This document shows positions 1-11,149 of a DNA stretch of 11,149 nucleotides, piece after piece. Source of the DNA: a virus (lineage: Duplodnaviria > Heunggongvirae > Uroviricota > Caudoviricetes); the IMG/VR virus record IMGVR_UViG_2923302340_000010, positions 1-11,149 of that record. One strand, written 5' to 3'. Under the pieces are notes generated by a model. The model had not been told where the DNA came from and made no database searches. It was given only the letters and a program-made list of their open reading frames with translations. A program made the translations under genes and the position numbers. How positions within the stretch are numbered: the stretch's first letter is position 1; each line of letters starts with the position of its first letter.

Positions 1-285
1 TCACACTCCAACGCGAAGACAACGAACTTTCCTGAATGCCTTACCATTGGGCTGATGTAATCCCATTCCGGCATGTGCCCGGCTGATGGTTTCGCGCATC
101 TCCCCGAAATTATCCTGCTTTGCTGGTGGGCGTGCTGCCTTGTGGATACATTCCGCGCGACGTTTTGCCGCCTGTTCCCGTGCCTTGTCATCATTCGCCA
201 GCATGATGACCTCAGCCCACCGCGCCGCCGCTCTCCGGTACAGACCACGCGCTTCCAGTGCTTCCGCTTTGCTGTCGTGAATCAT
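1..285 (-). CDS. PerC-family transcriptional regulator-like small protein (94 aa)
   Basis: Complete ORF: ATG at 285..283, TGA at 3..1. The motif EARGLYRRAAARW matches my recollection of prophage PerC/Pch-type regulators. The ATG overlaps the stop of the upstream ProQ-like gene (ATGA), suggesting translational coupling. Confidence 0.5.
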   Translation of the reverse strand: MIHDSKAEALEARGLYRRAAARWAEVIMLANDDKAREQAAKRRAECIHKAARPPAKQDNFGEMRETISRAHAGMGLHQPNGKAFRKVRCLRVGV

Positions 286-812
286 GCGCCTGTTTTCTCC
301 TTTGCTGCCCGGCGCTGACGTTTGCGCTTCTCATTCAGCGCCATCAGCCGCGTTTCTGCGTCCTGTTGTTCCTGTGGTGTCACCTCGCCGCACGGCTGGC
401 CTTTCAGGTCGTAACGCGCCCCACCAGCAACCAGGGCGCGGTAATAGCGCGGAGACTGCGCATAAGATGCCAGCGTCGCACGTAATGCCCCTGGCCCAAA
501 TGCCAGCCCCCTGACGGCGAGATCCTGCATCAGGTCGTCGAATATCCCCACCTTAAGCGGCTTCGGTGCTTCCCGGCTGAATAAGTCAGGCCACAACTCA
601 GTGAGGCGGTTAACGCGCCTGCGGTTTTTGCGCTGGCGTTTGGTCATATGCCGCCACGGTGTCGCCCCTGTGGGCTTCTGCTGCGCGTTCTGATTACCGG
701 GCATCACTTTATATGCCGATGTGGTTTTATCCTGCTGTTGCGTCTCCTGTACCATTTTTGTGGCATACCGTAATTTCTGTTGATGGTCAGCTTTTCCATG
801 TGTACTTTTCAT
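282..812 (-). CDS. ProQ/FinO-domain RNA-binding protein (176 aa)
   Basis: The segment PLKVGIFDDLMQDLAVRG...GALRATLASYAQSPRYYRALVAGGARYDLKGQPCGEV resembles the ProQ N-terminal/FinO domain, with a basic K/R-rich C-terminus. ATG at 812 has no obvious SD; internal Met codons are possible alternative starts. Confidence 0.7.
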   Translation of the reverse strand: MKSTHGKADHQQKLRYATKMVQETQQQDKTTSAYKVMPGNQNAQQKPTGATPWRHMTKRQRKNRRRVNRLTELWPDLFSREAPKPLKVGIFDDLMQDLAVRGLAFGPGALRATLASYAQSPRYYRALVAGGARYDLKGQPCGEVTPQEQQDAETRLMALNEKRKRQRRAAKEKTGA

Positions 813-891
813 CGATATTATCCGTATTATCGTCGTTCCTTTTGATGGCTTATTTCTATAGAAATTTCTTTATTGCTTATTACCCAGATAA

Positions 892-1218
892 TTAACTGAC
901 TATTAGTGCTTTAATACTCAGGTACGCAGAAAGAATAACACCAATAAAAGAAGGGTACAGCAGAATCCCAAACAAAAACTTCATGTACTTATGTTTTCCT
1001 ATCACTTCGTTAATAACAGATATTATACTCAACATACATAATGCAATACTTATAGTTGCAATAAATGCAATAGTAAGCAAGATGAAATATCTTACACCTG
1101 TTTGAGAAGATAAATTTGCAATTATACCTATCATAACGAGACTCTGTATAATCCCGAAAGACAAAGCACCAGAAGACTTTTCCACTATTTCACTAAATTT
1201 CTTCACAAAGTAAATCAT
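892..1218 (-). CDS. Small hydrophobic membrane protein, hypothetical (about 108 aa, predicted multi-pass)
   Basis: Strongly AT-rich ORF. ATG at 1218..1216 is preceded by AAGGTGA at 5-nt spacing (the track start at 1227 is GTG). The protein is dominated by I/L/F/V stretches consistent with about three transmembrane helices. TAA at 892..894. Confidence 0.55.
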   Translation of the reverse strand: MIYFVKKFSEIVEKSSGALSFGIIQSLVMIGIIANLSSQTGVRYFILLTIAFIATISIALCMLSIISVINEVIGKHKYMKFLFGILLYPSFIGVILSAYLSIKALIVS

Positions 1219-1295
1219 ATATATCACCTTTATATAACGCTATGCTAAGGTTTATTTATACGATATCCCCAAATGGTATTCCATCACCGTACGGA

Positions 1296-1514
1296 TCACT
1301 CTGCTGGCCTTTTTTGCCGCCCGGCCGCACCGTTCGCGCACTGATTACGCTGTCTGCGATAACCAGACCAGCCACGTTTCGCCGTTCCGTCATCTGCCTG
1401 GCTGCGCGGAAGGGGAACTGCCATACTCGCCATTGCCATTGGTGTTCCCTTGCTGGTGGTTTTTGAGTGCAGATCAGCCACCTGCTGCCCGTAAGCGGAT
1501 ATTTGTACCGTCAT
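1296..1514 (-). CDS. Hypothetical small protein (72 aa)
   Basis: ATG at 1514, TGA at 1296..1298; the ATG overlaps the stop region of the upstream 66-aa ORF (ATGA at 1511..1514). No recognisable motif; a plus-strand ORF overlaps it. Confidence 0.35.
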   Translation of the reverse strand: MTVQISAYGQQVADLHSKTTSKGTPMAMASMAVPLPRSQADDGTAKRGWSGYRRQRNQCANGAAGRQKRPAE

Positions 1515-1711
1515 GCTGTTTGCTCTCCGGTTTTAACGTTGATGATTGTCACCTGTTCAGCTTCGGCAATCTCCCGTTCTGTCAGCGTGGCAAAGTTTGC
1601 CGCTGCCGTTGTCATGAATGCGCTTATCAGTTCGGGATGTACTTTCGCGTATCCTTCCCCGGCGTTGCGGTCGATAATTTTTATCGCCCCCCTCAGCCTG
1701 TGTTCTGTCAA
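1511..1711 (-). CDS. Hypothetical small protein (66 aa; start uncertain)
   Basis: The track ORF begins with TTG at 1711 and has no clear SD; an internal ATG at 1615 is an alternative. The sequence looks protein-like (AIKIIDRNAGEGYAKVHPELISAF) and lies just downstream of the iteron cluster. Confidence 0.3.
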   Translation of the reverse strand: MTEHRLRGAIKIIDRNAGEGYAKVHPELISAFMTTAAANFATLTEREIAEAEQVTIINVKTGEQTA

Positions 1712-1799
1712 ATCAAGGGCGTGAGATTGTGTTTTTTGTGTGTTTCGTTGTCACAGCCTTTACCTCACAGCAATAAAATAAAATTTTTGCATTTTAACC

Positions 1800-2030
1800 C
1801 TTCACCTGTTCACCTTTTTCCGTTTCTCCTTTTAATTCATTGTGTTAAGGGGTGAACAGTTTCACAAAAACTATTCACCAACTGTTCACCACTGTTCACC
1901 CTTAAAGCTCAACAAATAATCAAAAAGGTGAACAGTGAATAGTTTGATGAACAGTTCATGAATAACTGTTCACCCTATAACCAACTGATATAGAACACAT
2001 TTATTACAGGGTGAACAGTGATGAACAGTT
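1800..2030. repeat. Iteron cluster of TGTTCACC/GGTGAACA octamers (P4 ori/crr-type replication origin region)
   Basis: Direct copies of TGTTCACC at 1807, 1883, 1893 and 1967; inverted copies GGTGAACA at 1851, 1927 and 2010; degenerate copies (ATTCACC, ATGAACAG) at 1873, 1947 and 2021. AT-rich context, starting immediately after the stop of the primase C-terminal ORF. Confidence 0.75.
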
Positions 2031-2041
2031 ATTCCATAAGT

Positions 2042-2386
2042 TTAATTTTTGCCATCGTCATTTGTGACCGATGCACATGAGGGCATCCAGTCTTCTGAAT
2101 CCTCTGTCAGTATCACGTTTGAACGCAAGCCATGCTTCGTTTTCCGTTTCATATACTCCCTGCCGTATTCCGCCATTGCCCCTGGCATATCCTTACCGAA
2201 GCGTGTCAGTGTTACGGGCTTACCGAATCCGTGTGCCCTCATATACGCCAGATAGGCGTGATAGAGATACCTGCGCGGGCTGAACGGAATAATTTCAGCA
2301 TTACCCACTAACAGGCCATCGCACATTACCGACGACATGAGATAGCCGCAGAAGTCCACCAGCGAATCGCCCTCGCGTTTTATCAC
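2042..2386 (-). CDS. C-terminal fragment of the P4 alpha-like primase/helicase (putative origin-binding domain), split from the upstream ORF by an in-frame TAG
   Basis: Same reading frame as 2438..3841. The 17 codons between the TAG at 2438..2440 and the GTG at 2386 are open (read-through gives ...LLTRFSD*DEAKRLLYEQQKSEEALVIKREGDS...). The pattern YLYHAYLAYMRAHGFGKPVTLTRFGKDM resembles the conserved C-terminal region of P4-family primases. Weak RBS before the GTG. Confidence 0.6.
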   Translation of the reverse strand: MIKREGDSLVDFCGYLMSSVMCDGLLVGNAEIIPFSPRRYLYHAYLAYMRAHGFGKPVTLTRFGKDMPGAMAEYGREYMKRKTKHGLRSNVILTEDSEDWMPSCASVTNDDGKN

Positions 2387-2437
2387 CAGGGCTTCTTCTG
2401 ATTTCTGCTGCTCATATAGCAGGCGTTTAGCTTCGTC

Positions 2438-3841
2438 CTAGTCAGAAAAGCGTGTAAGCAGGTGGCGAATCACTACCGCCAGCTCTCCTTCTATTTTTTC
2501 AGCCAGCATAGGGTCACGTTCGTTCTCCGGTACAACTTCCGAAAAATTGAATATTACCCGACGACGTGATATCCCACCGCTGCGGTCACTGAATGACATG
2601 GCGTTATTGTTCACCGCCAGCACGACCGCCTGAATGCGTGTTGAGTAGGGGGCTTTATGTTTCGGGTCGATTGCCACCTTATCACCGCCTGTAATGGCCT
2701 TAATCCCTGCACCATCACCAGCGTAACGGGTCATATCCGGCATGATAATCAGCGAAAAGCCAACCACTAACGCACGTTCCCTGGCATCTTCCAGCGCCTT
2801 CATGCTTGCCGATACCGTGTTGGCCTTACCCGCCAGCATAGTGCAAATCTCCGCCATTACGCTTTTACCGCTTCCACCCGGCCCCGTTACCTCAAGAAAT
2901 AACTGCCAGTCGTACCGATTCGCCAGCACCATGAATAACGCCGCCAGTACGCGATCTGCCTTGCGGTCATTCTCAGCCACCGAACGGCGCAACCACTTCC
3001 AGAAATTCGGCGCATGTGTTGCCAGCGTTTCCCCCTCTGCTGGTGGGCTGAAAGGTAATTCACTGGCAATTAACAACCAGTCGTTTTTGTTATGCTCCCG
3101 AAAATTACCAGTTCTGGTATCAAATACCCCGTTACTGAATCCAATCAGGTTACGGGCTGTATTCCCCATTACGGGCAAACTTAACTTCATGGTATCGACC
3201 GCCGATTTGATGGCGTTCTGCGAATAGCTGATTTCCGCATCAATAAAAATCTGCGCCATAGTCCGCTGTAACTCTTTATCCTGTACCGGCTCCCATACAA
3301 CACCGTTGTAGTGGTGAACGGTGTCAGAATCCGCATTGATTGCCAGTTCACCGCCATAATGTGCCAGGAGAACTTCGCCGCGCTGGCTGGCTCCCATCTG
3401 ATTTAGTGCTGGCCTGGGTAGGTCAATATTTTTTGTGGCTAATTTCATCGCTGAAACTTCCCCACTCTCTGCCTGTTCGCGGATCCGTTGCAGGTAGTCG
3501 CGCCAGTTTTCCGGCTCCCGGTCGGTGATACCTTTGTATAATTTCGCGTCCTGTACGCCAGCCAGTGCCAGTTTTTCAGCGATAGCATTGATCTGGATTG
3601 GTTCGATCTCCCCCGCGAGATAGACACGCGCAAAGCGGCGTTCATCGTCGACAATGCGGATATTCGCCAGGTCTGCCAGTTGCTTTGGCCCCAGGTAAAC
3701 AGGTGGTACGTTATCGCCGTGTTTTCGTCCTTCGCTTTCAATCCAGTGTTGAGCATGGGCGTAAGCATCCGTCCCGGCAAAAATGATTACCTCAGTGAAT
3801 TTATCCTTCGGCTGATATTTCAAACTCGGTGCGTTTTTCAC
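2438..3841 (-). CDS. P4 alpha-like primase/helicase (D5/P4-family P-loop NTPase), truncated by an in-frame TAG at 2438..2440
   Basis: 467-aa ORF with Walker A motif GPGGSGKS. GTG start at 3841 is preceded by GGGAGGT and overlaps the stop of the upstream gene (GTGA). Together with 2042..2386 it would make a roughly 600-aa protein. Confidence 0.85.
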   Translation of the reverse strand: MKNAPSLKYQPKDKFTEVIIFAGTDAYAHAQHWIESEGRKHGDNVPPVYLGPKQLADLANIRIVDDERRFARVYLAGEIEPIQINAIAEKLALAGVQDAKLYKGITDREPENWRDYLQRIREQAESGEVSAMKLATKNIDLPRPALNQMGASQRGEVLLAHYGGELAINADSDTVHHYNGVVWEPVQDKELQRTMAQIFIDAEISYSQNAIKSAVDTMKLSLPVMGNTARNLIGFSNGVFDTRTGNFREHNKNDWLLIASELPFSPPAEGETLATHAPNFWKWLRRSVAENDRKADRVLAALFMVLANRYDWQLFLEVTGPGGSGKSVMAEICTMLAGKANTVSASMKALEDARERALVVGFSLIIMPDMTRYAGDGAGIKAITGGDKVAIDPKHKAPYSTRIQAVVLAVNNNAMSFSDRSGGISRRRVIFNFSEVVPENERDPMLAEKIEGELAVVIRHLLTRFSD

Positions 3842-4128
3842 TTCTTACCTCCCGCAACCAACATTGCCCGGATTTTTTTAATATTCGTGGCTGCACGTCT
3901 TGCCACTGCCTGTTGTTTGTTTTCAACCAGAATAAAATCACGCTCAAACTGACGGCGCGGCATTACGCAGTCATATTCGTAAGCCTCACGGCGGTAGGTG
4001 ATATTGCCTGGCGTAACGTGACGAATAACCACTCGTCCCCCACGTCTGGTGTCGCGGTAAATATCGCCGTGTCTGATTTCAGGCCGAGCGGGGCCGCTGG
4101 CAGTAAAGCCAGAATTTTTCTTTTTCAT
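3838..4128 (-). CDS. Hypothetical basic protein (96 aa), coupled to the primase start
   Basis: ATG at 4128, TGA at 3838..3840 overlapping the primase GTG. Arg/Lys-rich; no motif recognised. Confidence 0.55.
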   Translation of the reverse strand: MKKKNSGFTASGPARPEIRHGDIYRDTRRGGRVVIRHVTPGNITYRREAYEYDCVMPRRQFERDFILVENKQQAVARRAATNIKKIRAMLVAGGKK

Positions 4129-4132
4129 GGTT

Positions 4133-4333
4133 TTATTTTCCTGTCAGCAGTTCCGGTTTTATTTCCGCACGAATACAAAGTTCAGAAAAAAATTCAGGAG
4201 AACCAACAATCTCATTACTTTTCAGTCGGCATTGTGATTTCACTTTCCCTTTATCCAGGTAAACCAGTACGCGTCCGGTGAAATCATCTGGCACACTCAG
4301 GGTAATTGTCATTGTTGCTTGCTGATTATCCAT
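4133..4333 (-). CDS. Hypothetical protein (66 aa)
   Basis: ATG at 4333 preceded by a GGGGGTGA SD; overlaps the stop of the upstream gene by 8 nt; TAA at 4133..4135. Confidence 0.5.
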   Translation of the reverse strand: MDNQQATMTITLSVPDDFTGRVLVYLDKGKVKSQCRLKSNEIVGSPEFFSELCIRAEIKPELLTGK

Positions 4334-4691
4334 GATTCACCCCCTGAATAACCTGATAACCGCAACTGGTCAGCAATTCGATAAATTCCGGCAGTGTGCC
4401 GAAACAGCAATCATCACGCATACGTTCGCGGGATACCTCAACGCCGTTTTCGTAGTGACTCACCATGCGTCCAGTAAAATGCAGATCATCATCGTGATGG
4501 CACGTTGACGGCTTAATCAGTCGCGCACGTTCTGCCAGTTCCAGCAATGCTTCAACGCTTCCGGCAATTGCACCATCCGGCAGGTGATAATTACTTACCA
4601 CGCGTCCATTCTCCACGTTGACCAGTAGCTGCCCGGAAAATATCTCGTCAAACTGAATGCTGTTAAGGTCAGAAATTGACAGGTTATGCAT
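4326..4691 (-). CDS. Hypothetical protein (121 aa)
   Basis: ATG at 4691 preceded by CAGGAGGTG at ideal spacing (the track's longer start at 4709 is less likely); 8-nt overlap (ATGCATAA) with the upstream gene's stop. Confidence 0.55.
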   Translation of the reverse strand: MHNLSISDLNSIQFDEIFSGQLLVNVENGRVVSNYHLPDGAIAGSVEALLELAERARLIKPSTCHHDDDLHFTGRMVSHYENGVEVSRERMRDDCCFGTLPEFIELLTSCGYQVIQGVNHG

Positions 4692-4908
4692 GGTGCACCT
4701 CCTGCACATCAGCCATGATAATTTTTCCGGCCTTATCCAGTGCCTGATCGGCTTTTAGCTGCACAAATGCTAAATAATGGGAGATGCATTCTGATTCTCT
4801 GGCTGCGTGTTTATGCGCCACACCAGCGATAGCAGAAATCTCAATAAGTGAATCCATCAGCGTTTTGATAGCGTCTACCGCTGCATCAGGCCATGTTGCA
4901 TTACACAT
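4684..4908 (-). CDS. Hypothetical protein (74 aa)
   Basis: ATG at 4908 preceded by CAGGAGGTGG; overlaps the stop of the upstream gene (ATGTGTAA). Confidence 0.5.
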   Translation of the reverse strand: MCNATWPDAAVDAIKTLMDSLIEISAIAGVAHKHAARESECISHYLAFVQLKADQALDKAGKIIMADVQEVHHA

Positions 4909-5266
4909 GTTCCACCTCCTGGCGAATGCGGGCAGCGAATACCATCACGCAGCCATCAGGAGATTGCTGGCGTGCTTCCTGTTCGCTGGTGGCCTCGATG
5001 TGAATTACACGCGGTTGTGCTGTGCTCAGGGCGATAAAACGCCATATAAAATTGTTTTCGCATTTCTGAATAAACAGCGTGTTTTCTTCGCGCCCTTTCC
5101 ATGTTGCCGAGATATAGCCCATATCATTGAGCATCTTGCAGGCATCCACCAGCGTATCAGCGGCTACGTGTACAGTGTTTTTACCGTCAGCCATGCAATC
5201 ACGGTGCACCGCCAGGAAGGTGTATATAAATTTAGGGTGAGTTTGGGTATGCTGTATTCCAGCCAT
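4901..5266 (-). CDS. Hypothetical protein (121 aa), first gene of the operon leading into the primase
   Basis: Internal ATG at 5266..5264 of the 384-aa track ORF, preceded by GAGGT at about 8 nt. Upstream of it the frame yields low-complexity Ser/Cys-rich sequence and overlaps the plus-strand regulator gene, so the long ORF is an artefact. Confidence 0.55.
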   Translation of the reverse strand: MAGIQHTQTHPKFIYTFLAVHRDCMADGKNTVHVAADTLVDACKMLNDMGYISATWKGREENTLFIQKCENNFIWRFIALSTAQPRVIHIEATSEQEARQQSPDGCVMVFAARIRQEVEHV

Positions 5267-5353
5267 AATCGTTACCTCATTTAACGGTTTGGTTAGAAGC
5301 CCGGTTAGTGTTCGCGCACTGCCGGGTTTCGTCGTTTTTATGAATCGCTCATT

Positions 5354-5455
5354 GTGAGATACATAGCGACCTCCATGTGAGATACACATTATATTGTGGT
5401 GATATACATTGCAAGTGTTTTTATATCTCACTTTTGTGTATAGTGATATACACAT
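5354..5455. promoter_or_regulatory. Phased operator-like repeat array GTGA(G/T)ATACA(CA)T in the divergent intergenic region
   Basis: Direct copies at 5354..5364, 5377..5389, 5399..5409 and 5443..5455, plus an inverted copy ATATCTCAC at 5423..5431, spaced about 22-23 bp apart (two helical turns). A possible extended -10 (TGTGTATAGT, about 5435..5444) faces the plus-strand gene. Confidence 0.5.
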
Positions 5456-5474
5456 AACAAATTGGTGATTAACT

Positions 5475-5777
5475 ATGTCTGTATACAAAAATGCAAAATC
5501 GCAAATGACAACGATCAGGGTTCCCCACGATGTTATGGAGGGCATGGAATCCGTAAAACTGGACGGCGAAAGCAACGCCGGATTCATAGTAACCGCCATG
5601 CGCGGTGAGATCGCTCGCCGCCAGGCAGAAGGAAGAGGAGAAAATCCCCTGGTTTCTTCGCTCGATGCACTGGCGCAGGTGGAAAAAATCGGTGTCAAAG
5701 CTGCCGAGGAGATCGGGCAACTCGTCACCGTCGCGCGTGAAGAACTCCAGCGCCGCAAGGCCAAAGAACAGGAGTAG
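5475..5777 (+). CDS. Small DNA-binding regulator, putative ribbon-helix-helix (CopG/Arc-like) repressor (100 aa)
   Basis: ATG at 5475 with GGTGA 6 nt upstream; TAG at 5775..5777. TTIRVPHDV (beta-strand), then a helix, a NAG turn and a second helix (FIVTAMRGEIARR) fit the RHH pattern; charged helical C-terminus. It is the only convincing plus-strand gene in the element and is divergent from the small-gene operon. Confidence 0.5.
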   Translation: MSVYKNAKSQMTTIRVPHDVMEGMESVKLDGESNAGFIVTAMRGEIARRQAEGRGENPLVSSLDALAQVEKIGVKAAEEIGQLVTVAREELQRRKAKEQE

Positions 5778-6047
5778 TTGATCAGCACCGGGCGACCAGA
5801 AAAAATCGCATCAGTCGCACCACCAGCAAAATTTTTTGCTTTCCGGACAGCGTGACCAACGACATTTTGCAGCAAAATATTCTGCATTTCTGGCGTGCTG
5901 TAGTAACGGTGATCAGCGCCTTCACTCTGTGCGACCACAACGCTATAATCTGCCTCGTAGACAGTAAGCAATATGGCGCAGTAGGCTATTCGTTCACAAA
6001 GGCGCTCCGGCAACGGGGCGCTTTCTCTTTTTGTAACGGTCAGAGCG

Positions 6048-6896
6048 TTACACATGGCTGTTTTCCTCCATGCGGCGGGCTAACCAACGCTGCGAAAGAC
6101 GAATTAATTCAGCTTTCCGCTGGTGGTAGTCCTGGCCTAACTCAATCAGCGTGATATTGCTCTGCTCAAGGTAAGAAAGGTGCTCAAGCTGCAACGTGCT
6201 CATGTGGTCGCGTGGTTCGCCTGTGATGCCGTTCGCCAGTGCCCACTGTTTTGCAGTCATGCCACCCAGCACGATACGCGCCAGCATATTGGCTTCCGTG
6301 GTGTAGTGGTGCTGGAACGTGCTTTTACCCAGTTCAGCCCGGTACGCCTCCAGCGCGGCGCACATCGGCTTAAAGTAGCTGGCAACGGTGATACGGGCTT
6401 TCAGTTCCCGGCGTAACGCTGCGGAACGCACTGGCGCCACCTTGTGTAGATCCTCCTCGCATTTGATGAAATACTGGCGAACGGCGCGGCCTTGTTCGGT
6501 GCGTTCGACCATCGCCAGTTCTTTCGCCATGTTCGTGGAGATCAAATAGTCTTCACTGCGGCGATCACCGCCGCGCTTTGTTGTCCAATCAGAATCAAAC
6601 TGTTCAATATTTACACTTTGGTTCCCCCGTTTCGGGGAATCAAAGTACAAATTTTCTACAACTTCAAAATCCACGCCATTTTTAAATCCGTACTCATCAA
6701 TACGTCCTTTAATCCAGGTAGTGAAATCACGGCCTACCCCGAGCGCCTTATACAACGCTCTGGCGCTAACAATATTGGTTTCACGCCCGCCAATAACGCC
6801 GGAAATAACCGGGATAATTTCGCCAAAATTTTGCAGATTCTGGTTTTCAGGCCGAACGAAGCCCTGCCCCTGTACGGGCGTTTTTGGAAATTTCAT
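6048..6896 (-). CDS. Phage antirepressor-like protein with N-terminal AntA/Bro-N-type domain (282 aa)
   Basis: ATG at 6896 preceded by AGGAG; TAA at 6048..6050. ALYKALGVGRDFTTWIKGRIDEYGF and NMAKELAMVERTEQGRAVRQYFIKCEE match the conserved blocks of phage Ant/Bro-N antirepressor N-domains as I recall them. Confidence 0.7.
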   Translation of the reverse strand: MKFPKTPVQGQGFVRPENQNLQNFGEIIPVISGVIGGRETNIVSARALYKALGVGRDFTTWIKGRIDEYGFKNGVDFEVVENLYFDSPKRGNQSVNIEQFDSDWTTKRGGDRRSEDYLISTNMAKELAMVERTEQGRAVRQYFIKCEEDLHKVAPVRSAALRRELKARITVASYFKPMCAALEAYRAELGKSTFQHHYTTEANMLARIVLGGMTAKQWALANGITGEPRDHMSTLQLEHLSYLEQSNITLIELGQDYHQRKAELIRLSQRWLARRMEENSHV

Positions 6897-6973
6897 AAAA
6901 ACTCCTGCTATCGAATTAAGTTACTTTTATTTGCTGGTGGATAGCTGGGGGCAATAGCCCCGTAGCCATTTAA

Positions 6974-7171
6974 TCAGGTAGCTGTTCCGCGTGATTCTGC
7001 AATACGCTGATTAATCCACTCGTCAATTTCACTCTCAACGAAAGCAATCGCTCGCGAGCCAATTTTAACTGATGCAGGAAATTTACCTTGCCCCATAAGG
7101 CGATAAATCCATGCCTTGCTATATCCAGTTCTACGCTGAACTTCTGTTAAACGAATAAGCGTATTTGACAT
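6974..7171 (-). CDS. alpA: AlpA-family phage regulatory protein (MerR-like HTH; excisionase/transcriptional activator type, 65 aa)
   Basis: LTEVQRRTGYSKAWIYRLMGQGKFP...ESEIDEWINQR matches the AlpA/Vis family pattern (HTH followed by EIDEW). ATG at 7171 preceded by GAGGT; TGA at 6974..6976. Confidence 0.85.
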   Translation of the reverse strand: MSNTLIRLTEVQRRTGYSKAWIYRLMGQGKFPASVKIGSRAIAFVESEIDEWINQRIAESRGTAT

Positions 7172-7240
7172 ATATTTACCTCATAACGTCTACTCAATTT
7201 GACGAGGTAATCATGGCACAGAAATAACGAATATTTTCAT

Positions 7241-7385
7241 ACCCTCAGGCCTAATGGTTACCGGAAGGAAATTAACCCTAAGGGTGATGGTAATCGGGAG
7301 GAAATCTACCCTAAGGGTGATGGTAAAATTGACGGGGAAGATAAAAAAATACCCTCAGGGTAACAGTAAATCACCCTCAGGGTAT
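7241..7385. promoter_or_regulatory. Array of palindromic ACCCT(A/C)AGGGT sites upstream of alpA, including a 31-bp tandem duplication
   Basis: Sites at 7275..7285, 7308..7318, 7351..7361 and 7373..7383, with a half-site at 7241..7249. Nearly identical 31-bp units at 7263..7293 and 7296..7326 (GGA(A/G)GGAAAT(T/C)(A/T)ACCCTAAGGGTGATGGTAA). TACCCTcAGGGTA at 7350..7362 is a perfect 13-bp palindrome. Confidence 0.5.
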
Positions 7386-7398
7386 GCGGTATGGTGCG

Positions 7399-8196
7399 TT
7401 AATCCGGCTTTGCGTTCTTTTGGCTGTTGTCTCGGTTAATAGGGCAGGCAGTCCTCTCTATGAGCGTTGCAAGAGCATTACTTGCCCCCCACTGCTTAAG
7501 CTCCCTGGTTATCGCTTCTTGATTTCCCCTGGTGGCAAAATCATTTTCTGGATCGTAATTGGCCCACTCTCTGTTTCTAATCTCAATAGCCTTAGCTAAT
7601 GGGTCTTTATCCCAGTATTTATATAAGTGTATCGGGCGCTCTTGCTCTAACTGCTCTATCCTTGCCCTTAACTCTGCGTTTTCTTTTTCCAGCATTGCGA
7701 TTTGGGATAATAAATCATCCTCTGTACGCAACTCTTTCTTTTCAATATCGCGTCCTTGTGCCTCGTCATTTTCAGAAGAGTTAGCGCCTTCCAGCTTCGT
7801 TAACGCGTCAAGGACATCGGGAAAAATTGCGAAAATTTCACCCCTTATAAATCCAATGTTCTCAAATTCGGGATCTTCCCAATAACCGGACACCAGAAAA
7901 CCATTTTCATCCCTCTCACCAGGTAAACAACCACGTTTCCGAACCGCATTCAGATTTCTATAAAGAACATCATAATCAAATTCATCCCGATACGGGTTAC
8001 AAAAAGATTCCAACAGCTTAAATTCATTTACTGTGTACAGGCGGATATGTTCTCCGTTTATTCTCCTGAGTATCCAAGTTATGACATCTGAAACATCATA
8101 ATCATCACCAGCGACCTTAAGCACGACCTCAAGAAATTCACGTAAAGAAATAAAATCTTTTTTGTATTCGTTTAATTCGGCATGAATATCAATCAT
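7399..8196 (-). CDS. Hypothetical acidic protein (about 265 aa) with central coiled-coil; AT-rich orphan gene between int and alpA
   Basis: ATG at 8196 preceded by GAGGTG (the track start at 8202 is GTG); TAA at 7399..7401. Markedly lower GC than its neighbours. Coiled-coil-like segment LLSQIAMLEKENAELRARIEQLEQE. No catalytic motif recognised. Confidence 0.7.
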   Translation of the reverse strand: MIDIHAELNEYKKDFISLREFLEVVLKVAGDDYDVSDVITWILRRINGEHIRLYTVNEFKLLESFCNPYRDEFDYDVLYRNLNAVRKRGCLPGERDENGFLVSGYWEDPEFENIGFIRGEIFAIFPDVLDALTKLEGANSSENDEAQGRDIEKKELRTEDDLLSQIAMLEKENAELRARIEQLEQERPIHLYKYWDKDPLAKAIEIRNREWANYDPENDFATRGNQEAITRELKQWGASNALATLIERTACPINRDNSQKNAKPD

Positions 8197-8324
8197 ACGC
8201 ACACCTCAGCGTCCTCTACTGTAGTGGCTGTACCAGTCCGTCGAGGTGTACGGATTTTCGGGAGCGACCCTAGACACAGCCTTTTCTTTCGTCGCTCAAA
8301 GTCTACTACTGTATACTCAACCAG

Positions 8325-9539
8325 TCACCCGCATTTTCCGAACTCACCATGCACCACATTTCCGCCATGCTCGAGCGAATCCATATAGTCGGCATACCAC
8401 TGGAGCATCTCCCGGCGACCATCCAGATATTGCGCATGGTTGTATGTGCCACGAATTGAGTTTTTATCGACGTGTGCAAGCTGTGTCTCTATCCACGCGG
8501 TGTTATAGCCCTGCTCATGCAAAATGGTGCTCATGGTGTGCCGGAATCCATGACCAGTAACCTTTCCGTTATAGCCGATGCGTTTAAATACTTGGTTTAT
8601 GCTAGCCTCGCTCATTGTTTTCCTTGGATCATTACGGCCGGGAAACATAAGCGGATAATTGCCAGTTAATTCTTTAATCTGCCCAATAAGCGAAAGAGCC
8701 TGCTTAGACAAAGGCACCACATGAGGGCGACGCATTTTCATCCGTGAAGCAGGTATCTCCCAGATAGCCTTGTTGAGATCGATTTCATCCCATAATGCAC
8801 CGCGCAGTTCGCCAGTCCGCAAACCGGTGATAATCAGTAGACGAGCCGCCATAACAACCAATGCACTTCCTGAGTAACTGGACAATGCCTTGAAAAAATC
8901 AGGTAATTCTTTGGCTGTGAGGAAAGGATAATGATTAGATTCATGACCTTGCATCGCGCTGGTGAGATCCGGTGCAGGGTTATACTCAGCACGTCCAGTG
9001 ACAATTGCATAGCGGAAAACCTCCCCGCATCGCTGCCTCACTTTTTTGGCTTTTTCGGTAGCACCGCGCCCCTCGATGCGCCGCAGCACATTCAGCAGTT
9101 CAAGTGGTTTGATTTCGGCGATTGGTTTTTTGCCAATGTAAGGGAACACATCTTTGTTGAAGGCTTCGAGGATGTCTGAAGCATAACCAGCAGACCATTT
9201 TTTTAATTTGCTGCTGTGCCACTCAAGGGCAATATCTTTGAAGGTGTTGTTTAACTGCGTTTCCCGGGCAATCTTTTCCTCTCGTTTCGCTTCCATCGGA
9301 TCGATACCCCCAGCGATACCCCTTTTAGCTTCTTCACGTTTTGCACGAGCATCAGCCAAGGTAACTTCAGGATACACACCTAGTGCTAACAGCTTCTCTT
9401 TACCAGCTACACGATACTTGAAGCGCCAATATTTTCCTCCACTAGGTTTTACCAAGAGATACAGACCGCCACCATCAGCCAGCTTGTAAGCCTTCTCTTT
9501 TGGCTTGGCAGTGTCTATTTGACGGGCATTGAGTTTCAC
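8325..9539 (-). CDS. int: P4-type tyrosine site-specific integrase (404 aa)
   Basis: N-terminal arm-binding-type region (LNARQIDTAKPKEK...GGLYLLVKPSGGKYWRFKYR), catalytic R in GLRTGELRG, H-x-x-R in HGFRHT, and a C-terminal Tyr in RGTYNH. GTG start at 9539 preceded by GGAGGT. Lies directly beside the tRNA 3' end. Confidence 0.95.
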   Translation of the reverse strand: MKLNARQIDTAKPKEKAYKLADGGGLYLLVKPSGGKYWRFKYRVAGKEKLLALGVYPEVTLADARAKREEAKRGIAGGIDPMEAKREEKIARETQLNNTFKDIALEWHSSKLKKWSAGYASDILEAFNKDVFPYIGKKPIAEIKPLELLNVLRRIEGRGATEKAKKVRQRCGEVFRYAIVTGRAEYNPAPDLTSAMQGHESNHYPFLTAKELPDFFKALSSYSGSALVVMAARLLIITGLRTGELRGALWDEIDLNKAIWEIPASRMKMRRPHVVPLSKQALSLIGQIKELTGNYPLMFPGRNDPRKTMSEASINQVFKRIGYNGKVTGHGFRHTMSTILHEQGYNTAWIETQLAHVDKNSIRGTYNHAQYLDGRREMLQWYADYMDSLEHGGNVVHGEFGKCG

Positions 9540-9614
9540 TTGGGGGTACCTCCACTAAACCGAACAGCAAATACCCCCAAAAGTACCCCCAATTGACTGT
9601 AGATTTTGGGGTAC
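9540..9614. promoter_or_regulatory. GTACCCCCAA repeat set between int and the tRNA (candidate Int arm-binding sites / int promoter-operator within attL)
   Basis: Inverted copy at 9540..9549 (abutting the int start codon), direct copies at 9572..9580 and 9583..9592, inverted copy at 9606..9614. Confidence 0.45.
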
Positions 9615-9705
9615 TTAAGTAGACGTCAAAAGACTAAAAGGGGCATTAATATACTGATTATAAGAGGTTTTTAAATACTTTAGTAGACTTGGGGAGACGT
9701 TAGAA

Positions 9706-9781
9706 TGGTGCCGATAATAGGAGTCGAACCTACGACCTTCGCATTACGAATGCGCTGCTCTACCAACTGAGCTATATCGGC
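9706..9781 (-). tRNA. thrW: tRNA-Thr (anticodon CGU)
   Basis: The reverse complement reads GCCGATATAGCTCAGTTGGTAGAGCAGCGCATTCGTAATGCGAAGGTCGTAGGTTCGACTCCTATTATCGGCACCA: 76 nt, cloverleaf-compatible, anticodon loop TTCGTAA, encoded CCA. Position downstream of proA matches the E. coli proA-thrW arrangement. Confidence 0.95.
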
Positions 9782-9826
9782 CCTGAAAGGACATGTTCAC
9801 GAACGTGAATCACGGTGGACAAGGTT

Positions 9827-9889
9827 AAAACTAACCGGGCGATGCGTCAATGGCCTTGTGAATCAAATGGCTACTTTTGCATCACCCGG
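9827..9889 (-). terminator. Possible proA transcription terminator (long-loop hairpin followed by a U-rich tract)
   Basis: Inverted repeat 9835..9845 / 9879..9889 (11 bp, one G-U position), followed on the minus strand by UUAGUUUU. The loop is long, so this is weakly supported. Confidence 0.3.
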
Positions 9890-9895
9890 TTTTAT

Positions 9896-11149
9896 TTACG
9901 CACGAATGGTGTAATCACCAATGCCGATCCACTTGTAAGTGGTCAGCGCTTCCAGCCCCATTGGGCCACGCGCGTGGAGTTTTTGTGTGCTTACCGCCAC
10001 TTCCGCGCCCAGTCCAAACTGGCCGCCGTCGGTAAAACGCGTAGAGGCGTTAACGTAAACAGAGGACGAATCCACTTCGTTAACAAAACGCTGGGCGTTG
10101 CGCATATCGCGGGTCAGGATCGCATCGGAGTGTTGTGTGCCGTGTTCACGAATATGGGCGATGGCATCGTCAAGATCGCTGACGATTTTAACGTTCAAAT
10201 CTAATGACAGAAACTCATCGTCATACTCTTCGGCTTTAACAGCCACCACCTTCGCGGGGCCTGCCTGCAACTGCGCCAGCGCAGCTACATCTGCGTGTAA
10301 TGTCACGCTGCTTTCCGCCATTTGCTTGCTTAATGCGGGCAGGAAGCTATCGGCGATGTTTTTATTTACCAGCAACGTTTCTACCGTATTACATGTGCTC
10401 GGACGCTGAGTTTTTGCGTTAACGATTACTTTCATGGCTTCAGCGATCTCTGCACTTTCATCAACGTAAATATGGCATACGCCTATACCGCCTGTGATCA
10501 CCGGGATTGTCGACTGTTCGCGGCACAGCTTATGCAGGCCAGCGCCACCACGCGGGATCAGCATGTCGATGTATTTATCCATACGCAGCATTTCACTTAC
10601 CAGCGCACGGTCAGGATTATCAATCGCCTGCACGGCACCCGCCGGTAAGCTGCAGGATTTCAGGGCGTCCTGAATCACCGCCACCGTTGCAGCGTTAGTG
10701 CGACAGGTTTCTTTGCCACCACGCAGGATCACTGCGTTACCGGTTTTCAGGCACAGGGAAGCAACATCAACCGTCACGTTCGGGCGCGCTTCATAAATCA
10801 CGCCAATCACCCCCAGCGGTACGCGACGACGCTCCAGACGCAGACCGCTGTCCAGTACGCCACCATCAATCACCTGCCCCACCGGATCGGCGAGGTTACA
10901 CACCTGACGCACATCATCGGCAATGCCTTTCAGCCGTGCGGGCGTCAGAGCCAGACGGTCAAGCATCGCTTCGCTAAGGCCATTGGCACGCGCGTCAGCA
11001 ACATCCTGCGCGTTAGCGTTGAGGATGATTTTGCTTTGTGCTTCCAGTTCATCGGCGATTTTTTCCAGCACGCGATTTTTTTCGCGGCTGGAGAGTTGCG
11101 CTAATTTATACGAGGCTTGCTTCGCGGCAATGCCCATTTGTTCCAGCAT
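9896..11149 (-). CDS. proA: Gamma-glutamyl phosphate reductase (glutamate-5-semialdehyde dehydrogenase)
   Basis: Full 417-aa ORF: ATG at the window end ([19 protein letters not shown]...), TAA at 9896..9898; aldehyde-dehydrogenase-like throughout; lies beside the tRNA-Thr gene as in enterobacterial chromosomes. Confidence 0.97.

Follow-up and report, generated by a model that had tools for sequence, protein, structure and literature searches.

A gene for a FinO-domain protein (FinO below) and a gene for a PerC-family protein lie side by side at one end of the window, as we call the whole 11,149-nt stretch of DNA analysed here, and they raise the question of what kind of element carries them and whose expression they serve. 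The original prediction described a co-transcribed pair that could reprogramme host gene expression, on the ground that PerC homologues of prophages activate host virulence loci. We found that FinO-PerC is a cassette often present, and already annotated, in phage-satellite islands of E. coli, and our result mainly confirms the existing annotation of the pair. With modest confidence, we lean towards the reading that FinO-PerC is a regulatory cassette ending the primase-ssb operon of an AlpA-type satellite and consists of two regulators working in parallel. The features on which the following analysis is based are listed in Table 1.

Table 1. Features located in the window, with their positions, strand and the basis of the assignment.
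Feature	Position	Strand	Basis or remark
PerC-family gene	1..285	(-)	94 aa, Pfam PF06069
ATGA stop/start overlap, FinO/PerC	282..285	(-)	plus-strand TCAT read directly
FinO-domain (ProQ/FinO family) gene	282..812	(-)	176-aa ORF, Pfam PF04352
GGAG Shine-Dalgarno-like motif in FinO 3' end	297..300	(-)	11 nt upstream of PerC ATG
Remodelled FinO 5' end	702..812	(-)	DNA alignment with four relatives
AT-rich insert	892..1227	(-)	GC about 0.31; 111-aa hydrophobic ORF
ssb remnant	1259..1514	(-)	tblastn mapping of frameshifted IMT5155 ORF
P4-type primase/helicase	2042..3841	(-)	Pfam D5_N, DUF5906, Pox_D5
DUF4222 gene, RgdR-family homologue	3838..4128	(-)	Pfam PF13973; overlaps primase start
Icd-like gene	4904-5122		with divergent YlcI/YnfO gene, then several small ORFs
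AntA antirepressor gene			after AlpA in island order
AlpA-family regulator	6974..7171	(-)	Pfam PF05930 E 2.4e-19
267-aa ORF			between int-alpA RNA and AlpA gene
int-alpA RNA match	8213-8280		Rfam
Tyrosine integrase	8325..9539	(-)	Pfam Phage_integrase, Arm-DNA-bind_3, Phage_int_M
tRNA-Thr (CGT), integration site	9706..9781	(-)	ARAGORN, Rfam tRNA
proA, adjoining tRNA-Thr	9896-11149		PGAP annotation of relatives

The FinO-domain call of the original prediction was borne out by a Pfam profile search, in which the 176-aa ORF matched PF04352 (ProQ/FinO) with 87.1 bits and E 9.7e-25 at a curated cut-off of 27 bits. The domain occupies residues 64-168 and spans profile positions 5-108 of 109, and a basic stretch, TKRQRKNRRR, is found at residues 57-66. 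The best PDB match was ProQ (5nb9, E 2.5e-12); the ORF also matched FinO (1dvo, E 3.9e-11) and the solved FinO domains of NMB1681 and RocC. In ProQ, residues R58, Y70 and R80 are essential for the binding of terminator-hairpin RNA, and G37 is universal (PMC10168233). They align to R111, Y123, R133 and G89 of the window protein in the PDB alignment. The ProQ residues of moderate effect, K54 and R62, are not kept and are replaced by P107 and A115. At the level of sequence, the FinO-domain protein keeps the residues that ProQ needs to bind terminator hairpins, and because the domain is intact, binding of terminator-type RNA hairpins is its predicted and expected activity. ProQ shares only the FinO domain with the window protein, which has neither the linker nor the Tudor-like C-terminal domain of ProQ. 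The window protein also stayed below the NCBIfam cut-offs of both the FinO model NF010317 (65.7 bits, cut-off 136) and the ProQ equivalog NF003434 (60.3 bits, cut-off 127), and so belongs to a separate subfamily borne by satellites and islands.

Closer in setting are FinO of F-like plasmids and FopA of pCol1B9: like the window protein, they are FinO-domain proteins encoded on mobile elements, and their N-terminal extension is basic. Each of the two protects an antisense RNA made by its own element and helps this RNA to pair with the mRNA for an activator of transfer or replication (PMC9977716). The window gene differs in being located on a phage satellite rather than a plasmid and in being coupled to a PerC gene, and no antisense RNA partner was found with Rfam. 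The Rfam search for an RNA partner returned no RNA family common to FinO-bearing islands: the int-alpA RNA match of the window was absent from the other FinO-bearing islands, and C4 and isrK RNAs were found in EcCIMP1, an island without FinO.

The PerC call, which the original prediction had held to be unsure, proved correct as well. The 94-aa ORF matched PF06069 with 105.6 bits and E 1.6e-30 in the Pfam profile search (curated cut-off 22.6 bits), residues 1-87 spanning profile positions 1-87 of 90, and it matched the PHROG family phrog_994 with E 2e-33; NCBIfam had no model matching it. All invariant residues (D4, E8, E11, G14, Y16, R18, A19, R22, W23 and C46) are present. The conserved N-terminal three-helix domain comprises residues 1-52, and the AlphaFold2 model has pLDDT >90 at residues 1-50. 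According to this model, the conserved part of PerC would be a short three-helix TPR-like bundle with no helix-turn-helix, and such a fold would fit the published anti-H-NS mechanism. A TPR-like match is generic for a helical bundle of 50 residues such as PerC. The PDB contained no PerC relative.

The C-terminal tail of the window PerC is anomalous. Its last eight residues are unlike every homologue compared, since window bases 1-27 match no relative; these foreign bases replace the PerC tail and the terminator found 3' of PerC in relatives. The 27 bases were found neither in complete E. coli genomes nor in IMG/VR. They do occur in five metagenome contigs whose remaining sequence is unrelated to the window, and in one inspected contig they lie ~1.2 kb from a DndG/DptG gene. 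A 54-aa protein, called "Transcriptional regulator PchE" by NCBI name only, is 89% identical to residues 1-54 of the window PerC but ends after the helical domain. Upstream of its gene, and overlapping it by 4 nt, lies a gene for a FinO protein of 176 aa; the island has the order DUF4222, helicase, SSB, FinO.

The ATGA overlap between the two genes, which the original prediction had reported, is present: the FinO stop codon TGA shares bases with the PerC start codon ATG, and no terminator-like site was found between FinO and PerC on the coding strand. Given this overlap, the two genes are plausibly co-transcribed and translationally coupled, and it is in this weaker form that the predicted co-transcription is retained. 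The GGAG motif within the 3' end of FinO could serve as a Shine-Dalgarno sequence for PerC, with a spacing that exceeds the optimum. In ~44 of the 63 FinO-PerC loci read by eye, a GC-rich hairpin followed by a T-run starts a few bases after the PerC stop codon, and the hairpin directly 3' of PerC in ABU 83972 folds with z = -5.1. The presence of an intrinsic terminator directly 3' of PerC in most relatives suggests that the FinO-PerC pair closes the replication operon. From gene order alone, the pair would belong to this operon and would be controlled by AlpA.

What, then, is the carrier? Save for the divergent YlcI/YnfO gene, every island gene is on the minus strand and points away from tRNA-Thr. 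Integrase, AlpA and primase are present in the order that defines the Gram-negative PICI layout, and the island order ends with primase, ssb remnant, FinO and PerC. AlpA is the master activator in Gram-negative PICIs (PMC11773190). The scanned island ORFs gave no match to phage structural proteins in Pfam. The left end of the island at tRNA-Thr is present; the other end lies beyond window position 1, in rearranged sequence. Judged by its gene content, the carrier is an AlpA/primase-type phage satellite, a PICI-like island, at the tRNA-Thr gene adjoining proA. The term prophage in the original prediction was imprecise in this respect, and both FinO and PerC are nearly absent from sequenced phages. 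Two other assignments were considered and rejected. A P4-like satellite was discarded because the scanned ORFs had no psu, delta or sid matches (Pfam, PHROG) and no C4/CI RNA was detected with Rfam. Identity with EcCIMP1 was discarded because the gene content beyond the primase differs.

Islands related to the window have been characterised. Helper-phage-induced excision, replication and packaging have been shown for the relatives EcCICFT073 and EcCIMP1. EcCIEDL933 and EcCICFT073 (CP-933C, O-island 51) belong to the same island family as the window and share with it the order integrase, AlpA, Icd, DUF4222 (RgdR), helicase, SSB and PerC. In these islands, in contrast to the window, PerC directly follows SSB without FinO and is succeeded by capsid and decoration genes. 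The PerC of the EcCIEDL933 type is 45% identical to the window PerC, and the DUF4222 protein of the window shares 52% identity with its 99-aa counterpart in the O157 island; RgdR has been described (PMC3378721). Earlier papers mention PerC in PICIs (PMC6092414, PMC11773190), and PerC and ProQ/FinO were listed as PICI accessory genes in Enterobacter (PMC13612085). We found no discussion of FinO-PerC coupling or of a role of FinO in satellites in the literature searched.

The pair is widely distributed. RefSeq annotates the neighbours "ProQ/FINO family protein" and "PerC family transcriptional regulator" in 331 of 5,426 complete E. coli genomes, and at the DNA level the FinO clade or a PerC gene was found in 1,911 genomes, about a third of complete E. 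coli. Searching IMG/VR with the FinO alignment yielded 80 loci; a scan of genome contigs with the single FinO protein gave one locus, from Escherichia ruysiae. PerC stands directly downstream of FinO in 53 of the 80 loci, or in 32 of 42 when counted by distinct FinO sequence. The ATGA overlap also occurs in Salmonella salamae (FinO 81% identical) and Citrobacter portucalensis (57%), and at 45% FinO identity PerC is still present, 19 nt downstream. Among 50 distinct FinO-PerC pairs, median dN/dS was 0.24 for FinO and 0.28 for PerC, and both genes are under purifying selection. The median dS of PerC was 0.66 as opposed to 0.21 for FinO within the same pairs. The far greater divergence of PerC suggests that it has been swapped by recombination while the junction was retained.

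This conserved junction could be taken as a sign that FinO and PerC form an obligate two-protein complex in which PerC is the adaptor of an RNA chaperone. Such a complex would account for the conserved translational coupling: the ATGA overlap is kept in 51 of the 53 IMG/VR FinO-PerC loci, including those with an exchanged PerC allele, and the predicted fold of PerC is of a protein-binding type. Furthermore, in the IMG/VR loci without PerC, FinO overlaps another small downstream gene, save in one group of four. Against this, PerC occurs without FinO in O157 island CP-933C (EcCIEDL933 type), in EcCIMP1 and in lambdoid prophages. FinO, in turn, is found with unrelated partners, namely an 82-aa protein in capsid-forming PICIs, where it is encoded just before the capsid gene, and a 138-aa protein. 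It also stands alone: FinO genes of the same clade occur in YfjJ/AlpA-type genomic islands, convergent to their neighbours. Because each gene often occurs without the other, an obligate complex is highly improbable. Whether the 82-aa and 138-aa partners are hidden relatives of PerC was checked with hhalign and rejected, the probability being <1% for both.

Gene order in intact relatives bears on the role of FinO. The order DUF4222, primase/helicase (of the D5, DUF927 or AAA_25 type), sometimes a small ORF, SSB, FinO and a small gene overlapping FinO is kept in E. coli, Salmonella, Citrobacter and one capsid-forming PICI. The position of FinO after primase and SSB holds across satellites with different replication and packaging modules, and this fixed place argues for a function in the life cycle of the satellite itself, as opposed to host-directed cargo. 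The lone copies in YfjJ/AlpA-type islands indicate that the FinO clade is not bound to satellite replication. EcCICFT073, EcCIEDL933 and EcCIMP1, all characterised PICIs, function without FinO, an observation that counts against the cassette model.

The 5' end of FinO in the window differs from that of its relatives. Relative to the four aligned relatives, it carries a 12-nt and a 1-nt deletion, and the 176-aa ORF depends on a new ATG at 810-812. The ancestral ATG lies at 797-799; its frame now runs for 31 codons and ends with TGA 704-706, which overlaps an in-frame ATG at 702-704 (TGATG). Twenty aligned relatives have the N-terminus MT.LTINRK or start later, and their start MT(K)LTINRK matches the ATG at window position 799. 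The new ATG at 812 has a weak ribosome-binding site. The start of FinO in the window is uncertain.

Could the pair in the window be a non-functional remnant of a decaying island? The primase is interrupted by an in-frame amber codon (TAG) at 2438-2440, where the 604-aa primase of ABU 83972 has CAG for Gln, and ssb is truncated: the PGAP feature "SSB, incomplete" of ABU 83972 (13356-13487) equals window 1383-1514, and the AT-rich insert occupies the expected place of the 3' part of ssb. The 5' end of FinO is frameshifted and the ancestral ribosome-binding site is gone; PGAP calls a nearly identical FinO allele (99% protein identity, no indels) in ABU 83972 and IMT5155 a frameshifted pseudogene. 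The foreign sequence in place of the PerC tail and terminator points in the same direction. On the other hand, neither ORF is interrupted and each encodes a complete domain, and translation from the in-frame ATGs at M37 or M56 would still give the whole FinO domain. Moreover, the same FinO allele recurs with hardly any change in no fewer than 10 complete genomes, in 5 contigs of IMG/VR and in a protein cluster of 109 members. We consider it rather improbable that the pair is a mere remnant. The island of the window is eroded, and its FinO-PerC copy may be only partly functional; with FinO of uncertain start and both primase and ssb broken, the cassette of the window may be inactive.

The AT-rich insert could also bear on expression. 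It contains a promoter-like site at 1150-1121 with a 10/12 match, and this putative promoter could drive transcription of FinO-PerC. The hydrophobic ORF of the insert had no Pfam, PHROG or PADLOC match.

The remaining question is whether the pair is accessory cargo that reprogrammes host expression (virulence, adhesion or motility) in the lysogenic state. PerC of the EPEC plasmid pEAF and PchA/B/C of EHEC prophages (group 1) belong to the same Pfam family as the window PerC and are, like it, small and encoded on horizontally acquired DNA. Pch relieves silencing by H-NS/StpA/Hha at LEE1 (PMC4764244). It is the group-1 proteins PchABC that activate LEE; PchE, from group 3, is a repressor of curli and adhesion and increases flagellar expression. 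The nearest PerC relative with experimental data is EcCIMP1_025 of the PICI EcCIMP1 from E. coli MP1, which is 49% identical to the window PerC. EcCIMP1 is an AlpA-type PICI at the same thrW/proA site as the window island, but EcCIMP1_025 has no FinO upstream and is located at the far island end, after genes of the phage DNA-ejection type. When expressed, EcCIMP1_025 silences LEE1, as observed by repression of LEE1-lux in Citrobacter rodentium, and LEE1 was reported to be unaffected by the PerC-like genes of EcCIEDL933 and EcCICFT073. The closest assayed relative of the window PerC, unlike group-1 PerC/PchABC, does not activate LEE1. The role of virulence activator, which the original prediction had suggested from PerC homologues, is not supported by these nearest assayed relatives, which repress LEE1 or leave it unaffected. 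Its wider proposal that the pair reprogrammes the host is weakly supported: EcCIMP1_025 does affect LEE1, but as a repressor.

Placement and evolution of PerC would also suit host cargo. The gene is moron-like: lambdoid prophages have it between their lysis genes and Nu1, and PICIs at their ends; its alleles are shuffled relative to FinO, as the dS values indicate; and in the window the AT-rich insert offers a possible constitutive promoter. Yet the published effects of the PerC family were obtained by over-expression from plasmids, and the PerC-like genes of EcCIEDL933 and EcCICFT073 add the reported lack of a LEE1 effect. Commensal strains and strains that lack LEE, ABU 83972 among them, commonly carry the pair; FinO is fixed in the replication module, and no link connects the FinO protein with host sRNAs. 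We regard host reprogramming as the unlikely, though not negligible, function of the pair.

Under the cassette reading, which we prefer, both proteins would be made together when the replication operon is read, mainly after helper-phage induction via AlpA; in the window, transcription may start at the putative promoter within the AT-rich insert instead. The FinO protein would bind a hairpin-plus-U-tail RNA of the satellite, the helper phage or the host and would alter the stability or pairing of that RNA, as FinO and FopA do on plasmids. PerC would act on silencing complexes of the H-NS type by contacting proteins, as has been shown for Pch, and could thereby open or close AT-rich promoters of horizontally acquired DNA. 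FinO and PerC would act in parallel, one on RNA and the other on silencing, without an obligate complex. Effects on host adhesion, motility or LEE genes would be a by-product or a secondary benefit of PerC.

If the cassette is active, satellites would carry their own post-transcriptional and anti-silencing regulators. FinO-PerC could then set the timing of satellite replication and could shift the expression of host adhesion, motility and virulence genes, which would be relevant to how satellite islands shape pathogenic and commensal E. coli. Caution is advisable with labels such as "virulence regulator" for PerC and RgdR, which fall on conserved satellite genes of many non-pathogens.

A bolder version of this proposal would make the satellite FinO a hallmark RNA-level regulator of enterobacterial phage satellites, one that governs either satellite replication or the switch to packaging via a terminator-type RNA and is translationally coupled to PerC as an H-NS anti-silencer. 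We hold this version to be speculative and distinctly unlikely. It would echo the FinOP/TraJ/H-NS logic of F plasmids.

The AT-rich insert stands in place of the 3' portion of ssb as well as the FinO gene's ancestral ribosome-binding site, and a sigma-70-like promoter with a 10/12 match is predicted within it at 1150-1121. Neither the segment nor its 111-aa ORF gave any match in our searches of Pfam, PHROGs, and PADLOC. Inside the FinO gene, the stop codon of a 31-codon ORF in the ancestral frame, which starts at the ATG at 799 used by relatives, overlaps with an in-frame ATG (M37) of the 176-aa FinO ORF. Judging from the sequence, this TGATG arrangement may permit termination-reinitiation, which would generate a 140-aa FinO product, or the overlap may have arisen by chance.

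The window edge also carries foreign DNA. Bases 1-27 had no match in relatives, complete E. coli genomes, or IMG/VR contigs, and we found the exact 27-mer in five metagenome contigs. These contigs are otherwise dissimilar to the window. The 27-mer suggests that other island DNA has taken the place of the island's far side. In L112, the one contig inspected of the five, a DndG/DptG phosphorothioation-defence gene is located roughly 1.2 kb away from the 27-mer.

An in-frame TAG divides the P4-type primase/helicase gene into ORFs of 467 aa and 114 aa. Because of this interruption, the island is probably replication-defective, barring suppression of the stop codon.

Next to the integrase gene, and immediately downstream of it, Rfam identified an int-alpA RNA. 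The same RNA was not detected in eight further related loci scanned with Rfam, five of which combine FinO with either an integrase gene or an AlpA-type one. The 267-aa ORF had no match in Pfam, PHROG, or PADLOC, and the gene at the equivalent position in E. coli IMT5155 has no homology to it. The integrase-AlpA interval looks like an accessory slot of variable content.

In the O157 island CP-933C, the 99-aa DUF4222 protein is taken to be RgdR (ECs1581), judged from its size and position. RgdR is a published regulator of LEE and motility, and in a commensal variant the alteration of the arginine of the RGD motif abolished the activation of T3S (PMC3378721). The DUF4222 protein in the window has HGD at the site of this motif. 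The 384-aa ORF is probably spurious, with the Icd-like and YlcI/YnfO ORFs being the real genes of that region.

Features of the window and FinO genes of the same clade in other islands
Feature	Position	Strand	Remarks
TGATG overlap	702-706	-	31-codon ORF stop and M37
AT-rich insert	about 813-1258	-	GC about 0.31
111-aa ORF	892-1227	-	hydrophobic, multi-pass; within insert
In-frame TAG	2438-2440	-	CAG (Gln) in ABU 83972
DUF4222 gene	3838-4128	-	52% identity to CP-933C protein
384-aa ORF	4901-6055	-	ORF listing
Icd-like ORF	4904-5122	-	100% identity to IMT5155 protein
SymR-like match, weak	5261-5333	+	Rfam 35.7 bits, under gathering score 61; between Icd-like and YlcI/YnfO ORFs
YlcI/YnfO ORF	5475-5777	+	divergent from Icd-like ORF
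267-aa ORF	7399-8202	-	between integrase and AlpA
int-alpA RNA (RF02996)	8213-8280	-	45.5 bits vs gathering score 35.8
FinO gene, shorter or stand-alone	L005 (E. coli O157:H7 86-24) 7973-8317; also L017-L020		YfjJ/AlpA-type genomic islands

The FinO gene of the YfjJ/AlpA-type islands is convergent to its neighbouring genes and is frequently labelled 'frameshifted'; in strain 86-24, it adjoins a dndBCDE/dptH cluster. The PerC homologue in lambdoid prophages (L026-L029) shares 64% identity with PerC of the window and occupies the moron slot beside cos, flanked by the Rz lysis gene and Nu1. FinO-PerC satellites of the L021 type have an opposite-strand Nu1-like gene about 0.8 kb downstream.

Follow-up and report, generated by a model that had tools for sequence, protein, structure and literature searches.

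The question raised by this locus is what a short AT-rich interval, set between GC-rich genes in the 11,149 nucleotides of viral DNA analysed here (the window), encodes, and what its product might do for the element and its host. The window as a whole belongs to an E. coli island that parasitises phages, a satellite of the PICI type at tRNA-Thr/proA. Gram-negative PICIs were recognised by the gene order int-alpA-pri, a specific att site, an iteron origin by pri-rep and the lack of structural and lysis genes in the visible part. In the window we found an integrase at the tRNA att site, AlpA, and a primase beside an iteron origin, whereas structural and lysis genes of phages are missing; the window stops at PerC, the far end of the island lying outside it. 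Reading from the att site, proA (Aldedh, 9896-11149) and tRNA-Thr(CGU) (9706-9781) are followed by the tyrosine integrase gene int (8325-9539), an int-alpA RNA (8213-8280), a 267-aa ORF without family between this RNA and AlpA, AlpA itself (6974-7171), AntA (6048-6896), an Icd-like segment, DUF4222 (3838-4128) and the D5-type primase gene pri (2042-3841; Pfam D5_N, DUF5906 and Pox_D5). Just downstream of pri sits the satellite replication origin (1806-2028), with nine iterons GGTGAACAG / GATGAACAG in both orientations. Then come a 66-aa PHROG-1231 protein (1511-1711), the remnant of an SSB gene (1256-1514; its N-terminal 44 aa match PHROG 44), the AT-rich interval, a ProQ/FinO-family gene (282-812; Pfam PF04352, E 1e-24) and PerC (1-285). 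All island genes in the window are encoded on the minus strand, and the variable “post-pri” region is counted from pri. Gram-negative PICIs have been described with iteron origins 3' of pri (PMC6092414), the organisation of these islands (PMC6092414, PMC11773190) equals the layout of the window, and EcCIMP1, at proA, matches too. Close relatives of the island were found at the same att site in E. coli.

The island in the window is decaying. The primase gene carries an amber codon at 2438-2440 (Q468, CAG>TAG compared with locus L015), and the SSB gene, the upstream neighbour of the AT-rich ORF, has lost about 116 bp internally, with the junction near 1379-1387 according to blastn against the intact SSB genes of L006 and L007. 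The C-terminal ...GDGIPF tail of SSB is still legible at 1256-1290 and its stop codon lies at 1256-1258; in relatives, PGAP gives the SSB gene as partial or frameshifted. On the downstream side, N-terminal comparison revealed that the first ~20 codons of the ProQ/FinO gene are in a new frame that begins from an ATG at the cassette edge, and PGAP notes this gene as frameshifted in relatives.

An earlier note on this DNA had described a sharp shift of base composition at 840-1260 and had taken it as the mark of a separately acquired gene. The shift is evident: the AT-rich insert has a G+C content of 30% (813-1255; 0.304 for 813-1260), whereas its flanks reach 57-58% (0.571 in the ProQ gene, 282-812, and 0.580 in the SSB remnant, 1296-1514), and in 200-nt windows the interval 1001-1200 is the lowest in the whole 11 kb (0.300). 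The proposed extent was nearly right, the insert actually spanning 813-1255 and consisting of one ORF with a 37-nt upstream and a 79-nt downstream spacer. The ORF (892-1218) has a G+C content of 0.312 and the spacer at 1219-1260 one of 0.238. As a sign of separate acquisition, the composition holds in part. When the membrane-protein sequence was recoded with the codon usage of the neighbours, G+C became 0.41 against the ~0.31 observed, so that the hydrophobic amino-acid composition accounts for ~63% of the deficit; the remainder is an AT-biased synonymous choice, with a GC3 of 0.29 in the ORF versus 0.55-0.61 in the neighbours. On the ProQ side, homology to cassette-less relatives ends at window position 793. 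No convincing direct or inverted repeats flank the insert, no Rfam non-coding RNA family matched inside it, and consensus scans detected no minus-strand promoter or terminator around the ORF in the window; a promoter-like site with 10/12 matches lies within the ORF (1150-1121, minus strand) and could feed ProQ-PerC. The entire insert is 98.4-99.6% identical in ten E. coli genomes and five IMG/VR contigs.

The only long frame in the AT-rich stretch is the minus-strand ORF 1218-892 (ATG 1218-1216, TAA 894-892), encoding a protein of 108 aa. It has its own ribosome-binding site, as had been proposed: the Shine-Dalgarno sequence AGGTGAT (1223-1229, minus strand), which we take to be a 7-nt complement of the 16S rRNA 3' end, stands 4 nt before the ATG, and a purine-rich Shine-Dalgarno sequence precedes the ATG in most family members as well. 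When the 448-nt region was simulated 20000 times with a first-order Markov model, a stop-free run of at least 115 codons came up 15 times, and 20000 mononucleotide shuffles gave 46 such runs; the ORF length is thus unlikely by chance. Compared with L003, a 76%-identical copy that occupies the equivalent SSB-ORF-ProQ-PerC slot, the ORF has a dN/dS of 0.23. That copy, next to an intact SSB gene, ProQ and PerC, is present on two metagenomic contigs and one IMG/VR contig, and Citrobacter sp. S-77 has an annotated member of its cluster. All 15 near-identical copies keep the ORF intact, despite the decay of the adjoining SSB gene and, in the window, of pri; within this 98-99% clade we counted four distinct non-synonymous changes and one synonymous change, too few to interpret. 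By these measures the AT-rich stretch holds a gene that is translated and subject to purifying selection. The identical protein is deposited as AVS49269.1, “hypothetical protein”, and an I73T variant is found on at least 1000 contigs, every source labelling it “hypothetical protein”; PGAP left the ORF uncalled in all three RefSeq genomes examined.

Presence/absence comparison, which the earlier note had called for, established that the gene is accessory. Of 5426 complete E. coli genomes, 10 carry the 431-nt cassette (word-11 blastn included), whereas 1760 match parts of window 1-2500, and relatives at the same att site lack the cassette. In the cassette-less elements L006-L008, SSB and ProQ are directly adjacent, with a stop-to-start spacer of 36-56 bp. 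The E189 island, which shares the att site, is homologous from PerC as far as window position 793 and again from 2152, within pri; all that separates pri and ProQ there is a 383-bp origin whose iterons differ, and the genes for PHROG-1231, SSB and the membrane protein are missing. It follows from this comparison that the whole region from the 3' end of pri to the start of ProQ is variable and that the cassette is a sub-insert of one variant. Since the ORF lies between the SSB remnant and the ProQ/FinO gene, it is placed in the variable region downstream of primase and origin, whose content differs among related islands; it is inserted between genes that are adjacent in relatives, and its G+C and GC3 deviate from theirs. 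The ORF is thus a real accessory gene of the satellite and not a part of its core. The proposed separate acquisition stands, but it is not recent: dS relative to L003 is 0.60 for the ORF and 0.59 for the adjacent ProQ gene, which indicates that the ORF has travelled with its neighbours since the window and Citrobacter-type lineages split. Islands at another att site, between yicC and dinD, share the stretch from the pri C-terminus to PerC at 99.7% identity; their integrase is only 29% and their pri N-terminal part only 82% identical to the window, and judged by these identities the sharing is a mosaic exchange.

The small multi-pass membrane protein that had been read in this mobile element was borne out by the properties of the product. 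The 108-aa protein has a GRAVY of +1.29, and Kyte-Doolittle hydropathy gave three peaks, at about residues 18-36, 44-70 and 81-102. AlphaFold2, run on a 20-sequence alignment, predicted helices at residues 2-14, 16-36, 42-73 and 77-107 (mean pLDDT 75.6), so that a short amphipathic N-terminal helix precedes three predicted membrane helices. Hydropathy, the AlphaFold2 model and conservation together support all three of the latter. Predicted transmembrane helix 1 (residues 18-36, positions 1111-1167, minus strand; AlphaFold2 helix 16-36) follows the invariant S16-G17 and holds the invariant Q25 and M29. Predicted helix 2 (residues 44-70, 1009-1089, minus strand) contains the nearly invariant G57 and the invariant I69, and predicted helix 3 (residues 81-102, 913-978, minus strand) the conserved Y88-P89, G93, L96 and A98, of which G93 and A98 are invariant and Y88, P89 and L96 nearly so in the 20-sequence alignment. 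Lysine and arginine residues summed over the 20 family members number 119 in the N-terminus and loop 2 and 18 in loop 1 and the C-terminus; the end of helix 1 that faces loop 1 contributes another 29. Under the positive-inside rule these counts predict a cytoplasmic N-terminus and a periplasmic location for the short C-terminus, six residues beyond the last helix with one lysine (N-in, C-out).

To place the protein among known families, we searched sequence, profile and structure collections. HMMs of Pfam, PHROGs, PADLOC and NCBIfam gave no match for the window protein and none that was consistent for the 20 family members. PHROGs, which includes phage exclusion and immunity families, did not match the window protein, and neither did PADLOC-DB 2.0, in which a “2TM effector” model was hit by two of the 20 members (E 3e-4), probably through membrane-helix composition. 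The sequence-profile search of the PDB returned Ninjurin-2 only (E 2.3), and fold searches returned generic helical bundles only. No homology to a known exclusion or defence protein was found, a point that counts against a protective reading. A class I holin of the lambda S type, defined by three transmembrane domains, N-out/C-in topology, a charged cytoplasmic C-terminal tail, a lysis-cassette setting and a holin profile match, resembles the product in its ~105-110 aa and three hydrophobic helices. This assignment is disfavoured: the predicted topology is N-in/C-out, without a charged C-terminal tail, no lysis genes (endolysin, spanins) adjoin the family gene in more than 20 contexts, the family is absent from 50,697 phage records, and a single member of 20 matched a holin profile (phrog_1129, E 0.1 only). 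Type I toxin-antitoxin membrane toxins have fewer than ~60 aa, a single helix and an overlapping antisense RNA; with 108 aa, three helices and no Rfam match in the cassette, the ORF does not fit this type.

Relatives of the protein were sought in large sequence collections. An exhaustive HMMER scan of 1.84 billion representatives yielded 10 relatives, and a profile search of 5.8 billion clusters yielded ~33 homologous clusters, with identity down to 27%; the invariant residues span members 25-35% identical to the window protein. All records with a named host belong to Enterobacterales, and none of the 50,697 phage records contains a relative. Most members are borne by satellites and are not found in toxin/immunity arrays. 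In at least four satellite backbones (Hafnia, Klebsiella/Kluyvera, Pectobacterium and E. coli/Citrobacter), the family gene lies ~300 bp past the replicase on the same strand. Capsid-forming PICIs of Hafnia have the order pri, family gene, HK97-type capsid, protease, portal, HNH and terminase, with a promoter-like site, possibly an iteron, before the homologue and a terminator with a 9-bp stem after it. In satellites of Klebsiella, Kluyvera and their relatives, pri or an AAA_25 helicase is followed by the family gene, a lambda-E-like capsid, a D-like decoration protein and AlpA, and in a Pectobacterium island by the family gene and an NA37 protein.

Outside these backbones, a homologue of 46% identity on an IMG/VR contig (L020) lies amid PD-Lambda-1 (773 bits), a PD-T4-5-like gene and PD-Lambda-4_A (1639 bits). 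Another homologue, carried by a K. variicola plasmid, lies near a DUF4041 gene of the L020 type (PD-Lambda-1 in L020) and adjoins HicAB, with an annotated bacteriocin immunity gene 7 kb away. Among chromosomal islets, Imm53 stands directly upstream of the homologue in L037, Imm-NTF2 lies 8 kb from it in L036, an RNase toxin with its CdiI_2 immunity protein lies two genes downstream in L035, and a K. aerogenes islet has no recognisable neighbours. The members in L035-L037 thus lie by polymorphic-toxin immunity genes instead of phage-defence genes, an observation that runs against a phage-defence reading, and guilt by association is weak for a gene of 108 aa. The neighbours of the family gene differ from context to context and none of them is conserved, which suggests that the gene probably acts alone. 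Judged by these contexts, it is a small, unnamed and uncharacterised family that recurs in the “immune” slots of satellites and in defence islands.

What, then, might the protein do? Our best reading, held tentatively, is that of a protective cargo protein of the inner membrane, most likely acting in phage exclusion or in a membrane-level abortive response. In this reading the ORF would be moron-like cargo, its product residing in the inner membrane and shielding the carrier cell; the likeliest target is other phages, whose genomes would be kept out (superinfection exclusion) or whose infection would meet an abortive response at the membrane. Expression would probably occur by read-through from the satellite's primase-to-PerC operon; no promoter or terminator was found around the ORF in the window. 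The exclusion or abortive-infection reading is favoured by genomic association only, namely by the post-pri slot, by the copy in the L020 defence island and by the K. variicola plasmid copy near the DUF4041 gene. More tentatively still, it is possible that the proteins form a new single-gene family of inner-membrane “gatekeepers”, to date found in Enterobacterales alone among the named hosts, spread mainly by satellites (classical PICIs, capsid-forming PICIs and satellites with E/D capsids) and unrelated in sequence to known exclusion, defence and immunity proteins; they would block either the entry of phage genomes or membrane-inserting toxins.

Known systems offer two comparisons for the preferred protective reading. 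Small exclusion proteins of the inner membrane include T4 Imm. Another is HK97 gp15, encoded by a phage moron (cited in PMC11364771). Like such exclusion morons, the ORF is an extra gene between normally adjacent genes, deviates in composition and encodes a small, predicted inner-membrane product; unlike them, it has no promoter or terminator of its own detectable in the window (a terminator follows the Hafnia copy), has no PHROG match and is carried by satellites and not by phages. The accessory region of PICIs “adjacent to the pri gene” was described in 2024 to carry anti-phage genes, among them the Tai genes for tail-assembly inhibition (PMC11364771). The ORF shares the position of this immune region, directly behind primase and origin in an int-alpA-pri satellite, and in both cases the content varies between similar islands and single genes are missed by PADLOC (PMC11364771). 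A Tai identity was nevertheless ruled out on size, Tai proteins being about twice as large (TaiEcA is reported at 26.1 kDa, and the ORF product is a membrane protein of 108 aa), and on distribution, as most Tai homologues are phage-borne and the ORF family is without relatives in the phage records searched.

The protein could instead be an orphan that confers immunity to a pore-forming bacteriocin or a polymorphic toxin, acting like the E1/Ia-type colicin immunity proteins by helix-helix contact with the membrane-inserted toxin domain and serving as fitness cargo of the satellite; we consider this unlikely. ImmE1 has a three-helix topology. The immunity genes of colicins E1 and Ib are much alike the ORF in their 113 and 115 codons, hydrophobic products and G+C contents of 0.29 and 0.34 on plasmids of ~0.5 (108 aa and 0.31 for the ORF), and they too reside on mobile elements. 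The neighbourhoods of several relatives point the same way, with Imm53 (L037), Imm-NTF2 (L036), the RNase toxin and CdiI_2 pair (L035) and the bacteriocin immunity gene on the K. variicola plasmid. The likeness does not, however, extend to sequence or profile: homology to E1/Ia-type colicin immunity was rejected with hhalign probabilities of 0.3% and 0.7% for ImmE1 and ImmIb, each below 1%, and no immunity family of Pfam or NCBIfam was matched. No colicin gene is present in the window or in the locus of any homologue, linked toxin genes are missing from the window and from all satellite contexts, and the family, as described above, resides mostly in satellites and not in toxin/immunity arrays.

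It is likewise improbable that the gene has a host-adaptive role unrelated to conflict, for example in stress or envelope physiology, or that it is a passenger without current benefit, kept by linkage. Such a reading accords with the outcome of our searches, which gave no functional homology of any kind, and with the decay of the island in the window, marked by the amber codon in pri and the deletion in SSB. It is opposed by the dN/dS of 0.23 and by residues that remain invariant across members of 25-35% identity, as well as by the recurrence of the gene in accessory slots of mobile elements and in a defence island.

A role in the life cycle of the satellite itself appears more doubtful still. 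The protein, made on induction, would tune lysis of the helper phage through the helper's holin or antiholin, hastening or postponing it to the advantage of the satellite, in the manner of LidI. The precedent is set by the LidI proteins of the Vibrio cholerae PLE, which are satellite-encoded and 66 or 121 aa long, contain transmembrane domains, had earlier escaped annotation and are made only upon infection (PMC7182436); by description only, the ORF is similarly a small transmembrane protein of a satellite, a sequence orphan and overlooked by annotation, as by PGAP in the three RefSeq genomes. The ORF is moreover co-oriented within the main satellite operon, and in four backbones the family gene lies between the replication and the packaging or late genes. 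The apparent lack of a promoter of its own, no promoter or terminator being detected around it in the window, would tie its expression to satellite induction, which suits a life-cycle role better than a standing defence. LidI, however, is conserved throughout the PLEs and acts on the lysis inhibition of ICP1, whereas the ORF is sporadic and missing from the great majority of close islands, which presumably have the same life cycle, and it occurs also outside satellites, standing alone on a plasmid and in islets of the chromosome that lack satellite genes. The hallmarks of a holin are missing as well, given the six-residue C-terminus with one basic residue, the predicted N-in topology and the lack of lysis neighbours. 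Finally, the view that the stretch is no gene at all but an AT-rich spacer, such as a nucleoid-protein binding region or a promoter island, with a chance open frame, could draw on the missing PGAP calls and on the promoter-like site inside the ORF that could serve ProQ-PerC, but it is largely refuted and hardly tenable in view of the ORF-length statistics, the frame conserved at a dN/dS of 0.23, protein homologues down to 27% identity with conserved motifs and a Shine-Dalgarno sequence of their own, and the lack of an Rfam match in the stretch.

The AT-rich interval of this satellite thus encodes a member of an uncharacterised family within the familiar category of accessory satellite cargo. 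Its history also points to an annotation gap, since short AT-rich ORFs in the hot spots of satellites can escape automatic annotation. If inactive, the ORF would be an ordinary orphan cargo gene. It is now recognised that satellites carry anti-phage and competition genes, and that they do so in a small number of fixed slots; the ORF is a small, cheaply testable candidate for such a gene, and if active, its membrane protein would add a minimal membrane-acting system.

The strongest sigma-70-like match of the region (TATACA-18-TATAAT, 10/12) was located at 1121-1150 on the minus strand, within the membrane-protein ORF and directed toward ProQ-PerC. With this predicted site, the AT-rich insert could provide the genes downstream with an internal promoter. 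In the capsid-forming Hafnia cf-PICI (L011), a strong terminator-like hairpin with a 9-bp stem and a T run (10472-10492) stands between the membrane-protein gene and the capsid gene, a signal which points to the membrane-protein gene as the last of its transcription unit there. The spacer separating the membrane-protein gene from ProQ in the window contains a perfect 14-bp palindrome, ATTTCTATAGAAAT, at 852-865; it shows no conservation in the 76% relatives and may be a chance product of AT-rich DNA. On the L020 IMG/VR contig, a 46% homologue of the membrane protein lies together with PD-Lambda-1, a PD-T4-5-like gene and PD-Lambda-4_A inside 9 kb (4605-13770), a stretch that makes up a compact defence island.

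Downstream of the cassette, codons 1 to ~20 of ProQ/FinO (755-812) are in a frame that differs from that of the cassette-less relatives: the present start is the ATG at the edge of the cassette (812), the equivalent of the original ATG is found at about 795-797, and the gene is flagged as frameshifted by PGAP in relatives. Upstream, the SSB gene (1256-1514) has lost ~116 bp internally between short repeats, with the junction near 1379-1387, and its reading frame is shifted. The ...GDGIPF tail at the C-terminus can still be read, and an intact SSB of 140 aa is encoded in the 76% relatives (L003 and L019).

The interval from int to alpA, which is the 5' accessory region of PICIs, holds a 267-aa minus-strand ORF (7399-8202, G+C 0.415) that gave no significant match in Pfam, PADLOC or NCBIfam; its position is occupied by a DUF6387 protein in Hafnia islands, and we consider it a candidate for a further cargo gene. 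Between this ORF and the integrase gene, the int-alpA RNA (Rfam RF02996, 45.5 bits) was identified at 8213-8280 on the minus strand. The 384-aa minus-strand ORF at 4901-6055 matches Icd-like cell-division inhibitors in its last ~50 residues only, and is probably over-extended; the equivalent region in relatives is annotated with Icd-like genes of 67-121 aa and plus-strand YlcI/YnfO genes.

The D5-type primase gene (pri) is broken by an in-frame amber codon at 2438-2440 (minus strand), a Q468 CAG>TAG change, when compared with the IMG/VR copy L015 (97% identical), that splits the 604-aa primase into two ORFs of 467 and 114 aa; the island carried by this strain is possibly replication-defective. 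The module from the pri C-terminus to PerC (1-2386) is 99.7% identical to that of the E. coli A41 and ABU 83972 islands, inserted between yicC and dinD, whereas their pri N-terminal part and integrase share only 82% and 29% identity with those of the window, which places a recombination breakpoint inside pri. The origin carries nine iterons (1806-2028; GGTGAACAG / GATGAACAG), while E189, an island that shares the att site, carries another iteron, CTGTCTACC (L030 3786-4168), alongside a diverged pri 3' end. This pairing suggests that primase specificity and origin are exchanged jointly, as a unit.

Follow-up and report, generated by a model that had tools for sequence, protein, structure and literature searches.

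A P4-type iteron array 3' of a P4-alpha-like rep gene as the probable replication origin of an EcCICFT073-type PICI

Gene Content of the Window

In the window, by which we mean the whole 11,149-bp stretch of DNA analyzed, all genes lie on the minus strand, from proA down to PerC (Table 1). The order thrW, int, alpA, rep, ori, ssb remnant, ProQ and PerC is that of the EcCICFT073 type. The organization expected of a PICI, which includes a tRNA or specific att site and a length of 10-15 kb, was observed as a unidirectional int/alpA/rep/ori arrangement at a tRNA site, free of phage structural and lysis modules. The nearest thrW-integrated relative was APEC IMT5155, whose island of ~14 kb has the same content. 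Rfam returned the tRNA and an int-alpA RNA motif as its only matches in the window, with none at the origin. In addition, ssb and proQ were seen to be decaying in close relatives as well.

P4-like satellites share a core set of int, psu, delta, sid, alpA, epsilon plus alpha, ordered as in P4 (PMC8628076). This set is not present in the window: psu, sid and delta (Ogr/Delta) had no match among the window ORFs or in the annotation of the relatives, and all three were present in a true P4-like locus fetched for comparison (L007). SatelliteFinder defines a PICI by capsid-morphogenesis and/or small-terminase genes besides int, a regulator and pri-rep (PMC10085698). None of these capsid or terminase genes was found among the scanned window ORFs, nor does the annotation of the closest thrW relative list any, and the island runs past window position 1; an element with the three core genes only would fall under "Type C" of the PICI-like elements. 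As psu, sid and delta are missing from the scanned ORFs and the genes are ordered as in the EcCICFT073-type Gram-negative PICIs, the element is, judged by its gene content, a PICI with a P4-alpha-family replicon and not a P4-like satellite. When the whole window was compared with phage records by megablast, P4 was not found as a nucleotide relative, and the best match was vB_KppS-Ant, the record of a capsid-forming satellite. The relationship to P4 shows only in the protein comparisons and over short stretches of the origin.

Table 1. Features of the window and of the predicted origin (positions in the window; strand "." where none applies).
Feature	Position	Strand	Remarks
PerC	1-285	-	
ProQ/FinO	282-812	-	
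ORF without family match	892-1227	-	
ssb remnant	1296-1514	-	after phrog_1231
phrog_1231, 66 aa	1511-1711	-	first gene downstream of origin
AT-rich tract beside distal pair	1770-1798	.	GC ~25%; kept across genera; P4 ori and crr similar at same place; alternative melting candidate
Origin core, 12 predicted Rep-binding octamers	1799-2027	.	modules of ~100 bp each: 1799-1900, 1927-2027
rep-distal iteron pair	1799-1814	+	CCTTCACC 1799-1806 (2 mismatches), TGTTCACC 1807-1814; aligns with P4 ori and crr pair
Left AT-rich spacer, 36 bp	1815-1850	.	GC 31%; resembles 35-bp P4 crr spacer in sequence
Single inverted iteron, left module	1851-1858	-	reads GGTGAACA on + strand
Left triplet	1872-1900	+	TATTCACC 1872, TGTTCACC 1883, TGTTCACC 1893; spacing 11 + 10 bp, ~one helical turn; colinear with P4 ori 9331/9320/9310
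Central spacer, 26 bp	1901-1926	.	GC 23%; candidate melting site
Right triplet	1927-1953	-	TGTTCACC 1927-1934, degenerate TATTCACT 1934-1941, TGTTCATC 1946-1953
Single inverted iteron, rep-proximal module	1967-1974	+	exact TGTTCACC
rep-proximal AT-rich spacer, 35 bp	1975-2009	.	GC 29%
rep-proximal iteron pair	2010-2027	-	TGTTCACC 2010-2017, TGTTCATC 2020-2027; spacing 10 bp
rep, P4-alpha-like initiator, 599 codons	2042-3841	-	N-terminal Toprim-like, D5_N, SF3 helicase (DUF5906), C-terminal winged helix (Pox_D5); one in-frame stop
C-terminal origin-binding winged-helix region (by homology)	2045-2437	-	49% identity, P4 alpha residues 652-771; Pox_D5
Codons of YMKRKTKHGLRSN, predicted wing hairpin	2117-2155	-	secondary structure from low-confidence model
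In-frame TAG, Q468* equivalent	2438-2440	-	CAG (Gln) in relatives
Rep N-terminal 150 aa	3392-3841	-	no sequence relation to P4 primase region
DUF4222 gene	3838-4128	-	next to rep
icd-like gene and several small ORFs	between AntA-type and DUF4222 genes	-	
AntA-type gene	6048-6896	-	
alpA (Phage_AlpA/HTH_17)	6974-7171	-	PICI activator gene (PMC6092414)
ORF without family match	7399-8202	-	
Tyrosine integrase	8325-9539	-	
tRNA-Thr(CGU), thrW	9706-9781	-	integration site
proA	9896-11149	-	beyond thrW

Organization of the Octamer Array

Downstream of rep, seven exact copies of the octamer TGTTCACC lie in 211 bp (plus strand: 1807, 1883, 1893, 1967; minus strand: 1851, 1927, 2010). Outside this array a single exact copy was found in the 11,149-bp window, at 2608, relative to an expectation of 0.38 exact copies per window; none of 200 dinucleotide-preserving shuffles of the whole window reached 8. 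Three one-mismatch copies, TATTCACC at 1872 (plus strand) and TGTTCATC at 1946 and 2020 (minus strand), bring the array to 7 + 3 octamers in 221 bp (1807-2027), in good agreement with the original prediction of about ten copies in both orientations within 230 bp. Comparison with relatives revealed two further, degenerate octamers, CCTTCACC on the plus strand and TATTCACT on the minus strand, so that the full array comprises 12 octamers, six in each half, at 1799-2027. Its edge lies 14 bp past the stop codon (2042-2044) of the minus-strand rep gene, and the GC content of the region is 0.25-0.40 as against 0.5-0.6 in the coding regions on either side.

The 12 octamers are arranged in two modules, each with the order pair, AT-rich spacer of 35 or 36 bp, one inverted iteron, and triplet. 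Read on the plus strand, the left module consists of the pair 1799/1807, the 36-bp spacer, the inverted iteron at 1851 and the triplet 1872/1883/1893; read on the reverse strand, the right module consists of the pair 2020/2010, the 35-bp spacer, the inverted iteron at 1967 and the triplet 1946/1934/1927. The modules are thereby inverted, with their triplets facing the 26-bp central spacer, and the spacing inside pairs and triplets is mostly 10-11 bp. A long plus-strand ORF overlapping the array (1433-1855) was dismissed, being antisense to conserved minus-strand genes.

Neither a DnaA box nor an IHF consensus was detected in the origin region, and a single 9/10 match to the P4 type 2 repeat gave no signal above chance, the three tandem copies of P4 being absent. 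No second iteron cluster turned up in the window, in relatives' loci of 16-19 kb or in the whole 16.5-kb vB_KppS-Ant record; the same cluster search returned two clusters each for P4 and for the true P4-like prophage. The scan also showed no terminator-like site between rep and the array or the next gene (1511-1711), and two weak promoter-like matches at 1726-1779. These properties bear on a reading of the array as mainly a transcriptional operator, through which Rep would regulate ssb, proQ and perC or block read-through. Plasmid iterons often double as operators, and the array does stand between rep and the next genes, where the terminator-like site is missing. Yet the promoter-like matches are at chance level (2 vs. 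1.0 expected) and fall beyond the array, the array is built like P4 ori and like a PICI origin active in experiments (PMC6092414), and regulation could coexist with origin function rather than replace it. An operator as the main role therefore seems very improbable to us.

The rep Gene and Its In-Frame Stop Codon

The minus-strand ORFs 2438-3841 and 2042-2386 form a single reading frame split by a TAG codon. The part upstream of it (D5_N, DUF5906) shares 52% identity with the helicase region of P4 alpha (residues 327-648), and the downstream part matches PDB 1KA8, the solved origin-binding winged helix of P4 alpha (E = 6.6e-25), so the segment 2042-2386, singled out at the outset as a C-terminal domain, indeed encodes a homologue of this domain (49% identity). 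A TIGR01613 domain was also found in Rep. In the N-terminal 150 residues, both the Zn finger and the catalytic Glu are absent, and the predicted alpha/beta fold bears a weak likeness to Toprim; Rep is thus without a credible primase domain. Where the original prediction placed the array directly after a primase gene, the position is right, the ORF ending at 2042-2044 and the iterons at 2027. The primase is not, as the Zn-finger/Toprim primase region is lacking, and the gene is interrupted by the TAG at 2438-2440.

Relatives encode an uninterrupted Rep (599-604 aa), and the TAG is a single C-to-T change from the CAG of relatives that are otherwise 99.5-99.7% identical. No exact match to the 81 bp around this allele was found in 5,426 complete E. 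coli genomes. It is a nonsense mutation private to the window copy or, possibly, a sequencing error. A sequencing error, suppression or read-through would leave a full-length Rep and an autonomous origin, and this alternative draws on the single-base nature of the change between otherwise near-identical relatives and on iterons that match at 100% those of strain H41/A41, in which rep is intact. On the other side, the TAG base is present in the sequence as given, and the decay of the neighbouring ssb and proQ in close relatives makes pseudogenization of rep plausible. We therefore regard an intact Rep in the window copy as rather unlikely.

Taking the stop codon at face value, Rep is cut ahead of its DNA-binding domain and no intact cognate Rep is encoded in cis. 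Since the nonsense codon sits between the helicase and the DNA-binding domain, the window copy is probably unable to fire its own origin, which may be inert and would probably need cognate Rep or alpha in trans. The nonsense codon suggests an island that is decaying or that depends on Rep supplied in trans. Over 330 bp, the window origin is 100% identical to that of strain A41, in which rep is intact, and for this reason it should respond to cognate Rep in trans. The stop codon bears on the functional state of the window copy and not on the identity of the origin.

Conservation of the Array and Octamer Class

We compared 85 rep loci, 80 of which came from other Enterobacterales, sampled at one genome per species (Klebsiella, Raoultella, Kluyvera, Pluralibacter, Citrobacter, Enterobacter, Pectobacterium, Pantoea, Serratia, Yersinia, Rahnella, Erwinia, Xenorhabdus, Photorhabdus and others). 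All 80 had octamer repeats in the 330 bp that follow rep, falling into four classes, TNTTCACC, TNTCTACC, TNTCCACC and TGTCCGCC. The palindromic layout was seen in most of the 85 loci, alike for Rep proteins of ~600 aa and ~800 aa. Among 14 origins of the TTCACC class from 8 genera, alignment columns were conserved at 82% in iterons vs. 58% in spacers (Mann-Whitney p = 3e-9), and the array was present next to rep in 686 of the 5,426 complete E. coli genomes. Clustering by chance, or a dispersed repeat of the REP/MITE type without a role in replication, would have the AT-rich intergenic setting in its favour and nothing more. It is at odds with the shuffles, none of which reached the observed count, with the recurrence of the array next to rep in those 686 genomes and in many genera, and with the retention of iteron positions while spacers diverged, and we consider it extremely improbable.

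In the alignment of C-terminal domains, one column, inside YMKRKTKHGLRSN (2117-2155), splits the TTCACC class from all others. Across the 85 Enterobacterales rep loci, in a comparison uncorrected for phylogeny, octamer class tracks this hairpin and not overall relatedness. For example, outside the hairpin a Rep of E. ruysiae shares 82% identity with the window domain; its hairpin is different and longer, and it is accompanied by TGTCTACC. P4 alpha shares only 49% identity there, retains the motif TKxG(h)(R/Q)(S/T)N, and is accompanied by TGTTCACC. Furthermore, at least two distinct hairpin backbones sharing "GN" pair with TCCACC. This covariation supports the domain encoded at 2042-2437 as the putative reader of the iterons. 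In winged-helix domains such as 1KA8, the wing follows the third helix (PMC2777425). The YMKRKTKHGLRSN segment is tentatively placed on the beta-hairpin after the third helix, i.e., the wing, because the AlphaFold model of the C-terminal domain is of low confidence (pLDDT 49) and was used for secondary structure alone. The pattern of octamer class and wing hairpin amounts to a testable specificity code; if true, specificity would come from few wing residues, TKxG specifying TTCACC, KGN specifying TCCACC, and KGR specifying TCTACC/TCCGCC.

Homology With the P4 ori and crr

The octamer had originally been equated with the type I iteron of P4 ori and crr, and the P4 iteron did not turn out to be a different sequence. 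GenBank X51522 (P4) gives the identical octamer the label "ori type 1 repeat" at two places, crr (4291-4590) and ori (9310-9413), and the type 1 repeats as read from this record are TGTTCACC and one-mismatch variants of it. In the same record, alpha occupies 4636-6969 on the minus strand with crr just 3' of it, and the rep_origin feature spans 9086-9809. In a five-way alignment, both window modules run colinearly with the P4 ori core taken as its reverse complement (9425-9300), with 65 and 59% identity, and over the first ~85 columns they do so with each 120-bp crr repeat as well. All five sequences, i.e., both window halves, P4 ori and both crr repeats, carry the AT-rich spacer of 35-36 bp. 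Alpha protein is known to bind the P4 type I iterons. Full-text literature searches returned only primer-sequence noise for the octamer and, for the P4 crr and iterons, only papers mentioning the domain organization of P4 alpha.

Owing to the identical octamer, the colinear modules and the homologous origin-binding domain, the replicon is assigned by sequence to the P4-alpha family, and the array is homologous to both P4 ori and crr, which it would resemble in function. From the P4-type replicon, the classification of the element had also been thought to follow. The replicon part of this claim stands, on the iteron and on the homology of Rep; the classification part does not, as the element without psu, sid and delta and with PICI gene order is not P4-like. 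The features shared with the P4 replicon are the clustered type I iteron and an alpha-type SF3 helicase with winged helix, split by the stop codon in the window copy; those missing are the Zn-finger/Toprim primase, separate ori and crr, the direct 120-bp repeats and the type 2 repeats.

Alternatively, the array might be the equivalent of crr, a cis-acting auxiliary or enhancer site, with the true origin, a second iteron cluster, elsewhere in the island. Like crr in P4, the array directly follows the gene for alpha or its homologue, and the distal spacer resembles the crr spacer; both points speak for such a role. Three observations speak against it. First, the window, the 16-19 kb relative loci and the whole vB_KppS-Ant record yielded no second cluster, whereas P4 and the P4-like prophage each have two. 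Second, the orientation pattern of the iterons fits P4 ori and not crr. Third, rep and the putative ori of EcCICFT073 suffice for replication (PMC6092414). A crr equivalent with a remote origin is accordingly a highly unlikely explanation.

Proposed Mode of Replication and Implications

Taken together, the array is very probably the origin of the PICI island, with 12 octamers in two inverted P4-ori-like modules read by a P4-alpha-homologous Rep, and the origin is thereby located to within ~230 bp. We infer Rep binding, the melting site, priming and the activity of the window copy in the following scheme. Upon induction by a helper phage, the alpA-dependent leftward operon would express Rep and read through the origin. 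The C-terminal winged helices of Rep would then bind the 12 octamers, with the wing hairpin setting the octamer class; since the octamers are 10-11 bp apart, the spacing of ~10.5 bp would put the bound Rep molecules on one face of the DNA. Hexamers of the SF3 Rep would assemble on both of the inverted modules and open a neighbouring AT-rich segment, for which the central spacer, the 35-bp spacers and the flanking AT tract at 1770-1798 are candidates. Synthesis would probably be primed by host DnaG, because Rep is without a credible primase domain, and replication would probably be bidirectional.

The shared iteron and module layout imply that the replication modules of PICI and P4 share ancestry, in elements otherwise treated as independent. 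Because this PICI class and P4 have octamer and module layout in common, cross-recognition between alpha and Rep is possible: the alpha of a co-resident P4-like satellite could fire the island origin, the island Rep could act on P4 origins, and the two families would be coupled. We put this forward as a speculative proposal that is more likely wrong than right by a good distance. If true, a rep-defective island such as that of the window could be amplified in trans, and cross-activation or incompatibility would link, through their replicons, two satellite families described as independently evolved. In addition, a conditional replicon has already been made of the CFT073 "primase-ori", so that orthogonal Rep/iteron classes could extend the toolkit.

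Comparison With Known Replicons

Compared with P4 ori, the window array has the identical type I octamer, the same order and orientation of pair, 35-bp AT spacer, inverted iteron and triplet, and the same spacing of 10-11 bp, and the helicase and winged-helix parts of P4 alpha are homologous to those of the window Rep. P4 ori is, however, a single module that lies upstream of the alpha operon at ~2.3 kb from where alpha starts and acts together with crr, whereas the window has two modules fused head to head directly after rep. Likewise, ori and crr of the P4 replicon are separate cis elements at a distance of about 4.5 kb, or 5 kb by the X51522 coordinates, and the window has one composite origin. 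P4 has three tandem type 2 repeats in ori and a Zn-finger/Toprim primase region in alpha, neither of which has a counterpart in the window array or the window Rep, respectively.

Similarly, P4 crr is placed directly 3' of the alpha gene and uses the same octamer, its pyrimidine-rich 35-bp spacer (TTTCTCCTTTTAATTCA-like) is homologous, and an A/T tract lies at its flank. It differs in consisting of two direct 120-bp repeats with 60 bp between them and another orientation pattern, while the window modules are inverted, and in having a terminator ahead and a perfect DnaA box at the flank, both of which the window lacks. The direct repeats of P4 crr are thus the exception to the palindromic layout of the family. 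The origins of SaPI and Gram-positive PICIs, compared by description, are also located 3' of the initiator gene, with two iteron sets around an AT-rich region; their sequences are unrelated, and SaPI Rep and Pri are other proteins (PMC6092414).

The closest known system is EcCICFT073. Fillol-Salom et al. (2018, ISME J; PMC6092414) located the PICI origin directly 3' of the gene for the initiator and described, for E. coli PICI origins, two iteron sets flanking an AT-rich region, within a Gram-negative PICI organization that includes perC as an accessory gene. In their experiments, the EcCICFT073 rep gene with the putative ori maintained a temperature-sensitive plasmid and was sufficient for replication, and deletion of rep or ori abolished or reduced plasmid replication (PMC6092414). 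Brodel et al. (2024, Nature; PMC11338833) further showed that CFT073 primase in trans keeps a cosmid with the CFT073 PICI origin, as a conditional "primase-ori" replicon. In the 290 bp after CFT073 rep, we found a pair, spacer, inverted iteron, triplet, central spacer and the mirror image of these. The window matches this system in the order int, alpA, icd-like, DUF4222, rep, ori, ssb, perC, in an origin that begins ~15 bp past the rep stop with two inverted modules around a central spacer, and in a full-length Rep that is 51% identical (the intact, 604-aa ABU 83972 allele was used for comparison). It differs in the octamer, TGTCTACC/TATCTACC in EcCICFT073 and TGTTCACC in the window; in the C-terminal DNA-binding domains, which are 36% identical with unlike wing hairpins; and in the nonsense codon of the window rep and the lack of a capsid gene in the window.

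With its location 3' of the pri-rep gene and 6 + 6 octamers around a 26-bp spacer of 23% GC, the array has the properties of a Gram-negative PICI origin and is classed as the origin of an EcCICFT073-type PICI. Rep-dependent replication is established for the EcCICFT073 segment and would extend by homology to the window array. An origin of this kind has hence already been described and tested in EcCICFT073, and the window contributes one case of the iteron class that P4 shares; the nonsense mutation in rep is modestly new for the window copy. What goes modestly beyond the published description is the pairing of octamer class with the initiator's wing hairpin across Enterobacterales, and also that one class of E. 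coli PICI origins has the exact P4 type I iteron and two P4-ori-like modules.

Octamer classes and the wing hairpin of Rep

A survey of the 330 bp past the rep stop codon in each of the Enterobacterales rep loci L009-L088 revealed four octamer classes, namely TNTTCACC, TNTCTACC, TNTCCACC, and TGTCCGCC. Nearly all of these origins have a single palindromic layout in common, and the octamer class tracks the wing hairpin, a predicted beta-hairpin in the C-terminal DNA-binding domain of Rep.

Variation within rep

At the position of the in-frame nonsense codon of the window rep (table), relatives have CAG (Gln), and none of the complete E. coli genomes in the collection (5,426 genomes) carries the TAG. 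In Rep of E. coli ABU 83972, the N-terminal ∼140 aa are close to the allele of the PICI EcCICFT073, and the remainder follows the window Rep; rep alleles therefore look mosaic.

Additionally, a solitary exact TGTTCACC was observed in the rep coding region, ∼580 bp away from the iteron array. Its position is kept in three close relatives, ABU 83972 (L002), O111:H8 strain 8E (L003), and L004, for which gene conservation may be a simple reason.

Features of the window outside the iteron array
Feature	Position	Strand	Remark
PerC-family gene	1-285	-	follows the ProQ/FinO-family gene
ProQ/FinO-family gene	282-812	-	follows the 72-aa ORF
72-aa ORF	1296-1514	-	partial SSB profile match only
In-frame TAG	2438-2440	-	separates the helicase part of rep (467 aa) from the C-terminal DNA-binding part
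Solitary TGTTCACC	2608-2615	+	within rep coding region
384-aa ORF	4901-6055	-	Icd-like cell-division inhibitor family match
int-alpA RNA motif (Rfam RF02996)	8213-8280	-	45.5 bits

Neighboring genes and RNA motif

The SSBs of relatives comprise 136-149 aa or are frameshifted or partial copies, and several close relatives carry a frameshift in proQ. The family match of the 384-aa ORF is confined to its last ∼50 residues, and this long ORF is probably not real, because relatives are annotated here with a short icd-like gene and a plus-strand YlcI/YnfO gene nearby. The int-alpA RNA motif, with a score above the gathering score of 35.8, is placed just downstream of the integrase gene.

A related island was also observed in E. 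coli O111:H8 strain 8E (L003, about 4100-14350), within a prophage terminase large-subunit gene, the halves of which are annotated at both flanks. Its rep-ori is about 88.6% identical to that of the window, and it has its own copy of a ClpP-protease/major-capsid fusion gene.

Comparison with the ABU 83972 and P4 origins

Comparison of the ABU 83972 origin (L002, 8213-8546) with the window origin (1712-2044) identified a 1-bp insertion in ABU 83972 between two iterons of one triplet, which changes their spacing from 10 bp in the window to 11 bp. The window origin contains no match to the DnaA box TTATCCACA at one mismatch or fewer, whereas in P4 (X51522) this perfect DnaA-box sequence flanks crr at about 4282-4290.

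Follow-up and report, generated by a model that had tools for sequence, protein, structure and literature searches.

A probable loss-of-function amber codon at an ancestral Dcm site in the replication initiator gene of a PICI-type satellite of Escherichia coli

The closest described counterparts of the gene analysed here are found in satellite P4 and in the PICIs of E. coli. The P4 alpha protein (gp-alpha, 777 aa) consists of a primase region of ~300 aa, comprising a Zn ribbon and a Toprim domain with EGYATA, followed by a D5_N domain, a superfamily-3 (SF3) helicase and a C-terminal winged-helix region, with the P4 iteron block crr immediately 3' of the gene. In E. coli PICIs, for instance EcCICFT073, the integrase sits at a fixed att site and is accompanied by an int-alpA RNA, AlpA, a fused pri-rep gene followed by an iteron origin in an AT-rich stretch, and a PerC-type accessory gene (Fillol-Salom et al. 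2018, PMC6092414). Replication and transfer of EcCICFT073 need pri-rep and ori, as shown by the drop in transfer of a Delta-pri-rep element and by plasmid tests (PMC6092414), and a cosmid carrying the CFT073 PICI ori was lost without the primase protein (PMC11338833). A further point of comparison comes from mutation studies: PMC12606429 presents the second C of CCAGG as an amber hotspot, the classic Coulondre-Miller result, and in lacI the C to T change at this inner C converts an in-frame CAG to TAG and leaves CTAGG (Coulondre et al. 1978).

The window, meaning the whole stretch of 11,149 nt analysed here, includes a satellite inserted at tRNA-Thr (thrW) next to proA, with its replication module. 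The island integrase, a tyrosine recombinase of 404 aa (8325..9539, minus strand), adjoins proA and a tRNA-Thr(CGU) at 9706..9781, the only tRNA in the window; beyond this tRNA, Rfam detected on the window nothing but an int-alpA RNA at 8213..8280. An AlpA-family regulator is encoded at 6974..7171 on the minus strand (Pfam PF05930, E = 2.4e-19). As in the PICIs of E. coli, the integrase sits at a specific att site and the genes leading to pri-rep share one orientation, all main ORFs being on the minus strand with a single small regulator divergent; the PerC-type gene and the fused pri-rep followed by iterons in an AT-rich stretch are shared as well. In contrast to P4, the island is devoid of sid, psu, delta, cI and epsilon and carries AlpA, AntA, Icd-like, DUF4222, ProQ/FinO and PerC genes in their place. 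Judged by its genes, the element is organised as an E. coli PICI and not as P4 itself. What sets it apart from the described PICIs is the nonsense codon in pri-rep and the decay of its SSB gene. With the intact O157 ECP19-198 SSB as query, tblastn located the remnant of the latter at 1271..1514 (minus strand); aa 1-45 and aa 94-140 are still encoded, in two different frames, and an internal portion has been deleted. ABU 83972 has this remnant too, annotated there as incomplete, and it fits a decaying replication module.

The initiator gene forms one frame of 600 codons on the minus strand (3841..2042), and translation of the window revealed a sole internal stop, TAG at codon 468 (2440..2438), ahead of the terminal TAA (2044..2042). 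In the ORF listing it therefore appears as a same-frame pair with GTG starts, 2438..3841 (467 aa) and 2042..2386 (114 aa), in agreement with the first-pass annotation, which had noted two same-frame ORFs parted by a lone TAG at 2438..2440. The GTG of the 467-aa ORF (minus strand, ending at the amber) overlaps the stop of the upstream DUF4222 gene, the same arrangement as in the intact copies annotated for ABU 83972 and O111 8E. Pfam assigned D5_N and DUF5906 to the part before the stop and Pox_D5 to the part after it, and since the two halves match consecutive stretches of one protein family, the split is more than a chance arrangement of ORFs. Translated through the TAG, the frame gives a product that aligns colinearly and gap-free with the intact 599-aa E. 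coli protein P0031 (95% identity, Gln at 468), and the frame after the TAG is undamaged, no second lesion being present over 396 nt.

The N-terminal 126 aa (3464..3841, minus strand) adopt an alpha/beta Toprim-like fold that has neither a Zn ribbon nor the conserved acidic catalytic residues, and a Pfam search of the N-terminal 157 aa gave zero matches even at E = 10. The Zn ribbon and the Toprim domain with EGYATA and DxD motifs that mark a DnaG-type primase are absent from this N-terminus, where the 126-aa domain replaces the ~300-aa primase region of P4 alpha; the label "primase" used in the first-pass annotation is therefore not upheld. Next come a D5_N domain (aa 156-285, 2987..3376, minus strand; PF08706, E = 4.8e-13) and the SF3 helicase ATPase core (DUF5906, aa 319-427, 2561..2887, minus strand; PF19263, E = 3.9e-11), with the Walker A motif GPGGSGKS at 2861..2884 (minus strand) and an additional weak PPV_E1_C match. 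This combination of D5_N and an SF3 core with Walker A is that of P4 alpha, and from D5_N through the C-terminal winged-helix region the two proteins are 49.9% identical over ~470 aa; the TIGR01613 score of 97 bits stays below the cut-off of 108.7 bits. The best Foldseek match of the full-length model was the primase-helicase of the staphylococcal PICI SaPI5 (7OLA), and further fold matches were D5-type helicases of poxviruses and ASFV.

The severed 3' part of the gene (2042..2437, minus strand) encodes two connector helices, placed by the AF2 model at residues 468-479 and 482-491, and a winged-helix domain (Pox_D5, PF03288, aa 490-585, 2087..2374, minus strand). Compared with the P4 alpha origin-binding domain (PDB 1KA8), this C-terminal part gave E = 6.6e-25 and is a true homologue of it, in line with the putative origin-binding function proposed for it in the first-pass annotation. 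In relatives the winged helix and the helicase belong to one polypeptide, whereas here the TAG lies between them and, as had been suspected, cuts the helicase from its C-terminal domain: the 467-aa product retains Walker A, Walker B and the Arg finger and is devoid of the connector helices and the origin-binding domain.

Directly downstream of the gene lies an iteron array and putative replication origin (1807..2027) with seven exact and three one-mismatch copies of the octamer TGTTCACC in both orientations. The exact copies cluster in 1807..2017, within 235 bp of the gene end, compared to 0.38 expected in the whole window, and 0 of 200 shuffles reached eight matches. Letter for letter, the octamer matches the annotated P4 'ori type 1 repeat', so that the initiator has its cognate type 1 iterons beside it, as P4 alpha does with crr. 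They are embedded in a stretch of 31-38% GC (1720..2040) that starts directly after the stop at 2042. PMC6092414 describes PICI origins as lying directly behind the initiator gene, with sets of iterons on either side of an AT-rich region, and this placement is found here too. P4-type iterons immediately downstream of the gene had been predicted, and the assignment to the P4 family likewise holds for the helicase, the origin-binding domain and the iterons; it fails for the absent primase domain and for the island, which is PICI-like.

Alignment with orthologues identified the sense codon replaced by the TAG as CAG (Gln), which is present at codon 468 in ABU 83972, A41, IMT5155, O157 and PA2. 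Seven intact relatives, including these five and O111 8E, read CCAGG where the window reads CTAGG (2437..2441, minus strand). Otherwise, the window DNA is 99.7% identical to ABU 83972, with 11 differences over 3.4 kb. We inspected 157 homologues of about 547-830 aa, the 120 closest and 37 distant ones; all have Gln at this codon and all are single chains, so none ends at the position of the amber. Among the 120 closest (547-606 aa), Pox_D5 and D5_N occur in one chain in 118, and in 117 together with DUF5906. The C-terminal domain is kept in 37 of the 37 distant members (27-85% identity), in which the segment after codon 468 is conserved and A471 is invariant. Close relatives of the gene also occur in capsid-encoding islands of O111 and O157.

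The T allele is rare. An 81-mer with the TAG was found in 0 of 5,426 complete E. coli genomes, 62 of which match it with a single mismatch, and exact-pattern scans of GTDB species representatives and of JGI metagenome contigs each returned zero. Truncated products are encoded on 1-4 contigs, compared to at least 999, 252 and 76 contigs for intact alleles (>1,300). Still, T is also present in four further records, which come from different projects and technologies: E. coli B671 (L003), the Logan read-set assemblies L004 and L005, and L006, an ENA metagenome contig with a single difference from the window over 1017 positions. The allele occurs on haplotype A (window, L006), which has ABU, A41 and O157 as CAG sisters, and on haplotype B (L003-L005), for which the comparison relies on IMT5155 as the one CAG sister, no complete E. 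coli genome being closer than 99.3% to the B671 haplotype. Because it recurs in B671, two read-set assemblies and a metagenome, and on two haplotypes, we regard the T allele as real. Its presence on both could reflect either recurrence at a hotspot or one origin and transfer on a short recombination tract.

In its ancestral form, GAC-CAG-GAC, the context includes the Dcm site CCAGG, and the changed base (position 2440) is its methylated inner C, the change being C to T within CCWGG. A C to T change at this base is the textbook outcome of spontaneous 5-methylcytosine deamination missed by very-short-patch repair, and the dcm and vsr loci are generally present in E. coli. We infer that Dcm methylation caused the change, and the location of the stop in a Dcm site would explain its origin. 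Of eight Dcm sites in this variant of the gene, deamination yields a stop at this one only. The first-pass annotation did not mention the Dcm site. CTAG, the tetranucleotide left behind, is strongly depleted in the window (5 observed, ~43 expected). It is possible, though unlikely, that the amber is instead an ordinary replication error that fell by chance into CCAGG, with the two haplotypes going back to one origin and recombination. A tract of <962 bp would suffice, as zero sites distinguish the haplotypes between window positions 2705 and 1743, and the islands are visibly mosaic, the gene in the window itself changing lineage near 3409. The integrase modules of the carrier islands are, however, unrelated, L003 being without nucleotide match to window 8325..9539, and the change is exactly C to T at exactly the methylated C. 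Furthermore, IMT5155 has a second Dcm-site transition in the same gene, CCTGG to CCTAG, which brings such transitions to 2 of about 33 variable sites on roughly 0.6% of positions.

We consider it improbable that the T at 2440 arose as a base-calling or assembly artefact, the true sequence being CAG in an intact gene. Dcm motifs are known trouble spots of nanopore base-callers, and the missing TAG 81-mer in the RefSeq complete E. coli genomes would suit such an error. There is also a precedent in PA2, for which an old draft gives a separate 114-aa ORF product (ELV93624.1), whereas in the finished genome the codon is CAG and the gene is intact. Against this stand the four independent records with T, one of them the metagenome contig nearly identical to the window, and the observation that neighbouring genes intact in relatives are all intact in the window. 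Systematic miscalling of Dcm sites in the window was rejected: 21 intact CCWGG sites are kept, compared to about 20 expected, and this difference is the only one of the 11 from ABU 83972 that hits a Dcm site.

It is very improbable that the split is functional, either as a programmed or suppressed stop with read-through or as a helicase plus a separate 114-aa origin-binding protein or iteron-binding regulator. The downstream 396 nt free of a second lesion, the GTG at 2386, which precedes the entire winged-helix domain as crystallised for P4, and the T allele on two haplotypes would be compatible with such a split, and a tRNA-Gln or supE-type suppressor reading through the stop would put the ancestral Gln back. 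The sole tRNA in the window is, however, the tRNA-Thr(CGU), and no amber suppressor tRNA was found there; neither was a promoter or a strong ribosome-binding site for the 114-aa ORF found near GTG 2386, upstream of which only a weak GAAG is present. The 51 nt between the two ORFs are conserved coding sequence with the invariant A471 and contain no intergenic signal. Neither a stop nor a gene boundary is conserved among relatives: the stop is absent from the 5,426 complete genomes and from the 157 homologues, single chains down to 27% identity, and a handful of contigs with truncated products compares to the >1,300 intact ones. The programmed split that the first-pass annotation had listed beside a nonsense mutation and a sequencing error is thus not supported.

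We give equally little credence to the idea that the Dcm amber arises repeatedly and is retained for a benefit to host or island, with the methylation hotspot acting as a crude switch of satellite replication. If true, either the amber would ground a costly satellite, or a free 114-aa domain made from GTG 2386 would occupy TGTTCACC and block replication of incoming related satellites or P4-like elements, and the amber could revert or be suppressed to Gln; if T is selected, neutral decay would be an incomplete explanation.

Together, the CAG in orthologues, the single-chain family and a T that is rare and independently observed favour a nonsense mutation among the three options. Very probably, the amber is a recent loss-of-function mutation in the initiator of a PICI-type satellite, leaving the gene a pseudogene and the satellite grounded. 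The intact initiator would be a single chain of ~600 aa in which a Toprim-like N-domain is followed by D5_N, the SF3 helicase and an origin-binding winged helix, and its binding sites would be the TGTTCACC iterons immediately 3' of the gene. Deamination of the 5-methylcytosine at the inner position of CCAGG, escaping very-short-patch repair, would have turned codon 468 from CAG into TAG, and translation would end after the ATPase core with the 467-aa product. As this product lacks the origin-binding domain, it would presumably not be targeted to the origin, and the island would consequently fail to replicate after induction. The predicted loss of origin binding draws on domain studies of P4 alpha (Ziegelin 1995 and Yeo 2002, cited in PMC2777425). 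Having neither an intact pri-rep nor an intact SSB gene, the island can probably not be mobilised at high frequency any more.

The event is an ordinary, recent gene-killing mutation and involves no new mechanism; it matters mainly for annotation and opens no new question. Both ORFs are best joined into a single entry that is marked as a pseudogene of a PICI replication initiator. The label 'DNA primase family protein' on enterobacterial proteins of ~600 aa has no recognisable primase active site behind it. The locus also offers a clean natural case of the lacI-type Dcm amber hotspot on a mobile element, in natural isolates and a mobile-element gene as opposed to a laboratory reporter. Surveys of satellite mobility should score the island as probably replication-defective.

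On the minus strand, the initiator gene (pri-rep) opens at GTG 3841 and runs for 600 codons to TAA 2044..2042, with TAG 2440..2438 (codon 468) as its sole internal stop. Translation and the ORF listing confirm the two same-frame ORFs parted by one TAG that the first-pass annotation had described, one of 467 aa upstream (2438..3841, minus strand) and one of 114 aa downstream (2042..2386, minus strand), which begins at an internal GTG. The GTG start at 3841 and the stop of the preceding DUF4222 gene overlap by 4 nt, and the annotated starts of intact orthologues are arranged alike. With the stop replaced by Gln, a Pfam scan of the read-through product detected D5_N (aa 156-285), DUF5906 (aa 319-427; the P-loop core of the SF3 helicase, where papillomavirus E1 helicase also matched weakly) and Pox_D5 (aa 490-585). 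Scanned apart, the 467-aa piece contains D5_N and DUF5906 only and the 114-aa piece Pox_D5 only. The 131 residues that follow the amber codon match the winged-helix origin-binding domain crystallised for P4 alpha (PDB 1KA8, E = 6.6e-25, 97 aligned residues), and an intact orthologue shares 49.9% identity with P4 alpha across the helicase and origin-binding parts.

An AlphaFold model of P0031, an intact 599-aa E. coli sibling protein (mean pLDDT 90.1), has an alpha/beta domain at the N-terminus (aa 1-126) and a disordered linker, followed by D5_N and the ATPase, which end in helices 446-464, connector helices 468-479 and 482-491 and a winged helix (493-585). In this model the amber position falls exactly where the first connector helix begins, 22 residues ahead of the DNA-binding domain. 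The top PDB fold match to the whole model was the primase-helicase of the staphylococcal island SaPI5 (7OLA), and the next-best were D5-type helicases of ASFV, mpox and vaccinia. Of the earlier label ‘primase/helicase’, the helicase half is borne out by D5_N and DUF5906. The primase half is not: the P4 Zn ribbon (CPVCGG...CNQC) and the Toprim EGYATA motif have no counterpart in this initiator, and a Pfam scan of aa 1-157 found no domain. The orthologue's similarity to P4 alpha begins no earlier than residue 125. We read the N-terminal domain as a degenerate Toprim-like module, and primase activity is unsupported. Other proteins join this module to different C-terminal regions (search of 1.8 billion cluster representatives).

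The octamer TGTTCACC occurs in seven exact copies in both orientations between 1807 and 2017, compared with 0.38 expected over all of the window; eight matches were not reached in any of 200 shuffles. Three further copies with one mismatch lie within 1872..2027. These iterons occupy a stretch of 31-38% GC that opens directly after the initiator stop codon. The identical octamer is annotated as ‘ori type 1 repeat’ in the P4 GenBank record, where its sites lie in ori and in crr, the latter directly 3' of alpha. The proposed link between the lost C-terminal domain and the downstream iterons is a sound one. ABU 83972 carries a private 1-nt insertion between adjacent iterons (equivalent to 1892), which is absent from all other compared sequences.

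The window also contains proA, tRNA-Thr(CGU) and a tyrosine integrase (8325..9539). An int-alpA RNA (8213..8280, minus strand; Rfam RF02996, 45.5 bits, above the gathering score) lies just downstream of the integrase gene and immediately ahead of a 267-aa ORF (7399..8202), beyond which AlpA is encoded (6974..7171). An AntA-family protein, a small divergent regulator, several small ORFs, DUF4222, the initiator with its origin and an SSB remnant are likewise present, and a 176-aa ProQ/FinO-family protein (282..812) and a PerC-family activator (1..285) are encoded downstream of the origin on the minus strand. This gene order is that published for E. coli phage-inducible chromosomal islands (PICIs), in which the origin directly follows pri-rep on its 3' side, iterons surround an AT-rich region and the accessory genes include PerC variants (PMC6092414), whereas the gene content of P4 differs. 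Nearly identical initiator genes are present in O111 and O157 islands with a capsid/protease fusion. The SSB remnant (1271..1514, minus strand) corresponds to aa 1-45 and 94-140 of an intact 140-aa homologue in two different frames; the middle is deleted and the gene frameshifted, a state common to ABU-type relatives (the annotation calls it incomplete in ABU 83972, and frameshifted in both A41 and IMT5155). The ProQ/FinO gene is flagged as frameshifted by PGAP in the same three strains. It may be another pseudogene in the window, since the copy in ABU 83972, the one relative compared, shows zero indels relative to it. A mechanical 384-aa ORF (4901..6055, minus strand) covers an Icd-like region and a divergent YlcI/YnfO-type regulator (5475..5777, plus strand) and for the most part is probably spurious; nothing in ABU 83972 matches 5048..5747.

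Alignment with intact relatives identified the sense codon replaced by TAG as CAG (Gln). ABU 83972, 99.7% identical over 3.4 kb, reads GAC-CAG-GAC instead of GAC-TAG-GAC, and CAG is also found in A41, IMT5155, O157 ECP19-198, O111 8E and PA2. P0031, seen on 27 contigs, is colinear without gaps with the read-through product and has Gln at 468. Among the 120 closest homologues (547-606 aa; Escherichia, Citrobacter, Salmonella, Klebsiella and Raoultella), 118 carry D5_N and Pox_D5 on one chain; the remaining pair consists of a partial record of 547 aa and a protein lacking the DUF5906 annotation only. Full-length members down to ~30% identity, from the 1.8 billion cluster representatives, align up to residue ~590. 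All 37 members of an alignment contain the C-terminal domain; residue 468 is Pro, Gln, Glu or Ser, and the residues after it are conserved, with A471 invariant. Everywhere inspected the family is a single chain, so it does not hold that its members usually stop at codon 468.

The ancestral CCAGG is a Dcm site, and C>T at its inner cytosine, the base methylated by Dcm, gives CTAGG. Codon 468 would thus have changed from CAG to TAG by deamination of the methylated base, which matches exactly the mechanism that Coulondre et al. 1978 described for the lacI amber hotspots (see the review PMC12606429). Of the eight Dcm sites in this gene as the window carries it, this one alone would generate a stop by deamination (two in ABU-type genes). 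IMT5155 carries CCTGG -> CCTAG in the same gene (equivalent to 2387; synonymous CTG -> CTA), which supports Dcm sites as mutation hotspots at this locus, and CTAG occurs 5 times in the window compared with ~43 expected. These three observations fit Dcm deamination.

The same T is present in four other records, namely E. coli B671 (GCA_002109655.1), the Logan assemblies of two read sets, SRR024243 and SRR024239, and an ENA metagenome contig with 1 difference from the window in 1017 positions. It sits on two haplotypes ~11 sites apart, one comprising the window and the metagenome contig (CAG sisters ABU 83972, A41 and O157), the other B671 and the two read sets (CAG sister IMT5155), and the integrase regions of the two carrier islands are unrelated. 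This pattern fits recurrence at a hotspot. A single origin, with the T allele spread by a conversion tract of <1 kb, is possible, because there are no informative sites between 2705 and 1743 and the islands are mosaic; the window's initiator gene itself changes lineage near 3409. This gene is a recombinant, with its 5' 430 nt from the 599/601-aa lineage, and 3409..28 shares 99.7% identity with the ABU 83972 lineage of 604 aa.

There is a small chance that the T at 2440 is a private error of this assembly; its recurrence in four further records argues for a real stop. The exact 81-mer around TAG is found in none of 5,426 complete RefSeq E. coli genomes, 62 of which match it with one mismatch, and exact scans of GTDB representatives and JGI metagenomes for the TAG allele found nothing. 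Systematic miscalling at methylation motifs is unlikely, since 1 of 11 differences from ABU 83972 falls in a Dcm site, the amber base itself, and 21 CCWGG sites are kept intact. An older draft of PA2 yields a 114-aa ORF product of its own (ELV93624.1) with the same sequence as the window's, and in the finished genome the codon is CAG and the 604-aa gene is intact; this reflects either draft error or variation between stocks, so some split calls in draft genomes may be artefacts. A functional split is unlikely, as the stop is rare and lacks conservation, the 51-nt gap separating the ORFs is filled by conserved coding sequence, GTG 2386 is preceded by only a weak GAAG with no promoter-like site close by, and no suppressor tRNA lies within the window.

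The 467-aa product retains the ATPase core but ends before the connector helices and the winged helix, the domain from which iteron binding by P4 alpha reportedly comes, according to Yeo (2002) and Ziegelin (1995), as cited in PMC2777425 and PMC7864180. The truncated initiator would lose origin binding. Deletion of pri-rep in EcCICFT073 reduced transfer to 37-87 units compared with ~1e5 for a marked island in the same table, and PICI plasmid maintenance requires pri and ori together (PMC6092414). A CFT073 PICI-ori cosmid was lost when the primase protein was missing: ~1% of cells were GFP-positive after 5 h, compared with ~75% in its presence (PMC11338833). Since PICI replicons need initiator and origin, the island should be unable to amplify after induction; low-level amber read-through would insert the ancestral Gln. 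The split is real and was correctly described at first pass. Its best explanation is a nonsense mutation at a Dcm hotspot that recently turned the replication initiator of a thrW-integrated PICI-type satellite into a pseudogene. This is ordinary biology, and the finding is of use for annotation.

Follow-up and report, generated by a model that had tools for sequence, protein, structure and literature searches.

The window analysed here is an 11,149-nt stretch of viral DNA (IMG/VR record IMGVR_UViG_2923302340_000010) that carries five small open reading frames ahead of a replicase gene, which raises the question of what these genes are and how they are controlled. The original prediction held that they are real, co-translated genes of 121, 74, 121, 66 and 96 codons feeding into the primase, in a layout like that of the P4 left operon. 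We find that all five are genuine genes and that they make up the first part of the replication operon in an E. coli phage satellite island. More specifically, we regard it as moderately probable that they open the early (replication) operon of a PICI-type satellite located at tRNA-Thr(CGU) next to proA, whose leader gene is gated by an RNA.

All genes of the operon lie on the minus strand and are arranged head to tail: ORF1 (5266..4901, 121 aa), a Kil/Icd-like leader gene; the accessory cassettes ORF2 (4908..4684, 74 aa), ORF3 (4691..4326, 121 aa) and ORF4 (4333..4133, 66 aa); ORF5 (4128..3838, 96 aa), a DUF4222 gene; and the replicase gene (3841..2438). The overlaps along this chain are ATGTGTAA, ATGCATAA, ATGGATAA and, where ORF5 is start-stop coupled to the replicase, GTGA. 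As read from the sequence and recomputed, the ORF1/ORF2 (GGAGGTGgaacATGTGTAA), ORF2/ORF3 (GGAGGTGcaccATGCATAA) and ORF3/ORF4 (GGGGGTGaatcATGGATAA) junctions each overlap by 8 nt, while the overlap at the ORF5/replicase junction (GGGAGGTaagaaGTGA) is 4 nt, which bears out the proposed feed into the primase. The sole non-overlapping junction is ORF4/ORF5 (AGGAAAATAAaaccATG), with a 4-nt gap and a weak Shine-Dalgarno sequence (SD) for ORF5, so that the predicted pattern of an SD and a 4-8 nt overlap holds at four junctions and fails at this one. The SD of each downstream gene sits within the preceding gene, and ORF1 has its own (GAGGT, 7 nt upstream of its ATG). A sequence scan of 3838-5266 found no terminator-like sites on the minus strand. 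Since start codons lie in or beside the previous stop and the SDs inside the previous gene, ribosomes are expected to be handed from ORF1 through ORF2, ORF3, ORF4 and ORF5 to the replicase.

The same gene chain and junction grammar recur in 70 independent loci, so the arrangement is more than chance and is conserved in related elements. Among 101 distinct junction sequences, 42 have an 8-nt overlap, 25 a 4-nt overlap and 88 an SD-like motif. The dN/dS values are 0.18 for ORF1, 0.22 for ORF3, 0.32 for ORF5 and 0.49 for ORF4; the value for ORF2 (0.78) comes from 12 variable sites only, too few substitutions in the sample. Recurrence, dN/dS and junctions together uphold the five frames as co-translated genes. 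For ORF1, the 121-aa start is the one chosen by most gene callers. A 384-codon open frame reaching upstream of it (4901..6055) was rejected as a gene, since changes in the region above 5266 follow the pattern of an RNA hairpin and a promoter.

By gene content, the island next to proA, at tRNA-Thr, is a satellite of the PICI type and not of the P4 type. The island contains int, alpA, antA, replicase, ProQ/FinO and PerC genes. The tyrosine integrase gene int (9539..8325) stands at one end of the island, followed by tRNA-Thr(CGU) (9706-9781) and then proA, and alpA (PF05930) is on the same strand as the D5_N/DUF5906 replicase. No phage structural or lysis genes are present in the 9.5 kb of island within the window, the far island end lying outside it. 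These features (int, alpA, replicase, PerC, a tRNA or proA site, no structural genes in view) resemble those of the Gram-negative PICIs EcCICFT073 and EcCIMP1. EcCIMP1 in particular adjoins proA, has the layout of the present island and is mobilised by a helper (PMC11773190). By analogy, the present island may also undergo helper-driven induction, excision and packaging. In the accessible text of the two papers, the small genes that separate alpA from the replicase are labelled 'hypothetical', and no antisense RNA or divergent regulator of the YlcI type is mentioned. About 1,070 of 5,426 complete E. coli genomes, roughly one fifth, contain DNA that matches the module, yet its control has so far gone undescribed. 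As for the search itself, a species-level genome scan with ORF1 returned 4 loci only; scanning viral contigs for the leader motif was much more fruitful. In tblastn searches of 50,697 phage records with ORF1, ORF3 and ORF5, the only match was a weak one to ORF1, in a capsid-bearing satellite.

None of the five proteins had been recognised in the original prediction, a view that profile searches overturn for ORF1 and ORF5; 'unassigned' remains apt for the functions of ORF2-ORF5. Residues 73-116 of ORF1 match the Icd-like model NF033153 (NCBIfam; 81 bits, E = 4.7e-23), which describes a C-terminal domain of about 48 aa and has a curated cut-off of 25 bits. P4 Kil matches the same domain (73.9 bits, E = 7.8e-21). 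On these matches, ORF1 is a relative of the growth inhibitors P4 Kil and P1 Icd. The N-terminal half of ORF1 also gives a weak Icd-like match (E = 0.042) and a BLASTP match to the N-terminus of P4 Kil (E = 3e-4). In an AF2 model (pLDDT 70), the protein apparently consists of two beta-beta-alpha-beta units in tandem; support for an origin by tandem duplication is no more than moderate (E = 0.042 and 0.057). Expression of P1 Icd or P4 Kil inhibits cell division or kills the cell; the P4 case is also summarised in PMC10111431. By analogy with these two proteins, and with an allele 84% identical to ORF1 that has other middle genes (see below), ORF1 is probably toxic, and interference with the host or a helper is plausible.

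Behind this leader, the module behaves as a cassette array: the Icd-like gene is first in 70/70 chains, the last small gene in most loci is DUF4222 or a 122-aa alternative, and the middle positions are filled from about 15 families or more. ORF2, a helical-looking protein whose presence varies by locus, belongs to a small helical family (phrog_5146, E = 1.7e-48); its relatives keep its length at 39-59% identity, and it is missing as a precise cassette in loci L009-L018. ORF3 and ORF4 (E = 2.5e-17) both fall in phrog_340, and by BLASTP ORF4 and the N-terminal part of ORF3 are paralogues (43% identity, E = 6e-8). The ORF3 family is limited to E. coli and Salmonella. Such precise junctions account for the shuffling of small accessory genes from one satellite to another, and ORF2-ORF4 with their alternatives may be a reservoir of candidate proteins directed against host or helper. 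ORF5 is a DUF4222 protein (Pfam PF13973, 69.8 bits vs. a gathering threshold of 27) predicted to fold as a Tudor/SH3-like barrel plus a helix; its matches among viral structures are only to uncharacterised small barrels. A sequence search of PDB chains gave nothing meaningful for any of the five proteins. The replicase combines a shared N-terminal domain with D5_N and a DUF5906 helicase (Pfam, PHROG). It is ended early by an in-frame TAG that replaces a CAG of the intact 601-aa gene of locus L001, and the remainder (2042..2386, minus strand) encodes the Pox_D5 C-terminal domain (PF03288; phrog_864 positions 542-670). Because of this amber codon, the present copy of the satellite may be decaying.

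Upstream of ORF1 lies a candidate sigma-70 promoter for the operon (5386..5414, minus strand; -35 TTGCAA at 5414..5409, a 17-nt spacer, -10 TAATGT at 5391..5386). A promoter consensus scan made no call there; in upstream regions that have otherwise diverged, its TTG and TA...T positions are retained. Five operator-like copies of GTGAKATACA (5354..5452) lie around and downstream of this promoter, out of six matches in the window, against a chance expectation of 0.91; six were reached in 0/200 shuffles. A divergent gene of the YlcI/YnfO family (5475..5777, plus strand; NF041551, E = 5.4e-20), which has a weak Pfam match of the ribbon-helix-helix type, is found at -209 from ORF1 in 43/64 loci, and the repeat sequence varies with its allele. 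Its product is a candidate repressor of the operon promoter.

The opposite strand at the start of ORF1 appears to encode a conserved, structured and previously unannotated RNA of about 80 nt (5261..5340, plus strand, ends predicted), which covers the ORF1 SD and start codon. Its first stem-loop presents the anti-SD CCUCAUU in the loop; the second, a GC-rich hairpin, is followed by a U-rich tail with an interrupted U-tract (UUUCGUCGUUUUU). The MFE is -33.8 kcal/mol (z = -5.9) for the antisense strand and -19.3 (z = -1.8) for the sense strand. The same strand is favoured by the pairing itself: 97.5% of the paired cells can pair when read as antisense vs. 83.8% as sense, and the antisense reading contains 119 G-U cells vs. 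1 A-C cell. Compensatory changes occur in 14/27 pairs, in both helices, among 40 distinct sequences, and the observed values were reached in 0/500 shuffles. The covariance model also finds the RNA in islands of Xenorhabdus, Pectobacterium and Klebsiella; the literature searched yielded no match to the leader or RNA sequences. A candidate -10 element (TATGCT, 5248..5253, plus strand) lies inside ORF1 codons 5-7. In 32/32 distinct sequences its T, A and final T are invariant, whereas variation is seen in the middle bases (TATGCT, TAAGCT, TAGACT, TATCAT) and in the encoded residues. The -35 is poor, and the promoter consensus scan made no call here.

Small RNAs that mask a leader gene have precedents. 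In P1 immI, an Icd-family leader ORF has its ribosome-binding site masked by c4 RNA, and the downstream genes depend on translation of the leader. The c4-icd-ant arrangement shares with ours this masked Icd-family leader; it differs in that c4, a same-strand transcript, acts on downstream sites, and in that icd precedes an antirepressor instead of a cassette array and replicase. The best Rfam match of our RNA is SymR (RF01809; 35.7 bits, E = 9e-4, below the gathering score of 61). SymR, about 77 nt long, is likewise an antisense RNA with two hairpins that originates inside the 5' end of its target gene and spans the SD and start codon; here the target would be the first gene of a six-gene operon, and Pfam and NCBIfam scans gave no SymE-family match for ORF1. 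RNA control of the first gene of the P4 left operon was reportedly described by Forti et al. in 1999. The CI RNA of P4 controls translation of that gene (PMC10111431).

By analogy with c4 in P1 and CI in P4, we infer that the antisense RNA gates translation of the whole coupled operon. The sigma-70 promoter, flanked by its operator repeats, would probably be held off by the divergent YlcI/YnfO-family protein. Transcripts would carry a leader of about 110 nt, and translation would have to enter at ORF1. In the silent state, constitutive antisense RNA would pair over the SD and start codon of ORF1 and block its translation, and coupling together with Rho polarity would spread this block to the whole operon, following the logic of P1 c4-icd-ant and P4 CI-kil/eta with a cis-antisense RNA in the regulatory role. 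Once a helper or incoming phage induces the operon, sense transcription would outrun the antisense RNA; ORF1 would then arrest growth or division, the variable ORF2-ORF4 would act on host or helper, and ORF5, a constant companion of the replicase N-terminal domain, would be made beside the replicase.

A related locus has been studied from a different angle. A six-gene prophage locus of ECOR61 inhibits growth upon expression of phage orf24; suppressing transposon insertions fell in an Icd-like gene and the two small ORFs behind it, the effect was reconstituted, in 'muted' form, only with all six linked genes, primase included, and it was gone after removal of the Icd-like gene, the likely effector (Silas et al., preprint, doi 10.1101/2023.04.06.535777). 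The first gene lengths (366, 186 and 192 nt) and overlaps (8 and 1 nt) are those of the L036/L090 allele in our set, whose ORF1 is 84% identical to that of the window; this link rests on coordinates and annotation. Both operons join a 121-aa Icd-like gene, small coupled ORFs, DUF4222 and a primase. In the ECOR61 type, however, the middle genes (61, 63 and 73 aa vs. 74, 121 and 66 aa) are of other families, and DUF4222 and the replicase are 56% and 46% identical to those of the window.

The ECOR61 work raises the possibility that the operon is primarily an anti-phage abortive-infection or superinfection-exclusion system, in which the small proteins would detect a phage protein and set the Icd-like effector free, with the replicase as part of the system. 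This is how the preprint describes its allele (doi 10.1101/2023.04.06.535777), and the need for all six genes, the suppressors in three small genes and middle cassettes that would suit diversifying sensors are in line with it. We nevertheless consider it unlikely for the present operon. None of ten proteins searched against PADLOC-DB 2.0 (the five, the replicase and four neighbours in the window) has a match at E <= 0.01, a full satellite backbone (int, alpA, replicase, sometimes capsid genes) always surrounds the operon, and EcCIMP1, alike in layout, is mobilised by a helper (PMC11773190). Over-replication of EcCICFT073 alone harms growth (PMC6092414), so the ECOR61 phenotype could reflect runaway satellite replication instead of a dedicated effector. 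Read as an RNA-gated satellite operon, the locus would join P4 kil, P1 icd and ECOR61 in one framework, in which an RNA-gated toxic leader gene licenses a coupled operon across P1, P4 and PICI-type satellites.

It is also improbable, and slightly more so, that the small proteins are ordinary replication accessories (for origin binding, helicase loading or excision) with no role against host or helper, and that the hairpin merely insulates divergent promoters. DUF4222 fits such a role, as it is coupled to the replicase and, in replicases of three types, goes together with the N-terminal domain that they share. The Tudor/SH3-like fold is frequent in helicase partners, e.g. in UvrD, PcrA and RecD2 domains, which would suit it as well. 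ORF2-ORF4, in contrast, are dispensable, the middle cassettes differing between otherwise near-identical islands, and the ORF1 family is named for growth inhibition. Insulation alone needs neither an anti-SD in the loop nor covariation specific to the antisense strand.

The proposed likeness to the P4 left operon (kil/eta - epsilon - orf151 - cnr - alpha) holds down to the junctions: a Kil/Icd-like gene comes first, small genes follow with 8-nt ATGNNTRA overlaps, as at kil/epsilon (GTGCGTAA) and epsilon/orf151 (ATGTTTGA), and a replicase ends the series. The differences are that ORF1 is about twice the length of Kil, that the backbone is of the PICI type and that the regulatory RNA proposed here is a cis-antisense transcript in place of CI RNA. 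An orthologous relation of the five ORFs to the characterised P4 early genes (kil/eta, epsilon, orf151, cnr), in an island of the P4 type, is very improbable: the Icd-like domain shared with Kil, the same succession of genes up to the primase and the overlaps of 8 nt speak for it, but only ORF1 is related, ORF2-ORF5 having no BLASTP match to epsilon, orf151 or cnr (E <= 0.1) and falling in different PHROG families, which refutes it for those four, and the window contains neither an Rfam C4/CI match (E <= 1) nor sid, delta or psu, nor does the antisense covariance model match P4.

Within the RNA-gated operon, the RNA itself offers a cheap-to-test handle on the silencing of Gram-negative PICIs, a question left open by the founding PICI paper. 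FinOP-like pairing with the ProQ/FinO protein of the island would be at best optional, since ProQ/FinO lies beside the RNA in only 18/38 loci with enough flank and is thus not an obligatory partner. A bolder and rather doubtful extension is that the RNA is the immunity determinant of this large satellite family, replacing c4/CI, and that orphan copies act in trans, silencing a resident satellite as a phage counter-measure. Such orphan copies occur in lambdoid phages and in other islands; in mEp460 the hairpins and leader are present together with only 14 ORF1 codons.

The five small genes lie on the minus strand and lead directly into the replicase gene (3841..2438): ORF1 (5266..4901, 121 aa), ORF2 (4908..4684, 74 aa), ORF3 (4691..4326, 121 aa), ORF4 (4333..4133, 66 aa) and ORF5 (4128..3838, 96 aa). 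No terminator-like site is found on the minus strand within the block. The ORF1/2 (GGAGGTGgaacATGTGTAA), ORF2/3 (GGAGGTGcaccATGCATAA) and ORF3/4 (GGGGGTGaatcATGGATAA) junctions are 8-nt overlaps, and ORF5 overlaps the replicase gene by 4 nt (GGGAGGTaagaaGTGA). The overlaps with strong Shine-Dalgarno (SD) sequences originally predicted for every junction are present at these four, the exception being ORF4/5 (TAAaaccATG), which has a 4-nt gap and a weak SD. Purifying selection acts on ORF1, ORF3, ORF5 and ORF4 (dN/dS of 0.18, 0.22, 0.32 and 0.49, respectively). ORF2 varies too little in the sample for a dN/dS verdict; its relatives are of equal length, share 39-59% identity and retain the helical pattern. 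Coordinates, junctions and the dN/dS values of four ORFs confirm an operon of five small genes feeding into the replicase.

The original prediction recognised no family in this block, which is now better defined, with a Kil/Icd-like leader (ORF1) and a DUF4222 tail (ORF5). ORF3 and ORF4 are paralogous (43% identity, E = 6e-8) and both belong to PHROG 340, the ORF3 family being found in E. coli and Salmonella only, while ORF2 is assigned to PHROG 5146. A PDB sequence search returned no relative of any of ORF1-ORF5, and tblastn of ORF1, ORF3 and ORF5 against deposited phage genomes gave a single match, a hit of ORF1 in a satellite. In complete E. coli genomes, RefSeq labels the module genes ‘Icd-like’, ‘DUF4222’ or ‘hypothetical’. 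The ORF1 frame (4901-6055, minus strand) extends 263 codons beyond the real start without meeting a stop, spanning leader, candidate promoter and the ylcI gene of the other strand; the ‘Icd-like’ database entries of 184-212 aa therefore look like mis-called start codons.

The gene order is proA, tRNA-Thr(CGU), integrase, a 267-aa ORF, alpA, antA, the divergent YlcI/YnfO gene, the five ORFs, the D5_N/DUF5906 replicase and, downstream of it on the minus strand, a ProQ/FinO-family gene (282-812) and a PerC-family gene (1-285). Judged from this order, the layout is that of Gram-negative PICIs. EcCIMP1, which is mobilised by a helper phage, also adjoins proA (PMC11773190; PMC6092414). Module DNA is matched in 1,071 of 5,426 complete E. 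coli genomes, and the operon is a widespread PICI early operon.

ORF chains built for 70 loci with related elements reveal a new feature, a cassette grammar. The Icd-like gene heads all 70 chains, and the last small gene, start-stop coupled to the replicase, is in most of them either DUF4222 or an unrelated 122-aa protein (MISNVKFNDLEKRLD...) that occupies the same slot (L039, L040, L042, L058, L061 and others). The middle genes comprise about 15 families or more, gained and lost as precise cassettes; the commonest chain has six small genes, the additional one (77 aa) lying between ORF3 and ORF4, and the window's own combination occurs only once in the sample. An 8-nt ATGNNTRA overlap is seen at 42 of 101 distinct junctions and a 4-nt overlap at 25; an SD-like motif is present at 88. 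As read from the sequences, the C-terminal ‘...EVxHx’ of each small protein is the in-frame translation of the SD and start codon that serve the gene after it.

One allele of this operon has probably been studied already. In E. coli ECOR61, a ‘prophage’ locus is reported in a preprint to inhibit growth upon expression of the phage accessory protein orf24, and transposon suppressors map to three consecutive ORFs, an Icd-like one of 366 nt followed by two of 186 and 192 nt, which overlap by 8 and 1 nt (doi 10.1101/2023.04.06.535777). These gene lengths and overlaps equal those of an allele (121-61-63-73-99-583 aa) found at L036 and L090 and in 127 complete genomes, whose identity to the window is 84% for ORF1, 56% for DUF4222 and 46% for the replicase. 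Since the comparison used coordinates and annotation rather than ECOR61 sequence, we infer that the loci correspond, and with them that the window carries one allele of a locus already tied to growth arrest upon a phage trigger. The preprint's own reading is a dedicated abortive-infection system, a rival to the PICI early operon; a PADLOC search gave no match for any of ORF1-ORF5. A second rival holds that the small proteins are plain replication accessories. The ECOR61 effect was reconstituted only with all six linked genes, primase included, and was abolished without the Icd-like gene (doi 10.1101/2023.04.06.535777). Orthology of all five genes to P4 early genes is rejected for ORF2-ORF5, to which epsilon, orf151 and cnr are unrelated. 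The originally proposed P4 analogy therefore holds for layout and ORF1 only: the 65-aa kil frame of P4 (X51522) has the Icd-like domain of ORF1 (E = 7.8e-21), and its kil/epsilon and epsilon/orf151 junctions are 8-nt overlaps, as in the ORF1-ORF4 block.

The start of ORF1 also appears to be gated by a new cis-antisense RNA, with a predicted repressor role. The putative RNA (5261-5340, plus strand) forms two stem-loops followed by UUUCGUCGUUUUU, the first having a loop, CCUCAUU, complementary to the ORF1 SD. The GC-rich hairpin upstream of ORF1 varies by compensatory substitutions among loci, and almost no variation is seen between it and the start codon. Several observations point to a functional RNA on this strand. 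The minimum free energy of the antisense strand is -33.8 kcal/mol (z = -5.9), that of the sense strand -19.3 (z = -1.8). In 32 distinct sequences, the antisense reading pairs 97.5% of cells and the sense reading 83.8%, with 119 G-U cells vs. 1 A-C cell. Double changes occur in 14 of 27 pairs among 40 distinct sequences, and 0 of 500 shuffles reach the observed values, figures flattered by the fitting of that alignment to the covariance model; the G-U asymmetry and hand-checked changes are independent of the fit. In a -10-like TATGCT (5248-5253), part of a putative promoter, the T, A and final T are kept in 32/32 sequences, and the middle bases and encoded ORF1 residues vary. The covariance model matches Xenorhabdus, Pectobacterium and Klebsiella islands and phage mEp460, with no match in P4. 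The sole Rfam match is SymR, below threshold; none of the sampled genomes has an RNA annotated here in RefSeq, and the sequence does not occur in the literature searched. Pending transcript evidence, the operon would belong with the P1/P4 type of RNA-controlled leader-gene operons.

Orphan copies with both hairpins and the leader occur in lambdoid phage mEp460 (L003, 2516-2644), where only the first 14 codons of ORF1 remain, and in another island (L095, 3489-3598); such copies might influence satellites in trans. Weaker second matches (57-59 bits) lie at L021 9662-9768 and L095 2745-2850, the latter overlapping the 5′ end of an annotated ash family protein pseudogene, so the RNA family may extend to further branches of Icd-like genes. 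Of the 38 loci whose flanks are long enough, 18 have a ProQ gene together with the element; a FinO-FinP-like partnership is therefore possible, and not obligatory.

The candidate operon promoter (-35 TTGCAA, 5414..5409; -10 TAATGT, 5391..5386; minus strand) is surrounded by five GTGAKATACA repeats (5354-5452), and the divergent YlcI/YnfO gene (5475-5777, opposite strand) shows weak ribbon-helix-helix similarity. Loci with another YlcI/YnfO allele also have another version of the repeat, which together suggests that the product of this gene is a candidate repressor. It would then supply a function said in the PICI literature to be missing in Gram-negative elements. In the proposed mechanism, the YlcI/YnfO protein would repress the promoter through the repeats and the antisense RNA would mask the ORF1 SD and start; because each later gene would depend on ribosomes coming from the preceding one, masking this single site could silence the operon. 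Upon induction, ORF1 would slow growth or division, the cassette proteins would act on host or helper, and the replicase would amplify the island. Of this scheme, the analysis shows the genes, the coupled layout, the protein families, the exchange of cassettes and the fold of the RNA, and the two promoters, the repression, the toxicity and the parts played by ORF2-ORF5 are proposals.

The replicase frame is broken by a single in-frame TAG (2438-2440, minus strand), which is CAG in the intact 601-aa relative, and its remainder forms a 114-aa ORF (2042-2386, minus strand); this copy of the island may therefore be unable to replicate. Three unrelated replicase types, D5_N/DUF5906, DUF927 and AAA_25 RepA-like (the window, L002, L009, L012 and others), have in common their N-terminal 125 aa or so, a domain (MKNAPSLKYQ...; 3462-3841, minus strand) that travels with DUF4222 and always comes after it. 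Just downstream of the integrase gene lies an Rfam int-alpA RNA motif (8213-8280, minus strand), scoring 45.5 bits against a gathering score of 35.8.

Follow-up and report, generated by a model that had tools for sequence, protein, structure and literature searches.

Gram-negative PICIs have been described as unidirectional and without a clear global repressor (PMC6092414). The locus analysed here raises the question of which protein reads an array of five short repeats at the head of a satellite replication operon, and what its binding would do. The window, by which we mean the whole stretch of 11,149 nucleotides (IMG/VR virus record IMGVR_UViG_2923302340_000010), had been annotated initially from its letters alone. 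The repeats, four direct and one inverted, were placed between a small plus-strand gene and a minus-strand operon running into a primase gene, and were read as sites for a cooperative repressor or as iterons. The location holds on closer analysis, as does the phased array.

The element and its leftward operon

As judged from its gene content, the element appears to be a Gram-negative PICI-like satellite rather than a classical P4. It has an integrase, AlpA, a primase, a tRNA site and no structural or lysis genes, and its far end lies outside the window. To the right of the array, the minus strand carries an AntA/B antirepressor-family gene (6048-6896), AlpA (6974-7171), a 267-aa ORF and a tyrosine integrase (8325-9539), followed by a tRNA-Thr (9709-9781) that adjoins proA. 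This integration site is that of the characterised satellite EcCIMP1 (PMC11773190). None of psu, sid and delta was found in the window or in the 7-kb flank of locus L001, and TIGR01613 scored 90.9 bits against a cut-off of 108.7. Of the initial annotation, the satellite replication operon stands; the comparison with classical P4 probably gives way to a Gram-negative PICI-like element in the EcCIMP1 neighbourhood.

The leftward operon opens with an Icd-like gene (4901..5266, minus strand; NF033153, 81 bits with the cut-off at 25), which starts with an ATG at 5266 and not at 5267. It continues on the same strand (2438..4908) with ORFs of 74, 127 and 66 aa, a DUF4222 gene and a D5_N/DUF5906 primase-helicase (2438-3841), the latter truncated in the window by an amber codon. 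The Icd-like motif was recognised by eye in the first gene of 15 of 15 lineages, NF033153 having been scored for the window's protein only.

We compared 98 loci from Escherichia, Salmonella-like, Enterobacter, Klebsiella, Cronobacter, Serratia, Erwinia, Edwardsiella, Xenorhabdus, Photorhabdus and viral-contig sets. Synteny is constant across relatives: integrase, AlpA and sometimes Ant/Bro, plus the regulator gene facing small genes, DUF4222 and a varied replicase, the same array being found beside D5_N/DUF5906, DUF927 and AAA_25 replicases. An antirepressor as obligatory partner was considered and rejected, AntA/B or Bro genes being missing from many loci that carry the module. A match was present in 525 of 5,426 complete E. 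coli genomes, and only 45 of these also matched across the intergenic region, a first hint that this region varies.

The small gene encodes a predicted ribbon-helix-helix protein

The rightward gene (5475..5777, plus strand) encodes 100 aa, as initially described, and belongs to the YlcI/YnfO family: it scores 71.2 bits against NCBIfam NF041551 (YlcI_YnfO_N; cut-off 30) over residues 8-49 and matches phrog_6522. In a 99.7% identical locus of E. coli EC23-1020, RefSeq names it 'YlcI/YnfO family protein' and its neighbours are annotated alike. The family is narrow, with 33 cluster representatives among 1.84 billion. We found no match to the protein by tblastn in 50,697 phage records, no defence-system match for it or the Icd-like protein with Padloc, and no functional work in literature searches for YlcI, YnfO and DUF3950, nor for RHH or SymR in satellites.

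Curated sequence families do not place the protein among RHH regulators. No Pfam family exceeded its threshold, the best being PSK_trans_fac (E 0.02, 16 bits against 28.3); RHH_1 reached E 0.032 in one family member, below cut-off, and phmmer against the PDB gave no match. A profile search of the PDB ranked Arc first, at a marginal E of 0.15, and hhalign against Arc returned a probability of 59%. The AlphaFold2 model of the N-domain (pLDDT 88) has an extended stretch at residues 11-17 and helices at 18-27 and 34-51, i.e. the beta-alpha-alpha order of the RHH fold within about 45 residues. The monomer was modelled without a beta-strand, which is expected of an obligate dimer and is not positive evidence. 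The RHH signature is present in the turn G31-E32-S33 (G-x-S/T/N) and in the proline that follows the strand (R15-V16-P17), and R15, P17 and E32 are invariant in the regulator alignment. The predicted RHH domain spans residues 1-54, with codons 1-16 (5475..5522, plus strand) encoding an N-terminal arm and a strand that aligns to the Arc beta-strand. After a short linker, a C-terminal helix (residues 58-99) is modelled as a single long helix bearing a hydrophobic stripe, giving an overall architecture like that of Mnt. The regulator is thus very probably an RHH protein by predicted structure and not by sequence threshold; the initial RHH assignment is supported by the modelled fold and the Arc-topped profile search, and finds no counterpart among curated RHH families.

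Five phased sites overlap two predicted divergent promoters

With up to one mismatch allowed, GTGAKATACA occurs in the array at 5354-5363, 5377-5386, 5399-5408 and 5443-5452 on the plus strand and, with one mismatch, at 5422-5431 on the minus strand. The sole further match in the 11-kb window (1218-1227) is unrelated. Six matches per window compare with 0.91 by chance, and none of 200 dinucleotide-preserving shuffles reached six. A repeat search gave 23 and 22 bp between direct copies; with the 9-bp core TG-N5-CA as reference, the centres of the five sites fall at 5359, 5382, 5404, 5426 and 5448, in steps of 23, 22, 22 and 22 bp.

Conservation in related elements, which the initial annotation had set as a test, was then assessed: five phased sites at the same positions are found across the 98 loci, from many Enterobacterales. 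They lie at about -120, -98, -76, -54 and -31 from the regulator ATG in most of the 38 distinct upstream regions that these loci represent, as located by de novo motif finding (most repeated 9-mer), which in some classes or lineages yields just three or four sites. Orientation varies by lineage (+++-+ in the window, +-+-+ in Cronobacter), a variation to be expected if a symmetric dimer reads near-symmetric sites. Compared with the Enterobacter locus L025, whose regulator is 77% identical and whose sites are of the same class, the window shows 89% identity in the sites and 61% in the intervening sequence. A sixth candidate, GTGTATATAAA at 5220-5230, near the antisense-RNA promoter described below, was discarded as coincidental coding sequence, being unconserved in L025. 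A LexA box, considered by analogy with symE, was also rejected, a check by eye showing the operators to be GTG...CAC and not CTG...CAG.

The five operators coincide with elements of two predicted promoters. The leftward one, P_L (5388..5415, minus strand), is the candidate driver of the operon from the Icd-like gene to the primase. It consists of a -35 CTTGCA (5415..5410), a 16-nt spacer and a -10 TATAAT (5393..5388), and scores 9/12; counting against it in the window are the 16-nt spacer and a -35 that matches at 4 of 6. In 13 of 15 lineages the best sigma-70 match on the minus strand falls in the same place, with the -35 from about -62 and the -10 from about -85, as in the example TTGACA-17-TAAAGT. 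The rightward promoter, P_R, has a -10 TATAGT (5439..5444, plus strand), and a TATAAT-like hexamer is found at about -36 (-35 to -37) in most lineages scanned. Its -35 is weak and T-rich, and this poor -35 means that P_R may need an activator; an extended -10 was rejected because the TG is out of register.

Operator O1 (GTGAGATACAT, 5354..5364, plus strand) would span roughly +17 to +27 in the transcript from P_L. O2 (GTGAGATACAC, 5377..5387, plus strand), inside the pseudo-palindrome ATGTG-N5-CACAT, abuts the P_L -10 and covers the predicted P_L start, and O3 (GTGATATACAT, 5399..5409, plus strand) fills the P_L spacer. The inverted copy O4 (GTGAGATATAA, 5421..5431, minus strand) is in the P_R spacer, and O5 (GTGATATACAC, 5443..5453, plus strand) overlaps the end of the P_R -10 and the predicted P_R start. 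From this overlap with both promoters we infer an arrangement that fits repression together with autoregulation.

A different role for the same binding would be that the RHH protein only autoregulates, or activates P_L, leaving AlpA and the antisense RNA alone to govern the operon. Some RHH proteins, for example AmrZ, can indeed activate, the P_R -35 is weak, and AlpA is a demonstrated activator in Gram-negative PICIs (PMC6092414, PMC11773190). Against this, O1-O3 sit in the spacer, at the start and downstream of P_L, O4 and O5 take up the spacer and start of P_R, and these are repressing positions in a layout common to all lineages. We consider this possibility unlikely, and judge it fairly likely that binding would repress the replication operon and the regulator's own gene.

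A candidate SymR-like antisense RNA covers the start of the Icd-like gene

The initial annotation had envisaged control by a protein. The regulator and its operators agree with that view; control by protein alone is contradicted by a candidate SymR-like cis-antisense RNA, missed at that stage, between the operators and the Icd-like gene. This RNA, of about 79 nt (5261..5339, plus strand), is proposed from covariation, strand bias and a sub-threshold SymR match. It would fold into an outer helix (5262-5265/5290-5293), a stem-loop 1 (5270-5274/5282-5286) with an anti-SD CCUC in its loop, and a terminator stem (5296-5309/5318-5330), followed by a U-run (5335-5339). Its complementarity to the Icd-like SD and start codon is perfect, and its -10, TATGCT (5248..5253, plus strand), is embedded in Icd-like codons 5-7.

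When 16 diverse sequences were aligned, the three helices were paired in 97.6% of cells, with compensatory changes in 9 of 21 pairs; none of 500 shuffles reached any of the observed measures, and slid controls paired in 32-48%. A covariance model built from satellite sequences only (R1) gave one strong plus-strand match, of 48-91 bits, in 40 of 41 related loci, the remaining one (L012) being partial and giving none. The same model finds symR of E. coli K-12 at exactly its annotated 5' end (27.1 bits, E 2e-5). Conversely, Rfam SymR (RF01809) matches the window over its full length at 5261-5333 of the plus strand, with 35.7 bits, and matches at the equivalent place in L003, L002 and L022 with 38.7, 32 and 28.9 bits, all below the gathering threshold of 61. 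The layout is likewise that of SymR: cis-antisense to the ribosome-binding site and start codon, a promoter in the target's first codons, two stem-loops and a terminator. From these comparisons, we regard the RNA as a distant relative of SymR that lies below the threshold for Rfam membership.

The hairpins at 5261-5339 could instead be a 5'-UTR structure in the leftward mRNA leader, or a protective terminator, with no separate antisense RNA. The complement of any hairpin also folds, and the U-run is imperfect in some lineages. The pairing, however, favours the plus strand, with 55 G-U pairs against 1 on the minus strand, on which only 81.5% of cells are paired. In each of 28 distinct sequences, K-12 symR among them, the end of a TAnnnT hexamer lies exactly 7 nt upstream of an invariant A, with an extended TG in half (14 of 28), and this spacing holds wherever the start codon sits and across unrelated N-terminal codons. 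Further, the geometry and the 5' end match those of SymR, whose promoter, TAGAAT-7 nt-A, has been proven experimentally (PMC1891008). A mere leader structure is accordingly improbable, whereas an antisense RNA that exists and, by analogy with SymR, acts on the start of Icd-like translation appears decidedly probable.

Site sequence follows the first 16 residues of the regulator

We compared the sequence of the sites with the regulator, the replicase, AlpA and the Icd-like protein. Site sequence sorts all 98 loci into seven operator classes: A (TGAGATACA / TGATATACA; the window and L025), B (TGTGTTTCA / TGTATTTCA; L003, L006 and L023), C (GTGTAAG; L002, L019 and L028), D (GTGTGTATTTA; L007 and L010), E (GGTGTGTACA; L016), F (GGTATTCA; L011 and L013) and G (TGTGATTYA; L022 and L026). 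All five sites change in concert from lineage to lineage, which requires a shared trans-acting factor.

The regulators of classes A, B and C differ between classes essentially in residues 1-16, that is, in the N-terminal arm and strand (in class B, MATSNKNAKSQLTTVRV). Over the segment compared beyond these, from P17 to about residue 54, classes A and B are identical and class C differs at one residue. In RHH proteins such as Arc and MetJ, it is the strand and the N-terminal arm that touch DNA. The class predicted from the beta-strand for four unseen proteins was right in four of four, with no other class present. A three-residue code (positions 11, 13 and 15) also predicted classes correctly and was set aside as too simple, since most of the difference between A and B is in the N-terminal arm and their strand changes are conservative only (M/L, I/V). 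Among the linked proteins compared, the site class as read from these alignments tracks regulator residues 1-16 only, a covariation that may partly reflect physical linkage, operators and codons 1-16 being only 22-120 bp apart. It is highly likely that the 100-aa protein binds the sites of the array. Mutual exclusion between co-resident elements of the same class was considered and dropped after one case, in which L008 and L009, both class B, lie on one Xenorhabdus contig.

Binding by another linked protein, AlpA or the Icd-like protein, was also considered. Both genes are close by, and the Icd-like relatives phrog_6196 and phrog_1743 carry the label 'transcriptional repressor' in PHROGs. Yet L013 and L014, which match exactly in regulator and upstream region, differ widely in AlpA (36-46% identity only), and Icd-like proteins 88-90% identical stand beside different classes while those of same-class loci are 29-38% identical. 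We hold this reading to be very unlikely.

Phased direct repeats beside a replication operon also look like iterons, which the primase-helicase or another initiator would bind, the small gene being incidental, and P4 and PICI origins do contain repeats (PMC6092414). The repeat sequence is, however, uncoupled from the replicase: L016 and L024 (replicases 98% identical) have different repeats, as do L019 and L022 (96%), and L023 and L024 share theirs with replicases only 51% identical. In addition, the sites coincide with promoter elements, and in PICIs the origin is found on the 3' side of the initiator gene (PMC6092414). Since the sites do not track replicase, AlpA or Icd-like protein, iterons and other linked binders can be set aside, the iteron reading retaining a very slight probability. 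Of the two readings first offered for the repeats, repressor sites are thus favoured, by the overlap with both promoters and by the covariation with residues 1-16 only. Lastly, an RHH protein with a repeat array might suggest a partition-type centromere (ParG/omega-like), an idea of minimal probability here: the surroundings show no ParA-type ATPase gene, the integrase and tRNA-Thr mark the element as integrative, and the sites fall on promoters.

The module occupies the position of C4 and isrK RNAs

EcCIMP1 offers a direct comparison. Immediately upstream of its Icd-like gene, this satellite has C4 (81 bits, gathering 45) and isrK (69 bits, gathering 50), both inside an ash pseudogene, and neither a YlcI gene nor a match to model R1 was found in it. 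The window is the reverse: with EcCIMP1 as positive control (81 and 69 bits), no C4 or isrK match was found in it up to an E of 1. That the control module differs from the RNA immunity of P4 had been suggested initially, and two elements at the same tRNA-Thr site with opposite contents agree with it. The module of the window thus appears, from these matches, to be an alternative control module at the position of the C4/isrK RNAs. That the module sets the quiescence of the satellite is argued mainly from this equivalence of position, and by analogy the module is most likely the satellite's quiescence (immunity) switch.

Proposed mechanism

We consider it probable, overall, that an RHH repressor on five operators silences the replication operon and autoregulates, with the SymR-like RNA as a second lock. 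The regulator would be an Arc/Mnt-like protein whose dimers reach into the major groove at five 11-bp pseudo-palindromes with their paired beta-strands, assisted by the N-terminal arm (residues 1-16). The 22-bp spacing places the operators on one face of the DNA. In Mnt the C-terminal domain links dimers, and the long C-terminal helix would probably link neighbouring dimers here, making binding cooperative. Bound repressor would occupy the P_L spacer from O3, the P_L start from O2 and the region just downstream from O1, while O4 and O5 would take in P_R the same two positions that O3 and O2 take in P_L. The occupied array would then shut the operon from the Icd-like gene to the primase, and the repressor would be autoregulated.

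The second lock would act on the P_L leader. Rightward transcription from the -10 in the Icd-like codons would constitutively yield an RNA of about 79 nt, and this RNA would prevent Icd-like translation, lead to cleavage, or both, in the manner of SymR and symE. Repression might be released by an AntA/B antirepressor driven by AlpA or by a helper-phage protein, both speculative candidates; we know of no helper-encoded antirepressor for the module.

More broadly, and as a tentative proposal that we regard as more likely wrong than right, the YlcI-like RHH protein might be the master repressor so far lacking in a large class of Gram-negative satellites, one carried by about 10% of the complete genomes of E. 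coli. A swappable cassette of about 170 bp (five operators plus codons 1-16) would then define at least seven mutually non-cross-reacting immunity types, a SymR-family RNA would be the second lock on a toxic Icd-like gene, and release would come from AlpA-driven AntA/B or a helper protein binding the C-terminal helix, which is conserved. If this were true, chromosomal symER would descend from such a mobile-element module.

The proposal gives the YlcI/YnfO family, which has members in K-12 and for which we found no functional literature, a concrete and testable function and a predicted binding site. It would place a divergent repressor-operator module at the head of a replication operon in hundreds of genomes, and make an RHH module interchangeable with a C4-type RNA immunity module at that position. 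Specificity swaps confined to 16 residues and five operators would offer material for studying RHH-DNA recognition and for orthogonal repressor-operator pairs. Through the likeness to SymR, mobile elements are linked with a chromosomal RNA that is type I toxin-antitoxin-like.

Comparison with known systems

Stl and Rpr of Gram-positive PICIs are HTH proteins, unrelated in fold to the regulator described here. They have in common with it a divergent regulator facing the replication operon and a proposed role in quiescence (PMC6092414). In fold the module's protein is akin to the RHH regulators omega (pSM19035), CopG and Arc. Its sites differ from those of omega: the heptads bound by omega are contiguous, whereas the module has 11-bp units with gaps of 11-12 bp, its sites being two helical turns apart, and its protein has an extra 42-residue helix.

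The C4/CI RNAs of P1, P4 and many Gram-negative PICIs (RF01695, RF01394; PMC10111431) lie in the same place, upstream of an Icd-like gene, and the silencing role is presumed to be the same. The mechanisms are different, in that C4/CI is a trans-acting RNA that is processed and causes premature termination, and the module would combine a DNA-binding protein with a cis-antisense RNA.

With SymE/SymR of K-12 (PMC1891008) the module shares a cis-antisense RNA of about 77-80 nt with its promoter in the target's first codons, a -10 TAnnnT 7 nt before an A start, a pair of stem-loops, a UGUGRUUAG linker and a 5' AGYCAU that can pair with the start codon. Control is layered in both, the symE promoter being under a protein repressor, LexA. 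The module differs in that its RNA scores 28.9-38.7 bits against SymR (gathering 61), its target is Icd-like and not SymE, its repressor would be an RHH protein with five operators and not LexA, and its context is a mobile satellite.

Functionally most alike, together with the layered LexA/SymR control of symE, is immI of P22, where the RHH repressors Arc and Mnt act together with the sar antisense RNA. Sequence likeness to these repressors is marginal (E 0.15; hhalign 59%), and the module has five sites at 22-bp spacing where P22 has a single 21-bp operator. The operon controlled in P22 is ant, and here it would be a satellite replication operon headed by an Icd-like gene; the RNA resembles SymR and not sar, for which Rfam gave no match in the window. 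The module is a combination of known kinds, a probable RHH repressor with its operators joined to a candidate SymR-like RNA, and is neither of the C4 type nor a set of iterons.

Mosaic structure of the element

Judged from its alignment with the closest E. coli relative, the EC23-1020 locus, the element in the window is a mosaic. The control region (4331-6534) is 97.5% identical between the two, but the primase region (2154-3853) only 86%, a difference consistent with modular exchange. Further, the stretch at 774-2153, which lies between a ProQ/FinO-like gene on one side and the primase on the other, has no counterpart in this relative. It contains a 111-aa, membrane-protein-like ORF of 31% GC (892-1227, minus strand) and looks like an accessory-gene hotspot; a Padloc search of the stretch returned no match.

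The primase-helicase ORF itself is interrupted by an in-frame amber codon (2438-2440, minus strand; ...LLTRFSD*DEAKRLL...) at a position occupied by Q in relatives, which divides the protein of ~605 aa into ORFs of 467 and 114 aa. With this codon the element may be defective in replication, or the codon may be a sequencing error.

RNA motifs and signals elsewhere in the window

On the minus strand, 8213-8280 matches the int-alpA RNA motif (RF02996) with 45.5 bits, against a gathering score of 35.8. The match is flanked by the integrase gene (8325-9539, minus strand) and a 267-aa ORF, and lies upstream of AlpA (6974-7171, minus strand). A weaker copy (34.8 bits) is found in another of the compared loci, L007.

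The AntA/B-family protein is encoded on the minus strand at 6048-6896, and in padloc its C-terminal residues 188-271 match PDC-S22, a candidate defence model, at E 5e-9. Immediately past the antA/B stop codon, the plus strand of 5921-6034 carries a promoter-like TTCACT-17-TATAAT site (5921-5949, scoring 10/12) and, 3' of it, a strong terminator-like hairpin (5999-6024) followed by a T-run. Together, these signals could either specify a further small RNA on the plus strand or form a terminator that works in both directions.

Further copies of the RNA and of the module

In the Enterobacter ludwigii element (L025), the SymR-like RNA occurs a second time (2338-2420, plus strand; 61.7 bits with model R1, the covariance model of this RNA). 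This copy is located ~600 nt 3' of the regulator gene, with no obvious Icd-like gene adjoining it. In Xenorhabdus vietnamensis, two whole modules comprising regulator, operators and RNA (L008 and L009) occur less than ~5 kb apart on one contig; both are of operator class B, although their sites have diverged slightly.

In the E. coli K-12 prophage DLP12, ylcI and nohD, a terminase small-subunit homologue, are divergent and separated by 388 bp (3447-3834 of locus L111), a region in which one would expect a cos site. Upstream of ylcI, CATCTAC occurs twice, 21 nt apart. The reading as an RHH regulator with phased sites may therefore extend to short YlcI/YnfO proteins.

What the first reader, a model, noticed from the sequence alone, without database searches (positions are those of the whole stretch)
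7399..8196. AT-rich orphan gene between integrase and alpA, a candidate accessory or anti-phage cargo gene
This 265-aa acidic, coiled-coil-containing protein has clearly lower GC than the flanking int and alpA genes and no recognisable domain. It occupies an int-proximal position where satellites and integrative elements commonly carry variable cargo. Its function is unknown.
Basis: inference. Interest (0 to 1): 0.55.

Follow-up and report, generated by a model that had tools for sequence, protein, structure and literature searches.

The report
Likely regulator gene guarding satellite switch
The unannotated gene between the integrase and alpA of this E. coli phage satellite is most likely not defence cargo but a modular DNA-binding regulator that sits with its own array of binding sites directly in front of alpA, the satellite's master switch.

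Summary
The ORF is real: 7399-8196, minus strand, 265 aa, acidic, with a coiled coil and no match in Pfam, PHROGs, PADLOC or NCBIfam. It lies in a phage-inducible chromosomal island (PICI) inserted at thrW.

The "variable cargo / anti-phage" reading is only partly supported. The slot does vary between related islands. However, it nearly always holds exactly one same-strand gene of 150-345 aa.

The protein has three parts: a swappable N-terminal domain, a coiled coil, and a conserved C-terminal domain of about 70 aa. That C-terminal domain defines 115 clusters in 1.84 billion proteins and is always C-terminal.

The 227 bp between its stop codon and the alpA ATG hold five copies of the palindrome TACCCTnAGGGTA.

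Across 80 species-level alpA loci the palindrome tracks the C-terminal domain (6/8 vs 1/72, p = 6e-7). It does not track integrase, AlpA or the N-terminal domain.

Distant members keep the layout with co-varying sites (TACCGTnACGGTA, TACTATnATAGTA). A second slot family pairs a different C-terminal domain with CTTCCA arrays (p = 2e-8).

Best explanation: a dimeric DNA-binding regulator of the alpA promoter. Whether it represses or activates is unknown, and DNA binding is inferred, not shown. Fold searches found no known DNA-binding fold.

The parts
7399..8196 (-). Slot gene (265 aa plus TAA stop at 7399-7401). It starts at the ATG at 8196; an alternative GTG lies at 8202.
7792..8196 (-). Variable N-terminal domain (aa 1-135), 0.38 GC, with beta-alpha-alpha-beta-beta-alpha topology. 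It is the proposed input or sensor module.
   Evidence: AlphaFold pLDDT is about 90. Identity to other family members falls to 11-30% while the C-terminal domain stays at 44-69%. In other family members, the N-terminal domains are shared with proteins that carry a different C-terminal domain. No significant fold match was found.
7639..7791 (-). Acidic low-confidence linker (about aa 139-158) followed by a coiled coil (about aa 159-186). It is the presumed dimerisation element.
7402..7638 (-). Conserved C-terminal domain (aa 187-265). Consensus: ERPIxLxxY..DPLxxAIxIRNxEWxNYDP....TR.NQ.AI..EL...G.S...A.AIE.VACPI.R. Four short helices, mildly basic (pI 8.1). It is the proposed DNA-binding module.
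7372..7384 (.). Operator-like palindrome 1: TACCCTGAGGGTG on the minus strand.
7350..7362 (.). Operator-like palindrome 2: TACCCTGAGGGTA, followed by T7. It was also flagged as a weak terminator-like hairpin.
7307..7319 (.). Operator-like palindrome 3: CACCCTTAGGGTA.
7274..7286 (.). Operator-like palindrome 4: CACCCTTAGGGTT.
7239..7251 (.). Promoter-proximal imperfect site: GGCCTGAGGGTAT on the minus strand. Its AGGGTA half-site lies 74 nt upstream of the alpA ATG. That distance (-74/-73) is kept in six loci from four genera.
6974..7171 (-). alpA, the PICI master activator and the gene downstream of the operator array.
   Evidence: Pfam Phage_AlpA, E = 2.4e-19. Its role in PICIs is taken from PMC6092414.
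8325..9539 (-). P4-type tyrosine integrase of the island (context).
9706..9781 (-). tRNA-Thr(CGT), thrW, the attachment site of the island (context).

Best explanation
The gene encodes a modular, probably dimeric, sequence-specific DNA-binding regulator of the island's master switch, alpA.

Proposed mechanism:
- The coiled coil pairs two copies of the conserved C-terminal domain.
- The pair recognises the 13-bp palindromes TACCCTnAGGGTA. Five copies lie in the 227 bp between the gene's stop codon and the alpA start.
- The proximal copy abuts the likely -35 region of the weak alpA promoter.
- Occupying this array sets whether alpA, and so excision, replication and transfer of the island, can fire.
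- The swappable N-terminal domain is the input module. It most plausibly senses a helper-phage or cell-state signal, functionally like the Stl repressor of staphylococcal islands.

What is shown: the domain architecture; the operator-like array; and its strict, co-varying association with the C-terminal domain and with alpA.

What is inferred: DNA binding itself; dimerisation; the sign of regulation (I favour repression or gatekeeping over activation, roughly 3:2); and the nature of the input.
For: 1. Site array. There are four exact ACCCTnAGGGT sites plus one imperfect site within 145 bp upstream of alpA. In the window as a whole, the <=1-mismatch search gave 5 matches (these four exact sites plus one unrelated site at 4293) against 0.2 expected, and no shuffle of 200 reached 5.

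2. The motif follows the slot protein and nothing else.
- L003 has an integrase 100% identical to the window's, but a different slot protein and ACCGCAATTGCGGT sites.
- L002 has an AlpA 97% identical (differences only at residues 2 and 4), but a different slot protein and no such motif.
- L004 and L007 have an identical AlpA and an integrase only 66% identical, with a homologous slot protein and the same motif.

3. Statistics across 80 species-level alpA loci. ACCCTnAGGGT is present in 6/8 loci whose slot protein has a strong C-terminal-domain match, against 1/72 others (Fisher p = 6e-7). TACCCT/AGGGTA half-sites number 1-6 in all 8, against a mean of 0.10 elsewhere.

4. Conservation pattern. 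The spacers, number and positions of the sites differ between genera while the sites themselves are kept. The proximal half-site stays at -74/-73 from the alpA ATG.

5. Deep co-variation. Distant family members also sit just upstream of an AlpA-like gene. They carry TACCGTnACGGTA (x4, L092) or TACTATnATAGTA (x3, L093). This gives a general operator TAC-NN-T-N-A-NN-GTA.

6. The motif does not follow the N-terminal domain. N-terminal domains are shuffled between this family and a second slot family. That second family has a different C-terminal domain and is paired with CTTCCA arrays (8/12 vs 0/68, p = 2e-8).

7. Short natural versions of 143-153 aa keep only the coiled coil plus the C-terminal domain, and still have the array (L019, L032, L034).

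8. The C-terminal domain is the only non-acidic part of the protein (pI 8.1 against 4.3-4.6).

9. Published context. alpA is the helper-induced master activator of Gram-negative PICIs. Whether they have a repressor, and what activates them, were stated as unknown (PMC6092414).
Against: - The C-terminal coding region and the intergenic array are physically adjacent. Part of the association could therefore be linkage rather than function.
- The prototype island EcCICFT073 has no slot gene (int-alpA gap 365 bp), yet it is helper-inducible. Such a regulator is therefore not required for PICI induction in general.
- Other slot families (DUF6387-type) show only a terminator-like hairpin in their intergenic region.
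- A crude 7-mer repeat statistic was significant in only 23% of slot-bearing loci.
Confidence: 0.55

Rival explanations
1. Anti-phage or accessory cargo. A single-gene defence or interference protein is carried in an integrase-proximal hotspot. The variable N-terminal domain senses phage components and the conserved C-terminal domain is the effector.
For: The slot content differs between otherwise near-identical islands. The N-terminal domain is AT-rich and hypervariable. PICIs are reported to carry immune systems at their 5' or 3' ends (PMC11364771 section 6, citing Fillol-Salom 2022).
Against: It matches no PADLOC model. The slot always holds one gene of similar size rather than variable cargo. 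The 70-aa all-helical C-terminal domain has no enzymatic or membrane features. This reading gives no reason for a conserved, co-varying palindrome array and fixed adjacency to alpA, even where no integrase is nearby. I could not read the 2022 Cell paper to see whether any slot gene was tested.
Confidence: 0.12
2. The palindromes are not bound by the slot protein. They would be RNA-level or other cis elements, such as terminators or attenuators insulating alpA from int read-through, or sites for a helper-phage or host factor. The slot protein would then have an unrelated function, and the association would reflect co-inheritance of adjacent DNA.
For: One copy followed by T7 scores as a weak terminator. 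In DUF6387-type loci the intergenic inverted repeat looks like a plain terminator. The C-terminal coding region and the array are contiguous. No DNA-binding fold was recognised.
Against: A 5-bp stem with a 1-nt loop cannot form a stable hairpin, and four of the five copies lack a T-run. The sites persist with changed number and spacing across genera, and co-vary with protein divergence (CC, CG, TA at positions 4-5) at 26-50% C-terminal-domain identity. The second family uses non-palindromic direct repeats (CTTCCA), which cannot act as hairpins.
Confidence: 0.15
3. An accessory factor for recombination or replication, such as a directionality or architectural protein. It would bind the repeats to help integrase or AlpA-mediated excision rather than transcription.
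For: The gene lies in the 'integration zone' between int and alpA (PMC10111431). AlpA relatives act as excisionases (PMC11773190). The repeats resemble arrays of architectural-protein sites.
Against: The array is about 2.3 kb from the thrW crossover site, too far for arm-type sites. The family occurs next to alpA without an adjacent integrase. The motif is independent of integrase type. No cosN lies nearby, and the PICI origin lies downstream of pri (PMC6092414).
Confidence: 0.08

Closest known systems
Stl / Rpr master repressors of SaPIs and other Gram-positive PICIs
   Same: Both are encoded next to the integrase. Both are highly divergent between islands, and both are modular: a DNA-binding part plus a variable part that in Stl binds different helper-phage proteins. 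Both are positioned to control the promoter that launches the island's cycle. The proposed logic (sensor domain plus operator binding) is the same.
   Different: There is no sequence or detectable fold similarity. Stl has an N-terminal HTH and is transcribed divergently from the genes it represses. Here the conserved putative DNA-binding domain is C-terminal and of unknown fold. The gene is co-directional with alpA, and the target is the promoter of an activator. Repression and anti-repression are untested.
Immunity cassettes of lambdoid phages (cI/cro with OL/OR operators)
   Same: A regulator gene and its multiple palindromic operators travel together as one exchangeable cassette. This gives many specificity types in otherwise homologous genomes. 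Dimer recognition of palindromes of 13 bp or so is also shared.
   Different: The protein family is different. No LexA-like cleavage domain was seen in the family scans. There is a single array in front of one gene, and no evidence of a bistable switch.
The Gram-negative PICI 'integration zone' (int-alpA) and AlpA-dependent induction (EcCICFT073, EcCIEDL933, EcCIMP1)
   Same: The element type and gene order are the same: int, alpA, Bro/AntA zone, Icd-like, DUF4222, primase, ProQ, PerC. alpA is the helper-induced master activator.
   Different: EcCICFT073 has no gene between int and alpA. EcCIMP1 has an unrelated protein described as about one tenth the size of UvrB. The published model has no island-encoded factor acting on PalpA other than AlpA itself.
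PICI and P4 defence hotspots (Fillol-Salom 2022; Rousset 2022; Tai systems of He 2024)
   Same: An integrase-proximal or otherwise fixed position whose content differs between related satellites.
   Different: Those hotspots hold recognisable or experimentally shown immune systems of variable size. This slot holds one gene of constant size class with a cognate site array and no defence signature.
Pfam DUF6387
   Same: It occupies the same int-alpA slot in other Enterobacterales PICIs (L012, L013, L018, L024, L041, L042).
   Different: It is unrelated in sequence to the window protein, and its intergenic regions show only a terminator-like hairpin.

Membership tests
Gram-negative phage-inducible chromosomal island (the element that carries the gene) | P4-type tyrosine integrase next to a specific attachment site | tested here: met
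   Integrase domains Arm-DNA-bind_3, Phage_int_M and Phage_integrase. tRNA-Thr(CGT) lies 166 bp away, next to proA.
Gram-negative phage-inducible chromosomal island (the element that carries the gene) | alpA downstream of int and co-oriented, followed by a primase (pri/rep) | tested here: met
   AlpA E = 2.4e-19; D5_N/DUF5906 primase. However, pri is split into two ORFs here (2438-3841 and 2042-2386), so this copy may be replication-defective.
Gram-negative phage-inducible chromosomal island (the element that carries the gene) | Induction and transfer by a helper phage | not testable with these tools
   This needs an experiment. It has been shown only for relatives (PMC6092414, PMC11773190).
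Known anti-phage defence systems (PADLOC-DB v2) | Significant match to a defence-protein model | tested here: not met
   0 families at E <= 1.
Cargo hotspot of a satellite (variable accessory region) | Variable number and size of unrelated genes between conserved flanks | tested here: not met
   The content is variable. But in loci with an occupied slot it is a single same-strand ORF of about 150-345 aa within an 840-1430 bp int-alpA gap. Domains are shared between the slot families.
Stl-like master repressor of PICIs | Sequence-specific binding to operators at the promoter that launches the island cycle | tested here: inconclusive
   A cognate, co-varying palindrome array in front of alpA is shown. 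Binding itself is not shown.
Stl-like master repressor of PICIs | Recognisable HTH DNA-binding domain; divergent transcription from the repressed operon | tested here: not met
   No HTH family match. Fold searches were not diagnostic. The gene is co-directional with alpA.
Stl-like master repressor of PICIs | Derepression by direct binding of a helper-phage protein | not testable with these tools
   The only indirect hint is the shuffled, hypervariable N-terminal domain.
Classical HTH transcription factors (Pfam HTH clan) | Profile or fold match to an HTH domain | tested here: inconclusive
Pfam DUF6387 (another occupant of the same slot) | Match to PF19924 | tested here: not met
   The window protein has no hit. 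DUF6387 is found only in other loci's slot proteins.

The most novel reading that the evidence does not exclude
The int-alpA slot of enterobacterial PICIs encodes a previously unrecognised, hypervariable class of island-specific master regulators. Each consists of shuffled N-terminal sensor domains fused to one of several novel C-terminal DNA-binding domains, and each travels with its own operator array in front of alpA. These would be the missing Gram-negative counterparts of Stl. They would couple alpA firing to particular helper phages and so set helper range and cross-immunity between islands.
Probability: 0.3. Interest if true: 0.8.

Novelty: new variant of a known kind. Interest (0 to 1): 0.6.

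Why it matters
How helper phages switch on Gram-negative PICIs has been an open question since they were described. [quoted passage not shown]

A family of island-encoded proteins with their own operator arrays directly in front of alpA gives that question a concrete, testable handle. It names a candidate protein, a defined 13-bp site, natural domain swaps and natural 'minimal' versions.

It would also add at least two new DNA-binding domain families. It would explain why this position is so variable without invoking defence cargo. This matters for annotation pipelines that treat integrase-proximal orphans in satellites as candidate immune genes.

Tried and rejected
- Domain searches (Pfam, PHROGs, PADLOC, NCBIfam) returned only coiled-coil noise.
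- A PDB profile search with the C-terminal domain gave nothing.
- Foldseek against PDB with the full model had no hit at E < 1.
- Scanning genome contigs with the C-terminal-domain alignment gave no confirmed locus. I used AlpA as the anchor instead.
- tblastn against 50,697 phage records gave no match.
- cos-site idea (array = cosB): there is no cosN-like sequence in the window.
- Arm-type integrase sites: rejected on distance and on independence from integrase type.
- AlpA autoregulatory sites: rejected because L002 has an essentially identical AlpA but lacks the motif.
- A generic 7-mer repeat-enrichment test across all slot loci was weak (23% of loci significant). I therefore do not claim that every slot family is a regulator. 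DUF6387-type loci show only terminator-like hairpins.
- The key paper on PICI immune hotspots (Cell 2022, 10.1016/j.cell.2022.07.014) is not held. I could not check whether any gene of this slot was tested there.
- No sigma-70 consensus promoter was found for alpA or the slot gene. My placement of the proximal site near -35 is an inference from conserved spacing only.

Full report
**1. What is in the window**

On the minus strand the window carries, in order:
- proA (9896-11149)
- tRNA-Thr(CGT), thrW (9706-9781)
- a P4-type tyrosine integrase (8325-9539)
- the ORF in question (7399-8196)
- alpA (6974-7171)
- an AntA/Bro-type gene (6048-6896)
- small ORFs including a DUF4222 gene
- a D5_N/DUF5906 primase
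- a ProQ/FinO-like gene and a PerC-like gene

This is the gene order of Gram-negative phage-inducible chromosomal islands (PICIs), as described in PMC6092414 and PMC10111431. Near-identical copies are annotated the same way in E. coli chromosomes. The ORF is present in 187 of 5,426 complete E. coli genomes, always chromosomal and always called 'hypothetical protein'.

**2. Checking the observation**

The 265-aa ORF from the ATG at 8196 is real.
- It has a Shine-Dalgarno sequence, and its start matches all homologues.
- It has 43 homologues, all in Enterobacterales or metagenomes and all unannotated.
- AlphaFold models are confident for the N-terminal domain (pLDDT about 90) and for the coiled coil plus C-terminal part (mean 91.5).
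- It is acidic (pI 4.7) and has a coiled coil at about aa 159-186.
- It matches nothing else in Pfam, PHROGs, PADLOC or NCBIfam.
- Its GC content (0.414; N-terminal domain 0.38) is below that of int (0.481) but not meaningfully below alpA (0.429).

**3. Architecture of the protein**

Alignment of the homologues shows three parts:
- an N-terminal region that is nearly unalignable between subgroups
- a coiled coil
- a strongly conserved C-terminal domain of about 70 aa, with the consensus ERPIxLxxY..DPLxxAIxIRNxEWxNYDP....TR.NQ.AI..EL...G.S...A.AIE.VACPI.R

A profile of this domain finds 115 clusters (at 50% identity) among 1.84 billion proteins. The domain is always at the C-terminus of proteins of 64-515 aa with diverse N-termini.

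Relative to the window protein, N-region identity drops to 11-30% while the C-terminal domain stays at 44-69%. Natural short forms of 143-153 aa keep only the coiled coil plus the C-terminal domain. The C-terminal domain is the only non-acidic part (pI 8.1).

**4. The intergenic array**

The 227 bp between the stop codon (7399) and the alpA ATG (7171) contain four exact copies of ACCCTnAGGGT: 7275-85, 7308-18, 7351-61 and 7373-83. In extended form the site is TACCCTnAGGGTA. A fifth, imperfect copy lies at 7239-7251.

The <=1-mismatch search of the whole window gave 5 matches (the four exact copies plus one unrelated site at 4293) against 0.2 expected, and none of 200 shuffles reached 5.

**5. 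What the palindromes belong to**

Three natural 'swap' comparisons separate the candidates.
- L003 has an integrase 100% identical to the window's. Its slot protein is unrelated, and it has two ACCGCAATTGCGGT palindromes instead.
- L002 has an AlpA 97% identical, with differences only at residues 2 and 4. Its slot protein is of a different type and it has no ACCCTnAGGGT. Homology with the window resumes only about 30 bp upstream of the alpA ATG.
- L004 and L007 have an identical AlpA but an integrase only 66% identical. Their slot proteins are homologous to the window's and they carry the same motif.

I then fetched 80 alpA loci, one per species, from Enterobacterales genomes and scored them blindly.
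- ACCCTnAGGGT (at most one mismatch) occurs in the 300 bp upstream of alpA in 6 of 8 loci whose slot ORF strongly matches the C-terminal domain. It occurs in 1 of 72 others (Fisher p = 6e-7).
- The hexamer half-sites TACCCT/AGGGTA occur 1-6 times in all 8, against a mean of 0.10 (maximum 1) elsewhere.
- Between genera, the number, spacing and flanks of the sites change while the sites persist.
- The promoter-proximal AGGGTA stays at -74/-73 from the alpA ATG in E. coli, Salmonella, Pantoea and Kluyvera loci.

**6. Deep co-variation**

Two distant members identified by the profile also lie directly upstream of an AlpA-like gene, without an adjacent integrase.
- P0123 comes from a GC-rich metagenome contig. 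Its intergenic region has TACCGTGACGGTA, TACCGTCACGGTA and two one-mismatch copies.
- P0037 comes from an AT-rich organism. Its intergenic region has TACTATCATAGTA and related copies.
- The Salmonella member L008 has TACCGTGAGGGTA.

The family-wide site is therefore TAC-NN-T-N-A-NN-GTA, with positions 4-5 changing together with the protein. This is difficult to explain by linkage alone.

**7. A second, independent pair, and domain shuffling**

Twelve of the 80 loci carry slot proteins with a different conserved C-terminal domain (L011 type). Eight of these 12 have three or more CTTCCA repeats upstream of alpA, against 0 of 68 other loci (p = 2e-8). The remaining four have close variants (TTTCCA, CTTCTA).

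N-terminal domains are shared across the two C-terminal-domain families. Examples are L008 with L056, L047 and L016 (E = 1e-11 to 1e-13), L015 and L039 with L011 and L074 (E = 1e-10 to 1e-15), and P0047 with L011 (E = 7e-12). In each case the DNA motif goes with the C-terminal domain.

The motif is therefore dissociated from integrase, from AlpA and from the N-terminal domain. It is associated only with the C-terminal domain.

**8. Interpretation**

The simplest reading is a dimeric, sequence-specific DNA-binding regulator. Its output module (coiled coil plus C-terminal domain) recognises an operator array in front of alpA. Its N-terminal module is an exchangeable input.

No sigma-70 consensus promoter is predicted for alpA. 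From conserved spacing I infer that the proximal site abuts the -35 region. That position is compatible with either repression or class-II-type activation.

I favour a gatekeeper or repressor role. The island must keep alpA silent until a helper phage is active. An array of five sites would also block read-through from int and the slot gene. This preference is inference.

AlpA is the helper-induced, autoactivating master switch. The 2018 paper left open whether Gram-negative PICIs have a repressor and what the phage-dependent activator is (PMC6092414). Later papers that I could read add no island-encoded factor acting on PalpA.

**9. Limits**

- DNA binding is not shown.
- The prototype EcCICFT073 has no slot gene (365-bp gap), and most Xenorhabdus and Photorhabdus loci have none. 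This is an optional regulatory layer, not a universal one.
- Some slot families (DUF6387) show only a terminator-like hairpin, so I do not generalise to all occupants.
- The defence rival cannot be excluded without a phage challenge. I could not read the 2022 Cell paper on PICI immune regions.

**10. Verdict**

The 'cargo / anti-phage' interpretation is weakly supported.

The better-supported explanation is an undescribed modular regulator with its cognate operators, controlling the island's master activator. I rate it a new variant of a known kind: an island or phage immunity-type regulator that is functionally Stl-like but built from unrecognised domains. My confidence in this explanation is moderate (0.55), and I score interest at 0.6.

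Noticed in passing
window 2042-3841 (minus strand): The island's primase is split. ORF 2438-3841 (467 aa, D5_N plus DUF5906) is followed by ORF 2042-2386 (114 aa), which aligns to residues 482-587 of an intact 590-aa primase from L002. The near-identical copy in strain F9792 is annotated as a frameshifted pseudogene. This copy of the island may be replication-defective.
   Followed up: partly
window 892-1227 (minus strand): A very AT-rich region (window GC 0.31) holds an ORF for a 111-aa, strongly hydrophobic protein with no Pfam or PADLOC hit. It lies between the primase and the ProQ-like gene. He et al. 2024 place a PICI accessory or immune hotspot next to pri, so this is a more typical cargo candidate than the gene under study.
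   Followed up: partly
L091 11161-11525 (EcCICFT073, int-alpA gap): The prototype island has no slot gene. Its 365-bp int-alpA gap carries its own repeats: about six copies of (A/G)ACAAC just after int, and a CACAA/ACACAA cluster just before alpA. Their binding partner is unknown.
   Followed up: no
L012, L013, L018, L024, L041, L042 (slot ORFs upstream of alpA at about 3001): In several Enterobacterales PICIs the same int-alpA slot is occupied by members of Pfam DUF6387 (E down to 6e-38). This links that uncharacterised family to phage satellites.
   Followed up: partly
L003 10273-10386; L044, L026, L014/L030/L045 intergenic regions upstream of alpA: Other slot families come with their own perfect palindromes: TACCGCAATTGCGGTA x2, ATATAAACCGGTTTATAT x2, TTGCATGCAA x2, and long inverted repeats. 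The L002/L010/L022/L033 group shares a weak C-terminal-domain match with the window family. It carries GGTGGGTA/TACCCACC sites that share the GGGTA core with the window's motif.
   Followed up: partly
window 4901-6055 (minus) and 5475-5777 (plus): The 384-aa minus-strand ORF has no counterpart in the annotation of the near-identical island (L001) and is probably spurious. The region instead holds a short plus-strand ORF (100 aa) at the position where relatives encode a divergently transcribed YlcI/YnfO-family protein next to an Icd-like gene. The window's ORF itself had no Pfam hit.
   Followed up: no
L003 12988-21346: In strain ZF8-1 a P22-like prophage lies directly beside the thrW island. 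Its features include a tail needle knob, ejection proteins and a head-binding tailspike. This recalls the EcCIMP1/Kapi1 helper pairing reported in PMC11773190.
   Followed up: no
window 8197-8324: The 128-bp gap between int and the slot gene contains an inverted repeat (GAGCGAC ... GTCGCTC, 21-nt loop) and no consensus promoter. The slot gene may be co-transcribed with int.
   Followed up: no

Follow-up and report, generated by a model that had tools for sequence, protein, structure and literature searches.

The window, an 11,149-nt stretch of the Escherichia coli chromosome read in reverse, contains a palindrome directly behind an integrase gene that we read, with a probability of about 0.7, as a working operator through which the host LexA repressor would control the downstream unit of a satellite of the phage-inducible chromosomal island (PICI) type. 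The island genes all lie on the minus strand, in the order int, a gene for a 265-aa protein, alpA, a gene for an AntA-domain protein (antA), a gene for a DUF4222 protein, a primase gene, a gene for a ProQ/FinO protein and perC. A tRNA-Thr (CGT; 9706-9781, minus) marks the integration site, and proA (9896-11149) lies beyond it, outside the island. The int gene (8325-9539, minus) encodes a P4-type tyrosine integrase with Arm-DNA-bind_3, Phage_int_M and Phage_integrase domains, and alpA (6974-7171, minus) encodes an AlpA-family HTH regulator (PF05930) and has its own upstream region of 228 nt. Judged by this layout, in which tRNA-Thr, int, alpA, a D5_N/DUF5906 primase and PerC follow one another in the same orientation, the element is of the Gram-negative PICI type and is inserted at tRNA-Thr. 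The same gene set and order (int, alpA, DUF4222, primase, PerC) is found in EcCICFT073-type PICIs (PMC6092414), and the window island resembles the CFT073 island that adjoins roxA. The primase/helicase region (2042-3841, minus) is apparently divided into two ORFs, of 467 aa (D5_N, DUF5906) and 114 aa (Pox_D5), whereas the primase of the CFT073 island is a single protein of 584 aa; given this split, the window island may be replication-defective. Neither of the P4-like markers that we looked for, a psu-delta-sid capsid-size module and an immunity RNA of the C4/isrK type, occurs within the window, which ends inside the island; isrK and C4 are present downstream of alpA in several related loci.

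A sequence-only reading of the window had pointed to a LexA-box-like sequence at 8306-8325, and this sequence, ctaCTGTatactcaaCCAGt, was found letter for letter. The candidate LexA (SOS) box that we scored is the 20-mer at 8307-8326 (TACTGTATACTCAACCAGTC; GACTGGTTGAGTATACAGTA on the int strand), and its core 16-mer CTGTATACTCAACCAG at 8309-8324 has the form CTGT-N8-CCAG. The core is palindromic, with CTG-N10-CAG around an AT-rich centre, which is the geometry of an E. coli-type LexA box. As had been claimed, the box follows the int stop codon immediately: the TGA occupies 8325-8327, the 20-mer begins on the int strand at its second base, and the CTG of the palindrome begins at the first base past it. 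The bare CTGT-N9-CAG geometry occurs once in the window against 0.96 occurrences expected from shuffles, so that geometry alone carries no weight. Scores were obtained with a LexA heterology-index (HI) matrix of the Lewis type, the penalties of which could be recovered by regression because the HI is additive; the regression used 140 pairs of sequence and HI from Table S1 of PMC12527982, a supplement that gives the HI of CTG-N10-CAG sites in E. coli K-12, and the rounded matrix with which we scored deviates from the published values by no more than 0.003. The 20-mer TACTGTATACTCAACCAGTC has an HI of 8.90, within the span covered by LexA-binding sites of E. coli K-12. In the K-12 table (PMC12527982, PSOSP) only 23 rows have an HI of 8.9 or lower, and rows up to 13.6 all fall in the authors' binding cluster. 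At the base composition of the window, the expected number of sites with an HI of 8.9 or lower is 0.004 in a stretch the size of the window and 1.6 in a 4.6-Mb genome, and the second-best CTG-N10-CAG site in the window has an HI of 18.8. Binding by LexA is said, after work by Lewis and co-workers in 1994, to extend up to an HI of about 12.6. The matrix score that had been proposed as a check on the box is thus in the binding range and not a poor one, and the CCAG half-site, which had been defended as a deviation that genuine SOS boxes also show, does occur in many rows of the table (PMC12527982). Chromosomal K-12 SOS boxes with an HI of about 8-9.5 (PMC12527982 Table S1) share with the window box the palindrome, the AT-rich centre, CCAG/CTGG half-site variants and the same HI band (8.3-9.5). 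In contrast to these, the predicted box of the window belongs to a mobile island, lies against a stop codon and would serve an uncharacterised non-repair gene. The K-12 boxes with an HI of about 8-9.5 are, we assume, lexA-2, uvrD, ruvAB and cho.

Downstream of the box, the features of a short transcription unit follow one another on the minus strand. Two promoter-like hexamers are proposed from the sequence, a candidate -35 GTGACT (8323-8328; 4 of 6 consensus positions), which contains the int TGA, and, 17 nt downstream, a candidate -10 TAGACT (8300-8305), which overlaps a GTAGAC repeat (8301-8306). If TAGACT serves as the -10, the transcript would begin near 8293, some twelve nucleotides ahead of the outer stem of an int-alpA RNA motif (Rfam RF02996; 8213-8280, minus), which matches the full length of the model with 45.5 bits against a gathering score of 35.8. 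We take RF02996 to be the int-alpA motif of Weinberg et al. 2017, which is of unknown function. By score and structure the window copy is a member of this family, and it lies between int and alpA on their strand. The motif is found at threshold in 17 related loci besides the window; across 17 copies, covariation supports both the outer stem and the inner hairpin, with 100% of the cells in the structure paired and 5 compensatory pairs, which none of 500 shuffles reaches. In the loci that bear this module, the RNA directly precedes an accessory ORF, not alpA, and its conserved 3′ AGAGG tail lies just ahead of that ORF. From this arrangement, the int-alpA RNA is the predicted 5′ leader of the 265-aa gene (7399-8196, minus; Shine-Dalgarno GAGG 8204-8207, ATG 8194-8196; an alternative GTG start at 8202 would give 267 aa). 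The distance of about 110 bp that had been given between box and gene was measured as 112 nt, from the end of the box to the ATG at 8196 in the 265-aa reading, and is accounted for by the leader RNA in between. A second, 'related' motif had been placed at 8213-8237. Such a motif exists, at 8215-8238, but we rejected it as a LexA box, since it is spaced CTG-N11-CAG and is part of RF02996, in which it makes up the 3′ strand of the outer stem together with the tail.

The 265-aa gene is followed by an intrinsic terminator (7342-7385, minus) that consists of a hairpin (7349-7385) built from two ACCCTGAGGGT palindromes and a U7 run (7342-7348); the hairpin folds with -25 kcal/mol (z -3.6), and none of 200 shuffles folds as well. 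This hairpin and U7 run suggest that the transcription unit of the 265-aa gene probably stops before alpA in the window island. We considered such a terminator as a general feature of these units and rejected it, as it is clear in the window and L009 only and perhaps present in L003; in relatives that lack it, the transcript may read through into alpA. The two palindromes that make the hairpin are the first of a series of ACCCT[G/T]AGGGT elements between 7241 and 7383 (minus), perfect at 7373-7383, 7351-7361, 7308-7318 and 7275-7285 and imperfect at 7241-7250, and the remaining ones may be operator sites for the control of alpA.

These features provide the basis for a model of how the unit would be regulated. 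In undamaged cells, a LexA dimer would occupy CTGG-TTGAGTAT-ACAG (int strand, 8324 down to 8309), covering the spacer between the weak -35 GTGACT and the -10-like TAGACT, and would block RNA polymerase as well as any read-through from int. A repressor box between the -35 and the -10 is in the classical repressing position. Upon DNA damage, RecA would be activated and LexA would cleave itself, and derepressed transcription would begin near 8293. The 5′ end of the transcript would fold as the int-alpA structure (8280 down to 8213), and the transcript would be translated to give the 265-aa protein and would terminate at 7342-7385, before alpA.

Conservation of the box was assessed in 80 loci with relatives of int (59-96% identity, one genome per species) and in five other E. 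coli islands. Of these, 27 loci, which represent at least 14 genera, have a LexA-type palindrome in the homologous position, in 23 distinct sequences; the genera concerned are Escherichia, Pluralibacter, Enterobacter, Pectobacterium, Symbiopectobacterium, Serratia, Buttiauxella, Providencia, Pantoea, Erwinia, Xenorhabdus, Raoultella, Klebsiella, Photorhabdus, Leclercia and Budvicia. A CTG-N10-CAG site with an HI of 3.3-12.6 lies near the end of int in 23 of the 80 loci, and in 18 of these 23 the first base of the 20-mer coincides with the second base of the int stop; no box with an HI of 8.9 or lower occurs elsewhere in the approximately 560 kb of the 80 loci. Four of the other E. coli islands, which have int genes 92-99% identical to that of the window and three unrelated downstream genes, carry a box identical to the window's, and the fifth, with an int gene 65% identical, has a different palindrome, CTGTATGTATAGACAG, at the same place. 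Counting intact and decayed versions (23 and 4), 22-23 of the 27 distinct homologous boxes pass the HI threshold, whereas 6.3 (maximum 12) would be expected if the family consensus were mutated at random by equal numbers of changes. Among 16 loci of fixed spacing, mean pairwise identity is 1.0 for the CTG and CAG, 0.85 for the 16-mer, 0.48 for the next 13 nt, 1.0 for GTAGACT and 0.72 for the last 15 nt of int. The orthologous sites are thus conserved with substitutions that remain compatible with LexA. Part of the conservation of the box is explained by its common right half, ATAGACAG, doubling as a -35. However, in the Raoultella locus L027 the box (AACTGTATATAAATACAGTT, HI 3.34), which is the same as a K-12 chromosomal box, is separated from the -35, so that the conservation is not merely that of a promoter. 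Together, the substitution pattern and the L027 box indicate, as far as sequence comparison can, that the site is under selection for LexA-like specificity, and they exclude both a chance match and simple inheritance.

The promoter is the part of the SOS-control reading that requires most caution. In most loci, a TAGACA inside the right half of the box (ATAGACAG) is followed by 17 variable nucleotides and then by the TAGACT of the GTAGACT that is invariant in the 16 relatives of fixed architecture; this long form, TAGACA-17-TAGACT, matches 9 of 12 consensus positions and was called by a promoter scan in L024. The window and its close E. coli relatives have a short form, in which 13 nt between the box and TAGACT are missing, and the ancestral -35 inside the box is therefore misplaced. 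What the window has in its stead, GTGACT-17-TAGACT with the box filling the spacer, matches 8 of 12 positions, below the scan's threshold of 9 of 12, and was not called. Weak by consensus, the window promoter is the weakest link in the predicted SOS control of this locus. It might be argued that the box is a relic here, still LexA-like and perhaps still bound, and that the 13-nt deletion destroyed the promoter; the downstream gene would then be transcribed by read-through from int or be silent, and LexA would have little effect or act as a roadblock only. The uncalled hexamers are in keeping with this, and the seemingly split primase gives a hint of decay. We nevertheless consider a relic unlikely. 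The short form is identical across the E. coli islands with their three unrelated downstream genes, and the box retains the repressing position between the hexamers. Furthermore, between the window and L003, at 92% identity of int, there are 6 differences in the last 30 nt of int but none in the next 34 nt, which comprise the box and the TAGACT region. A second, independent short form is present in Serratia fonticola (L085), where the box lies 4 nt from TAGACT and the RNA is intact; box and promoter are found there 200 nt past an integrase of another subfamily. Because the 34 nt are unchanged and a short form is also found independently in Serratia, we argue that the short form remains functional. 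Among complete E. coli genomes, about 3-6% have the short or the long form, among them O104:H4 and O111 pathogens.

The hexamer region also touches on a repeat, GTAGAC, that flanks int in inverted orientation. In the window, copies lie at 9683-9688 and 9619-9624 on the plus strand and at 8301-8306 on the minus strand, and an extra copy at 7188-7193 (minus) lies 17 nt ahead of the alpA start codon. In 23 related loci, two copies lie between the tRNA and the start of int (45 copies) and one or two just past the int stop (32 copies); the background density is 0.2-0.3 per kb. The repeats are probably binding sites for Int (arm-type) or AlpA, and their placement suggests a second input on the predicted LexA-controlled promoter; the TAGACT hexamer may be conserved for the binding of this second protein rather than as a -10. 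One could go further and suppose that the palindrome itself serves as operator for a different protein (Int or AlpA of the island, for example, or the repressor of a helper phage) and resembles a LexA box only incidentally, given that GTAGAC/TAGAC repeats, which are clearly those of another DNA-binding protein, extend over this region and into the right half of the common box. This is very unlikely in view of how the box varies. Among 23 variants, the G of TAGAC changes (G in 16, A in 5 and T in 2), whereas ACAG and the CTG of the left half are invariant. Moreover, the variants without TAGAC keep or improve the LexA score (3.34 in L027, 7.34 in L085 and 8.90 in the window), and random drift would ruin that score in about three-quarters of cases.

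A LexA operator at this place could also act on int and not on the downstream gene, either at an antisense promoter directed into the 3′ end of int or through termination of int. The box does abut the int stop codon in most loci, and a -10-like TATACT is present inside it on the plus strand. However, this antisense direction has no -35 partner, and the conserved hexamers look like a promoter in the int/alpA direction only. In addition, box and hexamers come after a terminator-like int hairpin in L019 and L026 (Providencia and Xenorhabdus loci), and in these loci as in L085 the box, displaced from int, remains beside the RNA. These layouts suggest that the box travels with the promoter and the RNA, not with int, and we hold an action on int to be highly improbable. 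Chance resemblance, which the expectation of about one CTGT-N9-CAG per window might seem to allow, is effectively refuted by the full-matrix expectation of 0.004 per window and by positional conservation in at least 14 genera. The central claim of the sequence-only reading, a predicted LexA box with a tolerated CCAG half-site that would place the 265-aa gene under SOS control, is therefore backed by matrix score, promoter-like position and conservation.

The same reading had called the 265-aa gene an orphan, which does not hold: it is a member of an uncharacterised family that shares a conserved C-terminal domain and fills the same slot in other islands. The N-terminal half of the protein is variable; it is followed by a coiled coil and by the C-terminal domain, which is conserved over about 70 aa and ends in ...ACPI(K/N)R. 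Its homologues are confined to Enterobacteriaceae and all unnamed. In Pfam the protein matched nothing but a coiled coil, below threshold; PADLOC gave no match, and PHROG gave just two marginal ones (E ~0.002), to families of unknown function. A Foldseek search of the PDB with its AlphaFold model (pLDDT 75) returned no match at E <= 0.001. At least 10 unrelated protein clusters, mostly single genes encoding 200-320 aa, are found in the slot of the module-bearing loci, and only DUF6387 was recognised among the other cargo families, along with a transposase in one locus. The cargo genes are also modular. In the window, L002, L003, L009, L011, L027, L028 and L042, unrelated N-terminal halves are connected via a coiled coil to a conserved domain of about 70 aa at the C-terminus (…RNREWANYDP…ACPIKR), and a second cargo cluster retains a distant version of this domain. 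Roles of the cargo in defence or in manipulation of a helper phage are guesses from analogy.

The association of box and leader extends well beyond the window. In 17 of the 18 int-alpA RNAs at the Rfam threshold, a LexA-type box lies 30-65 nt upstream of the RNA; the exception is L008, in which the box is rearranged. The box thus offers a first regulatory handle on this RNA family, and together the elements define a conserved arrangement of promoter, leader and single-gene slot near int that accommodates at least 10 unrelated uncharacterised proteins. Based on these results we speculate, tentatively and at somewhat less than even odds, that the int-alpA RNA is the leader of an SOS-gated accessory-gene slot common to PICI- and P4-type satellites throughout the Enterobacterales, which would read the host LexA directly. 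If so, a fast-evolving single-gene cargo, possibly directed against phages or at the manipulation of helpers, would be deployed as resident prophages are induced; Int or AlpA may also tune the promoter via the GTAGAC repeats, and, where a cargo terminator is lacking, the transcript may feed alpA, and hence island induction, in relatives. The slot proteins are good candidates for functions, in satellite-helper interplay or against phages, that would be expressed only upon DNA damage. As for a sample ascertained independently by RNA sequence, a pattern scan gave no matches in IMG/VR and none in a phage collection, and the sole metagenome match was spurious. In the searchable texts we found neither the int-alpA RNA nor the interval between int and alpA of PICI/P4-like elements linked to LexA or SOS, and they yielded no experiments on strains with the island; the conserved coupling of a LexA box, the int-alpA RNA and a variable cargo slot in Gram-negative satellites appears unreported.

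LexA boxes in mobile elements are themselves already known, so that the site extends the SOS regulon and introduces no new principle. Genes of mobile elements repressed by LexA include tum of coliphage 186, the Gifsy antirepressors, the colicin operons and the integron intI. In all of these the host LexA is likewise borrowed to time one gene to DNA damage; they differ from the window unit in that there is no sequence relationship and in that the 265-aa product lacks a recognisable antirepressor, toxin or recombinase domain. Among satellites, operon I of the S. aureus pathogenicity islands (SaPIs) is given as LexA-controlled (Ubeda et al. 2007, cited in PMC6092414). A SaPI likewise uses the host SOS repressor for a unit of its own, apart from its helper-dependent switch; the SaPI unit, in contrast to the leader RNA and variable accessory gene near int in the window, is a packaging operon and has a Gram-positive LexA motif.

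The one E. coli PICI that has been studied experimentally is EcCICFT073, the alpA of which was reported to respond to a helper phage and to be independent of SOS (PMC6092414). The CFT073 PICI that we retrieved is probably this element. Its int-alpA interval contains neither the box nor the int-alpA RNA, and alpA follows int directly; the SOS independence of alpA in that island therefore has no bearing on the present module. Some Gram-negative PICIs would accordingly differ from it in having a predicted direct SOS input, the sole element studied experimentally reportedly being without one at alpA. CP4-57 of K-12 (intA-yfjH-alpA) was considered as a counterpart of the window island and set aside, since its layout is different and the box is absent.

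Several minor observations were made alongside these analyses. A 384-aa ORF at 4901-6055 (minus) has an odd composition and overlaps several shorter frames; its counterpart in L003 is annotated 'Icd-like', and a real gene looks likely only for the C-terminal part. The SymR antitoxin RNA matches 5261-5333 (plus) below threshold, with 35.7 bits where the gathering score is 61, and the match lies antisense to the beginning of a reading frame of about 120 aa. The symE/symR pair of K-12 is SOS-regulated; the match in the window may be a product of chance. In the Yersinia loci L018, L057 and L064, which are P4-like elements without an int-proximal box, a conserved LexA-type site, TACTGTTCAATTAACCAGTG (HI 10.59), lies approximately 630-800 nt past the int stop, a few hundred nucleotides from C4/isrK immunity RNAs. 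The CFT073 PICI has a strong LexA box of its own, AACTGGATGAACATCCAGTT (HI 6.81; L087:25410-25429, NC_004431.1 ~1385409), between perC and the capsid/head-decoration genes; lying upstream of capsid genes, it is a closer positional analogue of the LexA-controlled packaging operon I of SaPIs than is the box of the window.

Follow-up and report, generated by a model that had tools for sequence, protein, structure and literature searches.

The integration module shared by KplE1 (CPS-53), HK620 and Sf6 is among the closest described counterparts of the attachment arm analysed here; it is located at argW and combines the integrase IntS with the directionality factor TorI (HkaC) (PMC2951348). In KplE1, IntS and TorI both repress PintS, a promoter embedded in attL (Panis et al. 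2010, PMC2951348). The attP sites of Sf6 and KplE1 carry pairs of GGGTAAAAT set 12 nt apart in both arms, inverted copies at the ATG, and GTTCG TorI boxes in two blocks.

Phage P4 offers a second point of comparison. Like the element described below it is a satellite that has its core in a tRNA 3' end with repeats on either side, an integrase that includes an arm-binding domain, and a small AlpA-like protein. In P4 this protein is Vis, which is needed for excision, and Int and Vis repress int. The gene content and att sequences of P4 differ from those found here, and the likeness is one of general plan only. Its Int, Vis and attP at leuX were reportedly treated by Pierson and Kahn in 1987, Cali et al. 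in 2004 and Piazzolla et al. in 2006.

Lambda (arm sites P1, P2 and P'1-3; accessory proteins Xis, IHF and Fis) likewise relies on a heterobivalent integrase whose five arm sites are divided between the two arms, with phased sites for accessory proteins lying between the arm sites and the core. It is unlike the present site, which has an integrase N-domain of the Arm-DNA-bind_3 family, an int promoter expected inside the att arm and a tRNA target; lambda int is not known to be autoregulated in the manner proposed here. The domain-only structures from the Yersinia HPI (3jtz/3rmp) and Erwinia HAI7 (3ju0) belong to other islands, and the likeness to them is one of protein alignment. In the satellite EcCICFT073, int, alpA and primase are arranged in one direction as they are here, a likeness of gene organisation; unlike this arm, it has neither an AlpA box nor an arm site described in the portions of the report available to us (Fillol-Salom et al. 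2018, PMC6092414).

In this study, we examine the 166-nt spacer between int and a tRNA gene in an 11,149-nt stretch of DNA, the whole of which we call the window. What was observed directly is the anatomy of the sites, their conservation and concerted change, their occurrence on both arms and their association with protein variants. From the sequence comparisons we put at roughly three in four the probability that this near arm holds two classes of predicted protein-binding repeat, namely integrase arm sites and AlpA boxes. The genes and the core on which this reading draws are as follows.

8325 to 9539, minus strand: int, encoding a tyrosine integrase of 404 aa that begins with an arm-binding domain (Pfam Arm-DNA-bind_3, Phage_int_M, Phage_integrase)
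8213 to 8280, minus strand: int-alpA RNA motif (Rfam RF02996), scoring 45.5 bits (family gathering score 35.8)
6974 to 7171, minus strand: alpA, a 65-aa protein of the Phage_AlpA family (PF05930, E 2.4e-19), proposed binder of the GTCTAC box
9706 to 9781, minus strand: tRNA-Thr (CGT), thrW, with its 3' end at 9706
9706 to 9722, no strand assigned: att core at the 3' end of thrW, TGGTGCCGATAATAGGA, of which related islands have a second copy at their far end

The window corresponds to the E. coli thrW/proA locus and carries a Gram-negative PICI-type satellite (int-alpA-primase). The genes int (8325-9539), alpA (6974-7171) and primase (2438-3841) all lie on the minus strand in a single direction, which is the PICI gene order, and the RF02996 match sits between int and alpA, above the gathering threshold of the family. 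With a length of about 14.5 kb, the EC5 island, like that of MB49 at about 18.5 kb, has a size typical of PICIs, which measure about 10-19 kb and occupy a specific att site. Both thrW and int are on the minus strand, with int downstream. Positions 9540-9705 form the arm on the int side of this PICI-type satellite's attachment site at the thrW 3' end, or attL in KplE1 nomenclature. The original prediction had placed an att arm here, where an integrated element meets the tRNA gene, and rightly so. The tRNA ends at 9706, and at 9700-9705 homology resumes to E. coli genomes with other islands at thrW.

Relatives were drawn from 79 GTDB loci, in which counts are inflated by relatedness among loci, together with 7 recovered far ends; far cores fell inside the 10-kb flank in only 4 of 68 GTDB loci. 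The far end of the element itself falls beyond the window, and no E. coli complete genome is identical, the best showing 94.6-97.4% identity over about 80% of the island. EC5, MB49 and IMT5155, islands with an int 93-99% identical, were used for the far end instead. In the E. ruysiae locus L004, whose Int is 100% identical, the sequence stops short of the far core, and in NCTC9113 (L002), an island interrupted by IS elements, the far end was not found within 27 kb. In the relatives examined, the core identity segment, that is, the tRNA 3' end, is duplicated at both ends of the element: the far-end copies read TGGTGC-GATAATAGGA in EC5, MB49, IMT5155 and L009 (a 16/17-nt repeat), and the core repeat is an exact 18-mer at the far ends of L024 and L027.

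The first class of repeat in the spacer comprises the following copies.

9540 to 9549, minus strand: arm-type site GTACCCCCAA, inverted and exact, between the Shine-Dalgarno sequence and the GTG of int
9571 to 9580, plus strand: arm-type site ATACCCCCAA, one mismatch, member of a direct pair that is kept in relatives
9583 to 9592, plus strand: arm-type site GTACCCCCAA, exact, the other member of the direct pair; the 12-nt-spaced pair also occurs on far arms
9605 to 9614, minus strand: fourth copy, GTACCCCAAA, one mismatch, with a run of only four C; coincides with the unit GTACCC (9609-9614) of the second class

The copy at 9540-9549 adjoins the int GTG start (9537-9539) and fills the gap to the GGAGG Shine-Dalgarno sequence at 9549-9553; the GTG start is supported because relatives show ATG at the same aligned position. 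The four copies announced in the original prediction, arranged rev-fwd-fwd-rev from the int start, are all present in the spacer in that order. In the window GTACCCCCAA occurs four times (two exact, two with one mismatch) against 0.43 expected, always within 9540-9614, and none of 200 shuffles gave four copies. The motif AGTAGAC, which marks the second class, occurs five times against 0.55 expected, again a count reached in 0/200 shuffles. The motifs are short and two of the four GTACCCCCAA copies are imperfect, as might be expected if the repeats were a product of chance or composition, for instance of C-runs in an AT-rich spacer. That explanation is negligible in the face of the shuffles, of positions conserved in about 70 loci, and of the presence of motifs on both arms.

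Among relatives the spacer is about 165 nt irrespective of the tRNA target (79 GTDB loci), and the rev-fwd-fwd layout recurs in about 70 loci, with the direct pair at about -55 and the inverted copy at about -12 from the int start. The 12-nt spacing of the pair is kept, and in the ~70 relatives the inverted copy is always of the same variant as the direct pair. The motif changes in concert, to TACCCCC, TGCCCCC, CTATACAC and others that are never mixed within a near arm. A single variant per locus was seen in all 66 classifiable loci: 35 of TGGGGGTA, 22 of TGGGGGCA and 9 of GTATAG type.

The same motif, distinct from the core, is found on both sides of it, including in the far arm of L009. In EC5 the 9-mer TACCCCCAA occurs four times in 41.7 kb, all within the two att arms. 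The far arms of EC5, MB49 and IMT5155 each have two direct copies, 12 nt apart and about 60-65 nt inside the core, which are kept despite differing flanking sequence, and a 12-nt-spaced far-arm pair is also present in C. amalonaticus, L024, L027 and L062. Variant loci have matching or near-matching far-arm copies (L024, GGGGGCAT/GGGGGCAC; L062, TGTGTATAG twice); the mixed far arm of L027, GGGGGTAT plus GGGGGCAT, counts against concerted change. With three near and two far copies, the reconstituted attP would hold five arm sites.

The integrase has a separate arm-binding domain, as given by the Arm-DNA-bind_3 match at Int residues 3-88 (E 3.6e-29) and by the alignment of residues 2-99 with the arm-binding domains 3ju0 (E 9e-28) and 3jtz (E 3e-21). 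It also matches 2kj8, the core-binding (central) domain of the CPS-53 integrase, and is 49% identical to the Sf6/IntS integrases. Residues 29, 50 and 53, alone among the 404, separate T-type from C-type loci, and all three are in the arm-binding domain; their structural placement comes from a low-confidence single-sequence model with a pLDDT of 55, used only for strand positions. Between L016 and L017-19 the C-terminal parts of Int are 92% identical and the N-domains 66% identical, and the arm motifs differ. Co-variation of the arm motif with the Int arm-binding domain is what is expected of a motif specified by the integrase. The copies of RTACCCCCA at 9540, 9571 and 9583 are thus very probably integrase arm-type sites. 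This agrees with the original prediction, which gave GTACCCCCAA that role and would have failed had the motif been absent from the opposite arm and from related elements; copies are present in both.

Not all four copies share this status. The position of the fourth (9605) reads TTTTGAGGGAC in MB49 and is variable among relatives, and no TGCCCC is found at that position in C-type loci. The copy at 9605-9614 neither is conserved nor covaries, and is probably a unit of the other repeat class and not a conserved arm site, which leaves three of the four arm sites originally proposed.

An inverted copy between the Shine-Dalgarno sequence and the start codon could also act in the RNA. A hairpin in the int 5' UTR, GGGGGUA:UACCCCC, would sequester the spacer between the Shine-Dalgarno sequence and the start and so control translation, with the concerted variants as compensatory changes. 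The minus-strand fold of 9525-9600 indeed pairs 9571-9580 with 9540-9549 at -25.8 kcal/mol, and inverted copies that change jointly necessarily preserve pairing. The z-score is only -1.97, however, with 6 of 200 shuffles folding as well or better; one upstream copy would suffice for a hairpin, yet the 12-nt-spaced pair is conserved; far-arm pairs co-vary too, without an inverted partner; the motif tracks residues of the Int N-domain; and the copies may not all fall within the transcript. We consider translational control unlikely as the basis of these repeats, and a hairpin would be an additional layer at most upon the predicted integrase sites.

The second class of repeat is a hexamer, AGTAGAC reading as GTCTAC on the int strand, and its copies are phased at 10 nt in two blocks.

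9599 to 9634, minus strand: block 2, four hexamers in 10-nt phase (GTCTTT 9629-9634, GTCTAC 9619-9624, GTACCC 9609-9614, ATCTAC 9599-9604), proposed AlpA/RDF boxes
9673 to 9698, minus strand: block 1, adjoining the core, in 10-nt phase (GTCTCC 9693-9698, GTCTAC 9683-9688, GTATTT 9673-9678)
7188 to 7194, minus strand: AGTAGAC box directly upstream of the alpA Shine-Dalgarno sequence, within a short inverted repeat
8301 to 8307, minus strand: AGTAGAC box just past the int stop, upstream of the int-alpA RNA

The AGTAGAC copies given in the original prediction at 9618-9624 (+) and 8301-8307 (-) are correctly placed, and the one given at 9683-9689 is off by one, its true position being 9682-9688 (+). 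Two further copies had gone unmentioned, at 7188-7194 (-) and, inside int, at 8836-8842 (+). Core-type Int sites were considered for GTCTAC and ruled out, since the same hexamer accompanies Thr, Arg, Gly and Ser targets.

Like those of KplE1 and Sf6, these blocks are phased direct repeats placed between the core and the arm sites, as is characteristic of boxes for a recombination directionality factor (RDF). Relative to the arm pair, block-2 units fall at -34 in 55, at -24 in 31 and at -14 in 58 of 72 loci; block-1 units lie 18 and 28 nt from the tRNA end, each of these offsets being seen in 36 of 68 loci. In 23 of 74 relatives a GTAGAC occurs no more than 70 nt past the int stop, frequently in the form of two boxes at 10-nt spacing. 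Within loci, changes between GTCTAC and GTCAAC occur in concert and independently of the arm motif.

The original prediction assigned AGTAGAC, too, to the integrase. In favour of reading all the repeats as integrase arm-type sites, both motifs are over-represented and both are in the att arm, and some integrases recognise more than one class of arm site. Yet the two motifs vary independently among loci, and three N-domain columns separate the arm-motif types whereas no Int residue column separates GTCTAC from GTCAAC loci; instead, the hexamer tends to follow the AlpA subfamily. The hexamers are absent from the recovered far arms (EC5, MB49 and IMT5155 examined), their two 10-nt-phased blocks are like TorI boxes, and they turn up again far from any core, in the promoter regions of alpA and of the int-alpA leader. 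Integrase binding to all the repeats is accordingly improbable, and the role first given to AGTAGAC is not supported.

The AlpA protein belongs to a PHROG class annotated 'excisionase and transcriptional regulator', and it is the probable binder of the class-2 hexamers, which would make these the boxes of an excision factor and activator and not integrase sites. AlpA subfamily I goes with GTCTAC in 36 loci against 1 and subfamily II with GTCAAC in 6 against 1, numbers that represent few independent lineages; the association of subfamily II with GTCAAC comes mainly from one clade (L021-L028) plus two SeC-type loci. L014 is an exception to the association, and L044, L047 and L048 have mixed boxes. 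In subfamily-II loci the box upstream of alpA changes from GTAGAC to GTTGAC at the same position.

The confounding of this association by phylogeny, together with its exceptions, leaves some room for a binder other than AlpA, either a host factor or another island protein such as the product of the 267-aa ORF at 7399-8202 or an AntA-like protein, as does the finding that Pint was not regulated by AlpA in EcCICFT073 (PMC6092414). A host factor, however, would not account for concerted switches between GTCTAC and GTCAAC within Enterobacterales, and the 267-aa ORF matches no known family and is missing from the MB49 island, where the boxes persist. Moreover, a change of AlpA subfamily is accompanied by a switch in the box that precedes alpA, and the equivalent boxes of KplE1 bind the RDF TorI (PMC2951348). 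We regard another binder as unlikely and retain AlpA as the proposed one.

The arm as a whole can be set beside that of KplE1 and Sf6. In both, int lies just downstream of the tRNA gene in the same orientation; the near arm consists of two blocks of known or proposed RDF boxes, a 12-nt direct pair and then inverted copies abutting the start codon; and the far arm, seen here in relatives, bears another direct pair with 12-nt spacing at some 60 nt from the core. As arm motif there is RTACCCCCA here and GGGTAAAAT in KplE1/Sf6, the boxes are GTCTAC here and GTTCG there, and the target is thrW here and argW in KplE1. There is one inverted copy here instead of two, and, unlike in KplE1, a block of about 22 nt separates it from the pair. 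The small protein is a Phage_AlpA member and not a TorI/HkaC homologue, encoded downstream of int and not across the core, and the element is a satellite whereas KplE1 is a prophage.

For each class of site we infer the binding partner and the regulatory outcome. The three near RTACCCCCA sites would be bound by the N-terminal arm-binding domain of the element's IntS/P4-type integrase, whose C-terminal domains would occupy the core in the tRNA 3' end; by holding arm and core together, Int is proposed to build the bridged intasome for integration and excision. On the GTCTAC-like blocks that separate the core from the arm sites, AlpA may coat and bend the arm and so direct excision, and through the same box, which also precedes alpA and the int-alpA leader, it may activate its own operon.

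More tentatively, two specificity codes may be at work, with arm-site choice set by three Int residues and the choice of GTCTAC or GTCAAC by the AlpA subfamily. In the first, suggested by the sequence associations, L29/L50/(L, V or I)53 would correspond to TACCCCC, E or Q29/R50/F53 to TGCCCCC, and M50 to CTATACA, and a module of N-domain plus five arm sites might be exchanged among integrases independently of the part that targets the tRNA. In the second, GTCTAC and GTCAAC could be the operator and RDF box of two AlpA subfamilies of Gram-negative PICIs. If the first code is true, islands that are co-resident or in tandem at one tRNA would have mutually orthogonal recombination machinery; if the second is, self-activation of alpA would be tied to excision via one shared box. 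The predicted specificity switch comprises the three Int residues plus a one-base change from TACCCCCA to TGCCCCCA in five sites, and a second prediction is a swap of GTCTAC and GTCAAC boxes. In the portions of PMC6092414, PMC10111431 and PMC11773190 available to us, we found no description of either code, nor of the AlpA box or these arm sites.

The outcome maps, base by base, how the recombination arm is built in a satellite family common in E. coli and Enterobacterales at thrW, and it separates integrase sites from probable AlpA boxes. Such a map may be used to annotate island ends, to predict cross-talk between tandem islands and to engineer orthogonal integrases. The underlying biology is the lambda/P4/KplE1 paradigm and will not surprise the specialist.

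Autoregulation of int, also part of the original prediction, is plausible on the KplE1 precedent (PMC2951348), and we lean modestly towards it. As in the KplE1 type, tRNA and int are co-oriented and the spacer is large enough for attL. The int promoter presumably sits inside the arm, so occupancy by Int, and possibly by AlpA, is expected to keep int low, as in KplE1. The promoter role of the AlpA boxes is uncertain because int expression in EcCICFT073 was unchanged by AlpA (PMC6092414). At the position equivalent to the KplE1 promoter the window has the weak hexamers CCAAAA and TACTTT; relatives show TTGAAA-N18-TAYNTT/CATAAT there, with TTGAAA in 30 of 72 loci. A scan with the promoter consensus returned a single weak match, TTTAAA-16-TATATT at 9675-9648, fewer than in shuffles. 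Between the hexamer blocks lies one further candidate site.

9647 to 9659, minus strand: tentative IHF site, AATCAGTATATTA, matching the consensus WATCARNNNNTTR

The IHF consensus has three matches in the window against 0.83 expected. That at 9647-9659 is perfect; the full consensus appears in no other relative, and only its WATCAR half is kept in position, by 20 of the 68 relatives.

The spacer between tRNA and int lies in a stretch annotated tRNA-Thr / proA / proB / phoE in E. coli genomes, the thrW locus, with the island to the left of the tRNA and every island gene on the minus strand.

Features of the window
9896-11149, minus strand: proA ORF
9706-9781, minus strand: tRNA-Thr(CGT), called by ARAGORN; sole tRNA of the window
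9698-9673, minus strand: hexamer block 1, GTCTCC / GTCTAC / GTATTT
9634-9599, minus strand: hexamer block 2, GTCTTT / GTCTAC / GTACCC / ATCTAC
8325-9539, minus strand: int, 404 aa, GTG start; Pfam Arm-DNA-bind_3, Phage_int_M, Phage_integrase
8213-8280, minus strand: int-alpA RNA (Rfam RF02996), 45.5 bits (gathering score 35.8), located between the end of int and the next ORF
7399-8202, minus strand: 267-aa ORF without a family match
6974-7171, minus strand: alpA, a 65-aa Phage_AlpA protein
2438-3841, minus strand: D5-type primase, preceded by an AntA-like protein

A unidirectional int-alpA-primase order is the signature of Gram-negative phage-inducible chromosomal islands (PICIs) (PMC10111431, PMC6092414). 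Near-identical islands in the complete E. coli genomes EC5 (about 14.5 kb) and MB49 (about 18.5 kb) fill the interval from thrW to a yagP remnant, so the window begins within the island and the other end of the element lies past position 1, as had been anticipated. The primase seems split in the window (2042-3841, minus strand) into a 467-aa ORF (D5_N and DUF5906) and a 114-aa ORF (C-terminal part of Pox_D5); it is one gene of about 600 aa in EC5 and APEC IMT5155, and a frameshift or stop in the window copy may be the cause.

The class 1 motif, GTACCCCCAA, is exact at 9540 (minus strand) and 9583 (plus) and has one mismatch at 9571 (plus) and 9605 (minus). The four copies of the original prediction are thus genuine (0.43 expected; none of 200 shuffles reached four). 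AGTAGAC, the class 2 motif, is likewise real (5 observed vs 0.55 expected), at 9618 and 9682 on the plus strand, 8301 and 7188 on the minus strand and 8836 on the plus strand, although the second position had been given one nucleotide off and two copies had been missed. A chance origin of the repeats is excluded by these counts and by the use of one variant per locus across relatives.

The relatives come from a search that covered one genome for each species and yielded 79 loci encoding Int relatives of 61-100% identity, with tRNA targets Thr, Arg, Gly, Ser, SeC and Phe. The distance from tRNA 3' end to int start is about 162-166 nt in most loci, whichever of the six tRNAs is the target; a few are lengthened by inserts of about 10, 30 or more nt, and some of these inserts bring extra arm-site copies (e.g. 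L026, L030, L055, L057). On the int strand, the layout runs from the tRNA end through hexamer block 1, a CCCTTATAAT/WATCAR box and hexamer block 2 to a direct 9-mer pair with 12-nt spacing at about -55, then a block of some 22 nt, then an inverted 9-mer at about -12. The inverted copy is placed between Shine-Dalgarno and start codon in relatives, and in the window the 9540 copy occupies the gap between GGAGG and the int GTG, a codon aligned with ATG in relatives. The 22-nt block (window 9555-9570, int strand TTGCTGTTCGGTTTAG; L004-L082) sorts by tRNA target, with GTTCGGTCTAG in every Thr locus regardless of arm motif and GTTCAATGAA in Arg loci, and weakly resembles the T-arm of the target tRNA.

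Three copies of class 1 behave as integrase arm-type sites whose variant follows the integrase N-domain, as judged from covariation among loci. The 9-mer occurs as TGGGGGTAY, TGGGGGCAY, TGTGTATAG, TTGTATAG, TGTTGGTA or TGGGGGCC, and the three copies of a locus are always one variant (35 T-type, 22 C-type and 9 GTATAG-type loci; none mixed). In the 404-aa alignment, T-type and C-type are separated only by residues 29 (L vs E/Q), 50 (L vs R) and 53 (L/V/I vs F), all within the arm-binding domain; solved structures of the arm-binding domain from the HAI7 and HPI integrases match Int residues 2-99. L016 and L017-19, whose motifs differ, are 92% identical in their C-terminal parts and only 66% in their N-domains, and the tRNA target tracks the C-terminal part (0.78 vs 0.63 identity). 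In a single-sequence model of low confidence (pLDDT 55), residue 29 falls in strand 1, whereas strand 3 contains residues 50 and 53. The lambda Int N-domain contacts DNA through a three-stranded sheet, and the modelled placement hints at a fit with that sheet.

The motif recurs on the opposite att arm in EC5, MB49 and APEC IMT5155, where its absence had been named as counting against an arm-site role. In EC5, whose int region is 98.9% identical to the window, the far end is marked by TGGTGC-GATAATAGGA, a degenerate repeat of the tRNA 3' terminus. Two copies of ATACCCCCA stand 60 nt inside it, spaced by 12 nt like 9571/9583. Within 41.7 kb of EC5, TACCCCCAA occurs four times, every one in the two arms. 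MB49 (int 92.7% identical) and IMT5155 (island 97.4% identical) have the same pair, with different DNA between core and pair. In L009, L024, L027 and L062 the sequence analysed reached the far end, and each of these four loci has a direct pair there with 12-nt spacing, about 62-65 nt inside the core, that matches or closely resembles its own motif. Compared with the tRNA copy, the far core lacks one and the same nucleotide (TGGTGC-GATAATAGGA) in the three E. coli strains and Citrobacter amalonaticus.

Far arms of relatives
EC5 (L001): deleted-type core, 6932-6946
MB49 (L003): deleted-type core, about 7923-7938
APEC IMT5155 (L084): deleted-type core, 4799-4814
C. amalonaticus (L009): deleted-type core, 16594-16608; pair GGGGGTAC and GGGGGTAT
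L024: exact 18-mer core; pair GGGGGCAT and GGGGGCAC
L027: exact 18-mer core; mixed pair
L062: pair TGTGTATAG twice

APEC IMT5155 (L084 4309-4900) contains a tandem array at thrW, in which the core connects the satellite far arm with the int-proximal arm belonging to a second, truncated integrase gene, beside the vat island; this remnant arm has lost the direct pair and kept the hexamer boxes.

An RNA hairpin in the 5'-UTR, in which the 9571 copy pairs with the 9540 copy, may add a translational layer. Its predicted folding energy is -25.8 kcal/mol, but its z-score is only -1.97 and it accounts neither for the direct pairs nor for the far-arm sites. Neither RNA pairing nor an operator acting locally can account for matching sites at two island ends 7-18 kb apart. 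The arm-site interpretation appears right for the GTACCCCCAA copies at 9540, 9571 and 9583. The fourth (9605-9614) is placed outside class 1 on comparative grounds: it has four C instead of five, reads TTTTGAGGGAC in MB49, varies among relatives, shows no TGCCCC substitution in C-type loci and falls in register with hexamer block 2, as its third unit (GTACCC).

On the int strand, class 2 reads GTCTAC(T), and hexamers [GA]TC[TA]A[CT] recur in 10-nt phase at constant distances: positions 18 and 28 counted from the tRNA end (each filled in 36/68 loci), and -34, -24 and -14 relative to the arm pair (55/72, 31/72 and 58/72). Some loci have GTCAAC at all these places. That these too are Int arm sites, as originally proposed for AGTAGAC, or Int core sites, is disfavoured by the fixed phased offsets and by a GTCTAC/GTCAAC switch independent of both arm-motif type and tRNA target; no Int alignment column separates the 40 GTCTAC from the 13 GTCAAC loci. 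The switch follows AlpA: subfamily I accompanies GTCTAC in 36 loci vs 1 without, and subfamily II accompanies GTCAAC in 6 vs 1, with subfamily-II-like genes at the far ends of two SeC-type GTCAAC loci. The hexamer also stands in opposite orientation just upstream of the alpA Shine-Dalgarno (GTAGAC in subfamily I, window 7188-7194; GTTGAC in II) and, as GTAGAC, directly after the int stop, ahead of the int-alpA RNA (window 8301-8307), often as two boxes 10 nt apart in relatives. It was not found in the far arms of EC5, MB49 and IMT5155. Class 2 is better explained as predicted AlpA boxes than as integrase sites, an assignment given roughly three chances in five because the AlpA-II/GTCAAC loci come from few lineages, with exceptions (L014, L047, L048).

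The att site belongs to the known lambda/P4/KplE1 kind. Int shares 49% identity with integrases of the IntS type (Sf6, HK620-like phages, KplE1). On the int strand, the Sf6 attP shows GGGTAAAAT-agc-GGGTAAAAT, about 60 nt and the core; next GTTCG ... GTCCG, GTTCG-n5-GTTCG-n5-GATCG and TTGACA; and then GGGTAAAAA-gtg-GATAAAAT, with TTACCC and TTTTACCC adjoining the ATG. In KplE1, Panis et al. mapped such repeats as IntS arm-type sites (conserved TAAA) and, grouped into two blocks, five boxes for TorI (GTTCG, GATCG, GTCCG) (PMC2951348). With other site sequences, the window arm follows this plan, a similarity that supports assigning class 1 to Int and class 2 to the small excision protein. Five arm sites would make up the reconstituted attP: the far-arm pair, plus the direct pair and the inverted copy of the int arm. 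Int would link the arm to the core, and for excision the int arm would be bent by AlpA polymerised on the phased boxes, perhaps together with IHF. The IHF consensus is matched at 9647-9659, though only the WATCAR half of this match is conserved in relatives. In PICIs, AlpA activates its own promoter, its over-expression induced the island (excision, uncontrolled replication) with int and pri required, and Pint of EcCICFT073 was unchanged by AlpA (PMC6092414); by analogy, these data fit predicted boxes acting in excision and at PalpA.

The KplE1 int promoter is embedded in attL and repressed by IntS and by TorI, and autoregulation was validated for other co-oriented tRNA-int pairs (PMC2951348). 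Since the int promoter of the island must lie inside the 166-nt arm, Int occupancy should limit int expression. Many relatives have a TTGAAA-N18-TAYNTT/CATAAT promoter in the position equivalent to that in KplE1, and it overlaps the last box and first arm site; the window hexamers there are weak, and the sole promoter-scan hit is 9675-9648. Autoregulation of int is plausible for the window. The added value is modest, two predicted and directly testable specificity codes.

Several further repeats accompany these sites. A 31-nt imperfect inverted repeat (8284-8314 and 9675-9705, 77% complementary) flanks int because GTCTAC-box regions are oppositely oriented at its two ends. A short inverted repeat before alpA (7172-7210, minus strand; CCTCGT...ATGAGG) includes the Shine-Dalgarno and encloses the GTAGAC box, and subfamily-II loci have an equivalent with GTTGAC (CCTCTCC GTTGAC ... 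GAGAGG). Between the 267-aa ORF and alpA, five copies of the palindrome ACCCT[A/C]AGGGT (7239-7386), with a 33-nt tandem duplication at 7254-7319, look like putative operators of some regulator, and similar sequences occur upstream of alpA in L013 and L015.
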